From Mustelus asterias (lineage: Eukaryota): 64,000 nt of DNA. The position numbers were made by a program, and so were the translations under genes. The stretch spans positions 111,414,001 to 111,478,000 of the forward strand of contig NC_135804.1 of the NCBI RefSeq assembly GCF_964213995.1, written 5' to 3'. Of the stretch, positions 1 through 64,000 are shown piece by piece (position 1 is the first letter of the stretch; each line of letters starts with the position of its first letter). Under the pieces are notes generated by a model. It saw nothing but the letters and a program-made list of their open reading frames with translations, did not search any database and was not told the DNA's origin.

Positions 1-76
1 GGTCCAGGTCCAGGTCCTGGCCCTGGTCCTCTGGTGTCAATACCTCTTGAATCGATACCTCTGGGATCTCTAGTAC
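1..76 (-). CDS. CSTF2: CSTF2 exon 11, partial (GTRDPRGIDSRGIDTRGPGPGPGPG...)
   Basis: gtgcttag acceptor at 77-78; RDPRGID motif as in CstF-64; runs off the window edge. Confidence 0.9.
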
Positions 77-875
77 CTAAGCACAAATTAGAAAATTAGT
101 CTGACTTATAACTTTCCAGCTCTAACTTCCAGGAGACTCCGTCACCTCATTGTATGATTTACAGGTCTAACATTAATTATTAAATACTGCATTTTACTTC
201 CATCATGTTGAGGATCTATTTTAGGTTATGGCAACATACAATACTTGTCAATCTTCATGCCAAATGTATATTAACCTGATCAAATGTTTTCTTCCATTTT
301 CAAAAGAATCCTTCCAAATTAAACTTGGCCATTATTTTCTACAGGCAATATTTTTGGCATGTAGATTTTGCAGGGCCATTGTTAAGGCAGCAAAAACAAC
401 GGAAACGAAAGTCAAACTACATCGACCATATCCAAATTCTTCCTAATATTCCAATCAAACTACCACTTAATACAGAGAGAAAGAACAAAGTTTCAAATCC
501 GCAGGAATTCCAAAAATGTTTTATATCTTTGACGTGCAGTTAATTCTGTAGCAAAACAGCAGCCAATTTGTACATGACAAGGTTCCACAAATGATCAGAA
601 GATCAAGCAGTTAATTTGTTTTTAGGAAACCAGGCAAACTCTTTGCTCTTTTGAAATAAAACCATCCTATTTTTAACATTCACCTGGATCTATTTCTAAA
701 ACTGTGCCACGGAGAATACTTCCACATTTCAATGAAATGTCAATCCAAGTTCGACAGCAGGGATTTAACTTCAACTGCATCACTCATTAGTAACTGAGCC
801 AAGCTGATATTTATAGACAACTTGCTTTGAAGAGAGCTTCCCTACTTCAAACACTGCTTCAGAAGCTCTAACAAA

Positions 876-1972
876 GAGCCTGATTTTACCAAACCCTCGC
901 ACCCGTTTTCGGGCGTGAAATCGCAGTAAAGTTGGGCGTCGGGCCTATACCACGATCTGCACCCGATTCCGAGCCCGAATCGGGCGGCCCGACGATTTAA
1001 ATGCATTTCCATGCATTTAAATCAACTTAATGAACCGCGCACCCAACTCTACCGCCAAATCCCACTTTACCGACTTCTGGCCTGATCCGGATCTGCGCTT
1101 TTAACGACCTGGTAAATAAAAGTCTGAAGTCGTCGCTGCAGCTTCCGAAGAGCGGGCTCAAAGCCTGCAATGGCTCGCTGACCCAGGTCATCCTCTGGTT
1201 GGGGTGGGGGGGGGGGGGGGAGAACAGACAGACGGACGAAGGGGCGGGGGGGGGGGGGGGGGGGGACCCAGATCATCCTCTGATCAGGTGGGGGTTCCGC
1301 TGCCAGTCTGCAGCCGATTGGTGGGGAGGGAGGGGGCAGCCATCTCTCCCACTCTCTTGCCCCTGCAGGGAAGAGTAATCTGTGGCTGGTAGTGTACCTG
1401 TGATGGTGTATCCCTTTACAGGCCCAGCTTGGTCCTTCGCCAGTGTCTCCTCTTGGACTTGTACTGATCTTGTTGCCGGTTTTCATGCGGATCCACTGTG
1501 GAATCGGCCGTTTCTGCTTCATCTTCTTAGCGAGGAATCGCTTCATGCTGAAGGTTTTGTGGGATGGCATGGCCGCACGTCCACTCTGGCAGGAGGGATT
1601 CGTTCCTCCGGTGGGGAGGGGGTGATCGCCCACAGAGTGGCGGCGGACCCCCCTGCCCCCTCCCTCCCCACCAATCAGCCGCAGACTGGCAGCGGAATCA
1701 CCCCTGACCAGAGGATGATCTGGGTCCCCCCCACCCCCCACCCCCCCAACCCCGACCAGAGGATGATCTGGGTCCCGCCCCCCCCCACCCCTTCCTGCCC
1801 CCGACCGACCAGAGGATGACCGTCAGAGAGACGCTCTCTCCGCTTTCTGCTTTTTTTTTCTTTCGCGCCCAGACGCGCTCTGTCAGATTTTTTTCGAACT
1901 GCGCATGCGCAGGCGTGGATCTATTTGACGCCCGGATTCGGCACTTAGACTCAAAATGGTAAAATCAGGCCC
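876..1972. mobile_element. Non-autonomous TIR DNA transposon (PIF/Harbinger-like) carrying an RPL39 retrocopy
   Basis: 16-bp TIRs GAGCCTGATTTTACCA / TGGTAAAATCAGGCCC (15/16 match), 3-bp AAA on both flanks, CpG-rich body, internal inverted repeats. Confidence 0.75.
1416..1570 (-). pseudogene. RPL39: Processed RPL39 pseudogene ([35 protein letters not shown] / [15 protein letters not shown])
   Basis: Intronless full CDS of 155 nt with a 1-nt frameshift deletion; clear eL39 peptide. Confidence 0.95.
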
Positions 1973-2157
1973 AAAGTATACATCAACAAGGCCTCATTAA
2001 GTGAGAACACAAACAGAGGGTAGTATTGGGTGATACAGAACCATCAACCACAGGAGAGCTTATGCATCTCACAGAAACACACAGCTAATTGGGAATTCAG
2101 GTATAGTAAACTGCATTTCTGATTCGACAATAAGCTGGTAACCTCAAAAGTGTGTGA

Positions 2158-2518
2158 TTTTGATTTGATTTATTGTCACATGTATTAGCATACAGTGAAA
2201 AGTATTGTTTCTTGCGCACTATACAGACAAAGCATACCATTCATAGAGAAGGAAACCAGAGTGCAGAATGTAGTGTTATAGTCATAGCTAGGGTATAGAG
2301 AAAGATCAGCCCAATGCAAGATAAGTCCATTCAAAAGTCTGATGGTAGCAGGAAGGAAGTTGTTCTTGTGTCAGTTGATACGTGACCTCAGACTTTTGTA
2401 TCTTTTTCCCAAGGGAAGATGATGGAAGAGAGAATGTCCAGGGTGCGTGAGATTCTTAATTATGCTGCCTAATTTGCCAACGCAGCGGGAAGTGGACGGG
2501 AGGCTGGTTTCGGCATGT
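2158..2518 (-). mobile_element. 3' end of a Rex1/Babar-like LINE, (ATCAA)n tail
   Basis: Same sequence recurs on the plus strand at about 30430-30640 and 48003-48240 (RxKNSFFPxAxRL-type C-terminus plus tail). Confidence 0.55.
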
Positions 2519-2579
2519 GAATTTTTTCCTTTTTGTGAACTCTGGTAAAATGGTAAGAAATAAAAGCAAGGTGCATGAA

Positions 2580-3240
2580 TGCTCTTTGATAGGAGTAGGC
2601 CATTCGGCCTATCGAGCCTGCTCCACCATTAAATAAGATTATGGTTGATCTGATTGTGGTCTTAACTGTACTTTCCTGCCTGACACCCATAATCTGTGAC
2701 TCCCTTGTAGATGAAAAATACACCTAACTCAGCCTTGAATAAATCCAACGATCCAGCCTTCACTGCTCTCTAGGAAGAGAATCTCAAAAGCTAACAGCCT
2801 TCCTCATTTCCCGCTTAAATTGGAGACTATTTTTATCTCCACCCCTAGTTCTATATTCCATTATGAGGGAGAACCATGAGGGGAAACATCCTTCTAACAT
2901 CTAGCCTGTCAAGCCCCCTCACAATCTTATATATTTCAAAAATGATCACTTCTCATTTTTCTAGACTTCAATGAGTCTAGGTCCACCTGCACAACCTTCT
3001 GCATCAGACAAATCCTCATCGCATGAATGAGCCAAATGAAAATTCTGTGAACTGCTTCCACCACTACTATATCCCTCGTTAAATAGTGAGATCAAAACTG
3101 TACATTATTCTAGGTATGGCTTCACTGTCCTGTACAATGGTCACAATTCCCTACTTTTATACTCTACCCTCCTGCAATAAAGGCTAGCATTCCATTTCCT
3201 AATCACTGACCATACCTGCTAACCTTTTGTGATTCATGCT
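2580..3240 (-). mobile_element. Degenerate CR1 3' fragment
   Basis: ataggagtaggccattcggcc 3' UTR and decayed ORF2 C-terminus similar to the copy at 53076-53912. Confidence 0.7.
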
Positions 3241-3360
3241 GTGCGTGGTCTCCTTCCTTGGTTAATGGAGACTGGAAATTGTACTTTTACTAAATATACA
3301 CAGGAAGTACATTCACCTCTACTGCATGGGCATATAACGTGCTACAAAAAATTGTGTATA

Positions 3361-6300
3361 TAGAACATAGAACATTACAGCGCAGTACAGGCCCTTCGGC
3401 CCTTGATGTTGCGCCGACCAGTGAAACCAATCTAAGGCCCCTCTAATCTACACTATTCCAATATCATCCATATGTTAGTCCAATAACCATTCAAATGCTC
3501 TTAATGTTGACGAGTCCACTACTGCTGCAGGCAGGGCATTCCACGCCCTTACTACTCTCTGAGTAAAGAACCTACCTCTAACATCTGTCCTATATCTCTC
3601 ACCCCTCAATTTAAAGCTATGTCCCCTCGTGCTAGCCATCACCATCCGAGGAAAAAGGCTCTCACTATCCACCCTATCTAATCCTCTGATCATCTTGTAT
3701 GCCTCTATTAAGTCACCTCTTAACCTTCTTCTCTCTCACGAAAACAACCTCAAATTCCTCAGCCTTTCCTCATACGATCTTCCCACCATACCAGGCAACA
3801 TCCTGGTAAATCTCCTCTGCACCCTTTCCAACACTTCCACATCTTTCCTATAATGCGGTGACCAGAACTGTACGCAATACTCCAAGTGCGGCCGCACCAG
3901 AGTTCTGTACAGTTGCAGCATGACCTCCTGGCTCCGAAACTCAATCCCTCTACCAATAAAAGCTAACACACCGTACGCCTTCTTAACAACCCTATCAACC
4001 TGGGTGCCAACTTTCAGGGATCTATGCACATGGACACCCAGATCCCTCTGTTCATCCACACTACCAAGTACTCTGTATTCCTGTTACTCCTTCCAAAGTG
4101 AATCACCTCACACTTTTCCACATTAAACTCCATTTGCCACCTCTCAGCCCAGCTCTGCAGCTTATCTATGTCCCTTTGTAACCTGCCACTTCCCTCCGCA
4201 CTGTCTACAACTCCACCGACTTTAGTGTCATCCGCAAATTTACTAATCCATCCTTCTACGCCATCATCCAGGTCATTAATAAAAATGACAAACAGCAGTG
4301 GCCCCAAAACAGATCCTTGCAGTACACCACTAGTAACTGAACTCCAGGATGAATATTTTCCATCAACCACCACCCTCTGTTTTCTTACAGCGAGCCAATT
4401 CCTGATCCAAACCACTAAATCACCCTCAATTCCATGTGTCCGTATTTTCTGCAAAAGCTTACCATGGGGAACCTTATCAAACGCTTTGCTGAAATCCATA
4501 TACACCACATCAACCGCTTTACCCTCATCCACCTCTTTGGTCACCTTCTCAAAGAACTCAATAAGGTTTGTGAGGCACGACCTACCCTTCACAAAACCGT
4601 GCTGACAATCCCTAATCAAATTATTCCTTTCTCGGTGATTATAAATCCTACCTCTTATAATCCTTTCCAAAACTTTGCCCACAACAGAAGTAAGGCTCAC
4701 TGGTCTATAATTACCAGGGTTGTCCCTACTCCCCTTCTTGAAAAAGGGGACAACATTTGCTATCCTCCATTCTTCTGGCACTGTTCCTGTAGACAACGAC
4801 GACACAAAGATCAAAGCCAAAGGCTCTGCAATCTCCTCTCTAGCCTCCCAGAGAATCCTAGGATAAATCCCATCCGGCCCAGGGGACTTATCTATTTTTA
4901 CCCTTTCCAGAATTGCTAACACCTCCTCCTTATGAACCTCAATCCCGTCCAGTCCAACAGCCTGCATCTCAGTACTCCCCTCGACAACACTGTCCCTCTC
5001 CAGTGTGAATACCGACGAAAAATATTCATTTAGTGCCTCTCCTATCTCTTCAGACTCCACGTACAACTTCCCACTACTGTCCTTGACTGGCCCCTAATCT
5101 TACCCTAGTCATTCTTTTACTCCTGACATACCCATAGAAAGCTTTAGGATTTTCCTTGATCCTACCTGCCAAAGACTTCTCATGTCCCCTCCTGGCTCTT
5201 CTTAACTCTTTCTTTAGGTCCTTCCTGGCTAACTTGTAACTCTCAAGTGCCCTAACTGAGCCTTCACGTCTCATCTTAACATAAGTCTCCTTCTTCCTCT
5301 TCACAAGAGATTCAACCTCCTTAGTAAACCACGGTTCCCTCACACGTCTGCTTCCTCCCTGCCTGACAGGTACATATTTATCAAGGACGCGTAGTAGCTG
5401 TTCCTTGAACAAGTTCCACATTACAATTGTGCCCATCCCCTGCAGTTTCCTTCCCCAACCTATGCCAGCTAAATCTCGCCTAATCGCATCATAATTTCCT
5501 TTCCCCCAGCTACAACTCTTGCCCTTTGGTATATACCTATCCTTTTCCATTGCTAAGGTAAACGTAATCGAATTGTGGTCACTGTCACCAAAGTGCTCAC
5601 CTACCTCCAAATCGAACACCTGGCCTGGTTCATTATCCAGTACCAAATCCAATGTGGCCTCGCCACTTGTTGGTCTATCTACATACTGTGTCAGGAAGCC
5701 TTCCTGCACACATTGGACATAAACTGACCCCTCTAAAGTACTTGAACTATAGCTTTTCCAGTCAATATTTGTAAAGTTAAAGTCCCCCAGTACAACTACC
5801 CTGTTACTTTCGCTCCTATCCAGAATCATCTTTGCAATCTTTTCCTCTACATCTCTGGAACTTTTCAGAGGTCTATAAAAAACTCCCAACAGGGTGACCT
5901 CTCCTTTCCTGTTTCTAACCTCAGCCCAAACTACCTCAGTAGACGAGTCCTCATCAAATGTCCTTTCTGCCACCGTAATACTGTCCTTGACTAACAATGC
6001 CACACCTCCCCCTCTTTTACCACCTTCCCTGCACTTACTGAAACATCTAAACCCTGGAACCTGCAACAACCATTCCTGTCCCTGCTCTATCCATGTCTCC
6101 GAGATGGCCACAACATCGAAATCCCAGGTACCAACCCATGCTGCAAGCTCACCCACCTTATTCCGGATGCTCCTGGCGTTGAAGTATACACACTTCAAAC
6201 CACCTTCCTGTCTGCCAGTACACTCCTGCGACCCTGAAACCTCATCCATGACCTCACTACTCTCAACCTCCTGTACACCGGAGCTACAATTCAGGTACCC

Positions 6301-7542
6301 ACCCCCCTGCTGAATTAGTTTAAACCCTCCAGAAGAGCATTAGCAAATTTCCCCCCCAAGATATTGGTACCCCTCTGGTTCAGGTGCAGACCATCCTGTT
6401 TGTAGAGGTCCCACCTAGCCCAGAAAGAGCCCCAATTGTCCAGGTATCTGAATCCCTCCCCCCTGCACCATCCCTGTAACCACGTGTTCAACTGCTCTCT
6501 CTCCCTATTCCTCTCCTCACTATCATGTGGCATGGGTAACAAACCAGAGATAACAACTTTGTTTGTTCTAGCCCTAAGCTTCCACCCTAACTCCCTGAAT
6601 TTCTGCCTTACATCCCCATCCCTTTTCCTCCCTATGTCTTGAGTGCCTATGTGAACCACAACTTGGGGCTGGTCCCCCTCCCCCTTAAGGATTTCAAAAA
6701 CACGATCCGAGACATCATGGACTCTGGCTCCTGGGAGGCAACACACCAACCGTGAGTCTCTCTCGTTCCCACAGAATCTCCTATCCGTCCCTTTAACAAT
6801 GGAGGCCCCAATGACTAATCCTCTACTCCTCTCCCCCCTTCCCTTCTGAGCCACAAGGACAGACTCTGAGCCAGTGACCTGTACACTATGGCTTACCACT
6901 GCTAAGTCCCCCACCCCCCCCGTACCCCCACCCCCAACAGCATCCAAAAGTGTACTATCCCCAATTTCTACTACATTTCTTGTTTCTCCCCGCACTTGGA
7001 CGACTCCCTGTACCCTGGTGCGGTGGTCAGTTTGCTCATCCTCCCTTTCTCTACCCTTCTGAGCTGCCGGGCCGGACTCTGCGCCGGAGGCACGGCCACT
7101 GTTGCTTCCCCCAGGTAGGCTGCTCCCCCCCAACAGCACTCAAACAGGAGTACTTATTTTTAAGGGGCACAGCCACTGGGGTACTCTCTAGTACCTGACC
7201 TTTCCCCTTCCTAACCGTGACCCACTTGTCTGTCTCCCGTGGCCCCGGTGTGACCACCTGCCTGTAACTCCTATCTATCACCTCCTCATTCTCCCATACC
7301 AGATGAAGGTCATTGAGCTGCAGTTCCAGTTCGCTAACGTGGTCCCTTAGGAGCTGTAGCTCGACGCACCTGGCGCAGATATGGACGTCCGGGAGGCTAG
7401 CTGACTCCAGGACCTCCCACATCCGACACTGAGAACAAACTGGCCTCACACTCATAATTCCCCCTTTCTTCCAATGACACAGGAAAAACTATCTAAACCT
7501 ACCCTGCCTCTGCCCGTTTATGCCGAAGCCCGATGAGCCAAA
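3361..7542 (-). mobile_element. Near full-length CR1 LINE (ORF1 zinc finger/leucine zipper + SGNH esterase; ORF2 APE endonuclease + RT), frameshifted
   Basis: ORFs 7051-7455 (CxxC...CxxC), 6315-7139 (esterase-like HIGTQD and DGLHLN), 5074-6249 (APE: NARS, SETW, GDFN, SDH), 4014-5066 (RT: QGSVLGP, FADD). (TTCTATG)n 3' tail. Possible GTATAT TSD at 3356 and 7543. Confidence 0.95.
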
Positions 7543-7689
7543 GTATATGGCTAAAAAGGTATTGTAGGCACACATCAGATACAGTAGCATGTTACTGGAC
7601 TAGTAACCAAGGTCTGGATTAACATAAATTCAAATCCCAACATGACACGTTAAACAGCAAAAGCATTCTATTACCAACAAATCAGATTA

Positions 7690-9390
7690 ACAATGTCCAT
7701 TCCACCATATGAACAGTGGTGGACAATTATGTAATGAAGGAGAGGAGGAAGTTCCACGAACATCCCCATCTGAATGATGAATGAGCTCAGCATTCAAGTG
7801 CAAAGGATAAGGCCGAAGAATTTGCAACCCCATTCACTCATTGGTGTTGCATTGTTGATCCGTCACAGCCAGATATCAGTCTTCAGCCAAATCAAAACAC
7901 TTCATGTGATATCAAGAAACATATAGGAACACTGGCTATCGCAAATGCTCCGACAACATTTTGTGCTCAGGACTTGTGCTCCAGAACTAACTGCAACTAT
8001 AGCCAAGATGTTAGTACTGCTACAACACTTGCAACTATCTGACAAATTGGAAAATATGTCCTGACCACAAAAAGTGGGTCAAATCCAACCCAGCCAATTT
8101 ACCACCTCATCAGGTCACTGACAATTATTAGCAGTGTGAAGAAATGAGTTGTCAACATTGCTAGCAATCAGCAATTGCTCACCAATAACTTGCTCATCAA
8201 TGCTCAGTTTGTTTGGGTTCCACCAGCTCCACTAGCTACAGACTTCATTATTAAGGTGATATAAACATGGACAAAACAGCTGAAATCAAGAGCTGAGACA
8301 AATGACAGCCCTTGGCATCAAGGCAGTAGGTGGCATTAAACAGCTCTTGTTAGATGAAAGTCAATGGTAATTGAGGAAAGCTCTTCATTAGCTGAGTCAT
8401 ATCTGGCACTACAGAAAATGGTTGTGGCTGCTGAGAGGTCAATCATCTTAGCCCAAGGCATCACTGCAAGAATTCCTCAGTGTATTGTCCAAGGCCCAAC
8501 CACCTTCAGCTGCTCCATCAATGAATGACCTCATTTCTAACATGGCGTCAGAAGTAGAAATTTTTGCTGATCACTGCAGAGTGTCTGCTCCATTTGCTAT
8601 TTCTCAGATAACAAAGTGTCTAAATACAGGAAGACCTGGACGACATGCAGGTTTGAGCTGATAAGTGGCAAGTAACATTCGTGTCACACAAATGCCAGGC
8701 GATGAGGGACATGAGCGCATGCAACTACCACACAAGGACATTCAATGGCATCACCATCAGTGAATCCCTCCCAATCAACATTGATCAAACCTGCACCAAC
8801 CACATAAATATTGCTGCTCCAGGAATAAGTCAAGAGACCAGGTATTGTGTGTCAAGCAACTCACCTCCTGATTCCCTCAGAGCCTTTCCACCATCTGCAA
8901 CGCAGAAGTCAGGATTATGATAGAATACTCTTTAGTTGCCTCAACGATTACAGCTCCAAGAAGACTCAAGAACCTCAACACCATCCAGCATTGATTGGCA
9001 CTCCACACACCACCATAAACATTCACTCCCTCCATCACTGGTGCTGTGACCACAGTGTGTAGCATCCACAATATACATTGCAGCAACCCAACATGGCTTA
9101 TTTGACAGCACCTTCTAAACCTGTGATCTTTGCCACCTTGAAGGGCAACCAGTGCACGAGAACACTGCCACCTATCAAGTTCCCTTCCATGTCACTCAGC
9201 ATTCTGGCCTGGAAACATATAATAATTTCTTCATTACTACTGGATCAAAATACTAGAAATCCCTACCAAACTGCACTCTGGGTATACCTTCATCACATGA
9301 ACTAGTTATTTTAAGAAACTCATCAGCTTCTCAAGAGCAATTAGATATGGGTAATAAACGTTGCATTATCAGCAATGCCTATTTCCAATA
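7690..9390 (+). mobile_element. Old, highly degenerate CR1-clade LINE
   Basis: Decayed RT motifs (QGSVLGP-like near 8478, FADD-like near 8563, WADKWQVTF near 8655). Related pieces at 16595-17110 and 57760-58530. Confidence 0.65.
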
Positions 9391-10914
9391 AACAAGTAAG
9401 AAAAAGACTCTTAACAGATACTAAGTCTCTTGATAGTAGTTGGGCTAAAGTCACAGCCCATAATAAATTAAGTAATGACTGTGAAATGTAAATCTCAACT
9501 GCAAAATCCATCATGCTCTGCAAGGGGGTTGGATCAGCTTTGATTATTTTTCACTGCTTATAGCCTTTTTCATTTTATTGTCAAAGCGAATTTTTTTTAA
9601 TAGTGTGCCTATAGGCCTCTGACTGAATTCTGTCTATTTGTCACCATATCTTAACGGAGACAGAATATCTAATCTATATCAATTAAACCTAACTGGTAAT
9701 TAGGTATTAAGACAACCTCATTGGAACCTTATAAAGGCCAAGAGAGACATCAGTTACCAAAAAAATATTTTTTATACACCTTTCAAAAATAAATGTATCT
9801 AAATTTTACAGGTACACTACAAACATATTCCACAAACCTTCCTACAGAATAACGTAGCAGTGTTAGAATGACAATATGTCTATCTTGGCATAGTAAGAAT
9901 CCCATTAATTTAGAACACGCAGTGACATTGTTTAAATTAAAACTGCTTAAATACTGAAAAGTGAAACAAATTTGAAGGAAACAATGAATTACAATTTACA
10001 AGAACTGCCTCATAGAACTAAATAATTACAAATTAAAGGGATTATAGGTTGGCTCACAGCATCTAACACTTCCTAAAAAAAAAGTCACAGACTAATGGCA
10101 TCACGATGGGCCAAATAAAGAAGAATTCTGCTAATGGGCCCAACAGGTTTGCTAAAGCCCAAAATGAAGATGGTCAGTATTTCTCTGTCTGCCTGAATTT
10201 GGTTCTTCTACTAGGCAGCCGTACAACATTACTGATGTAGTTAACTGTCCTCTAAAAGAGAAGCATTCTGAAATACTAATGGCGGAAATGCTGAGAGCCA
10301 AGTGCAACATACTGCCCACATTACTTAGATGGTAGGGGACATGGCATGCTGGGCATTGAGAAAAAAGCAGTAAAAAATCTTGCTATTTACTTCAAAGTAC
10401 GATGTTAAGGTTTCAACACATTTTGGATATTGGACTTATTTTGACCTCCTGAACTAGTCAACACCTAATAGTTTGTATGCATAGAGTACTTTGATGTGTA
10501 GAATATATTTGCACTATAGTCTGGTAGTGGAAGGGTCAATTTGTAGTGAATTTAGATTATGACTCAAATCATATACTGACACAAAATTACAATTATATTG
10601 ATACACTTTTCTGATAGTCCATTAGTATCAACATGCAAAATAATTCTGATCAATATCTTCGAGGGACTGAAGGAGGGAAGAATGTCCACTGTGTAATTTG
10701 TTAATCCTATTCAGTTAACAGATTTGGTGATAATCTGCTTCAGAAATGCGTGGCTAAAGGAATTTAGATCAATATTCTTCCAACTTGTAAACATCTAGTG
10801 AACTTGTAAAAGTTTGGAGTCAAACTCTCCAACAGTATTTTGTAAGAGGTGCTGTATCTAGACACTGTGAGCCAACCTAGAGTTAAGAGTGGAGATGGAC
10901 TAGGTTTTCCTCAC

Positions 10915-11052
10915 CCATGGGTGCATTTGGTTGATGTGTGTTCGGGTAAGACCCTCCACGAGGATCTTGCTGAGCAGGAGGTTGGGAGCGAGGATCATGC
11001 TGAGGTCCAGATCGAGGATCATGAGATGGAATACTGCGGGGGTCAAATGAAC
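10915..11052 (-). CDS. CSTF2: Putative additional CSTF2 cassette exon (GSFDPRSIPSHDPRSGPQHDPRSQPPAQQDPRGGSYPNTHQPNAPM)
   Basis: 138 nt, phase 1-1, open in frame. Long pyrimidine tract with cctag acceptor and GG|GTGAGG donor. DPR repeats resemble those in flanking exons. Confidence 0.75.
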
Positions 11053-12594
11053 CTAGGAGGCAAATAACTACTAATGATGGCAGGGAGAGAGAAGGTGGGG
11101 AGGGAAAAAGAACAGGGAGGTACACAAGCAAGCATAGAGGCACTATGGAGATTCATTTCAAAAGAGTATTTCTTCCTTATTTACATCAACTCATGAAAGT
11201 ATGTGGCAGTTGTCCATTCCCTTTAGGGGTTATATGTTGAATATGGGCCCACAATTATATCTTTTAAGATGGCTTTGGTCACTAAAATTATCTAAAACTA
11301 GGCAAGTATTTGTTAACTATATAAATGACATTGTAGTCAAAACCTCATCACCAGACACAAAAACAAGTTGCTGTGGGGAGAAATTACAACATTACTGTTG
11401 TAATGTTCTTCAGGGATCTGAAACAGAATGACAGGTTAATATTTTAGGGGACCTTCTGCACTGGCCCACTCCAGTATTTGTGTGTTTTGTTGCTGATTTC
11501 CAATTTTTATGGTTCTCTTTTCAAACACTTACCAGATATTGTGCCACAATGGCCATCTAGGTTCTAGGGATCAAGGAGGACCAGGTAATAATTTACCAAA
11601 TGCTCATACCATATTGATTAAAATTCAGAATAAATTTAGATGTATTTTGTTGAGTTAATGTTAGTTTCTGCAGCAAATTTGCCAACTGTTTATGTTATAT
11701 TTATTATATTTTTACAACCTAAGGAAGGTAGGGCTTATGTCATAGACCAAACAAAGGTCATTTTGGGCTACCCATCTTCTGTGCTAGCCACAATCAATGA
11801 TTAACAGACTCAAAGAGGAGGGGGGGGGGGGGGGGGGGGGGGGTGGAATTTGTGATGCTCGCACAAAGTTGAGCTACTTCCTGACACACACATTATAAAG
11901 GCTTGCAATATAAATAGCCACTATCTGGATACAATACTGGATGACAACCAATCATGAAATCATATCCTAGCCATAAGTGACCAGAGCAGGGGAGAAAATA
12001 CCGAAGAGTAATTTTAAAAATTTAGCTGAAAGCTTTTCTATCTAATGGGAGAAAATCGTAGCTGTGCATTATTTCCACCAATCCTACGAAACTTACTATT
12101 CTGAGGGACATGCAGAGCTGATGCTGGAGACAACAACGGTTAATGAATAATTCCTAAGAACTGAACACAGGTTATCTTTCTTTCCTGTCTTTGATGATTG
12201 TGAGTTATCTAAGTGTGCAGACTTCAGTTTGGACAGGTGTTCTTATGCTTGGATGCCCCTCAATTTATATATAGGAATGTAAATTCAGAAGAAATGCCTC
12301 TTTCATTCATGGCATAAATCTTTCTGTCCTGCTGAGTTCAGAGATAAATAACTAATTCTTTCCCAATTCACTAATAATAAATACAGGTCAGAACTGCTTG
12401 ATCAGGTTTATAGGAAATATAGATAGAATATGAATCTCCAGTAGAAAAACAAATATATGTGAAATTGCCCTGAATAGTCACAAGATACTTCCTTCACATT
12501 ACCCACCTGCTCTCCTCACCTCAAATTTCTGGTCTTTGTATTAGTATACAAGATCTTTCAAAGTGAACATATGCCATAAAATCGACTAGACTGT

Positions 12595-13050
12595 AGAGAA
12601 AGGACTTGCATTTACATGGCACCATTCATGTCCATAAGACATCCCAAAGCATTTTACATCCAATGAAGTACATTTCAAAGCTGTAATTTAGAGGCCTAAC
12701 ACCAATTTGCATGTAACAAGGTTTCACATACAGTAATGTGACAATAACTGGATAATCTATATTTTGGCTGAGGGATATGTATCAGCCAGGACATAAGGGA
12801 AAAGATCCTTGCTCTTCTATGAAATAATGCCATGGGATCTTCCACATCTCCCTGAGATAAAAGACTTGGCCACAGTTCATTGTCTCATCCAAAGACACCA
12901 GCTCCGACAATGCCGTCATACTTCAGTACTGACCTGAAGTGTCTGTCTAGACTACGTACTAAATGTCTGCAATGAGATTGGAATACAAAACCTACTGACT
13001 GATTTAGGTGACAATGAGCGACAACTGGCAACTTACAACAGACCCTAATG
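12595..13050 (-). mobile_element. Deu-SINE (SacSINE1/AmnSINE-like), degenerate
   Basis: ttgcattta...cccaaagc...caatgaagtac tail and conserved body recalled for this family; related copies at about 540-810 and 32630-33075. Confidence 0.55.
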
Positions 13051-14617
13051 CTGAGAATGCTCAGAACCTGAAATATACATTGTTTTGCATTCAGTAAAAA
13101 CACTCTCTGGATTGCAGTCAGTATCTCTTACACACTTCAACAAATATAAATTACCTTCAAGTTTAATTACCACCTTCTCATTGCTGCCTTCAGAAAGACA
13201 ATATTTCAAGATCGAATAAAGGTGAATTCGATAAACTGTAGGACCATGGAATGATACAGTACAGGAGGAGGCCATTTAATGAATCATATCTATGTAAGCT
13301 CTTTGAAACAGCTATCCAATTACTCAATCCTGAAAGCCCAGTAATTTCTCCCCCTCCAAGTGTTTAAGCAATTCCTTTTTGTTGGTTTAATTGAATCTGG
13401 TTCTGCCAACCTTCTAGGCAATGCATTCCAACTCACTGCATAAATTTGTTTTTTCCATCACCTCATGGATATTTTTCCAATTACCTTAAAATATTTATCC
13501 ACTGGTTACAGCCCCTTCTCATACTGCAAAAAGTGTCTCATTGACTCTATTGAAAATGCTCATGATTTTGAACACCCCCGGCAAATCTTCATTAGTCATT
13601 TCTGTTCTAAGGAGAACCACCCTCAAAATCCCTTAAAGTGGGCATACAAATAGCATAATTCCTGCGTACTGTCATAAATAAATAGCTGCACACTCAGTGT
13701 CTGGGTAATTCATAAACATTCTAAACCACTATTTGATAGCTCAAGCATCTAATACAATTCATTCTCATTTTCAGTTGCTATTTTCACAATATTTTGCCAG
13801 TGATACACAATAAACATTTTTTGAGAAATGTTACTGGAATGCACTTGGAGCACTTATACATTGACGGACTTCTCCAAATGTTTCCAAGATGCCCATTACT
13901 AAAGTGGATTAATTTGTCTTGAAAATGGTGATCTCAGAAGGATCCTTGCACTTTTAAAACTACATTCTTTCCCAAACCACCCACACTCAATGCTTCTTCT
14001 TTTCCTAATGCCTAATTTTGCAGCAGTCCACCATTATATGTTATGATTGCCAACAGGCTTTCAAAACTGCCAGGTGATTGCCAGGCTGATAGCAGGCTGC
14101 GGGATAACATCAATGAAGTCAACCCTTTCTCTTCTTTCTTCCCCATCATATCCCTATCACACTCCTACACTATGAGTAAACCGTCAAGGTGATCAATGTC
14201 ATTGGTGACCATAGAATCCGCATTCACACATTTGTGATAAGTGTCCTCATGGGTGCTGTGAAGAGTATAGTTTTTCAAAAACAAACATTTTAAACACCAC
14301 TTGTCTGAGACTTCAGAACCGATAATATTTTCAAACGCAACAATGTGCTAAAATGAGAGAGGCAATTATTAGGAATAATGTATATACAACCATTTGCGAT
14401 GTTCAAGCTACAGTGGTGCATTTTTAACTACAAATATAACATTTTTCACTCTTTTTTATGATATGCTATGGTTCTCCAGCATAGTTTTCAAATCAAACAA
14501 AAATAGAAAATCAAATATGGAATGGAAAATAGCTAAACCATAAAAAACTGATTCCATTTGGTCACCATTTCTATTTTCCAAAGCACCCTCATCTTACTTT
14601 GCTACGCACTAACTTGC

Positions 14618-14934
14618 CTCTAGATTCGTGAGGAGGTCCTCTCTGGTCCATCATTGGGCCCCTTGGATCTCCCATCATCCCTCTTGGATCTCCCATAGGC
14701 CCTCTTGGTTCACCCATTGGCCCACGTGGTTCACCCATTGGCCCACGTGGTTCACCCATTGGGCCCCTCTGTTCACCAATGGGTCCTCTCTGTTCTCCCA
14801 TTGGCCCTGCTCTCATGTCATGTTGCATTCCTCGTGGTTCATGGGCATTTCTCATGTCAGGAGGCGGTCCTCTGCCATCATGACTAGGCACATGGTGCAT
14901 GGGTGGGCCCTGATGAGGGGGACCAATATACCCT
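14618..14934 (-). CDS. CSTF2: CSTF2 exon 10 (GYIGPPHQGPPMHHVP..., GPMGEPR heptad repeats), ends in a GC donor
   Basis: GYxGPPHQGPPMHHVP motif; ttttcag acceptor. AG|GCAAGT is the donor that gives the phase 1 needed by the next exons. Confidence 0.92.
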
Positions 14935-15340
14935 CTGAAAAGTAAAAAAATTAAATTAGCTATAGATTCAAATAATGGTTGGCAATTATAAAAAATATGC
15001 CAATAAAAGCATGTTGCAGTGGGAATAAAATCCAGAACATGAAAATTGTTTTATGTATTTCATGGGATGTGGATACTGCTGGCAAGACCAACCAGCATTT
15101 ATTGTCAATTCTTAATTAAATAATTAGCCAATGAACTGTGCATCAATTATAATTTAGAGCAACATTTCCCCATGATATTCAATGGCATTACCATTGCTGT
15201 ATCCTCCACTATCAGGATCCTGGAAAGTTACCATTCACCAGAAACTGAACTCTGAACTGGATCAACCATATGAATACTGTGGTTACAAGAGCAGGTCAGG
15301 GGCAGGGAATTCTGTGCTGAGTAATTTACCATTTGACTCA

Positions 15341-16593
15341 TCGAGTCATGGAGGTTTACAGCATGGAAACAGGCCCTTCGGCCCAACTTGTCCATGCTGC
15401 CCTTTTTTTTAAAACCCCTAAGCTAATCCCAATTGCCCGCATTTGGCCCATATCCCTCTATACCCATCTTACCCATGTAACTGTCTAAATGCTTTTTAAA
15501 AGACAAAATTGTACCCGCCTCTACTACTACTTCTGGCAGCTCGTTCCAGCCACTCACCATCCTCTGAGTGAAAAAAACTCCACCTCTGGACCCTCTTGTA
15601 TCTCTCCCCTCTCACCGTAAACATATGTCCTCTAGTTCTAGACTCCCCTACCTTTGGGAAAAGATATTGACTATCTAGCTGATCTATGCTCCTCATTATT
15701 TTATAGACCTCTATAAGATCACCCCTCAGCCTCCTACGCTCCAGAGAAAAAAGTCCCAGTCTATCCAGCCTCTCCTTATAACTCAAACCATCAAGTCCCG
15801 GTAGCATCCTCGTAAATCTTTTCTGCACTCCTTCTAGTTTAATAATATCCTTTCTATAATAGGGTGACCAGAACTGTACACAGTATTCCAAGTGTGGCCT
15901 TACCAATGTCTTGTACAACTTCAACAAGACATCCCAACTCCTGTATTCAATGTTCTGACCGATGAAACCAAGCATGCCGAATGCCTTCTTCACCACTTTG
16001 TCCACCTGTGATTCCAATTTCAAGGAGCTATGAACATGTATCCCTAGATCTCTTTGTTCTGTAACTCTCCCCAACACCCTAACATTAACTGAGAAAGTCC
16101 TGCCCTGGTTAAATCCACCAAAATGCATCACCTCGCATTTGTCTAAATTAAACTCCATCTGCCATTCTTCAGCCCACTGGCCCAACTGATCAAGATCCCG
16201 TTGCAATTGGAGATAACTTTTTTTACTGTCCACTATGCCACCAATCTTGGTGTCATCTGCAAACTTACTAACCATGCCTCCTATATTCTCATCCAAATCA
16301 TTAATACAAATGACAAATAACAGTGGACCCAGCACTGATCCCTGAGGCACACCGCTGGTCACAGGCTTCCAGTTTGAAAAACAACCCTCTACAACCACCC
16401 TCTGGCTTCTGTCAAGATGCCAATTTTGTATCCATTTAGATACCTCACCCTGGATCCCGTGAGATTTAACCTTATGCAACAACCTACCATGTGGGACCTT
16501 GTCAAAGGCCTTGCTAAAGTCCATGTAGACAACATCAACTGCACTGCCCTCATCTACCCTCTTGGTTACCCCTTCAAAAAACTCAATCAAATT
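15341..16593 (-). mobile_element. 5'-truncated CR1 LINE (RT and C-terminus)
   Basis: ORF 15496-16629 with YMDFSKAFDKVPH, PQGSVLGP and FADD motifs. Confidence 0.95.
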
Positions 16594-17909
16594 CCTCCGC
16601 AAAGCCTGTCCATCTTCTACTAGGCACAAGTCAGGAGTGTAATGGAATATTTCTCAATTGATTAGATGAGAACAGCTCCAACAATATTCAAAGAGCATGA
16701 CACTACTTGATTGGCACCCATCACCAACTTAAACATTCACTCCATCTGCCACCAATGTACATTTGCAGGAGTGTGTAATACCTGCAAAATGCATTGCAGA
16801 AACTCACCAAGGCTCCTTCAACAGCACCTTTCAAAAGCATGATGTTGACCAGCTAGAAGCACAAGGGCAGCAAATGCTTGGGAAGATCACCATCTCCATG
16901 TTCCCCTCCAAGGCACACACCATCCTGACTTGGAAGTATTTCACTGTTCCTACAGTGTCACTGGGTTAAAGTTCTGGGATTCCCTTCTTAACAGCATTGT
17001 GGGTATACCTACACCACATGGACTGCAGTTTTGAAGGCAATGGCTTACGACTGTCTTCTCAAGGGCAATTAGAAATGGGCAATAAATGTTGGCACCCACA
17101 CCCCATGAAGGTATTTTTATTTTAAATCCTGAAATATTTTAAGAACTGATGACACCAATCCATAATTTACAGTAGATGATAGACAAAATGTGTTAATCAA
17201 TAAACAATATAAGAAAAAGAGATACGAGAGCAAGAAATCTATCTGAATGAATATGCTGGCTATGCTCCACCATTTTATAAAAATGGCAAACTGGCTCCCA
17301 TCATCAAGTTGTACTATTTCATAGAACTAAATTCTGACTATTTTTTTTCTTTAAGATAACTTAATGTGCCAACCTAGTAACGAGTTGGCTATAATGCGAA
17401 AGACTGCATGCATATCAAGACATTTTCTCCATCACAATATATGTAATGAATTAGTGACTGAACATTTTTGTAGCCAAGTTAAGGGATATCCACATTGAGA
17501 AATACAGCACATTTCTCACTTTGTGAAAGGTTAAGATTATCACGAACTTCAAGTAGAAATCTCCCAATGTACTGCAACTCCAATCTCATTAAATCAAACC
17601 ATACTGTAACTGTAGGACATTCAATCCGCTACTACAGCGATTATGACACAATTGGTTCCATTGTTAAACCTGGGATATTGCTTCTGATCACCAGCCAGTA
17701 ATCTTTGGTCAAAAGTTGGGTGCCAATGTTCGTCGTCAAGCTCGCTGTAAGTGCCCACTAATCTATGAAAGGGTGGCAGGGCCTCCTGAGCTGCTGCAGG
17801 CTGTATCACACAGGGAGGACAGTGGACTACCTATGCCAGGCCATGTAGGTGTTGGCACCACATGGATTGGGAGGCCACCCACTGCCTGTCGCCCTGAACT
17901 TCTACACTA

Positions 17910-18235
17910 GGGTGGAATGGTGGCACAGTGGTTAGCATCGCTGCGTCACAGTGCCAGGGACCTGGCTTCAATTCCTATCATGGGTCACTGTCTGTGTGGA
18001 GTTTGCACGTTCTCCCTGTGTCTATGTGGGTTTCCTCCAGCTGCTCTGGTTTCACCCACCTCCAAAGATGTGCAGGTTAGGTTGATTGGGCCGTGTTAAA
18101 TTGACCCTTAGCGTTAGGGGGACTAGCAGGGTAAATACGTGGGGTTACGGGGATAAGGCCTGGTTAGGATTGTTGGTGCAGGCTCGATGGGCTGAATGGC
18201 CTCCTCCTGCATTGTACAATTCTTTGATTCTATGA
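17910..18235 (+). mobile_element. HE1-type tRNA-derived SINE
   Basis: TGGCACAGTGGTTAGCA A box, B-box-like sequence, conserved TGTGTGGAGTTTGCAC core, CR1-like TTCTATG tail. Confidence 0.9.
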
Positions 18236-18399
18236 TAGTGGCTCCTTTCAAGGTTGTACTAGTGACCTCTGCAGCATCTCCCAGTGTGCTGCACGCAAGT
18301 GCCTCAGGGAGGTGACCAATATGCACTCCGTGAGTTTGCACAACTACATCAACTTTGACCAGGACTAGCCTAGCCAACAAGCTGGAGCCATGAGGTTCA

Positions 18400-18676
18400 C
18401 GCACATTGCTGGATTCCCTAAGTACAGGGTGTAATTGACTTCATGCATGTGGCTCTGCATTCCCCATGCATCATGATGCTTCATTCATCAACCACAAGGG
18501 ATTAAACTCCCCGAATGTACAGGTCAACTGTAACAATGCCAAGTGCATCCTGCAGATGTGCTCTCAGTACCTGGGGAGCTTCCATGACAGCTACATCCTT
18601 AGCCGCTCTCAGATCCCAGTGGTCTTTGAGGGAGAGTGGTTGGAGGGATGGCTCCTTGCGGTCAAGAAGTAGCCCT
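18400..18676 (+). mobile_element. PIF/Harbinger transposase relic
   Basis: Translates, with a frameshift, to AGFP.VQGVIDxxHV...FINHKGLNSxNVQ...YLGSFHDSYIL...GWLL, the HARBI1/DDE_Tnp_4 motif series. Confidence 0.8.
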
Positions 18677-18685
18677 TCAGGGAAT

Positions 18686-20330
18686 GGATGATGACAGGTA
18701 TGTACATATAACAGAGAAGGAGGTGCTGGAAGTCTTAAAACACATCAAGGTAGATAAATCTCTGGGACCTGATGCAGTGTATCCCAGGACATTGTGGGAG
18801 GCTAGGGAGGAAATTGTGGGTCCCCCAGCAGAGATATTTGTATCATCAATAGTCACAGGTGAGGTGCCTGAAGCTTGGAGGGGCAAATGTTGTGCCTTTG
18901 TTTGAAAAGGGCTGCAGGGAAAAGCCTGGGAACTACAGGCCGGTGAGCCTCACATCTGTGGTGGGTAAGTTGTTGGAAGATATTTTGAGAGACAGGATCT
19001 ACAGGCATTTAGAGATGCAAGGACTGATTAGGGACAGTCAGCATGGCTTTGTGAATGGAAAATCATGTCTCACAAATTTGATTTGAGTTTTTTGAAGGGG
19101 TAGCCAAGAAGGTAGATGAGGGCAGTGCAGTTGATGATGTCTATATGGACTTTAGCAAGGCCTTTGACAAGGTACCACATGGTAGGTTGTGGATAAGGTT
19201 AAATCTCACGGGATCCAGGATGAGGTAGCTAAATGGATACAAAATTGGCTGGATGACAGAAGCCAGAGGGTGGTTGTAGAAGGTTGTTTTTCAAACTGGA
19301 GGCCTGTGACCAGCGGTGTGCCTCAGGGATCAGTGCTGGATCCACTGTTATTTGTCATTTGTATTAATAATTTGGATGAGAATATAGGAGGCATGGTTAG
19401 TAAGTTTGCAGATGACACCAAGATTGGTGACATAGTGGACAGTGAAGAAGGTTATCTCTGTTTGCAACGGGATCTTGATCAATTGGGTCAGTAGGCTGAC
19501 AAATGGCAGATGGAATTTAATTTAGATAATTGCGAGGTGATGCATTTTGGTAGATTGAACCAGGGCAGGACTTACTCATTTAATGGTAAGGGAACTGGGG
19601 AGAGTTACAGAACAAAGAGAACCAGGGGTACAGGTTCATAGCTCCTTGAAAGTGGAGTCACAAGTGGACAGAGTGGTGAAGAAGGCATTCAGCATGCTTG
19701 GTTTTATTGATCAGAACATTGAATACAAGAGTTGGGACGTCTTGTTGGAGTTGTACAAGACATTGGTAAGGCCACACTTGGAATACTGTGTACAGTTCTG
19801 GTCACCCTATTATAGAAAGGATATTATTAAACTAGAAGGAGTGCAGAAAAGATTTACGAGGATGCTACCGGGACTTGATGGTTTGAGTTATAAGGAGGGG
19901 CTGGATAGACTGGGACTTTTTTCTCTGGAGCGTAGGAGGCTGAGGGGTGATCTTATAGAGGTCTATAAAATAATGAGGAGCATAGATCAGCTAGATCGTC
20001 AATATCTTTTCCCAAAGGTAGGGGAGTCTAGAACTAGAGGACATATGTTTACGGTGAGAGGGGAGAGATACAAGAGGGTCCAGAGGGGGAGTTTTTTTCA
20101 CTCAGAGGATGGTGAGTGGCTGGAACAAGCTGCCAGAAGTAGTAGTAGAGGCGGGTACAATTTTGTCTTTTAAAAAGCATTTAGACAGTTACATGGGTAA
20201 GATGGGTATAGAGGGATATGGGCCAAATGCGGGGAATTGGGACAAGCTTAGGAGTTTTTTTAAAAAAAGGTGGCATGGACAAGTTGGGCCGAAGGGCCTG
20301 TTTCCATGCTGTAAACCTCTATGACTATGA
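18686..20330 (+). mobile_element. 5'-truncated CR1 LINE
   Basis: RT ORF fragments across 18636-20324; (CTATGA)n tail. Confidence 0.95.
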
Positions 20331-21499
20331 CGAGCCAACACTAAACTGGCAATCACTGAAATTGGTAAACAGGCTTTCCCTTTTGATTGTGGTCTGTGAA
20401 CAAAACCTGGCCCCACCAATCTGCTGAAAATAGTCTGCACTGAGACAATATCAACCAATGATGAGAACTTGAGCCAAATGGTATAACCATGAGAGATTTC
20501 CAAAACTTCCAAAAAATGCCATGTTAAGTGACAAATTCAAAAGCAGCTGTGATTATTGCCAGACGTATGTCCTACATTTTTCCAAAGTTTAATTGAATTT
20601 GGTTTGAAAATTCCACACTCCCATCATTATTCTACTGAAACTCTAAGTGACAAAATTGCAATTTGAAAAGTGGTTCTAGATTTGTGTGTGTCTGAATGCT
20701 GAAAAACTATGGGTGCAATCTTACCAGCTCGCTGCGCCAGTCGATCAGCGCGGCAAGCCAGGGAGATAGCATGAGGGGCCAAATATCCCTCTTCCCAGCC
20801 CTGTTTAATGGCGAGAATGGCCTCGCACTCAGAAAAGACAATGTAAGGGGGAGGGTTTTGCAGGGGAGGGGTGTGCAGGGGGTCATGACCGGGGAAGGGG
20901 GGCAACTTCGCCACCTTGTCAGCACAAACATCCCAGTTTTCAAATAAATTGAAAGACTGCCAGAAGATTGCAGTACTGAGCTCACCAAAAAGACTGGCAT
21001 GGAGGACTCCCATTTTCTCATTGTTATGACACTTAGCAACATTTTAGGAAAATTTCACCCTAAATGTACTCCTGCTTCTTATAATTAGTTTCATTCTTCT
21101 CAATTTTTCTTTAAAATAGGCTATAAGGAATTGCCAAAGGTAGCAAGCAACAACAACTAATTTGATATTTGCATTTTTAACTTTAGCTTTACACATTGGC
21201 CACACATTATCCAGACCAAGAATGAGGAACACTGCCAACACCAGCTCCCACCCTTCCCATATGACACTAACACATACATAGATACATAGAACATAGAACA
21301 GTACAGCACAGAACAGGCCCTTCGGCCCACGATGTTGTGCCGAGCTTTATCTGAAACCAAGATCAAGCTATCCCACTCCATCTGTGAAAGTAATGACTGT
21401 CAGAAAACCATGGACCAAATTTCCTATTCTCAACCCAGAAGTGTTCAGGGCAACATTTAGATAGATTACAGATAAATATCTGAAGAGTCTATCACTTAC

Positions 21500-21641
21500 C
21501 TTGGTTCCACCTCCCCAGTGACAGAAAGCAGAGTCCCTCCACGTGGGTCATTTGGGGCATCTCCCAGCAAACCTCTTGGAGCTGGAGCCCCACCTACAGG
21601 GGGACCCCGCTGCATGTTACCTCTGGGGTCCTGCATTGGGA
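21500..21641 (-). CDS. CSTF2: CSTF2 exon 9 (VPMQDPRGNMQRGPP...RGLLGDAPNDPRGGTLLSVTGEVEPR)
   Basis: Conserved GLLGDAPNDPRGGTLLSVTGEVEPR motif; cttccag acceptor, AG|GTAAGT donor; 142 nt. Confidence 0.97.
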
Positions 21642-22509
21642 CTGGAAGGGAAAAAGGAACCACTGTCAAAAGATCTGTGAAGTGTGTGAATGAAGTTGTA
21701 CATTACAAAGGGGACAGATGGGAAGAAAACTGAATTCTTTAAAAAAAAAAGGGGGGGGGGGTTCCCAGCTTCATGGAGCATAAACTATTTCCTGCATCCT
21801 GCACCACCTGCAAGAGACTTAATAGGAAGCCTGTTCCCAGGCCTTCAGAACTTCAAAACTACTCCTGAATGATGCACGGATGATGCATGAATGAAGCACC
21901 CACGAATGAAGGGTGTTCCAATTGGCCCAAGGGAAAGCACCTGATACCCGATTGTCAGCATTAACACAGCTGAGACAATAATCAAATGGCATTAATATCC
22001 TTTCGCCATTCTATGCAAATGCACCAAGCAGCGACAACACCACTGATGACCAGATCAGAAATGCAACTTCTGACAGTTAGCCCATAATATCCTTCAGGAT
22101 ATTTTAATAATTTGTGCTATGTAAAATGCTGAGTAAACATTTTATTTACATTTCGATGAAACAAGAGAAGAATTTAAAAATGTGAATCTAAACTAACCAT
22201 TCAGCTCCGATGAAGAAATAACACATTCTAAATCTGCGTGACTTGCAGCTTTAAACCAATCTCTGTTCAATATTGCAATAGCCTACCTGCCAGTATTATT
22301 TCATTATATTTTATGTCAGGAAACACTTCACTATTTTCCCACAATCACATAGACCTATTATTTATTTGCAAACCTGCTTCACATGCAACAACTATCAAGA
22401 TTTGCACCAACCTGATTTTAGAGATTTTAACTACTGTACACAGATTATTCAAGAGACTCAAGTCTGCATATCAGCTGGATTTGGCTCTAACTGCTAAACA
22501 AAATTAATC

Positions 22510-23105
22510 AGTTGGGATTGGGAGAATGGGATTGAGGGGTTGGAATTGGGTAAATGGGATTTGAAGATTGGGATTGGACAGTTGGGATTAGGTAGATGGG
22601 ATTCAGAGAGTAGAACTGGGTGATTGAGATTCAGAGGTTGGGATTGGATGAATGGGATTGGGATGTTGGGATTGGAGAATGAGATTGGGAGAATGGGATT
22701 GGACAGTTGGGATTGGGAGAATGGGATTGGACAGTTGGGATTGGGAGAATGGGATTGGACAGTTGGGATTGGGATAATTGGATTGGGAGAATAGGATTGG
22801 GATGTTGGGATTGGACAATTGGGATTGAGGGGTTGGAATTGGGTAAATGGGATTTGAAGATTGGGATTGGACAGTTGGGATTAGGTAGATGGGATTTGGA
22901 GGGTAGAATTGGGTGATTGGAATTGGGTGAATGGGATTCAGAGGTTGGGATTGGGTGAATGGAATTGGGATGTTGGGATTGAGAGGTTGGGGCTGAGGGG
23001 TTGGGATTGGGAGGATGGGATTGGGTGATTGGGATTGCAGGTTTTTGGATTGGGTGAATGGGATTGGGATTGAGGGGTTGGGATTGGACGAATGGAATTG
23101 GGAGG
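22510..23105 (+). repeat. Degenerate (GGGATT)n G-rich tandem repeat with higher-order units
   Basis: Dozens of TGGGATT / TGGGAGAA / TGGACAGT units. Confidence 0.95.
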
Positions 23106-23111
23106 ATAGAA

Positions 23112-23440
23112 GGGCGGCATGGTAGCACAGTGGTTAGCACTGCTGCTTCACAGCTCCAGGGTCCTGGGTTCGATTCCTGGCTCGGGTCACTGTCTGTGTG
23201 GAGTTTGCACATTCTCCTCGTGTCTGCGTGGGTTTCCTCCGGGTGCTCCGGTTTCCTCCCACAGTCCAAAGATGTGCGGGTTAGGTTGATTGGCCAGGTT
23301 ACAAATTGTCCCTGAGATGCGTAGTTAGAGGGATTAGCGGGTAAATATGTGGGGGTAGGGCCTGGGTGGGATTGTGGTCGGTGCAGACTCGATGGGCCAA
23401 ATGGCCTCCTTCTGCACTGTAGGGTTTCTATGATTTTCTA
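23112..23440 (+). mobile_element. HE1-type SINE
   Basis: GGCGGCATGGTAGCACAGTGGTTAGC head, GGTTCGATTCC B box, TTCTATG tail. Confidence 0.93.
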
Positions 23441-24206
23441 TAAGGTAGAGGCTCAATTCAAGTTATATAGCCATTAAATATCACATAGCATGATAGTAAT
23501 TATTTTATCTTTTATTTCATGGGCATATTTTCAGAAATAGAATGTTTCTCTGTATTCCATTGTACAGCAGTACAAATTGTGTTAAGCAACATTTTAAAGT
23601 TTTTAAAGCTTATTTATTAGTGTCGCAAGTAGGCTTACATTAACACTGCAATGAAGTTTCTGTGAAAATCCCCTGAATCCCCACACTGAAAACCAAGTTA
23701 CTTCAAAAACATCTTTTAAAAATGCAGTCCTATTAAGTTTAAAAAATATAAACAGGCAAGATAAGGGTTTTAAAATATTTATTTTAATGTTAAAGTTTAT
23801 ACTGCACGCTTCCAGTATAGGTATCCTGGAACAACTTATCCCCATCAGAATTCATCAGCTCTTTGATTTCACATGGACTAAAGCTTGTATGCTTAGTCTC
23901 AATAAAATAGACTTCAACTTGTTGAGATCCCTGAATACATCATCTCACAGCTACACAATCATACAAAATTCAATGTGTAACCATTTTGTAATTTCACAAT
24001 TTTGCAGTCTTTCCACTTCATTAAATGTAAAAGTTAATTAACCCAGAGTTCCAACATACAAACTCTTCCTTGACTGATAAGGATTCAAATATTGACTCTA
24101 CTATTTGGAACACAGTAGCCTTTATACTGATGCCTGATCAGTAATTGAGGGCATCGGACAACCATGCCAATTTATACTGAAGCAGAAATAACAATTCACA
24201 ATCCAG

Positions 24207-24325
24207 GGCCTGTAAGATCGTGCGACAAGAGAAACCGGGTGTGAACCTGGTTTTTCGCCGCTCTTGCGATCTTACTGGCTCACCGTGCCAATCGACCAGT
24301 GCGACAAGCCAGTAAGATCGCCCCC
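24207..24325. mobile_element. Harbinger-like MITE end fragment
   Basis: End GTAAGATCGCCCC is the reverse complement of the GGGTGCAATCTTAC-type end at 20711; internal palindromes. A related piece lies at about 58625-59030. Confidence 0.5.
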
Positions 24326-24484
24326 ATAAAATATAAGAGCAGGGAGGTTATGATGGAGGTGTAGAAAATGCTCATTAGGCCATAGCTAGAGTAACTGTTG
24401 CAGTTCTAGCCGACACACAATAGGAACGATGTGACTGCACTAGGAAGGGTGCAGAGCAAATTCACCAGGATGTTACCTTCAAGG

Positions 24485-24840
24485 GAGGGGGCGATGGCCT
24501 AGTGTTATTATCACTAGACTATTAATCCAGAAACTGAGCTAATGTTCTGAGGACCCAGGTTCAAATCCCACTGCGGCAGATGGTGGAATTTGAATGTTTT
24601 TTAAAATCTGGAATTAAGAATTTTGATGACCATGAAACCATTGTCAATAGTCGGAAAAACCCATCTGGTTCACTAATGTCCTTTAGGGAAGGAAATCTGC
24701 CGTCCTCATCTGGTCTGGCCTACATGTGACTCCAGAGCCACAGCAATGTGGTTGACTCTCAACTGTCCTCCGGCAACTAAGGATGGGCAATAAATGCTGG
24801 CCAGCCAGTGACACCCATGTCTGACAAATGAATAATAAAA
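24485..24840 (+). mobile_element. tRNA-derived SINE with CR1-like tail, nested in a CR1 fragment (24326-24915)
   Basis: TGGCCTAGTG A box, GGTTCAAATCC B box, GGATGGGCAATAAATGCTGGCC tail; related copy at about 35770-36125. Confidence 0.75.
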
Positions 24841-25984
24841 ACCTGGGCTGAAGCGTTTCAGCTATGAAGAGAGGCTGGATAGGCTAAGGTTCTTAAGCAG
24901 AGAAGGCTGATCTAAAGAAACTCCTGAAATAACAGCCTTGTGGGAGTAATATCATCATGCAGACCGCACTGTTAGAAGTTGGCCATTGTCTTCTTGGGCA
25001 ATTAGGATGTGCAATAAAATAATCTCCTTGCCAGTGGCACCCATATTCCATGAATGAATAAATAAAAAAAGTCACTTAGGGCACACCCGAAACACCTCTA
25101 TCAACTTTCTCTACTTCTTTAAGAAAGTCCTTAAAATTCACAATTTTTTTCAAAGTGTTGGTCCACGATATCCTACAGGCCTTCCTTAATATCACTTACT
25201 TTTTATTTATTACATCTTTGTGAGGTGCTTTGGACCATTTCTGTATCTTAAAAATACGAGATAAAACCAATTTAGTGCTGTCGTCAGCACACTTGGTATC
25301 AATAATCCTATTTCAACAAATCCAGAAAAGTAGACACCGGTAATAAAGAGAAAGTGCAGAAGACTGGTGTACTACATCCTATCATTCAGAGACCCCATGA
25401 TATGAGAATTAGGTATCCTATCTGCTGTTCAAGTTTTCATTTGACCTCAGATTCTTTACACTACAACATCAATTCCATTCCACTTCATGTTATAACAAGT
25501 TAGTGTAAATGCAGTCTGAATCTAGAGTTCATGCCAACCCCAAGCTGAAATGAGGCACAATTCCTGGTGACAGAAGTTACACTCAGTTTTGCTCCAGTCA
25601 GTTCAAGATCAACTCTGATTTGCACCAAACATGGTTGGTATTGGAATAATACTGCAATAGCATAAGAAACACTTTAATCAGCAATGAAAAACTATTCAGG
25701 CACGCTAAGCAACATTCGGTTGGAGGTTAGAAAGTTATTCTCAGGAACAGAATCGGGAGAAAAATTAAAGACCAAACGTGCCATCCCATGAAATTTTCAG
25801 CAGTAGCCGGGAACCCTCCAAAACATTACGTGTAGTCAAAAATACAGAAAAGTAAGGAGGCAGAAAAATACATACATATTTAAACTGTCAAGTATTTTTA
25901 AAACCTATTTTCAATTCTAAAAGTGTACAACTTTTCAAGCAAGAAAAGCTTAGTTTAAAAATAATAGCCTCTTAAGATGGTGTT

Positions 25985-26965
25985 GAGGAAATCTTTTTCC
26001 CCCTCAGAGGGTTGTGAGCCTGTGGACTTCTCTTCCCCAGAGAGCAGTGGAAGCATTTTTAAAGCAGCATTAGATGGACTCTTGACTTACATGTGAGTCA
26101 AAGGTTATCAGGGGCAGGCAACAAAGTGGAACTGAGGCCACAATCAGATCAGCCATAATCATATCCAATGTGCAGCAGGTTCCATGAGCCGAAAGGCCAA
26201 CTTCTGCTCTTAAATTGTATGCTTATTCAAACTGAGTCTCCTTGTTCTAGTCCATCCCACAAGCAGAAATACCCTGTCAGTATCCACCCTGTCAAGTCCC
26301 CTCAGGACCTTATTTGTTTCTCATTCTTCTAAATTTCAATGGATACAGGCCCAATCTGACCTCATGAGATGTCATGTACCCAGGGAGTCGAGTAAACCTT
26401 TTCTGAACTGCTTGTAATTTAATTATGTGCTTTCTTAAATAAGACCAAAACTGCAGATAGTGCTCTCGACATAGTCTCACTAGTGCCTTGTATAACTGTA
26501 GCAAAACCTCCCTACTTTTATATTCCATTCCCTTTGCAATAAACAACAACATTCAATTTGCCTTTCTAAACACTTGTTCATCCCTAATCACTTGCTTTAT
26601 CTGCATTTTAACTTTGTGATTCATGTACCAGAACAAAGCAATCCCTCTGTACCGCAGAGTTCTGCAATCTCTCCATTTCAATAATTTGCTACCACATTTG
26701 CCCACAACTGCCAAATGTTTGTCCACTTACTTAACCCATTTATATCCCTTTGCAGACTCCTTATGTCCTCTTTGTAACTTGCTATCCTACCTATGTATCA
26801 TCAGCAAATTTAGCAATCATACATTCGATCCCTTCATATAGGTCATTGAATGTGGTTTGTAAATAATCGAGGCCCCAGCACTGATCTGTACCACTCCACT
26901 CGTTACATCGTGCCAACCTGAAAATGACACATTTACGCAAACGCTCAGTTCCCTGTTAGCTAATG
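25985..26965. mobile_element. Two degenerate CR1 fragments in opposite orientation
   Basis: Plus-strand 3' end at about 25985-26225; minus-strand RT C-terminus in ORF 26310-26552 (GMEYKSREVLLQLYKALVR). Confidence 0.75.
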
Positions 26966-27496
26966 ATCAGCAAAACTCTGACACCTTGACATTTCACAGC
27001 ATTATGTGGCTACTAAATAGGCCAAAGTTGATGGTATGACAGTCATTACGTTGGCCTCACCTATCTATCTGCAATTTGGTTAAATGTCCTAATATAGACT
27101 TAAAGGTTAATATGACGGTTAGCTCACTGTTATCCACTATGAAATGCCTGATATAGAAAGCATTAACTAAGATCCTCACACATTTCTCATGCTTTTTGAT
27201 CGATAGAGTTTTGTCCTGAGAAACTGTAGTATTATATATTGTAACCAATGGACTACATTTCGGGCAAATTTATTACATTTTAGTGCACCACAGTAAAACT
27301 CCAACTATTTAACCTCTGACCTCAAATCTGCAACAGGAAATACATTCCATATTTTACAAGTTTAACCCTTATATCTTATCCAACAAAAAAAAATCTCTCA
27401 ATGTGAAAACAGCCCAGTAAAGGTCAAGGGTTATACCTGTCTGTTACAGGTTAGATATAAGATCAGAGGTTAAAAATTCAATCAGACTGGTAGTAC

Positions 27497-27553
27497 CTTG
27501 TCCTCTCTCGATCTGTGCAGTCCCTGCGGAGGCCACAGGTGAGTGCATATTTC
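27497..27553 (-). CDS. CSTF2: CSTF2 alternative exon 8.1 homolog (betaCstF-64; GNMHSPVASAGTAQIERGQ)
   Basis: 57-nt frame-preserving phase 1-1 exon; ttctcacag acceptor, AAG|GTACTA donor; HSPV...IER motif recalled from mammalian exon 8.1. Confidence 0.82.
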
Positions 27554-28384
27554 CTGTGAGAACACGAGATAAAGAATAGTGCAGTGGATAACCCGTCCTT
27601 CATAACATTCAGGTTTGTGCATTAAAAGTAACAGAAGCGCATGCAATACCCCTTAGAACACTCTCCCTGAAAGGGATCTGGTGATGGCAATGTAAGCACT
27701 GACACTTCAATAGGCAGTGTCGCTTAGTGTGCCAGGAAAATAAATGGTATAGCCAAAAACATTCTAAGAAGGGGTTGCTGTAACAAGGAAAAAGGTTTGT
27801 ATGGGGAAGGGAGAAAAAGAGAGGGGAGAGATCAGTAGATCAATGCCAAGGAAATCCATCACTAATAGCAAGGATTAAGGACTCCATGATGATCATCATA
27901 TATAAAAATCAATATGAAGACTGAAAAGATTAGGTGAGCAAACAAAAGTTTACTAAGTAAACCTGCAGGCAAAAGGAATTTAAAAAGAAAAGCAAGGAAA
28001 CAAAAAGGACACATAGCAAAATGCCACGTAGTACAAGAGCTAATATCAAGCATAAAAATTTGACTAGAATTTCTGTTGTTCCAGCAAGTTACAAGTCTGG
28101 CTATTTTAATTTTGAAAACCAAATTTATTGGCAAACGTGTGCTGAAAAGCAGGCACCATTGAAAATTGTCAAAAATTATCCACAGCAGTTCATCATAAAC
28201 GTCCCTAGTAAACTTCAAGAAGATAGAAATTATACTCAATATTTTTCTATCTTAAGAGTTATACTGCTGTTCTTTGAATACTGTCCATTGACTCTAAGGA
28301 ATTTGGTAGGAAATATTCAAAGTACTTAATAAAATAAAAATGGAATAATTAATTTTTTACATGTTAGTATTTACTGTTGAGAAA

Positions 28385-29591
28385 AGCATGAATGTTAGGG
28401 AACTTGGGGAAATAAATAGTGGTGTCTTGAGGAGTGTACATATAACAGAGTGGTGCTGGAAATCTTAAAGCGCATCAAGGTAGATAAATCCCCGGGACCT
28501 GATGGGAGTGTATCTCAGGACATTTTGGGAGCCTCGGAAGGAAACTGCAGGTGTCCTAGCAGAGATATTTGAATCATCGATAGTCCCAGGTAAAGTGCCT
28601 GAAGATTGGAGGGTGGCAAATGTCATGCCTTTGTTTAAAAAGGGCTGCAGGGAAAAGCCTGGGAACTACAGGCTGATGAGTTGTTAGAAGGTATTCTGAG
28701 AGACAGGATCTATAGGCATTTAGAGAGGCAAGGACTGATTAGGGACAGTCAGCATGGCTTTGCGAGTGGAAAATCATGCCTCGCAAATTTGATTGAGTTT
28801 TTTGAAGGGGTAACCAAGAAGGTAGATGAGGGCAGAGCAGTTGATTTTGTCTACATGGATTTTAGCAAGGTGTTTGAAAAGGTACTGCATGGTAGGTTGG
28901 TGCAAAAGGTTAAATTTCATGGGATCCAGGGTGAGGTAGCCAAATGGATACAAAACTGGCTGGATGATAGAATCAGGTTAAAGTCCAACAGGTTTATTTG
29001 GTAGCAAAAGCCACTAGCTTTCGGAACAGGCTGTTCCTTCGTCAGGTGGGTGGGAGTTCGGGAACATTGGTACGGCTACACTTAGAATACTGTGTACAGT
29101 TCTGGTCACCCTATTATAGAAAGGATATTAAACTAGAAAGAGTGAAGAAAAAAATTACTGAGATGCTACTGGAGAGACTGGGATTTGTTTCTCAGGAACG
29201 TAGGAGGCTGAGGGGTGATCTTACAGAGGTCTATAAAATAATGAGGGGCATAGATCAGCGAGATAGTCAATATCTTTTCCCAATGATGGCGAGTCTAAAA
29301 CTAGAGGCCATAGGTTTAAGGTGAGAGAGATACAAAAGGGTCCAGAAGGGCAATTTCTTCGCACAGAGGGTGGTGAGTGTCTGGAACAAGCTGTCAGAGG
29401 TAGTAGTAGAGGCGGGTACAATTTTGTCTTTTAAAATGCGTTTAGACAGTTACATGGGTAAGATGAGTATTGAGGGATATGGGCCAAATGCGTGAAATTG
29501 GGACTAGCTTGGTGGCTAAAAACAAAGGGGCGGCATGGACAAGTTGGGCCAAAGGGCCTGTTTCCATGCTGTAAACTTCTATGACTCTATG
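28385..29591 (+). mobile_element. CR1 fragment whose internal deletion is replaced by a Penelope-like fragment (about 28970-29061)
   Basis: RT ORF pieces jump from WIQNWLDDR to TLVRxHLEYC with about 90 foreign bases between. Confidence 0.88.
29011..29049 (-). ncRNA. Minimal type-I hammerhead ribozyme motif (Penelope-like element type), intact core
   Basis: Minus strand reads CCAC-CUGACGA-A-GGAACA GCC UGUUCC-GAA-AGCU-A-GUGG: stem I, catalytic core, stem II and palindromic stem III. Confidence 0.8.
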
Positions 29592-31136
29592 TCAGACTTG
29601 AAGCTGGTGGAAAATACGGATCATTGGACTAGAAAGAATGCGTGGAATTGAATTTCTCAAGATATGAAAGGCCTAATATGCTAGCAAACAACTGTTTGCA
29701 GATGCCCAAATACAAATACTGGTATTTTTCTAAGATACAAAATAATGATTATCCGTGTACTACCCAATTTAAGATCTTCATGTAATAGACAACTACACAC
29801 CTGAATCACCCAGAATCCAAAGAAAACTTGCAAACTATTCATCGGATATAATTACACCGCACAGGTTTTATCATTGTCTCCACTTTGGTGTAATTATTTA
29901 TCAGCATTTGCTCATCAGGCTCTACTAATAGTTTAGTACAGTCTTCTAAATTAATACAATCAAATGACCATTAAAATAAAAATGTAAAAATAAATAGTGT
30001 CTGTGATAATAGTGTTCCTGAACTTAAAATGGTAAATAAGGAAGGGAAAGGTTACAATGATTCATAGAACACACAAAAGAAGCTGAAAGGTCATTCCACA
30101 CATCATCACTAGAACTGTCTACAACTCTTAATCATTGTATTACATCTTGGATATCACATATTCTACTTAATCTTGTACCCAAAAAGACAGAAATCCTTTT
30201 TGCTGCAATGTATCTACATTGGACTATAATTCAAAACAAGTAAGGTTTTTAGGATACAGTTGAGCAAATTAAAATTTTGCATTAGGGAAGATGGTTGCGG
30301 TACTTTAAAGTGCCCTGAGTCCTGAGCTCCGAGTCAGAATCCAGTCCTGGTAAAGAAAGAAAAACATCTTTCTCACTCAGAGGCCTGGTTAAATGGAACA
30401 TAGGTAGTGTCAGCCCATCAGTGGGGCCAACTGACTCAAGAGCAGCTTCTTCCCTGCTGCCGTCAGACTTTTGCATTAAGTTGATCTTTCTCTACACCCC
30501 AGCTATTACTGTGACACTACATTCTGCACTCTCTCGTTTCTTCCTCTATGAACTGTATGCTTTGTCTGTATAGCGCGCAAGAAACAATACTTTTCACTGT
30601 ATGCTAATACACGTGACAATAATAAATCAAATCAAATCACATCTAATGTTAGAGATTTATTTGTGTTTTAGGAATGACTCTTTAGTTGTTTTTCAGTAGA
30701 TCTAACCAACTCTACATACCGACAAAAGTCAACAGAAGGCTGGTTAGCTCCAGATTTCTGCCACTTCTGCATGTACGCGCAACTCAAGATTGATGGCCTT
30801 CAAACCACTGTCTGACTCAGTGTGAAAGGGAGAGGCAGTAAAGATGAGCACTATTGTGCTTCCATGAATCAGGAACCAAGAACATGTTGGACATACCACA
30901 TATTCCATTTAATTATAAACATTTTTTGGAGGTAATGTGGGAAAGGGTGTCTAGTGAACTGCAGGGAAAGTGATTTGAAAGTGAATTCCTACAATTTGAA
31001 CACAAGCCCTCTTATTAATAAAGTAAATTTAAAATTAAATAGCCATGATTGGTCGCTGAAACAAATAAAAGGCACACTGTCACTTCAAAGCACAAGCAGC
31101 AAATTAAAAAGATCCAGAGCTCAACAAAACAGATAC

Positions 31137-31199
31137 CTTGCCCTCTATCCATTGGCACTGGTCCCGAGGGAGGAAGACCCATCTGAGGCTGCATGTTTC
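31137..31199 (-). CDS. CSTF2: CSTF2 exon 8 (GNMQPQMGLPPSGPVPMDRGQ)
   Basis: 63-nt phase 1-1 exon; ttcccatag acceptor, AAG|GTATCT donor; resembles mammalian exon 8 (..SGPVSMERGQ). Confidence 0.9.
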
Positions 31200-33917
31200 C
31201 TATGGGAAATAAATTTGTGTGTCTGAAGTTAGAATTATTTATTACAATTTAGATACAGAGTCAAGTCCCTTCTACATTTTCCCCTAAAATGTGAGCCAGA
31301 ACATTCTGCAATGTAGCAACCATCCCATTTTTTCTTGCACATGACGATACTGTGCTTTTAAGAAATGTATCTTAATCACGTTTCTCTGCAGGATGTTTTG
31401 AGCAGTCCCTGGATATTTGGTTGGAGCCATTTTGTCTGCAGCCAGTGTCCTCTATCCCAAACTCTGCTGCCTTAATGGGAAGCAAGTCCTATTCCTCTAT
31501 CACCCCTGTGCTCACTGACATACATTACTTCCCAGTGAAGCAATGTCTTAATTTTAAAGTCCTGATCGTAGTTTTCAAATCACTCCAAACCTCTTCCCCC
31601 CTCCCCAATATCTGTGCTTCTCCTAAATTCAGCCCAATGTGCATTCTCAGCTATAGTTGGTCCATCGCTGGTGGCTGTGCTTCCAGTTGCCTGGGCCTCA
31701 AGCCCTGCATCTTTCCACCATCAAGACACTACTTAAAATCTTTTTGGCAAAGCTTTTGACCTGATATCTCCTTACATGGCTCAGTGTCATACTTTGTTTC
31801 ATAACAATCCTGTGAAGCATCTTGGGATATTTCATTTTGTTAAAGATGTTATGTACATAACAGATTATTCTGATTCTTGAGAAATAAATGCAAAATCTGA
31901 TGAAACCGTGTTGTACATATTTTTTAAAGTATGAAGCATGCAACATTAATCAATTATTAGCATTATAAAACATTAAAGATTAGAGCTTCACTACATGTTA
32001 AAGGGGGATGGAAAGCCTAGAGGGAGCATCTTCTTTCAACAAAATGAGTTTCCTGGAGTTAAGATGGTTACAAGTCATCTACCAGGCCGTGTCCAACTTT
32101 CCTCAATACAAATGCAGTGGGTCTTCTCCCCAATCTGGCAATAACAAGGCACAATATAACAGGCAGAACAGAGCAGCATAACAAAGTAAAATGTTGTGAT
32201 TTTTTTTTCCTGATAATAAGAAACCCAATATAGGTTTTGATTCAGGCACATAGAGACATGAGGCATACCGGCCCCCAGAAAGGTGTATCTAGAGTCCAGT
32301 GGGGAAGAGCAGGTGGCAGGAAGTATGTGGCCTGAGCTCCCTATCTGTGTTATTAGCAAAGGGGTTATAAGGGGCTGTGAATAATGTCTTGAGGGAGAGG
32401 GCACTAACCCCACCCTAGGTGTAGGCTAGTTTCAAAGATGCCTCATAGAACACTGATAACATCATGAACTCTACCCATGATTCTACACACTTTAAGGGGA
32501 TTAGTATTGCATACCACTGACAAATGAACGAAGTGCTTTGAATAGAAAAATCTTGCCATAGATTTTGCACCCTTTCAAGGTTGCTAATACACAAATCAAT
32601 GAGAAACAGCTGAAAATAAGCCTATTTTCCCATGTAGAGCTTTTCACAACCACTAGCCATCTCAAAACGTTTTACAGTCAATGAAATATTTTTGATGTGT
32701 AGTCGCTGTCGTACTGTAGGAAGTGCGGCAACTAATTTGTGATCAGCAAACTGCCACAAAGAACAAAATAATAATGGCCTGGTAATCTGTTTTCATGTGA
32801 TGTTAATTAGGAAATAAACTTTGACCAAGACAGCAGGGATAACTCTCCTATTCTTCTTTGAAATAGTGCCACAGGGTCGGCCTTTTACATTCCTGAGTAA
32901 GCAGGTAGGGCCACAGTTTTAATGTATTATCAGAAACATGCCACCTTCGATAATGCCATGCTCCTTCAATACTACATTGGAGTGTGAACTGTTCAAGGCC
33001 TGGAGTGGGACTTGAGCCTAGAACCGTGTGATTCAGAGATGAACGTGCTGCCAACTAAGCCATAGCTGACACTTCATTTATCAATTTATTCAATTAACTT
33101 GTAATTAAATTAATGTAACAAATCAATCTGTTATAATACTAGGTTTCTACTCGTTAGTTAGTCGTATGAGTGAGTTCTACATTGTTTGAGTACCATCTAG
33201 TGACGTTGACAAAGTATTGCAACTGTACACTGAACCCAGGTTCAGAATAAAATGTTCAAAAAGTGAATTTGCATTATTGGTTCACGATGAATAAGAAAAA
33301 GCTGAAAGCTACATTACATCGGGTACCAGCATATTTTCATGGATCATGGGGCAATGGAGCAAAGGCAAGATTCACTGAGACGTGGCATACAGGCCCCCAA
33401 AAAGCAAGGTTTCAGCTGCGATTGGGATGGTGGGGGGAACAGGAGGATTGGGGAGAGGGCGAGTGATCAGAGTAGCCAGGGAATGAGTGTAGAGCCCAAA
33501 GGCTGAGCAAATGTGTTTATAAAAGTGTTAACAACTTAGAATTAGCCCCATTGGTAAGAGGATATTTAGGGTAATTAGGAGTTTTCTTTGCCTGGGGGTG
33601 GGTGCACTGGAGTATATTGAAAGAAATTTGCCTTGACCTGCTGCTCCAGGTAACTCCACTTTTCTCACAGCAGAAGATAGATCAGCATCCAAAACTTACC
33701 TACAATTGTCTGGAACTTGCCAGATTCATGCAAATACTGGTGTGACCCTAACATAAATGCCAAGACTTTGGCATGTGCTTTATGGGCTCAAGAGCTTTTC
33801 GCTGCTGAGAGGTGATACTGACAAACCTCAGGGAAATGTGTGTATTTTGAAAATCTAGCTTGAAGTATAAAGCATTTCAATGGTGCTCTGTAAAGTATAT
33901 TTTACAATTTTTCATAC

Positions 33918-34074
33918 CTCCAGGTCCCACTGGCCCCGGTCCTGGTCCAGGTCCAGGCCCAGGCCCAGGTACTGGTCCTCCTGGTCCTTGTACTGGTCCA
34001 GGCCCAGGAACAGACACTGCAGGCTGCATAGGTTGCTGCATCATAGAAGGCGCCCCATTCACATGCATCCCACT
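33918..34074 (-). CDS. CSTF2: CSTF2 exon 7 (SGMHVNGAPSMMQQ...GPGPGPVGPG, Pro/Gly-rich)
   Basis: GMHVNGAP motif as in CstF-64; AG acceptor, G|GTATGA donor; 157 nt. Confidence 0.93.
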
Positions 34075-37000
34075 CTAATTGAGAGCACAAGAAAAACAAA
34101 ACAGATGCATTTTTGTTAACTTATACTTTTCTCCAGTTATAGAAAAAGCCACTCAAAAAAGTAACACGTTACTGTACCATTTACAAAACAATTTTTTAAG
34201 TACTGTTCTTAACGAGTGCTTCCTTGCACCTTTCCCTTAATTAGAAGTCATCATTCATCTTTGCCTTTGTACTTGTATGTTTTTTTGAGTAGAAACAATT
34301 TTTCAGTAATGAATTACTAAACAGGAAAATGTACAAACCCTCTGAAAATGTAATTTTGCAACCTTTGGCTAACTTATCTGTGCCTCTCCACTGGGAGGCG
34401 ACTGGCTCTACTGTAAAACTGCATCCCCTTTGGCACCGTTCAGACCTTAATCTGATGTATAAGGAGAATGTTGTAAATCTGTTTCCAATTGCCAAACTTC
34501 ACTATACCACTGGTAAAGCCATTTGATATCATAAGCATAGTCGCAATGGAATCCATCTAATAAATATTCTTTGGGCATATGATCGCTAATTATAAACATC
34601 TGCTCGTAGCTCAACTTTATCTTGGAAAACCAAAGAACGGAGTTAGAGAATTTCAAATGACCTTACCATTAGCCTCAATTTGCCTTGGTTACTGAAAACA
34701 CAACCCGATTACTATTCCAGAAACCTCTAAGATTTGGTTTAGCTGCCATTCCCACTTTAGTTAAATATCTAGCCTATCCCCAACCTTCAAGATTTAATAT
34801 TAAAAATGTCTTCTGAGAGATTTAACTGTACCTCTTCAAACAAGAAATGCCACCAGGCCCAAAGATGGATACTACTTTAAAATGACAGGAATGTCATACA
34901 GACGGTTTATATTCTACAGGCAATGTGAACATCTGGTTTAAGACTCTAAAACTACAAATTTTAATTGGTTCAATTGAATGCTAAATGCAATTGCTGAAGA
35001 AATGCTGTAAATAGCAGCAACTTCAGATCAGAAGAAATACTGTTTCTCATTTTTTTAAAGAACTAACCTATTAATTTTTCAGCAAATTTATTTCTGTATC
35101 ATTATTAGATGAGTACACATGAACCAAACAGGGATACGTGTGACATTTTTCAATATAGATGTTCTGTCTTTCAAAATAAGATTTAATCACACTGAAACAC
35201 CACTAGCGATTCAATAACAAAAAATATCAGAATGCCTGCAACAAACATTTCTATAAGAGGTCAGGATGCTGAAGGACCAGTGTTCAAGATACACAAGGGC
35301 GGCAGGTGAATTCACCTTTAAAACACCTTGCAAATTCAATCGCGGAGCGACCAGAGAAAAGTTGTTTCCCAATATGGAAATAGCAGATTCTGTGGAGAGC
35401 TGCTCCCCCAGTCTCAGGCCTTTTCCACACTTGATGCTATTAAGTTCATTTGTGGATGGAACGGTGAAGAGGAAGCAGCTAATGCTGGTTTATGCTAGCG
35501 GTGGCTGCGGATTTCCAATCACAAAGTGGAAAAAAAGTGGAAAAAAATTGGAAACAGAGTTGGAAAACTTTACTGAGGTAGTGAATCAGTATTGAGCAAG
35601 TATGATCGAGTATATTTTTCTGCTAAGTTCAAGTGCAATGTGCATTTCTGTGGTTAATTCTAGGTTGTCGCAGCTGGATGCCAATTTGACTGATTTCCCA
35701 AATCCTTGCAGTCAGCATAGGATATCTGAGGGTTCTGCTGCATGTGTTTTGAGATGGTTGTGCAAGATGGTGGTGCAGAGGCAATGTCACTGGACCAGTA
35801 ATTGAGAGGTCCAGGCTAATGCTCTGGAGACATGGGATCAAATCCCACCATAGCAGCGGATGGAATTTAAAATTCAATTAATTATTTTGGAACATAAAGC
35901 TAATCTCAGTAAGTGACCACGGAACTATCAGTTGTCTTTCAAAAAAAACATCTGGTTCACTAATACTCTTTAGGGAAGGAAATCTGGCCTACAAATGACT
36001 CCAGATCCACAGTTAACTCTTAAACCTCCCTATGAAATGCTCTAGCAACCCATTCAGTTCAAAGGCAATAATGGGCAAAGATTCCTGGCCTTTCCAGAAA
36101 TGCCCACGCCTATTAAACAATAATAAAAAAGAAACACTTGTGTGGTCACTGTTGTAATAAAGGAAATGTAATGAGGTAAATGAGGAATTAATTTAGGGGC
36201 GCCTACAAGTAGGAAGCATAATCTAAAAATAGAGCCAGAGCTTTCAGAAGTGAAATTAGGAAACACTTCTACACACAAATGATGGTAGAAGTTTGGAACT
36301 CTCTTGCGTGAACAGCAGTTGATGATAGATCAATGTCAATGCTAGATCAATTGTCAAACTTAAATCTGAGATGCAGTAAAGAGGGTAGATTTTAACCCGT
36401 CTGGTTAAAATCTTCCAGTTTTTGTGTGTATGCAATGAAAATACACTGACTGTGACCAAACCAGTCTGTGGAAAGTGTGTTTTGGGATGATGGCTTTTTG
36501 TGTGTACAAACGTGTAGGTTATCTTGAAAAAAAAACTTCTAATGTTAACTCATGCTTTTGTCTTCTAATGCCAATTTAAATACTGTAGTAAAAAAAAACA
36601 AAGTACTAGAAAAGCTCAACTGAGTTCAGTTCTGTAGAAGAGTCATATTGGACTCGAAATGTTGACTCCCAACAGACGCTGCCAAACTTGCTGAGGTTTT
36701 CCAACATTTTTTCTTTGTATTTCAGATCTCCAGCATTCACAGTATTTTGCTTTTATTTACATGCTGTGGTGTCGAGGAAAGTAATGCTTTCCTTGTCTGC
36801 TAAGGCTTTAAGTATAATGCAGGGTGATAATTATTGGGGATATTGATTAATTCTTCTAATTCTGCTTCTGAGAGTCCAAATACTCCACATGTTAATACAA
36901 ATACAGAAGGCAGTGTTACTACATGAATGCATCACTTACTAAAGAAAATAGTGAGAATGAAAAAGAAGCCCTGAAAACCAAATTATAGCCCTCTAAAATC

Positions 37001-37709
37001 AAAAAGTAGTCCTCATGAAAAGCCCTCGGAAAAAGAAATATTTTGGCCCGTGACAGACTCGTTAAATTGAAGTCCAGCTTCTGTTAATTTTAGACCTCTT
37101 GGTGGCAAGCGCATCAAAGATTCAAAATGCACTGCATGAAAAAGATCCCCAGTTCAATTCCAGATCCGTGCTAGTTTAGCTGTAGCAACAATAAGGATAC
37201 TAACTGTAATGGGCCTCAGGAGCGAGGGAGAGGAAAAACAGAAACAAAAACCCTTAAAAGATTTTGGCTCTCAATTGCTGTGCAGCAAATGCTGCTGAAA
37301 ACTAGGGGAGAGATCAGAGCAAGAACAGCTTTGAATACAGTCATGGTTGACTATCTGCAAAGAATGGTCTTTCAGATATGGTGATACCCTGGCACCCAAA
37401 AGTGAAGTTAGAAATTTGGAGATGATTTCATTTGCAATTTTTCAGAACACCCGAAGGAGCTATTAGTACCAACAAGAATCTGCATTATCACAGGATCGCT
37501 GGTTTATGGAGAGTGAATAAGTCAAATGCTATTTCTGTCAAATTGACCTTTGTGATCTTTATGAGCATTTGGGGTATTGAATTCCACAATTTAACACCAA
37601 CACATTACAATCAGAGTACCAACAGGTCAAACATTAAATTCAAGTAATACCTACATCAGTTGTGAACAAAATAATGCCTGGCCTGAGTGTCCGAACTGAT
37701 GAAACCTAC

Positions 37710-37826
37710 CATAGGCTGTGGCTGGGAGACTGGAGGAGCAGCTTGAACTGGTGGGGCATTCGGGCCTGCTGCAGGTTGGCCAGATGAAATCAGTGGCGTC
37801 ACATTGGTTGGTCGATGCAACATTTT
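37710..37826 (-). CDS. CSTF2: CSTF2 exon 6 (KMLHRPTNVTPLISSGQP...VSQPQPM)
   Basis: ttttcag acceptor, ATG|GTAGGT donor, phase 0-0, 117 nt. Confidence 0.92.
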
Positions 37827-38097
37827 CTGAAAAGAACAAAGCATTTCAGTACTACATATCATCATCAACTTTTCATTTACTTGTAATAGATTCCCAACAT
37901 AGTCAGAAATTGATCAACAGAAACTATCGGAGCGGATTGAAGAAATCTTGCATTTAAAAGTGCTCCTACTGCACTATAAAACTGTAATGCTAACTGATTA
38001 GCATCAAATCTTCTCAGGCATGCATTCTTGCCATGATGCTAACATCAACATTTGAATATGTGTAATGGTTGAAGTGTTTTCAAAAGCATACACTCAC

Positions 38098-38217
38098 CAT
38101 CGCAATTTCAGGATCCACAATTCTCATCACCACTTGTGCCTGCAAGAGTGCATATGCCAGTTGTGGGTTCTGTAAGAGCATGTTACGAGCTTCCTGAGGA
38201 CTGTTCTGAATGCAGAG
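38098..38217 (-). CDS. CSTF2: CSTF2 exon 5 (hinge: LCIQNSPQEARNMLLQNPQLAYALLQAQVVMRIVDPEIAM)
   Basis: Hand translation; ctttcag acceptor, GTGAGT donor; 120 nt. Confidence 0.97.
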
Positions 38218-39854
38218 CTGAAAGAGAGAGTGTTATGCTCAACCTTAGCACATATGAAACACAGAACTATAACAAATCATGTAGATAGTATGGGGCTGCA
38301 CATATGGAACTATCAATACATGACACCAGAAAGTGATGGGACACAAGTTTATTTCACTTGCACACCACCAATTTCATTTCAATCGCACAGCTATGAAAAG
38401 GCAGGTTCCTTCAGGGATATACGGAATAAACAGAAGTTATTGCCCCAAAACAGGAAAACCTAGCAGTTCAAGAGAAATTGTTCACATGTATATGACAGAG
38501 CGTCTCACTCTCATTGTAAGTGTCATGTGGTTGCAAAAGTTTCATGGTTTAAGATCCTCTGGATCTCTTCTAGCACAGCTCAAAATGGAGAAGATGTGGT
38601 TAATGACCGGCAATCAACAATTATTCCCAAGAATGATCTTTTGTCTTTGATCATGATGGCTTTTCTTGGTATCCTTGTGATATGATTGGAACAAGAGATT
38701 CCCATTCAAAACTAAAGATTGCAGACAACAATGTTCCACTCCTGCTCAGCACGACCACAGTTGCAGCATGACTGACAGTTTTGATTTCCACTTCCACTGC
38801 AGAAATATTTACACACTTCTAAAATCCATAAACCACAGATCACACTTCATGATTAGCCATTAGCGCGGTAAATGCTGTCCAGACCTTAACTTGCAACAAA
38901 TCCCATTCTCCTATCACCCGTGTTGGGTGAGCTACATTGTCTTTCAGGCAAGCAATATCTTGGTTTTACCCTCCACAGCTTCAACTCTCCAAAGCCCTGT
39001 AATCTCCTCCAGATCCGAACCCTCCAAGATATCTGCACTCAGCTAATTCTCACCTCTTGATCATTCCCGATTTTATTCACTCCACTATTTGTGGCTGCAC
39101 CATCAGATGCCTATAATCAAAGTTCTGGGATGCTCTCTACACATCTCCGTTTCTCTACCTTGCTTTCCTCTTTTCCAACACTCCGTACAACCTCTTTGAT
39201 CAAGCTTTTGCTCGTCTGATCTAATTTTATTTTGTGATTGTTTCAATTTTGTTTTGTAATGATACTCTGAAGCACTTTGTGCTGTTTTATTATGTTAAAG
39301 GCACTATATAAATCTAAGTTGTTGTTGTAAATTAGTAAAACTTATATATCCTTGGTGGCAGAGAGGAGTACTGGCTGACTGTATGGGCTGACAGCCATTT
39401 ACCAACATCTTCCAAAATGACACAGCAGAAATCAGCAGCACACTACAGAGGGCACGATGACATATCCATAACTCACCCTATGACTAATGATTTGAATACT
39501 GGAGGAAAATATCAACTAAAAAAACAGCAGTTTTTTCCCTGTGAATAGTGATTCTATAAAGTAGCTATTTTTCTTCCCAATACCACTGCGGTCTTTCAAA
39601 ACTGCACATTTCTCCTGCTGAGAAAATGGATCCGAAACTTGTTGCATACAGTGTAAAAAATATGTCTATATCTAGTCAGAGAGGTCTGTGGAACTATCCT
39701 GACTAAACGCCTGATCCTGATTCTTCACACTCTCCCAATTGAAGGAATGGAACAGGAAGGAAGCTAGTTTAAGTTTGCTTAACTATACATTGCCACCAAA
39801 ATGGACTGATATTTTTAAATTTTGTTCAATCCAACAAAGAAATGGAAAAAAAAC

Positions 39855-39991
39855 CTTCATTTGCTTCATGAGTTCGAACATTTGTTCAGGTGGAAGGCTG
39901 GCAACAGCACGACTTATGGACTCTGGAGCATCTTCTGGCGAGACTGGATCCCCATAAGGAGACTCCATGACAGGGCCTGCTGTGCCCAGAT
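39855..39991 (-). CDS. CSTF2: CSTF2 exon 4 (hinge: LGTAGPVMESPYGDPVSPEDAPESISRAVASLPPEQMFELMKQMK)
   Basis: CstF-64 hinge domain sequence; AG/GT boundaries; 137 nt. Confidence 0.97.
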
Positions 39992-41796
39992 CTGCAAAAG
40001 AATTATGAATAATGTTATGTAACATTATGAAAGGGCTGTAATTGGATCAGCTCTGGTAGTCTGGTGGTATAGTGTCCACAGATATAATGTACAAGATAAT
40101 TAAAATTACCAGCTAACATAACAATGTTTATAATTTTATAGCCTTGTACAATAAAATATATTTTTTTAAATAACTAAAGCTATAATGGAAGATGGTTATC
40201 TTCATTCTATTTCAAGATGGAGATGGGAAAACAGGATGTCTACAAGAATAATTTAGGATATAGAGACTTCAGCTCCAAATTTAACTTTAGAGTGTCATGA
40301 TTTTAGAAGCATTTACGATTCGGACAAACTATGATTAATTGTTCATTAGTATTTCATGATGGTTCCCATTTATTCAGTATTTGAATAATATATATTTGAA
40401 ATATATTTCCAACTGTGAGATTCACATGTAGTGCTCAATTCTGGCAGGAGATCTAAAACTGAATCCACTTGCAACAAGAATAACTATAAAAGTCCACACT
40501 GTCAACACTGTAAACTGTTAGTAAACTGTAGGAAGCAATTGCCCAAACACTGCTGGAGGAAAAGGCTTTCAAGAGCAGCACAGACCGGTAAAATTACACT
40601 CAACATCTTATTTTGAACAATTACCAAGGGGTACACACAATTGTTTCACCCAAGTTATTTCAACTTCCAAAAGCCTGGCCAAACATTTTTCACCCTTATG
40701 CACTGGTCTATCGGGACGGCACTGTCTAACTTTTGAAACAGACCAGGAAATGTGTAGGGAACTGCTATGCTTTTTGCAACTAATTGTGAAAGTTGGGCAC
40801 AATCGCCTTGACAGAAATATAACAGGGCACATGGTTGGGCTCATGGGAGGATAGATTGGCTCATGGAAACAAAGATAAAAGTCCTGCGAGAAAGTCAGAA
40901 CTATAAAATCCATAATATATCATCCAAAAAGTGTACATTGCCAGAGATCATTATTAACTACCATTCCTGTTGTCTTCAATGCTGACAGCAAATAATGTTC
41001 TATTCTTCTAGATAATTCTTCTGCACCATGTATCCAGCACCTCAGCTTCATTTTCAGGCACCACAACCAGCCAAAAATAAGCATGGGAAACCTCAACCAC
41101 AAGAATCCCAATACCCTAAGTTGTGTTAGATGTATTAATTACATTGAGCATTAGTGGCAGCAAAGCACCGTGAACTTTGCAGAAAGATTGCTCTATAACC
41201 GGAAGTAAATCTGTCAAATTTCCCAGCTTAGTGGAAATCTAAGGGGTCAGGAGAATAATCTAGCATATTCTTACGTAGAATAGTAAAACAAATTGATAAA
41301 AGCATTGCATGACTTCCCTGACTTCACAAATGCTACGTGATAGACATAGTTAAAAATTGCACTGCTCTCTTACTCAATGCTGAAATACCAGTAGAAATGC
41401 TCAATAAATAAGATTATTTGGCACATTTAGATTTGCCATAGTAGAACGTTTAGACTTTATTTGAAGCATTTGTAACTAATAATTAACCCTTGCATTTGGA
41501 CAATCCATATGAAAACTTAACCACAATAGGAAATAACAGCAGAAAGTGAACTGTGCACAAGATTCTTTACAAACATAATTGAATTGACTTGTATTCAGTT
41601 TGTCAGTTTCTTTTACAACCCAAGTATTTCACATGTGGGTTTTCAAGACCTATTTTATATGTGCCACAATGTGTGATGGGAGACATCTAAACGTGTTTTT
41701 CATAAAAATGCAAAATCCAAATGTTTATCACTAAAGGATGTGACTTTGCAATAGACAAGAAGCAAAATAACTGGTGTGTCATGAATTCATACTCAC

Positions 41797-41966
41797 TTTT
41801 GAGCTCTTCTTTATTTTTCTCACTAGCAGCATTGTCCACTCGCAGTGCTCTTCCATTAAATTCCCTCCCATTGAGATTGCGCATGGCACTGAGTGCAGTC
41901 TCCTGATCCTGATATTCACAAAAGCCATATCCTTTGGGTTTACCCGTTTCTCTGTCATACACAAGC
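41797..41966 (-). CDS. CSTF2: CSTF2 exon 3 ([62 protein letters not shown]1)
   Basis: Near identity to the CstF-64 RRM; AG acceptor and GTGAGT donor; 170 nt. Confidence 0.98.
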
Positions 41967-42965
41967 CTACAATAAAAGATAACAAAACTAACAAATGGCC
42001 TATCATGACCAGGAAATAAATTGGAGACAGGGAGATGAACCCCTAACATGGACTTTGAAGAATATCGTGAGGCATCTCCATTAACATGGTACAAGTTAGG
42101 AAAGGGAGAGAGAAATGTTTTTCAAGTACAGTTACTTATGAACACAGTGTAACATTTGCTCAGAGCAAAGACTCATCTCCATCCATTTACCATGGCTAAT
42201 CCATCTAACCTACACATCGTTTGCACACTAAGGGGCAATTAAATGAGATTAATGATCAGTCGATATTTTAGACAATATTGATTTTTTAAAAATGTAAATG
42301 TAAACAAATTAATGGAAAAATTCCCCCTGCCCTTTTTTTAAAAAAGAAATCCTATGGGATCATTCATATCCAGCACAACAGGTGGACAGGGATTTTCTTG
42401 AAATCTCACCGAAACATGCAGCACTCCCTCACACCTTCCAAAAAACAATCAGCCTAGGTCATGTGCTCTATTCCACAATTTTTTCTAAGATGATGGTGCT
42501 CTGATCAAGCCATGCTGTAAGCTAACAAACCTTTCTTTCAATGATTACATATTTTGTGCTGCATTTCATATTCTCTAAGCAGCCTATGCTTATTACATAT
42601 TACCGACTATTTTCTGGGAACCAGCAAATGCATGTTTCAAGCCAAGTAAACAATGTGCTCATTATTCTTTCAATAGTTACGCTGCAATAAGAAATTTCAC
42701 TATTAATTCTTTCACTGTACCTCTGCACCCACTTCAGAAAGCTTAACAATTTGAGAGGTATATTAATGAAATCATCATTTTTACATTTTTAGTGCAGCAA
42801 TGGTCCATCAGCTGCAATCTTTTACTGAAAATTTTTCATTTGTCAAACTACTCAGGACAACTTGTAAGACTTTACTTTATATCTGATTTAGATATATTGC
42901 AATCCAATTATAATAATTTCAATAAGGCTAGATTTTTCTGTGTTTCTGGATAAAAGTTATAAATG

Positions 42966-43217
42966 CATAGAATCCCTACAAACAGAAAGAGGCATTTGGC
43001 CCATCGAGTCTGCACCGACTCTCCGAAAGAGCACCCCAAAACCACCCTCTCCCTGTAACCCTGCGCATTTATCATGGCCAATCCACCTAACCTGCACATC
43101 TTTGAACCGTGGGAGGAAACCCATGCAGACACGAGAACGTGCAAACTCCACCAAGGCTGGAACCGGACCTGTGTCCCTTGCGCTGTGAGGCAGCAGCGCT
43201 AACCACTGTGCCACCCT
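42966..43217 (-). mobile_element. HE1-type SINE
   Basis: Reverse complement of the HE1 head and core. Confidence 0.88.
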
Positions 43218-43377
43218 GTGAAGCTAGTGTGTCTCTTTTAATGATCAGAATTGCAAGACTCCAAATTCCAATTTACATTTTAAATGTAAATTATTAACGG
43301 TGAAGCACTTTGTGATATCCTGAGCATGTGTAAGTGCTATATAAATTAAAGAACTAAAGAGTGGTTTAACTCTGAAC

Positions 43378-45988
43378 CATGCTGTTGTGGTGGGAGATTT
43401 CAATAATTTCCCCTATATTGACAGGAACTCACTTAGTGCTAGGGACGTGGACGGGGCAGTTTGTAAGGAGCATCCAGGGGGGCTTCTTGAAACAGTGTGT
43501 AGTTGGTTCAACTAAGGAAGGGGCCATACTGGACCTGGTACTGGGGAATGAGTCTGGCCAGGTGGTCGATGTTTCAGTAGGGGAGCAGTTCGAGAACAGT
43601 GACCACAATTCAGTAAGCTTTAAGGTACTGACGGATGATAAGTGTAGCCCTCAAGTTAAGGTGCTAAATTGGGGAAAGGCTAATTACAACAATATTGGGC
43701 AGGAACTGAAGCATGTAGATTGGGGACAGATGTTTGAGGGCAAATCAAAATCTGACATGTGGGAGGCTTTCAAGTGTAAGTTGATAGGGATTCAGGACTG
43801 ACACGTTCCTATAAGGATGAAGGAAAAATATGGCAAGTTTTGGGAACCTTGGATAACGAGAGGTGTTGTGAGCCTAGTCAAAGAGAAAAAGGAAGCATTT
43901 GTCAAAGCTTGGACGGCTGGGAACACACAAAGCAAGTGTGGAATACAAGGAAAGTAGAAAGAAACTTAAACAAGGAGTAAGGAGGGCTAAAAGGGGTCAC
44001 GAAAAATCATTGGCCAGCAGGATTAAGGAAAATCCCAAGGCTTTTTACACATATATAATGAGCAAGAGGGTAGCCAGGGAGAGGGTTGGCCCACTCAAGG
44101 GCAATGGAGGGAATCTATGCATGGAGCCAGAGGAAATGGGCGAGGTATTAAATGAGGACTTTGCGTCAGTTTTCACCAAAGAGAAGGACTTGGTGGATGA
44201 TGAGTCTGGGAAAGTGTGTGTGTGGATAGTTTCAGTCATGTTGAGATCAAAAAGGAGGTGGTATTGGGGTTCCTGAGAAACATTAAGGTAGACAAGTCCC
44301 CAGGATCTGATGGGATATACCCCAGAATACTGAGAGAGGCGAGGGATGAAATTGCTGGGGCCTTGAGAGAATTTTCTTTTCCCTCACTGGCTACAGGGGA
44401 GGTCATGATGTGGAGATGCCGGCGTTGGACTAGGGTAAATACAGTAAGAAGTCTAACAACACCAGGTTAAAGTCCAACCTGGACTTTAACCTGGTGTTGT
44501 TAGACTTCTTACAGGGGAAGTCCCAGAGGATTGGAGAATAGCCAATGTTGTTCCTTTGTTTAAGAAGGGTAGCAAGAATAATCCAGGTAATTACAGACCG
44601 GTGAGCCTTACGTCAGTGGTAGGGAAATTATCGGAGAGGATTCCTCGAGACAGGATTTACTCCCACTTGGAAATAAGTGGACATATTAGTGAGAGGCAAC
44701 ATGGTTTTGTGAAAGGCAGGTCGTGTCTCACTAACTTGATCGAGTTTTTTGAGGAAGTGACGAAGATCATTGATTAGGGTAGGGCAGTGGATGTTGTCTA
44801 CATGGATTTCAGTAAGGCCTTTGATAAGGTCCCTCAGGGCAGACTGGTGCAGAAAGTGAAGTCGCATGGGATCAGAGGTGGGATGGCAAGGTGGACACAA
44901 AACTGGCTCGGTCATAGAAGACAGAGGGTAGCAGTGGAAGGGTGCGTTTCTGAATGGAGGGCTATGACAAGTGGCATTCCTCAGGGATCAGTGTTGGGAC
45001 CTTTGCCGTTTGTGATATATATAAATTACTTAGAGGATAATGTAGCTGGTTTGATTAGTAAGTTTGTGGATGACACAAAGGTTGGCGGATTTGTGGATAG
45101 CAATGAGGACCATCAGAGGATACAGCAGGATATAGATCGGTTGGCGTCTTGGGCGGAGAAATGGCAGATGGAGTTTAATCCAGACAAATGTGAGGTAATG
45201 CATTTTGGAAAGTCTAATACAGATAGGAAATATACAGTATATGGCAGAACCCCTAAGAGTATTGATAAGCAGAGGGATCTGGGTGTACAGGTACACAGGT
45301 CACTGAAAATGGTAACGCAGGTGGAGAAGGTAGTCAAGAAGGCATACGGCATGCTTGCCTTCATCAGCCAGGGCATTGAGTTTAAAAATTGGCAAGTCAT
45401 GTTGCAGATTTATAGAACCTTAGTTAGGCCGCACTTGGAGTATAATGTTCAATTCTGGTTGCCACACTACCAGAAGGATGTGGAGGCTTTGGAGAGGGTA
45501 CAGAAAATATTTACCAGGATGTTGCCTGGCATGGAGGGCATTAGCTACCAGGAGAGGTTGGAGAAACTTGGTTTGTTCTCACTGGAATGACGGAGGTTGA
45601 GGGGCGACCTGATAGAGGTCTACAAGATTATGAGGGGCATGGACAGAGTGGATAGCCAGCTTTTTCCCAGGGTGGAAGAGTCAATTACTCGGGAGCATAG
45701 GTGTAAGGTGCGAGGGGCAAGGTTTAAAGGAGATGTACGAGGCAAGTTTTTTTTACACAGAGGGTGGTGGGTGCCTGGAACTCGTTGCCGGGGGAGGTAG
45801 TGGAAGCAGATACGATAGTGACTTTTAAGGGGCGTCTTGACAAATACATGAATAGGATTGGAATAGAGGGATATGGTCCCCCAAAGGATAGGGGACTTTA
45901 GTTAAGTCGGGCAGCATGGTCGGTGCAGGCTTGGAGGGCCGAAGTGCCTGTTCCTGTGCTGTAATTTTCTTTGTTCTCTTTGTTCCTT
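43378..45988 (+). mobile_element. 5'-truncated CR1 LINE (APE C-terminal part + RT), interrupted at about 44403-44512
   Basis: ORF fragments across 43379-45800; (TTCTTTG)n tail. Confidence 0.95.
44403..44512. mobile_element. Penelope-like mini fold-back insertion with about 13-bp TSD
   Basis: Inverted arms GTAAGAAGTCTAACAACACCAGGTTAAAGTCCA; flanking TACAGGGGA(G/A)GTC duplication. Confidence 0.7.
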
Positions 45989-46495
45989 ATAATTTAATAA
46001 CTTGCCACGTCTATTATTTGCTGTTTGTGGAATCATGCAATATTCAAATTGACTGAGGTATTGACCTATGTAACAGCAACTATATTTTAAAGTAATTTAT
46101 TATCTGTGAAGCACTGTGTGATATCCTGAGTATGTGAAAGCGCTATATCAATATTTTATTATAGCATTTTGATTCACAAAATACTTCCAGTCAAAGGCAG
46201 GAAAAATATCCTGTGACATGAATAGCTGTACCCTAAAATTATTGGCTCATGATCCCTTTTCTGAGTGGTCAGATCTCTGCATTTTTTCTTTTCTTTAAGG
46301 TTAATTGGAGATATTTTTACTAGGAGAATGATGGCGGGCAAGTTAAATGATCTCAAAAGTAAAATCTCCACCGGAAGAAAGAATCCTGAGAACAGGACAC
46401 CTTTTCAGGAATTTTACACTTCCAACGTATTGTTCATAAAGGTGCAGTGTGGAAATGTGACAGCAGCCAACTATACATTGTCACGAGGAAGATAC

Positions 46496-46574
46496 CTGAA
46501 ACTCAACACTGGCCCAACTTCAGAGAAAATATCCTTCAACTGTTCTTCTGTGGCTTCATATGGAATATTCCCAA
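46496..46574 (-). CDS. CSTF2: CSTF2 exon 2 ([33 protein letters not shown]2)
   Basis: tttgcag acceptor, AG|GTATC donor, 79 nt, phase matches exon 1. Confidence 0.97.
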
Positions 46575-47379
46575 CTGCAAATGAAAAGGCATAATAGAGG
46601 GAGAATTTCAAACCAATTTTGAAATCAATATTCAGTTTTAATTTCACTTTATTAGTTTTTGAGTTTAGTGCTCTACAGTAATGCTAATATATCTTCACCG
46701 GATGTCTACACTATCACTTAAGCATTGGAAAAACAAAATGAGAAAGGCAGCAAAGAATTTTTCATGACTGGTCAGCTCCAAAAACCATATGATTGAATTG
46801 GTTTCCAAACAGGGACCAAGTAGCCAGAATCATACAATTTTGGACGGTTCATTTGCGATCTACGCTCAGCTATCTTTTTGGCCAGGGCAGTGATCGGAAT
46901 GCTAAATGACCTCAGTATTTCTGAGTTAGGGGGATAACTGATTAGGCTTTCCTCTCCTGATTATCTGATAGCCTATGCAGGAAGTTACACACCAGGTTGA
47001 TGGGTGAAGATAGGATCTGCTTCGTAACATGATGAAAAGATATAAGAATGTCTTAAGATATATTCATCCATTCATTCTTTGGACAGACCAGAACTGAAAC
47101 CTAAACCGTATTTTTTCTCTGTGTGCTAGAGGATGTACTGCATGTTTTCAACATTTCCACTTTTATTCATTTTTACTAAACTTGATCACCCCAACAACAC
47201 CTGGATTCATATTCTGAGGGCAGTAGGGGCTACCCGCTTTTCAGGGGATACAATTAGTACCTCTAAGCCCGTATTTCTTTACAAAACGTGCAAACTCCTT
47301 ATATTTCTTTACCCAGGCTGTGTGGGAGTGCACACTGACCATGATTACAAGCAGTCGCCCTCAGGCCCGCTCATCAACA

Positions 47380-47950
47380 TGCAGCATGACTCTCGACCAA
47401 ACTCCCCCCTCCCCTCCCATCAGCCCGTGGCCGGCCCCAACATCTCCAGCCACCGCCGAAATTTCCCCCGGGCCCACTGGCCGATCCGAGCAGCTTCCCT
47501 CCTCACTGTGGGACTCTTACCGAACACGGAGCGGAGCGAGCGGTCAATCGCCGGGTCCCGCACCAAGCTCGCCATAGCTACCGCTCGCCGGCGGCAGCAG
47601 CAGCAGCCCGGAAACCGGCTCGATAACCAGTCCGCCCGTGGAGCGAGCTCAAAGGTTCCGCCGGGCACTGGATCCGGGCCTCGGATTCTGTTATCCGTTC
47701 ATGTTGAGAAAAATCGGTTCAAAGACAAACGACAGTGGCGGAAACGAGATCCGAGTTTGAAGTTAAGGCGGTGTTAAGATCAGGTTGGCGTTTTCCGGCG
47801 TTGGGCGGGGGTATGAGTGTGAACCTGGAGAGAATGAGCTGCAGATTACACAAGCCTGGGCTGTAATGTTAGTCACCTCATGGGATAAATGTTGTGTCCC
47901 ACTACCCCTGCTGCATATTTGCTCATCTAGACTTTCATAGGTAAGAAGAT
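47380..47950. promoter_or_regulatory. CpG island / probable bidirectional promoter of CSTF2 and TRMT12
   Basis: CpG-dense non-repeat segment between divergent genes. ETS-like CCGGAA/GCGGAA/TTCCGG motifs, GC box GGGCGGGG near 47803, and a candidate TRMT12 5'UTR donor AG|GTAAGA at 47940/47941. Confidence 0.75.
47521..47575 (-). CDS. CSTF2: CSTF2 coding exon 1 (MASLVRDPAIDRSLRSVF)
   Basis: ATG at 47575. Peptide matches the CstF-64 N-terminus leading into the RRM. G|GTAAGA donor; located in a CpG island. Confidence 0.96.
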
Positions 47951-48321
47951 TATTTTCCTGTAGGACTGGTTTGGTGAATGTCCTGAAGATATAAAAAGTC
48001 CGAGGTCACGTACCAACCAACTCAAGAACAGCTTCTTTCTTCCCTACTGCCATCAGACTTTTGAATGGACCTACTTAAATTAAGTTGATCTTTCTCTACA
48101 CCCTAGCTATGGCTGTAACACTACATTCTGTACCCTCTCCTTTCCTTTTCCCCAATGTACTCTGAACGGTGTGCTTAGTCTGTATAGCAAGAAACAATAC
48201 TTTTCACTGTATCCCAATACATGTGACAAATCAAATCAAATATGTTAAAAAAACAAAACACTGTGGATGCTGGAATCTGAAACAAAAGCAGAAAATGCTG
48301 GAAAATCTCAACGGGTCTGAC

Positions 48322-48703
48322 AATACCTGTGCACAGTAAGAGTTTTAACAACACCAGGTTAAAGTCGGCAACAGGTTTATTTGGTAGCAAATACCATTAG
48401 CTTTCGGAGCGCTGCTCCTTCGTCAGATGGAGTGGAAATGTGCTCTCAAACAGGGCACAGAGACACAAAATCAAGTTACAGAATACTGACGCATTCTAAT
48501 CAGTATTCTGTAACTTGATTTTGTGTCTCTGTGCCCTGTTTGAGAGCACATTTCCACTCCATCTGACGAAGGAGCAGTGCTCCAAAAGCTAATGGTATTT
48601 GCTACCAAATAAACCTGTTGGACTTTAACCTGGTGTTGTTAAAACTCTTACTGTGTTCACCCCAATCCAACGCCGGCATCTTCACATCATGAATACCTGT
48701 GCA
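48322..48703. mobile_element. Penelope-like fold-back element (arms about 157 bp, 10-nt loop) with 12-bp TSD and a hammerhead motif in each arm
   Basis: Arms 48332-48489 and 48500-48655; AATACCTGTGCA on both sides. Confidence 0.85.
48394..48430 (-). ncRNA. Minimal type-I hammerhead ribozyme motif, intact core
   Basis: Minus strand reads CCAU-CUGACGA-A-GGAGC AGC GCUCC-GAA-AGCU-A-AUGG. Confidence 0.8.
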
Positions 48704-48984
48704 GACAGAATAGAGCTAATGTTTCGAGGCTGGAAGACCCTTGGTCAAAGCTGAAGATGTAATTGTGCTGGGATTATGGCAGTTTTTCATTCACTCCTCC
48801 ATTTATTGTCATCCTCCTTTACAGATATCCACAGATATGTATTTTAAAATCATTGCTAAAGGAAGAACTTAAATTTACATTGCACCCTTCTTAATCTCAG
48901 AATGTTCCAAAGCACCTCACAACCAATCAATTACTATTGAAATAAAAATGAACAAAATGCTAAAAATATTCAGAGGATCAAGAA

Positions 48985-50067
48985 ACTTGATGACAGAAAC
49001 CAGAGGGTGATTGTAGAAGGTTGTTTTTCAAACTGAAGACCTGTGACCAGCGGTGTGCCTCAGGGATCGGTGCTGGGTCCACTTTATTTGTCATTTATAT
49101 TAATGATTTGGATGAGAATATAGGAGGCATGGTTAGTAAGTTTGCAGATGACACCAGGATTGGTGGCATAGTGGACAGTGAAGAAGGTTATCTCGGGATT
49201 GCAACGGGATCTTGATCAATGGGGCCAGTGGGCTGACGAATGGCAGATGGAGTTTAATTTAGATAAATGTAAGGTGATGCATTTTGGTATATTGAACCAG
49301 GGCAGGACTTACTCAGTTAATGGTAGGGCATTTGGAGAGTTACAGAACAAAGAGACCTAGGGGTACAGGTTCATAGCTCCTTGAAAGTGGAGTCACAGGT
49401 GGACAGAATGGTGAAGAAGGCATTCAGCATGCTTGGTTTTATTGATCAGAACATTGAATACAGGAGTTGGGACGTCTTGTTGAAGTTGTACAAGACATTG
49501 GTAAGGCCACATTTGGAATGCTGTGTACAGTTCTGGTCATCCTATTATAGAAAGGATATTATTAAACTAGAAAGAGTGCAGAAGAGATTTACTAGGATGC
49601 TACCCTGACTTGATTGTTTGAGTTATAAGGAGAGGCTGGATAGACTGGGACTTTTTTCTCTGGAGCGTAGAGGGCTGAGGGGTGATCTTATAGACGTCTA
49701 TAAAATAATGAGGGGCATAGATCAGCTAGATTGTCAATATCTTTTCCCAAAGGTAGGGGAGTCTAAAATTAGAGGGCATAGGTTTAAGGTGAGAGAGAAG
49801 AGATACAAAAGGGTCCAGAGGGGCAATTTTTTCACACAGAGGGTGGTGAGCATCTGGAACAAGCTGCCAGTGGTAGTAATAGAGGCAGGTACAATTTTGT
49901 CCTTTAAAAAGCATTTAGACAGTTACATGGGTAAGATGGGTATAGAGGGATATGGGTCAAATGCGGGCAATTGGGACTAGCTTAGGGATTTAAAAAAAGG
50001 GCGGCATGAGAAGTTGGGCTGAAGGGCCTGTTTTCATGGCGTAAACTTCTATGACTATGATTCTATA
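48985..50067 (+). mobile_element. 5'-truncated CR1 LINE
   Basis: RT C-terminal ORF fragments across 49021-49980; same family as 18686-20330. Confidence 0.95.
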
Positions 50068-51419
50068 AGCATCTGTAAAGGGAAAGAAAGACAGCATCTC
50101 AGATTTTTAGCATCTGCAGTATTTTGCTTTTGTAATTTTGAGCTTCAGTCAGAGTAGACCAATTAATGTGCAACAAGCATCTGTTTTAATGGTGTTGTTA
50201 GATAAGTGTTTGATAGGGCAATGGGAGAATTGCCCTGTCAATAAATTAGAAATAGGCACACTTGATTTTATTTTCTCTTTCCATGCTTGCTTAAGAATCC
50301 TGGCTTATTCTGATTTGTGTCTCAGTACTGACGCGGCTATACCACAGTGCCATTTTGCACAGCCAACAATTAACAGCTTATTTCTAAGCACACTTTTAAG
50401 GCTAAAGACTCAGAATTGGGACTTAGGTGCCTGGGTAACTTAGGTAACTTGCATATTTGCTTAAAAAACTTAAGATGAAATAAGCACACTTCCTAACAAT
50501 CTGCAAGCTATCAAACTTCATTTTGGTTTGCATGAGACTCATTTAAAAGAATGCACTGGTTGGGTTGCTAACCCTCTAGGATTGGCTTGGAGTCTCTCAA
50601 AATTGAAGATCAATCTCCAGGACACCGCTGTGTACAATCCTGGAGAAGCACCATCCGGTTATTAAAAAAGATAGTTTTTCTTTGTCATTTTCTTTGAACA
50701 TTTATTTTTACCTGCTATGAAAATATTGCAAATGGGAAGTAAAAGGCTGTTTGACTGACAGTCAAGTATCATTCTATTGGATATCGACTCGTTTTGCTTT
50801 CTAATTGGTGTAGAAAGGTGTATGTCACAAAGATGGATTTGTTGGCCAACAAATGGCAGGAGCATGGGGGCAAATCATATGATGAAACCTCCAGGAATTA
50901 TTTATCCACGGATGGCAACCCAAATACTGCTCCATGTTTTCAAATATACCTCCAATCTTTGTCACTCTTTTTGCTCATAACATATTTCCTTAACATTGGT
51001 AACTCTGATGATGAGGAAATACACAATGGACATAGTGTATTTATTCCACAGGCATCAAACTATGCATTAGCATTCTCCAGATTACACCCAGAACCATGCA
51101 TCCTCTTCCCTACTTGGTTCCAAATTTCCTTGTATTCTGGGAAGAAAACTGCATTCCTTCAGTCACTGTTGGAACTAAAGTCCTGATATTCAAAACTCTG
51201 CTCAAGAGATTTTTGTTGGCACATCCATTGTTGATTCCTGTGTCCATAATTATGTATTTGCACAAGTATTTCATATAGTGCTTGACTGCATGTGCCAGTC
51301 ACTGAGGGGTAGTTAGGAGTTATCTATTAGTCCTTCTCAACAATAATTATCATTATGTGCTGTAATAGAGATAACTAATTTTCTTATATTTGAATGTGTC
51401 TTTTTCAGATAGTAAGATA

Positions 51420-51475
51420 ATGCAGAGGGAAGTTTCTGCAATTGTGACTCAGGCTCAGTTCGCACAACAATACAG
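51420..51475 (+). CDS. TRMT12: TRMT12/TYW2 first coding exon (MQREVSAIVTQAQFAQQYR)
   Basis: tttttcag acceptor (exon starts 51409), ATG at 51420, AG|GTGAG donor. Similar to human VAVVTEPWFTQRYR. Confidence 0.82.
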
Positions 51476-52799
51476 GTGAGGCATCAAACAGTTTTATAGG
51501 TGTGAGAATCTCATTATTATCAAGAGGGAAACAGTCTTAAAACTAACTTTTTATTGATTTTTTTCCCCGTAGTTAATAGCAATTGTTAGAATTTCTCCAA
51601 TAATACACAATAGTTTACATCCAACAATATTTGTGTGGCTCTTTCTTGAACTACCCTTTACTTTCCCAATTGTTTCAGCAGTAAACCGTTGATTGTCTGA
51701 AACTTCCATTTGTTGAAGTTCATTAAAAGAATTGTTCTTTAAACCCAGGGATGACTCACCCAGATTGTTCACAAGAATAACTCCTAGAGTAACAGGAATA
51801 AATTAGCTCCAGTGTTAAAAAAAGAAAACAAGCTTCAAGAAAATATTGCCCCATAATTTCTCTCCAATTCTTTTCCCTCCTTCACCAAGACATTTGGCAC
51901 CTTAATTTATCCAGATCAGTCTTTGGCTGAGCAAATGGATACCAAGTGGAGCAACCTACAGAGAAACCACATAAATTTGAGTTGAAAAGTTAGAAAAATA
52001 AATAAACATAATTTCCTAATGTCTCAATGTAGATAATCTACACAGGACTGATCAACCATTTTTAATGTGAATCTGTGAAAAATGTATATTTATAGTTAAC
52101 AAATATGCCTCAAATTTCACTTTTAAACATGTTTATTCTCTTGTTATGAAATAAATGGTTTCTTTTGATGTATTCAGCATGGAATCTAAAAATGTGTGTC
52201 CATATTCTTATTGAATATCCATTGACTCCGTTTCCTGATTTCTCCCTCTCAGTTCCTGCCTATCAACATTGCTGCTTCAGGAGTATTTCTGATCTCTTGA
52301 AAGGAATGCACAGAGGAAGGACTGAGAAAGGGGAATGGGGAAGAGAGTCAAGAAATGAGGTGCAGAATAAATTTGAGTGCCAGCATGAAGTAACAGTGGA
52401 GAAAGGATTAATGAGGAAAAAACTCAATGAATCAATTTAACAAGTAGATTTAAAGCAACAGAGCCAAGATATCCCCACAGTGCCCTACTCTGTCCCTGCA
52501 AGAATGGAAAGAAATTCTTGCAATTTTTGCCGCATCTCCTGCAATTTTTCAATGGCCTTGCTCATGTGTCACATTTTGACACCTGGCTGATTATTCTCTG
52601 AACAATATTTGACAACAAGGTGAGGCTCATTGGGACAAATAAAATCGATAGATTATTTGAATTGACCATCAGATTTAAAAAAGACCCATTAAACGTCAAG
52701 AATTGCAGAGTGCTGTTAGCCCATCAAATCTACAGTCTTCCTTCATCCTGACATCAGAAGGTATTTTTATCCTCCTTTACTTTTCTTTCCTCCTATCAG

Positions 52800-52968
52800 A
52801 CAGTATTTAGAGACAAATGGCATTCTGGACTCAGCCTATCGCCTCCAGAAGCAACCCGATGGCTCAGTGGCTTTGCCTGTGCTTTGCAGTAAACTCAGTC
52901 AGCTCCATCTTCTCAACCTGTGTGATATTGTGGCTCCAGGAAGTACCTGCACTTTCACACAAATGAAG
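52800..52968 (+). CDS. TRMT12: TRMT12 coding exon 2 (QYLETNGILDSAYRLQKQPDGSVALPVL...VAPGSTCTFTQMK)
   Basis: PDGSVALPVL and VAPGS motifs; AG/GT boundaries; 169 nt. Confidence 0.92.
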
Positions 52969-53075
52969 GTAGGATTTCCCTCCCCACTGGCACACCAACA
53001 GTTTAACTATTTGAACTTTCACACAATGCTGGAATAGCAAAGGGTTGGAAAAGCAAGGAACTAGCGTGTCATTGA

Positions 53076-53912
53076 CATAAGAACATAAGAAATAGGAGCA
53101 GGAGTAGGCCATCTGGCCCTTCGAGCCTGCCCTGCCATTCAACAAGATCATGGCTGATCTGAAGCGAATCAGTTCCACTTACCCGCCTGCTCCCCATATC
53201 CCCTAATTCCCTTATCGATCAGAAAACTATCTACCCGTGATTTAAACATATTCAACGAGGAAGCCTCCACCACTTCAATGGGCAGAGAATTCCAGAGATT
53301 CACTACCCTCTGAGAGAAGAAGTTCCCCCTCAACTCTGTTCTGAACCGGCCCCCCCCTTATTTTGAGGCTGTGCCCTCTAGTTCTGGTTTCCCTTCTAAG
53401 TGGAAAGAATCTCTCCACCTCTACCCTATCCAGCCCCTTCATTATCTTATATGTCTCTATAAGATCACCCCTCATCCTTCTAAACTCCAACGAGTACAGA
53501 CCCAATCTGTTTAATCTCTCCCCATAAGCTACACCCCTCATCTCCAGTATCAACCTGGTGAACCTTCTCTGCACTCCCTCCAAGGCCAATATATCCTTTC
53601 GCAAATAAGGGGACCAAAACTGCACACAGTACTCCAGTTGCGGCCTCACCAGTGCCTTGTACAGTTGCAGCAAGACCTCCCTGCTTTTATATTCTATCCC
53701 CCTCGCGATAAAGGCCAACATTCCATTCACCTTCTTGATCACCTGCTGCACCTGCAGACTGAGTTTTTGCGATTCGTGCACAAGGACCCCCAGGTCCCTC
53801 TGCACAGTCGCACGATGTAATTTTTCTCCATTTAAATAATACTCCAATTTACTATTATATCTTCCAAAGTGGATAACCTCACATTTGCTAACGTTATATT
53901 CCATCTGCCAGA
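53076..53912 (-). mobile_element. 5'-truncated CR1 LINE
   Basis: ORF 53275-53952 (WQMEYNV...LVRPQLEYCVQFWSP); tail reading (ACATAAGA)n on the plus strand. Confidence 0.95.
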
Positions 53913-54652
53913 TTGACAGTTTGCTTTGAGAAATAATTTGAGGAAGATACATTTATGAACAGTATACAATAAATGCACTAGCATACACATTGCAGCCCGT
54001 ATATGTACAAAGTTTGCAAAGTAAATCAGTGAAAAGTGGGTGATTTAGTTCCTGCTCATCACTATTGCATCATACATGTAACAGCATTAATTTGATTTGT
54101 TCAGAATAAAAGTATAATGTTTCGGTGAGTTTCAACCATGCAAATATTCTAAGTCTGGAGCTGTTGTTGTAATAGACTGTAGTGGGAAACATCACGTAAC
54201 TTCCCATTAATAAAATTTTGTCCACCTTCCTTGTCACTACATACTCTTACTTCTTTCAGTGACTCATTGAGTAAATGTAGTTTGTCACTAACTCACATGG
54301 ATGAGGTCAGTCTTACTCTGAGTTGTATTATCTGATCACAGTTAGAGTAGTAACTGAGTTCCTGCAATTATTCTCAACAATGATGGGCGAGGAACGTTTT
54401 CAACTCCTGATTTGTACCCACAACGTCTTGCTGGAATTGATCACATATAGGAAAGTCAGATGAGAATATGAATGGGCTCGGCGAATTGTGATGCCCTCAA
54501 TAGTTGAGTATCAGTTGGTATTGTCTACCTGGGCTCACACATGAAAACTTACATTGGACTGTTGCCTAAAATGATGGAATTGTACCCAGATAAGGGTCAC
54601 TGGCTTCCAGAGTAAAGGGGTGAAAACATATCTGACATGATGGTGAGTGTTC

Positions 54653-54887
54653 TTTATTTAATAAAGGTAAAAGTTGCCATAGTCGCAGATGATCACAGGG
54701 GAGAGCTGACTGGTGGTGATGTAACCTGAGGATCACCACACCTCAGACGAGGGGCAACGTTGAGAAGGCGGGGCCTTCACGATTAACCTCAGATGGTACA
54801 GGAATTGAACCAACGCTGTTGGCATCAACCTGTATCATGAACTAGCTGTCCCGCCAACTGAACTAAACTGACCCCCTTTATTTAATA
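54653..54887 (-). mobile_element. tRNA-derived SINE with 11-bp TSD
   Basis: TTTATTTAATA on both flanks; TAGTTCAGTTGG A box and GGTTCAATTCC B box on the minus strand. Confidence 0.7.
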
Positions 54888-55106
54888 GAGCATTAGTTAA
54901 ACAGCAAAACAGCATGAATGAAGGCATGGATGTATGACCGTGGTGATAACCTCTAACCAATTTCCCACTTAGTGGACTGCAGTCAATTCGGTTGCAATAA
55001 ATAACTAACCTCTTTCAGTAATTTCACTTCTATTTTAAATGTATCTCCTATAGTCAATTATTATTGGCAACTGCTTTTCTCTCAATACTGCTTCTTAACC
55101 TTTCAG

Positions 55107-55305
55107 AACCCAATATCATCCAAGAAGTCATCAGTAAAATCATGCCACCAGCAACTACAGGAGGAGCTCTTTGAGTTGGTGAAGCTTAATGGACTGCTGT
55201 GGAATGACCAACTGACTCATGACCTGCCTCAAGTATGGAAGCGGCATGGCGACATGATTGTTCTGAATGAAGGTGCATTCCAGGCAGATATCTGGAAAAC
55301 ATTGG
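55107..55305 (+). CDS. TRMT12: TRMT12 coding exon 3 (NPISSKK...DLPQVWKRHGDMIVLNEGAFQADIWKTL)
   Basis: DLPxxWxRHG motif; tttcag acceptor, G|GTAAGA donor; 199 nt. Confidence 0.93.
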
Positions 55306-55318
55306 GTAAGATTTGAGG

Positions 55319-55436
55319 TAGTCATGATGTGGAGATGCCGGCGTTGGACTGGGGTAAGCACAGTAAGAAGTCTCACAAATTATTTGCTACCAAATAAACC
55401 TGTTGGACTTTAACCTGGTGTTGTGAGACTTCTTAC
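55319..55436. mobile_element. Penelope-like mini fold-back insertion with 12-bp TSD beside a TRMT12 donor
   Basis: Same TCATGATGTGGAGATGCCGGCGTTGGAC end as the 44403 insertion; TAAGATTTGAGG duplicated at 55307 and 55437. Confidence 0.75.
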
Positions 55437-56590
55437 TAAGATTTGAGGCACAGACTGTAGAGAATATTGCAGCATAAATTAACCTCAGTTCCAAGGGTGT
55501 TGCTGTGTTTTTCCTCTGGATTATCTTCTTGCTAACTCGCTATATTTTCCGTCCACCTCAATTTATTCACCTGCCAGGGTCAGCAAAGAGCATCCACCAA
55601 TGCTCAGGGACTGCAGCAGTTCAAGATGGCAGCTTGCCACCACCTTCTCAAGGGCAATTAGGGATGGGTAGTAATGCTGGCTTCGCCAGTGATGCCTACA
55701 TCCCATTAATGAATGTTAAAATGTTGAATTTCCAGGAGGCTGGTTCTCAAGTGAACTTGAAGTTGGAATAGTTTAGGAGGAGATTCCTTCTCCTTATTTC
55801 ATGTTTTACCTTGGCTGCATTGTCTTACAGCTGGTTTGATGGCTTTTCAGATGATGTTTCTGATTTGAACCGCTTTTGCTGTGTTTTTTTTTAAATGTCT
55901 GTTTTAAATCATGTGACTAATTACTGGTTCAAAATCTTTCTTCCAAAAAAGATTAGTGGGTCTTCTTCACGTCCTGTGTTTTAGCCCTTCACACATTGAG
56001 AGCTTTTGAGAAAACCAAGGTTGTCTTAAATAAAGGCAAAATACTGCTTATGCTGCAATCTGAAACAAAAACAGAAAATGCTGGAAAATCTCAGCAGGTC
56101 TGACAGCATCTGTGGAGAGAGAATAGAGCCAACATTTTAAGTCAGGATGACCCTTCATCAGAGCTCGTCTTAATTGAGTGACCCATTTAATTCATATTAC
56201 CCTCTGAATGCCATTCATGATTAGAGAGAGTTGTGATCGCTCTATAGTCTAGGATGACCAATCAGCTACTTTGTCATAGTTTTGTTCTGTTTACAGTTTA
56301 TCCTTGACAAAAAGACTTGAGTTTCACAAGTGGTTGAGATTGTTCATATTTTAATGAGGTATTTGCTTGAGTTTCACTTCTGTCTGGAGTTGATAATGCC
56401 AAAGTCAATGACATGTTGTCAGCCATCGTAAAATTGTTGTACAAATTTTTAAAAAATAGTTTAAAATGTAATATTTTCATGTCTGTACTGGGCATGATAG
56501 ATGTTTAAAAATACTTGTATTGTGTTATTGAGGCCAGAACTTAATCCAGGTGATGGAGGTCTGGCAGAACATAGAAAATAAAATTGGGTA

Positions 56591-56890
56591 AAGTTTAAAG
56601 TTTAGTTTATTTATTAGTATCACAAGTAGGCTTACATTAACACTGCAATGAAGTTACTGTGAAACTCCGGTGCCTGTTCAGGTACACTGAGGGAGAATTT
56701 AGCATGACCAATGCACCTAACCAACGTGTCTTTTGGACTGTGGGAGGAAACCGGAGCACCGGGAGGAAACCCATGCAGACAAGGGGAGAACATACAGATT
56801 CCGCACAGACAGTGACCCAAGCCGGGAATCGAACCCGGGCCCCTGGCGCATTGAGGCATCAGTGCTAACTACTGTGCCAACGTGCCGTCC
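56591..56890 (-). mobile_element. SINE with HE1-like head and core but a different 3' tail
   Basis: HE1-like head at 56800-56890. The tail TTATTTATTAGT.TC.CAAGTAGGCTTACATTAACACTGCAATGAAG also occurs alone at about 23597-23690. Confidence 0.8.
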
Positions 56891-57076
56891 CAAGTCTCCT
56901 TGTACTCTGTCTTTCTCTTTGCTGCAGAATGATCCATCACATGGGGAGGTTGAAAAGAAGGCAAAAATAGTTGAGTAACATGAAAATCACAAACTTAATT
57001 TTATTCATCCTTGATACATAACTAAATTAACTATAAAAATGTCCTGGTTTTATCTTTGTTACTTGTCGTGTTGCAG

Positions 57077-57227
57077 AACCAGAAGTATGGATGGTGGTTG
57101 CTAATGCACTCAGAGTGAAACGTATTGCAAAAGCCGGCAGAGTTTCTGCTGATGGATTTCGTACTCCAAAGGTGACGTTACTGCTGGGGGATGATGCCTG
57201 GGTTCACCACATTGACAATGGCATCAG
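57077..57227 (+). CDS. TRMT12: TRMT12 coding exon 4 (PEVWMVVANALRVKRIAKAGRVSADGFRTPKVTLLLGDDAWVHHIDNGIR)
   Basis: DGxRTPxVTLLLGD and DNGIR motifs; AG acceptor, GTGAG donor; 151 nt. Confidence 0.95.
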
Positions 57228-59298
57228 GTGAGAGCAGAATGAATAGACTTAAATTACAACCCAACTCTCAAAGACCTTAAAAGTTCATTGTATGCACAGA
57301 CTATTGAATGCAAGTGCCTGACTGACAGTGATGATCTTTATGTATGAGTACTAAATTTCTCTCTTCAAAGTAAACAGACATTAGTAATTGTGTTCATCAT
57401 AACATCTTGCACCTCACAGAGACAGGACACAGATTTAAGATGACATTCCTCTGATTTCTATATCACAACTGTGGAGGTGAAAATGGTCTATGCTAGCAGC
57501 ATGGCTCATAGTAAATCGTTGATGAATTTTTCAGCATACCAGTTTCAATATTCATTGATATGGGAGATGTTTGCCAAGAGTTTTAATTTCAAGCCAAGTA
57601 AAAGTGACCATTGGACCAGGAAACGATTTCCAAAAAGAATTTGAACCATCATTATGAACTTCAGTGGAAAGCAGATTGGGTGCAGTGAAAAGTCGACTGC
57701 TGATTGGCTATGTGATGCTGGCATGTTGACCAAATTCATCCCCTGTGTCTTTCAGGGGAGGCTACGAATGGAGGTCAAGAAATTCCTGCACTGGTATATC
57801 CTTAGCCTGAGAGGATTGATCTCCAACAACCAGGGTATTCTTCTTTTGTGCTAGGTGTGACTCAAGCCAGTGGAGAGTTTTCCCCCTACTTCCATTTCAC
57901 TTCAATCTTCCAGGGCTCTTTGATGCAAAACCTTATCAAATGCTGCCTTGATGTCAAGAGCCACCATTCTCACCTCACAGCTGGAATTCAGCTTCTTTGT
58001 CTATGGGTGTACCAAAGTTTTAATTAGGTTTTGATGTTCTTGCTAAACCTAAATTGAGCATCAATGAACAAATGTTGCTTGATGCACTGTGAACAACACC
58101 TTCTATCACTCTGATGAAGATTGAGAGTAGGCTGATGATATGGTAATTGGCTGGTTAGATTTGTCCTGTTTTTTTATGGCAGGTTATATTTTTCACTTTA
58201 TTCGGTGGATGCCAATGCTGCAGCTGTATTGGCTGGAGCACAGTCATTCTGAGCACAAGTTTTCAGCGCTGCAGCCAGAATATTCATTTAGTAGTTTCTT
58301 GATGTCACATGAAGTGAATCTAATTGACTGAATACTGGTATCTGTAATACTGTGGATCTCATGAGGAGACCGGGATGGATCTTCTACTCCATGTTTCTGG
58401 ATGAGGATGGTCACAAATACTTCAACCCTGTCTTTTGCATTGATGTGCTGGGTTCCTCCATCACTGGGGATGAGAATATTAATGGAGCTTTCTCCTCCAA
58501 TTGTTTAATGATCCACCACCATTCGTGACTAAATTAAAAACAGAAAATGCTGAAAATACATAGCAGGATCTATGGAGAGAGAAACAGGGTTAATATTTCA
58601 GCCTGGGTCATCAACCTGAAACATTAGGTGGAATTTTACTGGTTCACCCTGCCCATTGATAGGCGGAGCAAGCCAGTAGATTGCGTGAGAGCCGAGGAAT
58701 CAGAATCGCGCCCAATTGCTCGGCTCGTGTGGTGTTATGGGAGCCGGTTTTCCAGATGTCAGCCTCTCGCCCATTTCTGGTGAAAGGCTGAATAAATAAA
58801 TTATTTAAATTTCTTTCACTGATGATTTACATGGTATTAGCAAGCCCGGTGCTCAAGTGTCCAGGCTTGCTTGCCTTTGCGGCCTCGCCGGGAGAGATTC
58901 TCTCCGGTGGGGAAAAAACCCGCTCCCCATGAACGGGGAACAGTCATATTGGCCTCGCCGGTAGAACTGAAGGCCATTCAAGCCCCCTGGGAAGGCCGAG
59001 GGCAAGGAAGGGTGCCAATTAATATTAACAGACTGCTCAACACCCTATGATGGAGTGAAGAGGTTAAAATCAGTGGATTCCTGGCTGCAGACTTATTACC
59101 CACTTCTGAAACACAGGGGCCTATAAGCTTTATTCTGTTTACCAATTCCCCCATTGCTGTTTCCCCACTCTACCTCTGCAACTTCTTTTAACCTCAGCCT
59201 ACCATCCTATTGTCCTTCAGTTCTGGACACCAGTGCAGCTAACTCCCAATTATTCATCACTTAACAGCAAAGCTGTCCTCTATCTAGATGCCATGTTA

Positions 59299-60209
59299 GA
59301 ACATAAGAACATAAGAAATAGGAGCAGGAGTAGGCCATCTAGCCCCTCGAGCCTGCCCCGCCATTCAATAAGATCATGGCTGATCTGACGTGGATCAGTA
59401 CCACTTACCCGCCTGATCCCCATAACCCTTAATTCCCTTAGTGATCAGGAATCCATCCATCCGCGCTTTAAACATATTCAGCGAGGTAGCCTCCACCACC
59501 TCAGTGGGCAGAGAATTCCAGAGATTCACCACCCTCTGGGAGAAGAAGTTCCTCCTCAACTCTGTCTTAAACCGACCCCCCTTTATTTTGAGGCTGTGTC
59601 CTCTAGTTTTAACTTCCTTACTAAGTGGAAAGAATCTCTCCGCCTCCACCCTATCCAGCCCCCGCATTATCTTATAAGTCTCCATAAGATCCCCCCTCAT
59701 CCTTCTAAACTCCAACGAGTACAAACCCAATCTCCTCAGCCTCTCCTCATAATCCAAACCCCTCATCTCCGGTATCAACCTGGTGAACCTTCTCTGCACT
59801 CCCTCCAATGCCAATATATCCTTCCTCATATAAGGGGACCAATACTGCACACAGTATTCCAGCTGCGGCCTCACCAATGCCCTGTACAGGTGCATCAAGA
59901 CATCCCTGCTTTTATATTCTATCCCCTTCGCAATATAGGCCAACATCCCATTTGCCTTCTTGATCACCTGTTGTACCTGCAGACTGGGCTTTTGCGTCTC
60001 ATGCACAAGGACCCCCAGGTCCCTTTGCACGGTAGCATGTTTTAATTTGTTTCCATTGAGATAGTAATCCCATTTGTTATTATTTCCTCCAAAGTGTATA
60101 ACCTCGCATTTCTCAACGTTATACTCCATTTGCCATATCCTCGCCCACTCACTCAGCCTGTCCAAATCTCTCTGCAGATCTTCTCCGTCCTCCACACGAT
60201 TCACTTTCC
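59299..60209 (-). mobile_element. 5'-truncated CR1 LINE with uninterrupted ORF2 C-terminus
   Basis: ORF 59395-60204; (AACATAAG)n tail. Confidence 0.95.
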
Positions 60210-60604
60210 ACTGGTTCCACTGTTCTGGTACTTCCTCCTAACAATCACCCTTTCTGTGGAGAATCCACAGAAACTAAATGCTAAGGATTAATGGGGTACA
60301 GTGCAAGGCAGGGAAAAATGAAAATCTCTCTCTGAGGTTTTCATTCCAATTGGCAGTGACTAGACAGAAAAAATGGTTTGTTATGATGGTTGAAGGATTA
60401 TGACAGTGGAACTAAAAGGATTAAATTATGAAGAAAGTGTGTATATACTAAGCTTTTATATCCCTGAATATAGTAGGTTACGGGGTGACATAATTGTGGC
60501 TTTTAAAATGATTAATGAAGTTGGATAGAGAAAGGCCATCTCTTCTGTTGGGTCAATCTACAACAAGGGGCACTAACCTTAACATTAGAGCGAGGCAATG
60601 CAAC

Positions 60605-60975
60605 CGATTTGACAGAGATGTTAAAAGCCATGAGGGGGCTGGACAGAGTAGATAGGGAAAAATTGTTTTTGCTCATAAAAGGATCAAGAATGAAATTGCA
60701 CGGATTTAAAGTGATTTGCAAAAGAAGCAACTGTGATACAAGAAAAGATTTTTTCACACAGCAAGTGGTTTGGGTCTTGGATGCACTGCCAGGAAGTGTG
60801 GTAGAGGCATGTTCAATCGAGGCATTCAAGAGGGCATTAGATGTTTATTTAAATAGAAACAATGTGCAGTGGTACAGAGAAAAGGCAAGGGAATGGCATC
60901 AAGTCATAATGCTCATTTGGAGAATCGGTGCAGACATAATGGGCCGAATGGCCTCCTTCTGCACCATAACAATAC
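60605..60975 (+). mobile_element. CR1 3' fragment
   Basis: ORF 60609-60983 (MRGLDRVDREKLF...FFTQQVV). Confidence 0.85.
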
Positions 60976-61228
60976 TGCAATGATGGCTGCCAGTTGGAGT
61001 GATGGCACTGCCTGGAGTCATTTTCTACATTGCTGCAACTTGGTGGCTTTTCCAGGCCAAGTGATTTGGGTGCTGCCTCTGATGTTATATGTGCTTCATG
61101 ATATGTGGGGATACACATTATATTATTTCCTGAAAATAATTCTGCCTCTTAAAGTGATAATTCAAATCACATAAAATTGGTGTAGCTGTACTCCTAATAC
61201 TGTAGCGTGTTTCATGTTCTCTTACCAG

Positions 61229-61338
61229 GTACACATTTGATGTCACCAAATGCATGTTCTCCTCAGGAAATATCACAGAGAAGCTTCGGATCAGTTCTCT
61301 TGACTGCACAGGGGAAGTGGTTGTAGACCTGTATGCAG
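61229..61338 (+). CDS. TRMT12: TRMT12 coding exon 5 (YTFDVTKCMFSSGNITEKLRISSLDCTGEVVVDLYA)
   Basis: Trm5/TYW2-family CMFSxGNITEK motif and start of the SAM-binding motif VDLYAG; 110 nt. Confidence 0.96.
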
Positions 61339-61831
61339 GTAACATTGAGAGTTACTGGCACGGACACATGGGCCAAAAGTACTATACGATCGTATAATAT
61401 CTTACTGCTTGTAAAGAGGGAAGGTATCTTTTTCTGCAATATTACCAGTAATTTGAAGGAAAACAATATTCAGTTTACTAATTCATTTATGCAATTGGCA
61501 TTCACTTGGCAAAATTCTATTTTGCTCTTCAGTTCAAAGTTTAATTAACATTGGTACAAATACAGTTTAAAGTGCCCTTTTAAGCATATTATGTTAATTG
61601 AGCTCTTACGCCATCAATGAATCTTCTTAAGAGTGTCCCTGATGACATTTATTTAAACAAAAGTGTTGGATGTGAACTCCAGGAAATGATAGCCTTAACT
61701 CAAAAGAGGTTTTAGTTGTGTATATATATTATGTGTGCGTATTTCTGATGTTTGGAGCTTATTGTACAAATCCTGCCCTCTCCAGTTTCTCCTTACTATC
61801 ATTAGGTAAGAAATTCATGCAGTTTCACATA

Positions 61832-62175
61832 ATCACAGATCACAGAAACCCTACAGGGCAGAAACAGGCCATTCGGCCCATCGAGTCTGCACCGACCACA
61901 ATCCCACCCAGGCCCTACCCCCATATCCCTACACATTTACCCGCTAATCCCTCTAACCTACACACCTCAGGACACTAAGGGGCAATTTTAGCATGGCCAA
62001 TCAACCTAACCCGCACATCTTTGGACTGTGGGAGGAAACCGGAGCACCCAGAGGACACCCACGCAGACACGAGGAGAATGTGCAAACTCCACACAGACAG
62101 TGACCCAAGCCGGGAATCGAACCCAGGTCCCTGGAACTGTGAAGCAGCAGTGCTAACCACTGTGCTACCGTGCCG
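61832..62175 (-). mobile_element. HE1-type SINE
   Basis: Close reverse-complement match to 23112-23440. Confidence 0.93.
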
Positions 62176-62819
62176 TTCAGACCATTAGAAAAATCAAATT
62201 ATTTGTTTAGTTTCATTTTTCTTTAGTGCTGAAGGTGGGACTGGTCATGATTGGAGAATGGAATATTTGCTGCCTTTCTGTTTCCAGTGCACTAACACAT
62301 GCACATATGCAGTTGTTTTGAAATCTCTGTTTATAACTTTTCAACAGGAGATTCAGTGGCTGGATACAAAACAAGTAGCATATGCCATTACCAATGGCAA
62401 TCTGTCTTGTCTTTGTATTGCCATCCAGATACTACTGCTGACAAGTGCCTGTGTAAACCAGCTCTTTGGTGACTCGACCTCAGAAGAGCAACTTGCCTCA
62501 GCAGTATGGCATTTCTATAGCACCTTTCACAACCTCGGCATTCCAAAATTGCTCTACAGCCATTAGGTACTTTAAAGTGTAGTCATTGAAGTATATTCAG
62601 TCTTGTAATGTGGGACTCTAGATAAGACTATTGCAATTGAAAAGGAACTTTGTGTTATGATAATCAGAAAGGGAAATCATACATGGAATCTACCAATATC
62701 AAAAATATAAGTTATATTAAAGTAACTTCATATTTTGTGAATCATGTATACGAATAATTTTGTCTCATTAATTTAACACAAATGTGGCTGATAATGAAAA
62801 TGTCCCTCTACCTCTGCAG

Positions 62820-62977
62820 GTATCGGTTATTTTACGTTACCATTTTTGATGCATGCGGGTGCAGCATTTGTCCATGCCTGCGAGTGGAACCCACATGCAG
62901 TTGCTGCATTAGTAAAGAATCTGGAATTGAACAAAATGTCACATCGCTGTAGAATTCACAAAAGTGACAACCGGCAG
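62820..62977 (+). CDS. TRMT12: TRMT12 coding exon 6 (GIGYFTLPFLMHAGAAFVHACEWNPHAVAALVKNLELN...SDNRQ)
   Basis: GIGYFTLP and ACEWNP motifs; ctgcag acceptor, CAG|GTACTG donor. Gene continues beyond the window. Confidence 0.96.
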
Positions 62978-64000
62978 GTACTGTCTGACATGCCCACTGT
63001 TTCTCATTGATGGCCTTCAAATCTTACAGGTTTTCCTGTAATTGGGCAGTCACCGCAGGATAAATTTTGAGGAATCATTTACCCCAAGGATAAAGCTAAT
63101 GGATGTCTTTTCCAAAACTGCATCCTAAACCTAGTAGTTTTCAGATGCCTTCTGTCTTTAAAATTTGATGCATAGGTGATGTATATAGACGATTTGACTT
63201 AAGACTGTCAGCTCAGAATGGAAGGTATGCATTTAGATTTAACATGCGAAAGGTGAAATACACTTCCAATAAGTGTAGAACATATATCTAAGAGAACAGG
63301 AGTTCAGTTGCATAAATATCTGGTTGGAAACGGGATTGGTACTTACTGGGTTAATCCAATGCCCCATATGATAGAATGGTTCTGTACCGCGGGGCGGAGG
63401 TGGTAGATGGTGGTAGAAATAGGGATAAAATATTGTCTAACGAACAGTAGGTCAGAGTTTATTACTAGGAGTAAGATAGTGATGTGATATTTTTAACTTT
63501 GCCTTTTGGAGCTCGGAGATAATACATAGACATTCTTTGAGGGGATTTGTTGGGTGTAAGAAGTAAATGATAGGTAGTTTATACATGGTTTATGGAATGA
63601 GTGGACTGGTAGACTCAATTGTATCTTTTGTTTTATGTTTTAAGTTCCTGTCTAAACACTTAAGTGAAACCCAGCTGCAGGGATCCCCAAGTACATCCAT
63701 TCCTAGCTTTGATGTTGATGTGTCTAACCAAATTTCGGACCAGTTGTGAGCTGCAACTTGTGCTTTTGAAACCCATGAGGAATTGCTACAAGTCTGAATT
63801 TAGGGGATAGAGAGGAGGAAAGAGAGATCACCATTGAAGAGATGCAAAGATTATTCCTAACTATCATGGTTAGAATCTCTGTCTCCTTTAACAGTAATTT
63901 CACTGCCCCTTGCTATTACATTCTCTAACAGTTACTTCACACCTGACAGTTGCATCCTTCTTTAAGAGTCACCGCAGCAACACTGAGAATAATACTGTCT

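Follow-up and report, generated by a model that had tools for sequence, protein, structure and literature searches.

The window (the whole 64,000-nucleotide stretch of Mustelus asterias DNA that was analyzed) contains near its start a non-autonomous PIF/Harbinger element, at positions 876–1972, that carries an exactly spliced RPL39 cDNA on its minus strand (Table 1). An initial annotation made from the sequence alone had described 16-bp TIRs and an AAA duplication bounding an element of ~1.1 kb, which was borne out: 15 of the 16 terminal bases are paired, and AAA stands on both sides. The inverted repeats of ~80 bp that it placed at 1261–1339 and 1653–1730 are real but longer than described, spanning 1246–1339 and 1653–1745 with 91% identity over 94 nt, and the further motifs that it saw bracketing RPL39 do lie at both flanks of the insert (GACCAGAGGATGATCTGGGTC-type). 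Also correct was its statement that the insert in the window copy has no poly(A), no AATAAA, and no inner TSD. Relative to the RPL39 dimers described below, the window copy has a 49-bp deletion at ~975.

Table 1. Features of the RPL39-carrying element and its flanks (positions in the window)
Feature	Position	Strand	Evidence
Left TSD, AAA, 3 bp	873..875	+	pairs with AAA at 1973..1975
TIR, 16 bp; the same end adjoins the transposase gene in autonomous relatives	876..891	+	15/16 against the other TIR
Subterminal DNA common to Harbinger transposase elements	876..1135	+	match of at least 60 bp in 23/30 top PF13359 loci
Left inverted arm of G-rich repeats bearing GGATGATCTGGGTC-type motifs; putative foldback-arm remnant	1180..1339	+	repeat analysis
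Inverted 43-nt piece of RPL39 3′UTR (= parent C14:8590075-8590117), putative central spacer of the ancestral tail-to-tail dimer	1337..1379	+	parent alignment
Proximal RPL39 3′UTR, stopping short of the parent AATAAA (C14:8590185)	1380..1415	-	parent alignment
Spliced RPL39 CDS, 95-96% identity to parent exons, 1-bp deletion at 1464/1465	1416..1570	-	parent alignment
RPL39 5′UTR (exon 1), last 22 nt; exon 1 joined exactly to exon 2	1571..1592	-	parent alignment
Right inverted arm and transposon-backbone repeats	1593..1821	+	repeat analysis
Subterminal region of the other end; 102-bp deletion at 1913 with CTG microhomology, relative to family members	1822..1956	+	family alignment
TIR, 16 bp; 22-nt terminus with 2,655 exact genome matches	1957..1972	-	exact-match count
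Right TSD, AAA, 3 bp	1973..1975	+	pairs with AAA at 873..875

The cargo reads from an ATG at 1570–1568 to a stop codon ending at 1416. SNORA69, which we take to be hosted by an RPL39 intron, has a single match (G000:C14:8589693–8589824, 50.4 bits) 5 kb from an exon-sized PF00832 match, and this pointed to the RPL39 parent, in whose intron 2 the SNORA69 match lies. Exon 1 of the parent ends at 8582829, exon 2 spans 8584567–8584670, and exon 3 starts at 8589993; the cargo fuses the three exons exactly, with both introns (~1.7 and ~5.3 kb) gone, and its majority sequence is 97–100% identical to the parent exons. The intronless coding sequence reported by the initial annotation thus stands as to the introns, but in the window copy the 1-bp deletion, which falls at the exon 2/3 junction, shifts the frame, and the ORF is not intact. 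The pyrimidine-rich leader reported with it proved to be transposon arm rather than a TOP motif: the cargo starts ~22 nt upstream of the ATG, downstream of the parent's TOP-like tract, which is absent from it. At the other end, the cargo's RPL39 3′UTR stops at C14:8590117, 68 nt upstream of the parent AATAAA.

The same 1-bp deletion is common to 39 of 40 RPL39 arms in loci L001–L030, and the junction is intact in all 12 loci picked by Pfam score. Copies with an intact junction (L042, L031–L041), together with the intermediate L017, indicate that the base was lost later than splicing. Loss of intron 2 at the DNA level, through the GTACAA repeat present at both of its splice sites, was considered and rejected, as intron 1 was also removed exactly. 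Subfamily A (L031–L041, L244–L273; ~1.9 kb, 65 candidates) has a single antisense RPL39 and a 640-bp A/T-rich insert, for which no TIR-free donor was found (a TIR was present in all 30 loci examined of the 65 candidates); 25 of 34 RPL39 ORFs in this subfamily are intact, most with M17V, in a sample biased to best matches. We regard the cargo as probably a passenger and ascribe no role to it. No RNA data set was listed as containing 1340–1700. The genome also contains a separate, old, 5′-truncated spliced RPL39 retrocopy (L049:1390–1620, G000:C9:30873.7 kb), which is TIR-less, is 80% identical to the parent, and is missing exon 1 and the greater part of exon 2. It has an A-run and may be flanked by an 11-bp duplication, the left copy of which would be ~55 nt away from the start of the cDNA.

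Mobility was examined in the first 100 terminus matches by position on contig C1, of which 98 were analyzed (two pairs shared one region). A second TIR was found within the 1.5–3.4 kb examined in 73 of the 98, which were counted as complete elements. Perfect 3-bp TSDs flanked 49 of these 73, against a shuffled mean of 4.0 and maximum of 11, and were absent in 24; flank matches of 2 bp (7) and 4 bp (0) were at chance level. Among copies with both TIRs in view, the TSD was present in 12 of 19 in RPL39 subfamily B, 20 of 26 in subfamily A, and 8 of 12 carrying OPA1. The target flanks in the position-ordered sample have the consensus A-[AGC]-A-C-NNN-G-T-[CGT]-T, resembling the AAACACCWGGTCTTT target given for Harbinger3_DR (PMC3016246). 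Copies have unrelated flanks, keep both TIRs and the same internal junctions, and have no tails. Amplification was by DNA transposition, and the proposal of the initial annotation that the chimera transposed as a unit is confirmed by many copies with the same junctions, different flanks, and 3-bp TSDs. It is very improbable that the whole chimera instead spread via RNA, in a SINE-like or retro-DNA manner, or that it reflects segmental duplication or an assembly error: retroposons typically are abundant and contain mRNA sequence, as these elements do, and primate retro-DNAs are on record (PMC11195612), but the retention of both TIRs, the 3-bp TSDs, the palindromic target consensus, the lack of tails, and the unrelated flanks largely refute spread via RNA, and the presence of the junction and of the foldback joint in contigs of independent public runs speaks against misassembly.

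Among the top 30 of 10,689 DDE_Tnp_4 (PF13359) candidates, 23 carry at least 60 bp of the window's subterminal DNA. L212 is a 5,421-bp TIR-bounded element with an AAA TSD and a DDE_Tnp_4 ORF, and L207 is a 3,623-bp element bounded by the same TIRs with a TSD; DDE_Tnp_4 is encoded by L212, L209, and L208. In L208, one of three elements tested, a Myb_DNA-bind_5 (PF13873) ORF that is marginal by score (21.9 bits vs the cut-off of 21.7) lies beside the transposase ORF, and a search for a second ORF in segments of L205 and L212 gave no Pfam match. Because of the TIRs, the 3-bp TSD, the target consensus, and the ends shared with transposase/Myb elements, we assign the family to Harbinger, the identity that the initial annotation had offered as a candidate, and consider both this assignment and the multiplication of spliced cargo by the family nearly certain. 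The shared ends suggest that the spread was most likely driven by a Harbinger transposase acting in trans. The Harbinger expansion in this genome is very large, as the 10,689 candidates indicate, and near-identical 5.8-kb elements with open frames of 411–435 aa occur on the small contigs C96, C111, C140, and C471. Family elements are nested in or adjoin each other at L163, L199, and L204, and in L071 an insertion starting ~817 bp in from the terminus resembles, by eye, one end of an LTR retrotransposon.

Exact matches across the genome number 2,655 for the 22-nt terminus and 1,280 for the 18-nt spliced RPL39 exon 1/2 junction, with none for the reversed control of either probe; a single-copy RPL39 chimera, the case that would have spoken for ordinary retroinsertion, is thus excluded. 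On C1, 85 junction matches fall in 66 loci, which extrapolates to ~990 RPL39 loci genome-wide with a probe whose detection rate was 12 of 28 for arms and 9 of 22 for elements, and a Chapman mark-recapture estimate on the first 117 Mb of C1, which assumes independent detection and was then extrapolated, gave ~2,500 RPL39 loci (1,500–3,400). First-look candidate numbers (5,782 for the element, with 40 scored, and 3,701 for PF00832, with 150 scored) are not copy numbers. The RPL39 version has spread to ~1,000 sites at least, well beyond the figures published for comparable animal gene-carrying elements. At non-CpG sites, copies differ from their subfamily majority by 1.3–2.6% and majorities differ from the parents by 0–2.2% (n = 8–59, with a best-match bias), and because of these values we consider all bursts to be of similar, recent age.

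The hairpin appears to be a product of the capture rather than its target. Tail-to-tail RPL39 pairs with a 43-nt 3′UTR spacer were found in 10 of the 30 best-matching loci and in 3 of the 20 position-ordered loci having an exon-3 probe match. The palindrome axis in these dimers lies inside RPL39's own 3′UTR, and the window copy corresponds to a dimer minus 272 bp (the second RPL39 arm), cut at CTG microhomology at 1337–1340, with the 272-bp gap clean in two of three dimers aligned to it. By this comparison, the window copy is what remains of a tail-to-tail RPL39 foldback after the loss of one arm. Relatives lacking the RPL39 coding sequence were found, as the initial annotation had suggested looking for, but the palindromic ones keep RPL39 5′UTR at the axis: in L106, L137, L159, L161, and L204 the hairpin axis is the last 18 nt of the RPL39 5′UTR, a scar of the kind to be expected if a dimer had collapsed at a CCA repeat. 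The arm motif was found in none of 39 transposase-search loci. Because the axis lies in the RPL39 3′UTR, the 5′UTR leaves scars, and the transposase loci are arm-less, we conclude that the hairpin is younger than the capture, and the idea that the cDNA had dropped into the center of a pre-existing hairpin is not supported. A search with the distal RPL39 3′UTR returned only the parent and the old TIR-less retrocopy L049 (2 of 2 candidates). The foldback likely erased the original RPL39 3′ junction, and with that junction lost the missing poly(A) and TSD in the RPL39 cargo are uninformative on how it entered; it may have done so as repair filler, as the initial annotation inferred, or by LINE-type insertion, the original 3′ junction surviving in no copy found.

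RPL39 is not the only cargo. The 98 position-ordered termini include 22 with RPL39, 14 with OPA1 (one of them by a 32-bp flank match only), 3 with MRPL55, 3 with each of two further inserts, and 1 with the subfamily-A insert. Other members do hold other spliced mRNAs, OPA1 and MRPL55, as the initial annotation had proposed to check, although not at the same position. The OPA1 cargo, identified by a PDB match (9e-32) and by Pfam, consists of 17 fused parent exons that occupy 64 kb on C3, with 16 introns gone. From 117 scored candidates, PF19434 gave 120 matches, many of which cover the full 345 positions without interruption, and long OPA1 matches number at least 75–120. Both TIRs were present in seven of eight long copies (2.2–4.1 kb), all seven with perfect, differing TSDs, and 3 of 29 OPA1 loci had no TIR within 1.5 kb. 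The cargo ends ~12 nt past the stop codon without poly(A), and neither the sequence after this end nor the next exon was found in 160 kb of DNA lying downstream of the final coding exon of the parent; the end fits internal priming and later deletion equally. At the 5′ end of the cargo, a 4-nt repeat marks a foldback. One OPA1-carrying element (L281, G000:C3:about 37294840–37296005) sits in one of the introns of its own cargo's parent, the OPA1 gene.

The MRPL55 cargo (PF09776, 3.8e-36; 130 Pfam matches from 140 candidates) fuses three parent exons on C8, with two introns gone, and ends 12 nt past the parent ATTAAA, merging into the backbone's own A-run. Compared with the empty backbone, ~3 nt of target are lost, there is a 2-nt overlap at the 5′ side, and there is no TSD; the 5′ junction is the same in all eight copies and the 3′ junction in seven, one copy being truncated. 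All three mRNA cargos are 5′-truncated or begin within an exon. A fourth cargo, C77, is a 390-bp insert (L156:521–910; ~69 candidates, with a TSD in 17 of 20 complete copies) whose source is a unique contiguous genomic locus, L307 (G000:C4:40593582–40593961), at 96%; one of its junctions shows 11 nt that nearly match a backbone repeat. Because C77 derives from contiguous genomic DNA, capture at the DNA level also occurs in this family. Further inserts are C65 (570 bp, L153:about 2408–2977, also in L068, L088, L163, and L204), which lies at the hairpin axis and has 70-bp inverted ends of its own, and two single inserts, at L107:about 187–740 (550 bp, with an inverted duplication) and L142:about 853–1765 (910 bp). 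No Pfam family scored over the cut-off in 31 stop-free segments of C77, C65, the subfamily-A insert, L107, and L142; a PDB search with two of these five gave one spurious pilin match and one blank; and Rfam gave no match at E≤0.01 on seven loci. Six of eight 'empty' elements were inspected and had no further cargo, and the coverage threshold of the residual-insert screen is such that cargo present in at least 24 elements could escape it.

The RPL39 18-nt scar is present in 13 of 30 C77 loci, 2 of 5 MRPL55 loci, and 0 of 29 OPA1 loci. Its occurrence in the MRPL55 and C77 subfamilies would imply serial capture within one lineage; for the OPA1 elements, descent from the RPL39 lineage is suggested by k-mer clustering with L073/L113, the one basis for it.

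The exact splicing of the RPL39, OPA1, and MRPL55 cargos establishes that they originated from RNA, and reverse transcription is the likely route by which the three mRNAs entered. We think it reasonably probable that the RPL39 cDNA was made by a reverse transcriptase, probably that of a LINE, primed by short homology at a nick or break in the element, that foldback then likely doubled it, and that Harbinger transposition spread it. As read from the sequences, the order would be as follows. An RPL39 cDNA would first have joined a plain resident element, with the reverse transcriptase, probably of a LINE, primed at a nick or break inside it. Foldback synthesis within the 3′UTR would then have given a palindromic dimer and erased the original 3′ junction; the unstable palindrome would have collapsed repeatedly at 3-nt microhomologies, leaving one-armed copies as well as empty copies with the 18-nt RPL39 scar; and descendants would have gained MRPL55 mRNA, OPA1 mRNA, and at least one contiguous genomic piece, each founding a subfamily of its own.

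An ordinary target-primed LINE event that placed the cDNA, with its poly(A) and TSD, in a resident element, followed by loss of these hallmarks through foldbacks and deletions and by Harbinger amplification, would differ from this sequence of events in the entry step only, and is the route described for bat Helitrons (PMC4224331). The MRPL55 cargo does end at a poly(A) site on an A-run, and the retrocopy L049, with its A-run and possible 11-bp duplication, indicates that such machinery acts on RPL39 mRNA. However, none of the three cargos has a TSD (the RPL39 3′ junction being lost), poly(A) is missing from OPA1, and MRPL55 has seemingly unrearranged junctions, with a small deletion in place of a duplication; we therefore regard this form of entry as unlikely. 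Unlikely to much the same degree is gap filling or template switching at the DNA level, the Pack-TIR route, in which a broken element would have copied a pre-existing retrocopy or a free cDNA. Microhomology marks the breakpoints of Pack-TIRs (PMC8277862), microhomology and foldbacks occur throughout the present family, and C77 came from the unique contiguous locus L307 with an 11-nt near-match at one junction. This route lacks a suitable RPL39 donor, in that L049 is only 80% identical and is without exon 1 and most of exon 2 as compared to the 97–100% identity of the cargo, and three spliced cargos would require three donors (the donor search for OPA1 and MRPL55 was not exhaustive).

If the RPL39 cDNA was indeed laid down by reverse transcription primed at a break, a more speculative extension is that the lineage became a self-made mRNA trap, in which the fragile palindrome from the first capture kept breaking, the breaks were patched by reverse-transcribed housekeeping mRNA with short homology as the primer, and the transposase multiplied the patches. 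We put this forward tentatively, as a possibility that we would not yet favor. If true, RNA-templated repair of breaks in a vertebrate germ line would have left its fossil record in these elements, and single reverse-transcription events would have yielded processed pseudogenes by the thousand, with dozens of intact RPL39 ORFs among them.

Other organisms also contain the chimera, as contigs of four public runs (A, B, C, and E, from four studies) cover both arm and cargo. Under a 31-letter rule, and among the longest pieces listed, X1 and X7 have pieces that bridge the arm/RPL39 junction, X7 and X10 have pieces that bridge the foldback joint, and the RPL39 frame is intact in X7 and X10. Most copies in organisms C and E have the intact frame. 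Because the junction and the foldback joint occur in these contigs, capture and foldback are probably older than the split of the lineages concerned, and the frameshifted subfamily probably expanded later in one of them.

These findings add a third way in which a vertebrate gene can be duplicated en masse, namely by a single reverse-transcription event followed by DNA transposition. Retrocopy counts are an established gauge of LINE activity and germ-line expression. With ~1,000 or more RPL39 copies from one event, such counts would mislead in this lineage, as would apparent expansions of RPL39, OPA1, and MRPL55, and read mapping or qPCR for these three genes would be confounded. Because parents, empty backbones, intermediates, and autonomous partners survive here at ~2% divergence, the long-standing question of the way in which host sequence enters TIR elements, and of RNA as a possible template, can be tested junction by junction.

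We found no report of this cargo-carrying Harbinger family in the literature searched, although Repbase, Dfam, subscription papers, and supplements, which were outside the search, may hold it. As in fish PIF/Harbinger elements such as Harbinger3_DR, there are TIRs, a 3-bp TSD, a palindromic target, and a transposase with a Myb-like ORF (PMC9179366, PMC3016246). However, in place of CWG the present family has a variable, A/T-rich TSD (PMC9179366, PMC3016246), the exact TIR is 16 bp rather than the 25–50 bp usual in PIF/Harbinger (PMC9179366), and host cargo is absent from the sections of the fish descriptions that were compared (PMC9179366, PMC3016246). Plant Pack-PIF elements belong to the same superfamily and are likewise non-autonomous amplifiers of gene fragments; Gisby and Catoni (2022) described Pack-TYPE elements with 72 copies in one maize group under a model of genomic-DNA capture, and the words 'intron' and 'mRNA' do not occur in the main text, whereas the cargo here is spliced mRNA (PMC8903248).

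Animal Pack-TIRs are TIR elements with host sequence inside and junction microhomology, and some are multicopy, as here (PMC8277862). In the main text of Tan et al. (2021), which mentions neither 'harbinger' nor 'shark', four multicopy cases are given for the reference genomes, of which the one illustrated has three copies, and cargo lacking the introns of a multi-exon gene was deliberately left out (PMC8277862). The present elements, like those defined by Tan et al. (PMC8277862), have host sequence with an identifiable parent between their TIRs (RPL39, OPA1, MRPL55, and C77), but that definition asks for capture from genomic DNA, and here 2, 16, and 2 introns, respectively, have been removed from the mRNA cargos and only C77 is contiguous. 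The RPL39, OPA1, and MRPL55 elements work like Pack-TIRs and fall outside that definition, and they extend animal Pack-TIRs to cargo that is spliced, high-copy, and serial.

The closest parallel in the origin of the cargo is with the Helitrons of Myotis bats, in which Thomas et al. (2014) reported four retroposed mRNAs with 118 copies, a finding presented as unprecedented among DNA transposons (PMC4224331). There, as here, mRNA was reverse-transcribed into a DNA transposon and then amplified, capture was sequential, and the cargo includes a ribosomal-protein mRNA, RPLP0 (PMC4224331). The Myotis elements are rolling-circle transposons whose cargos have poly(A) and TSDs, whereas the present family moves by TIR cut-and-paste, has no inner TSD, and has undergone foldback remodelling (PMC4224331). 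The scale also differs: 118 copies in all in Myotis (PMC4224331), as compared to ~1,000–2,500 RPL39 loci, more than 100 MRPL55 matches, and at least 75–120 long OPA1 matches here.
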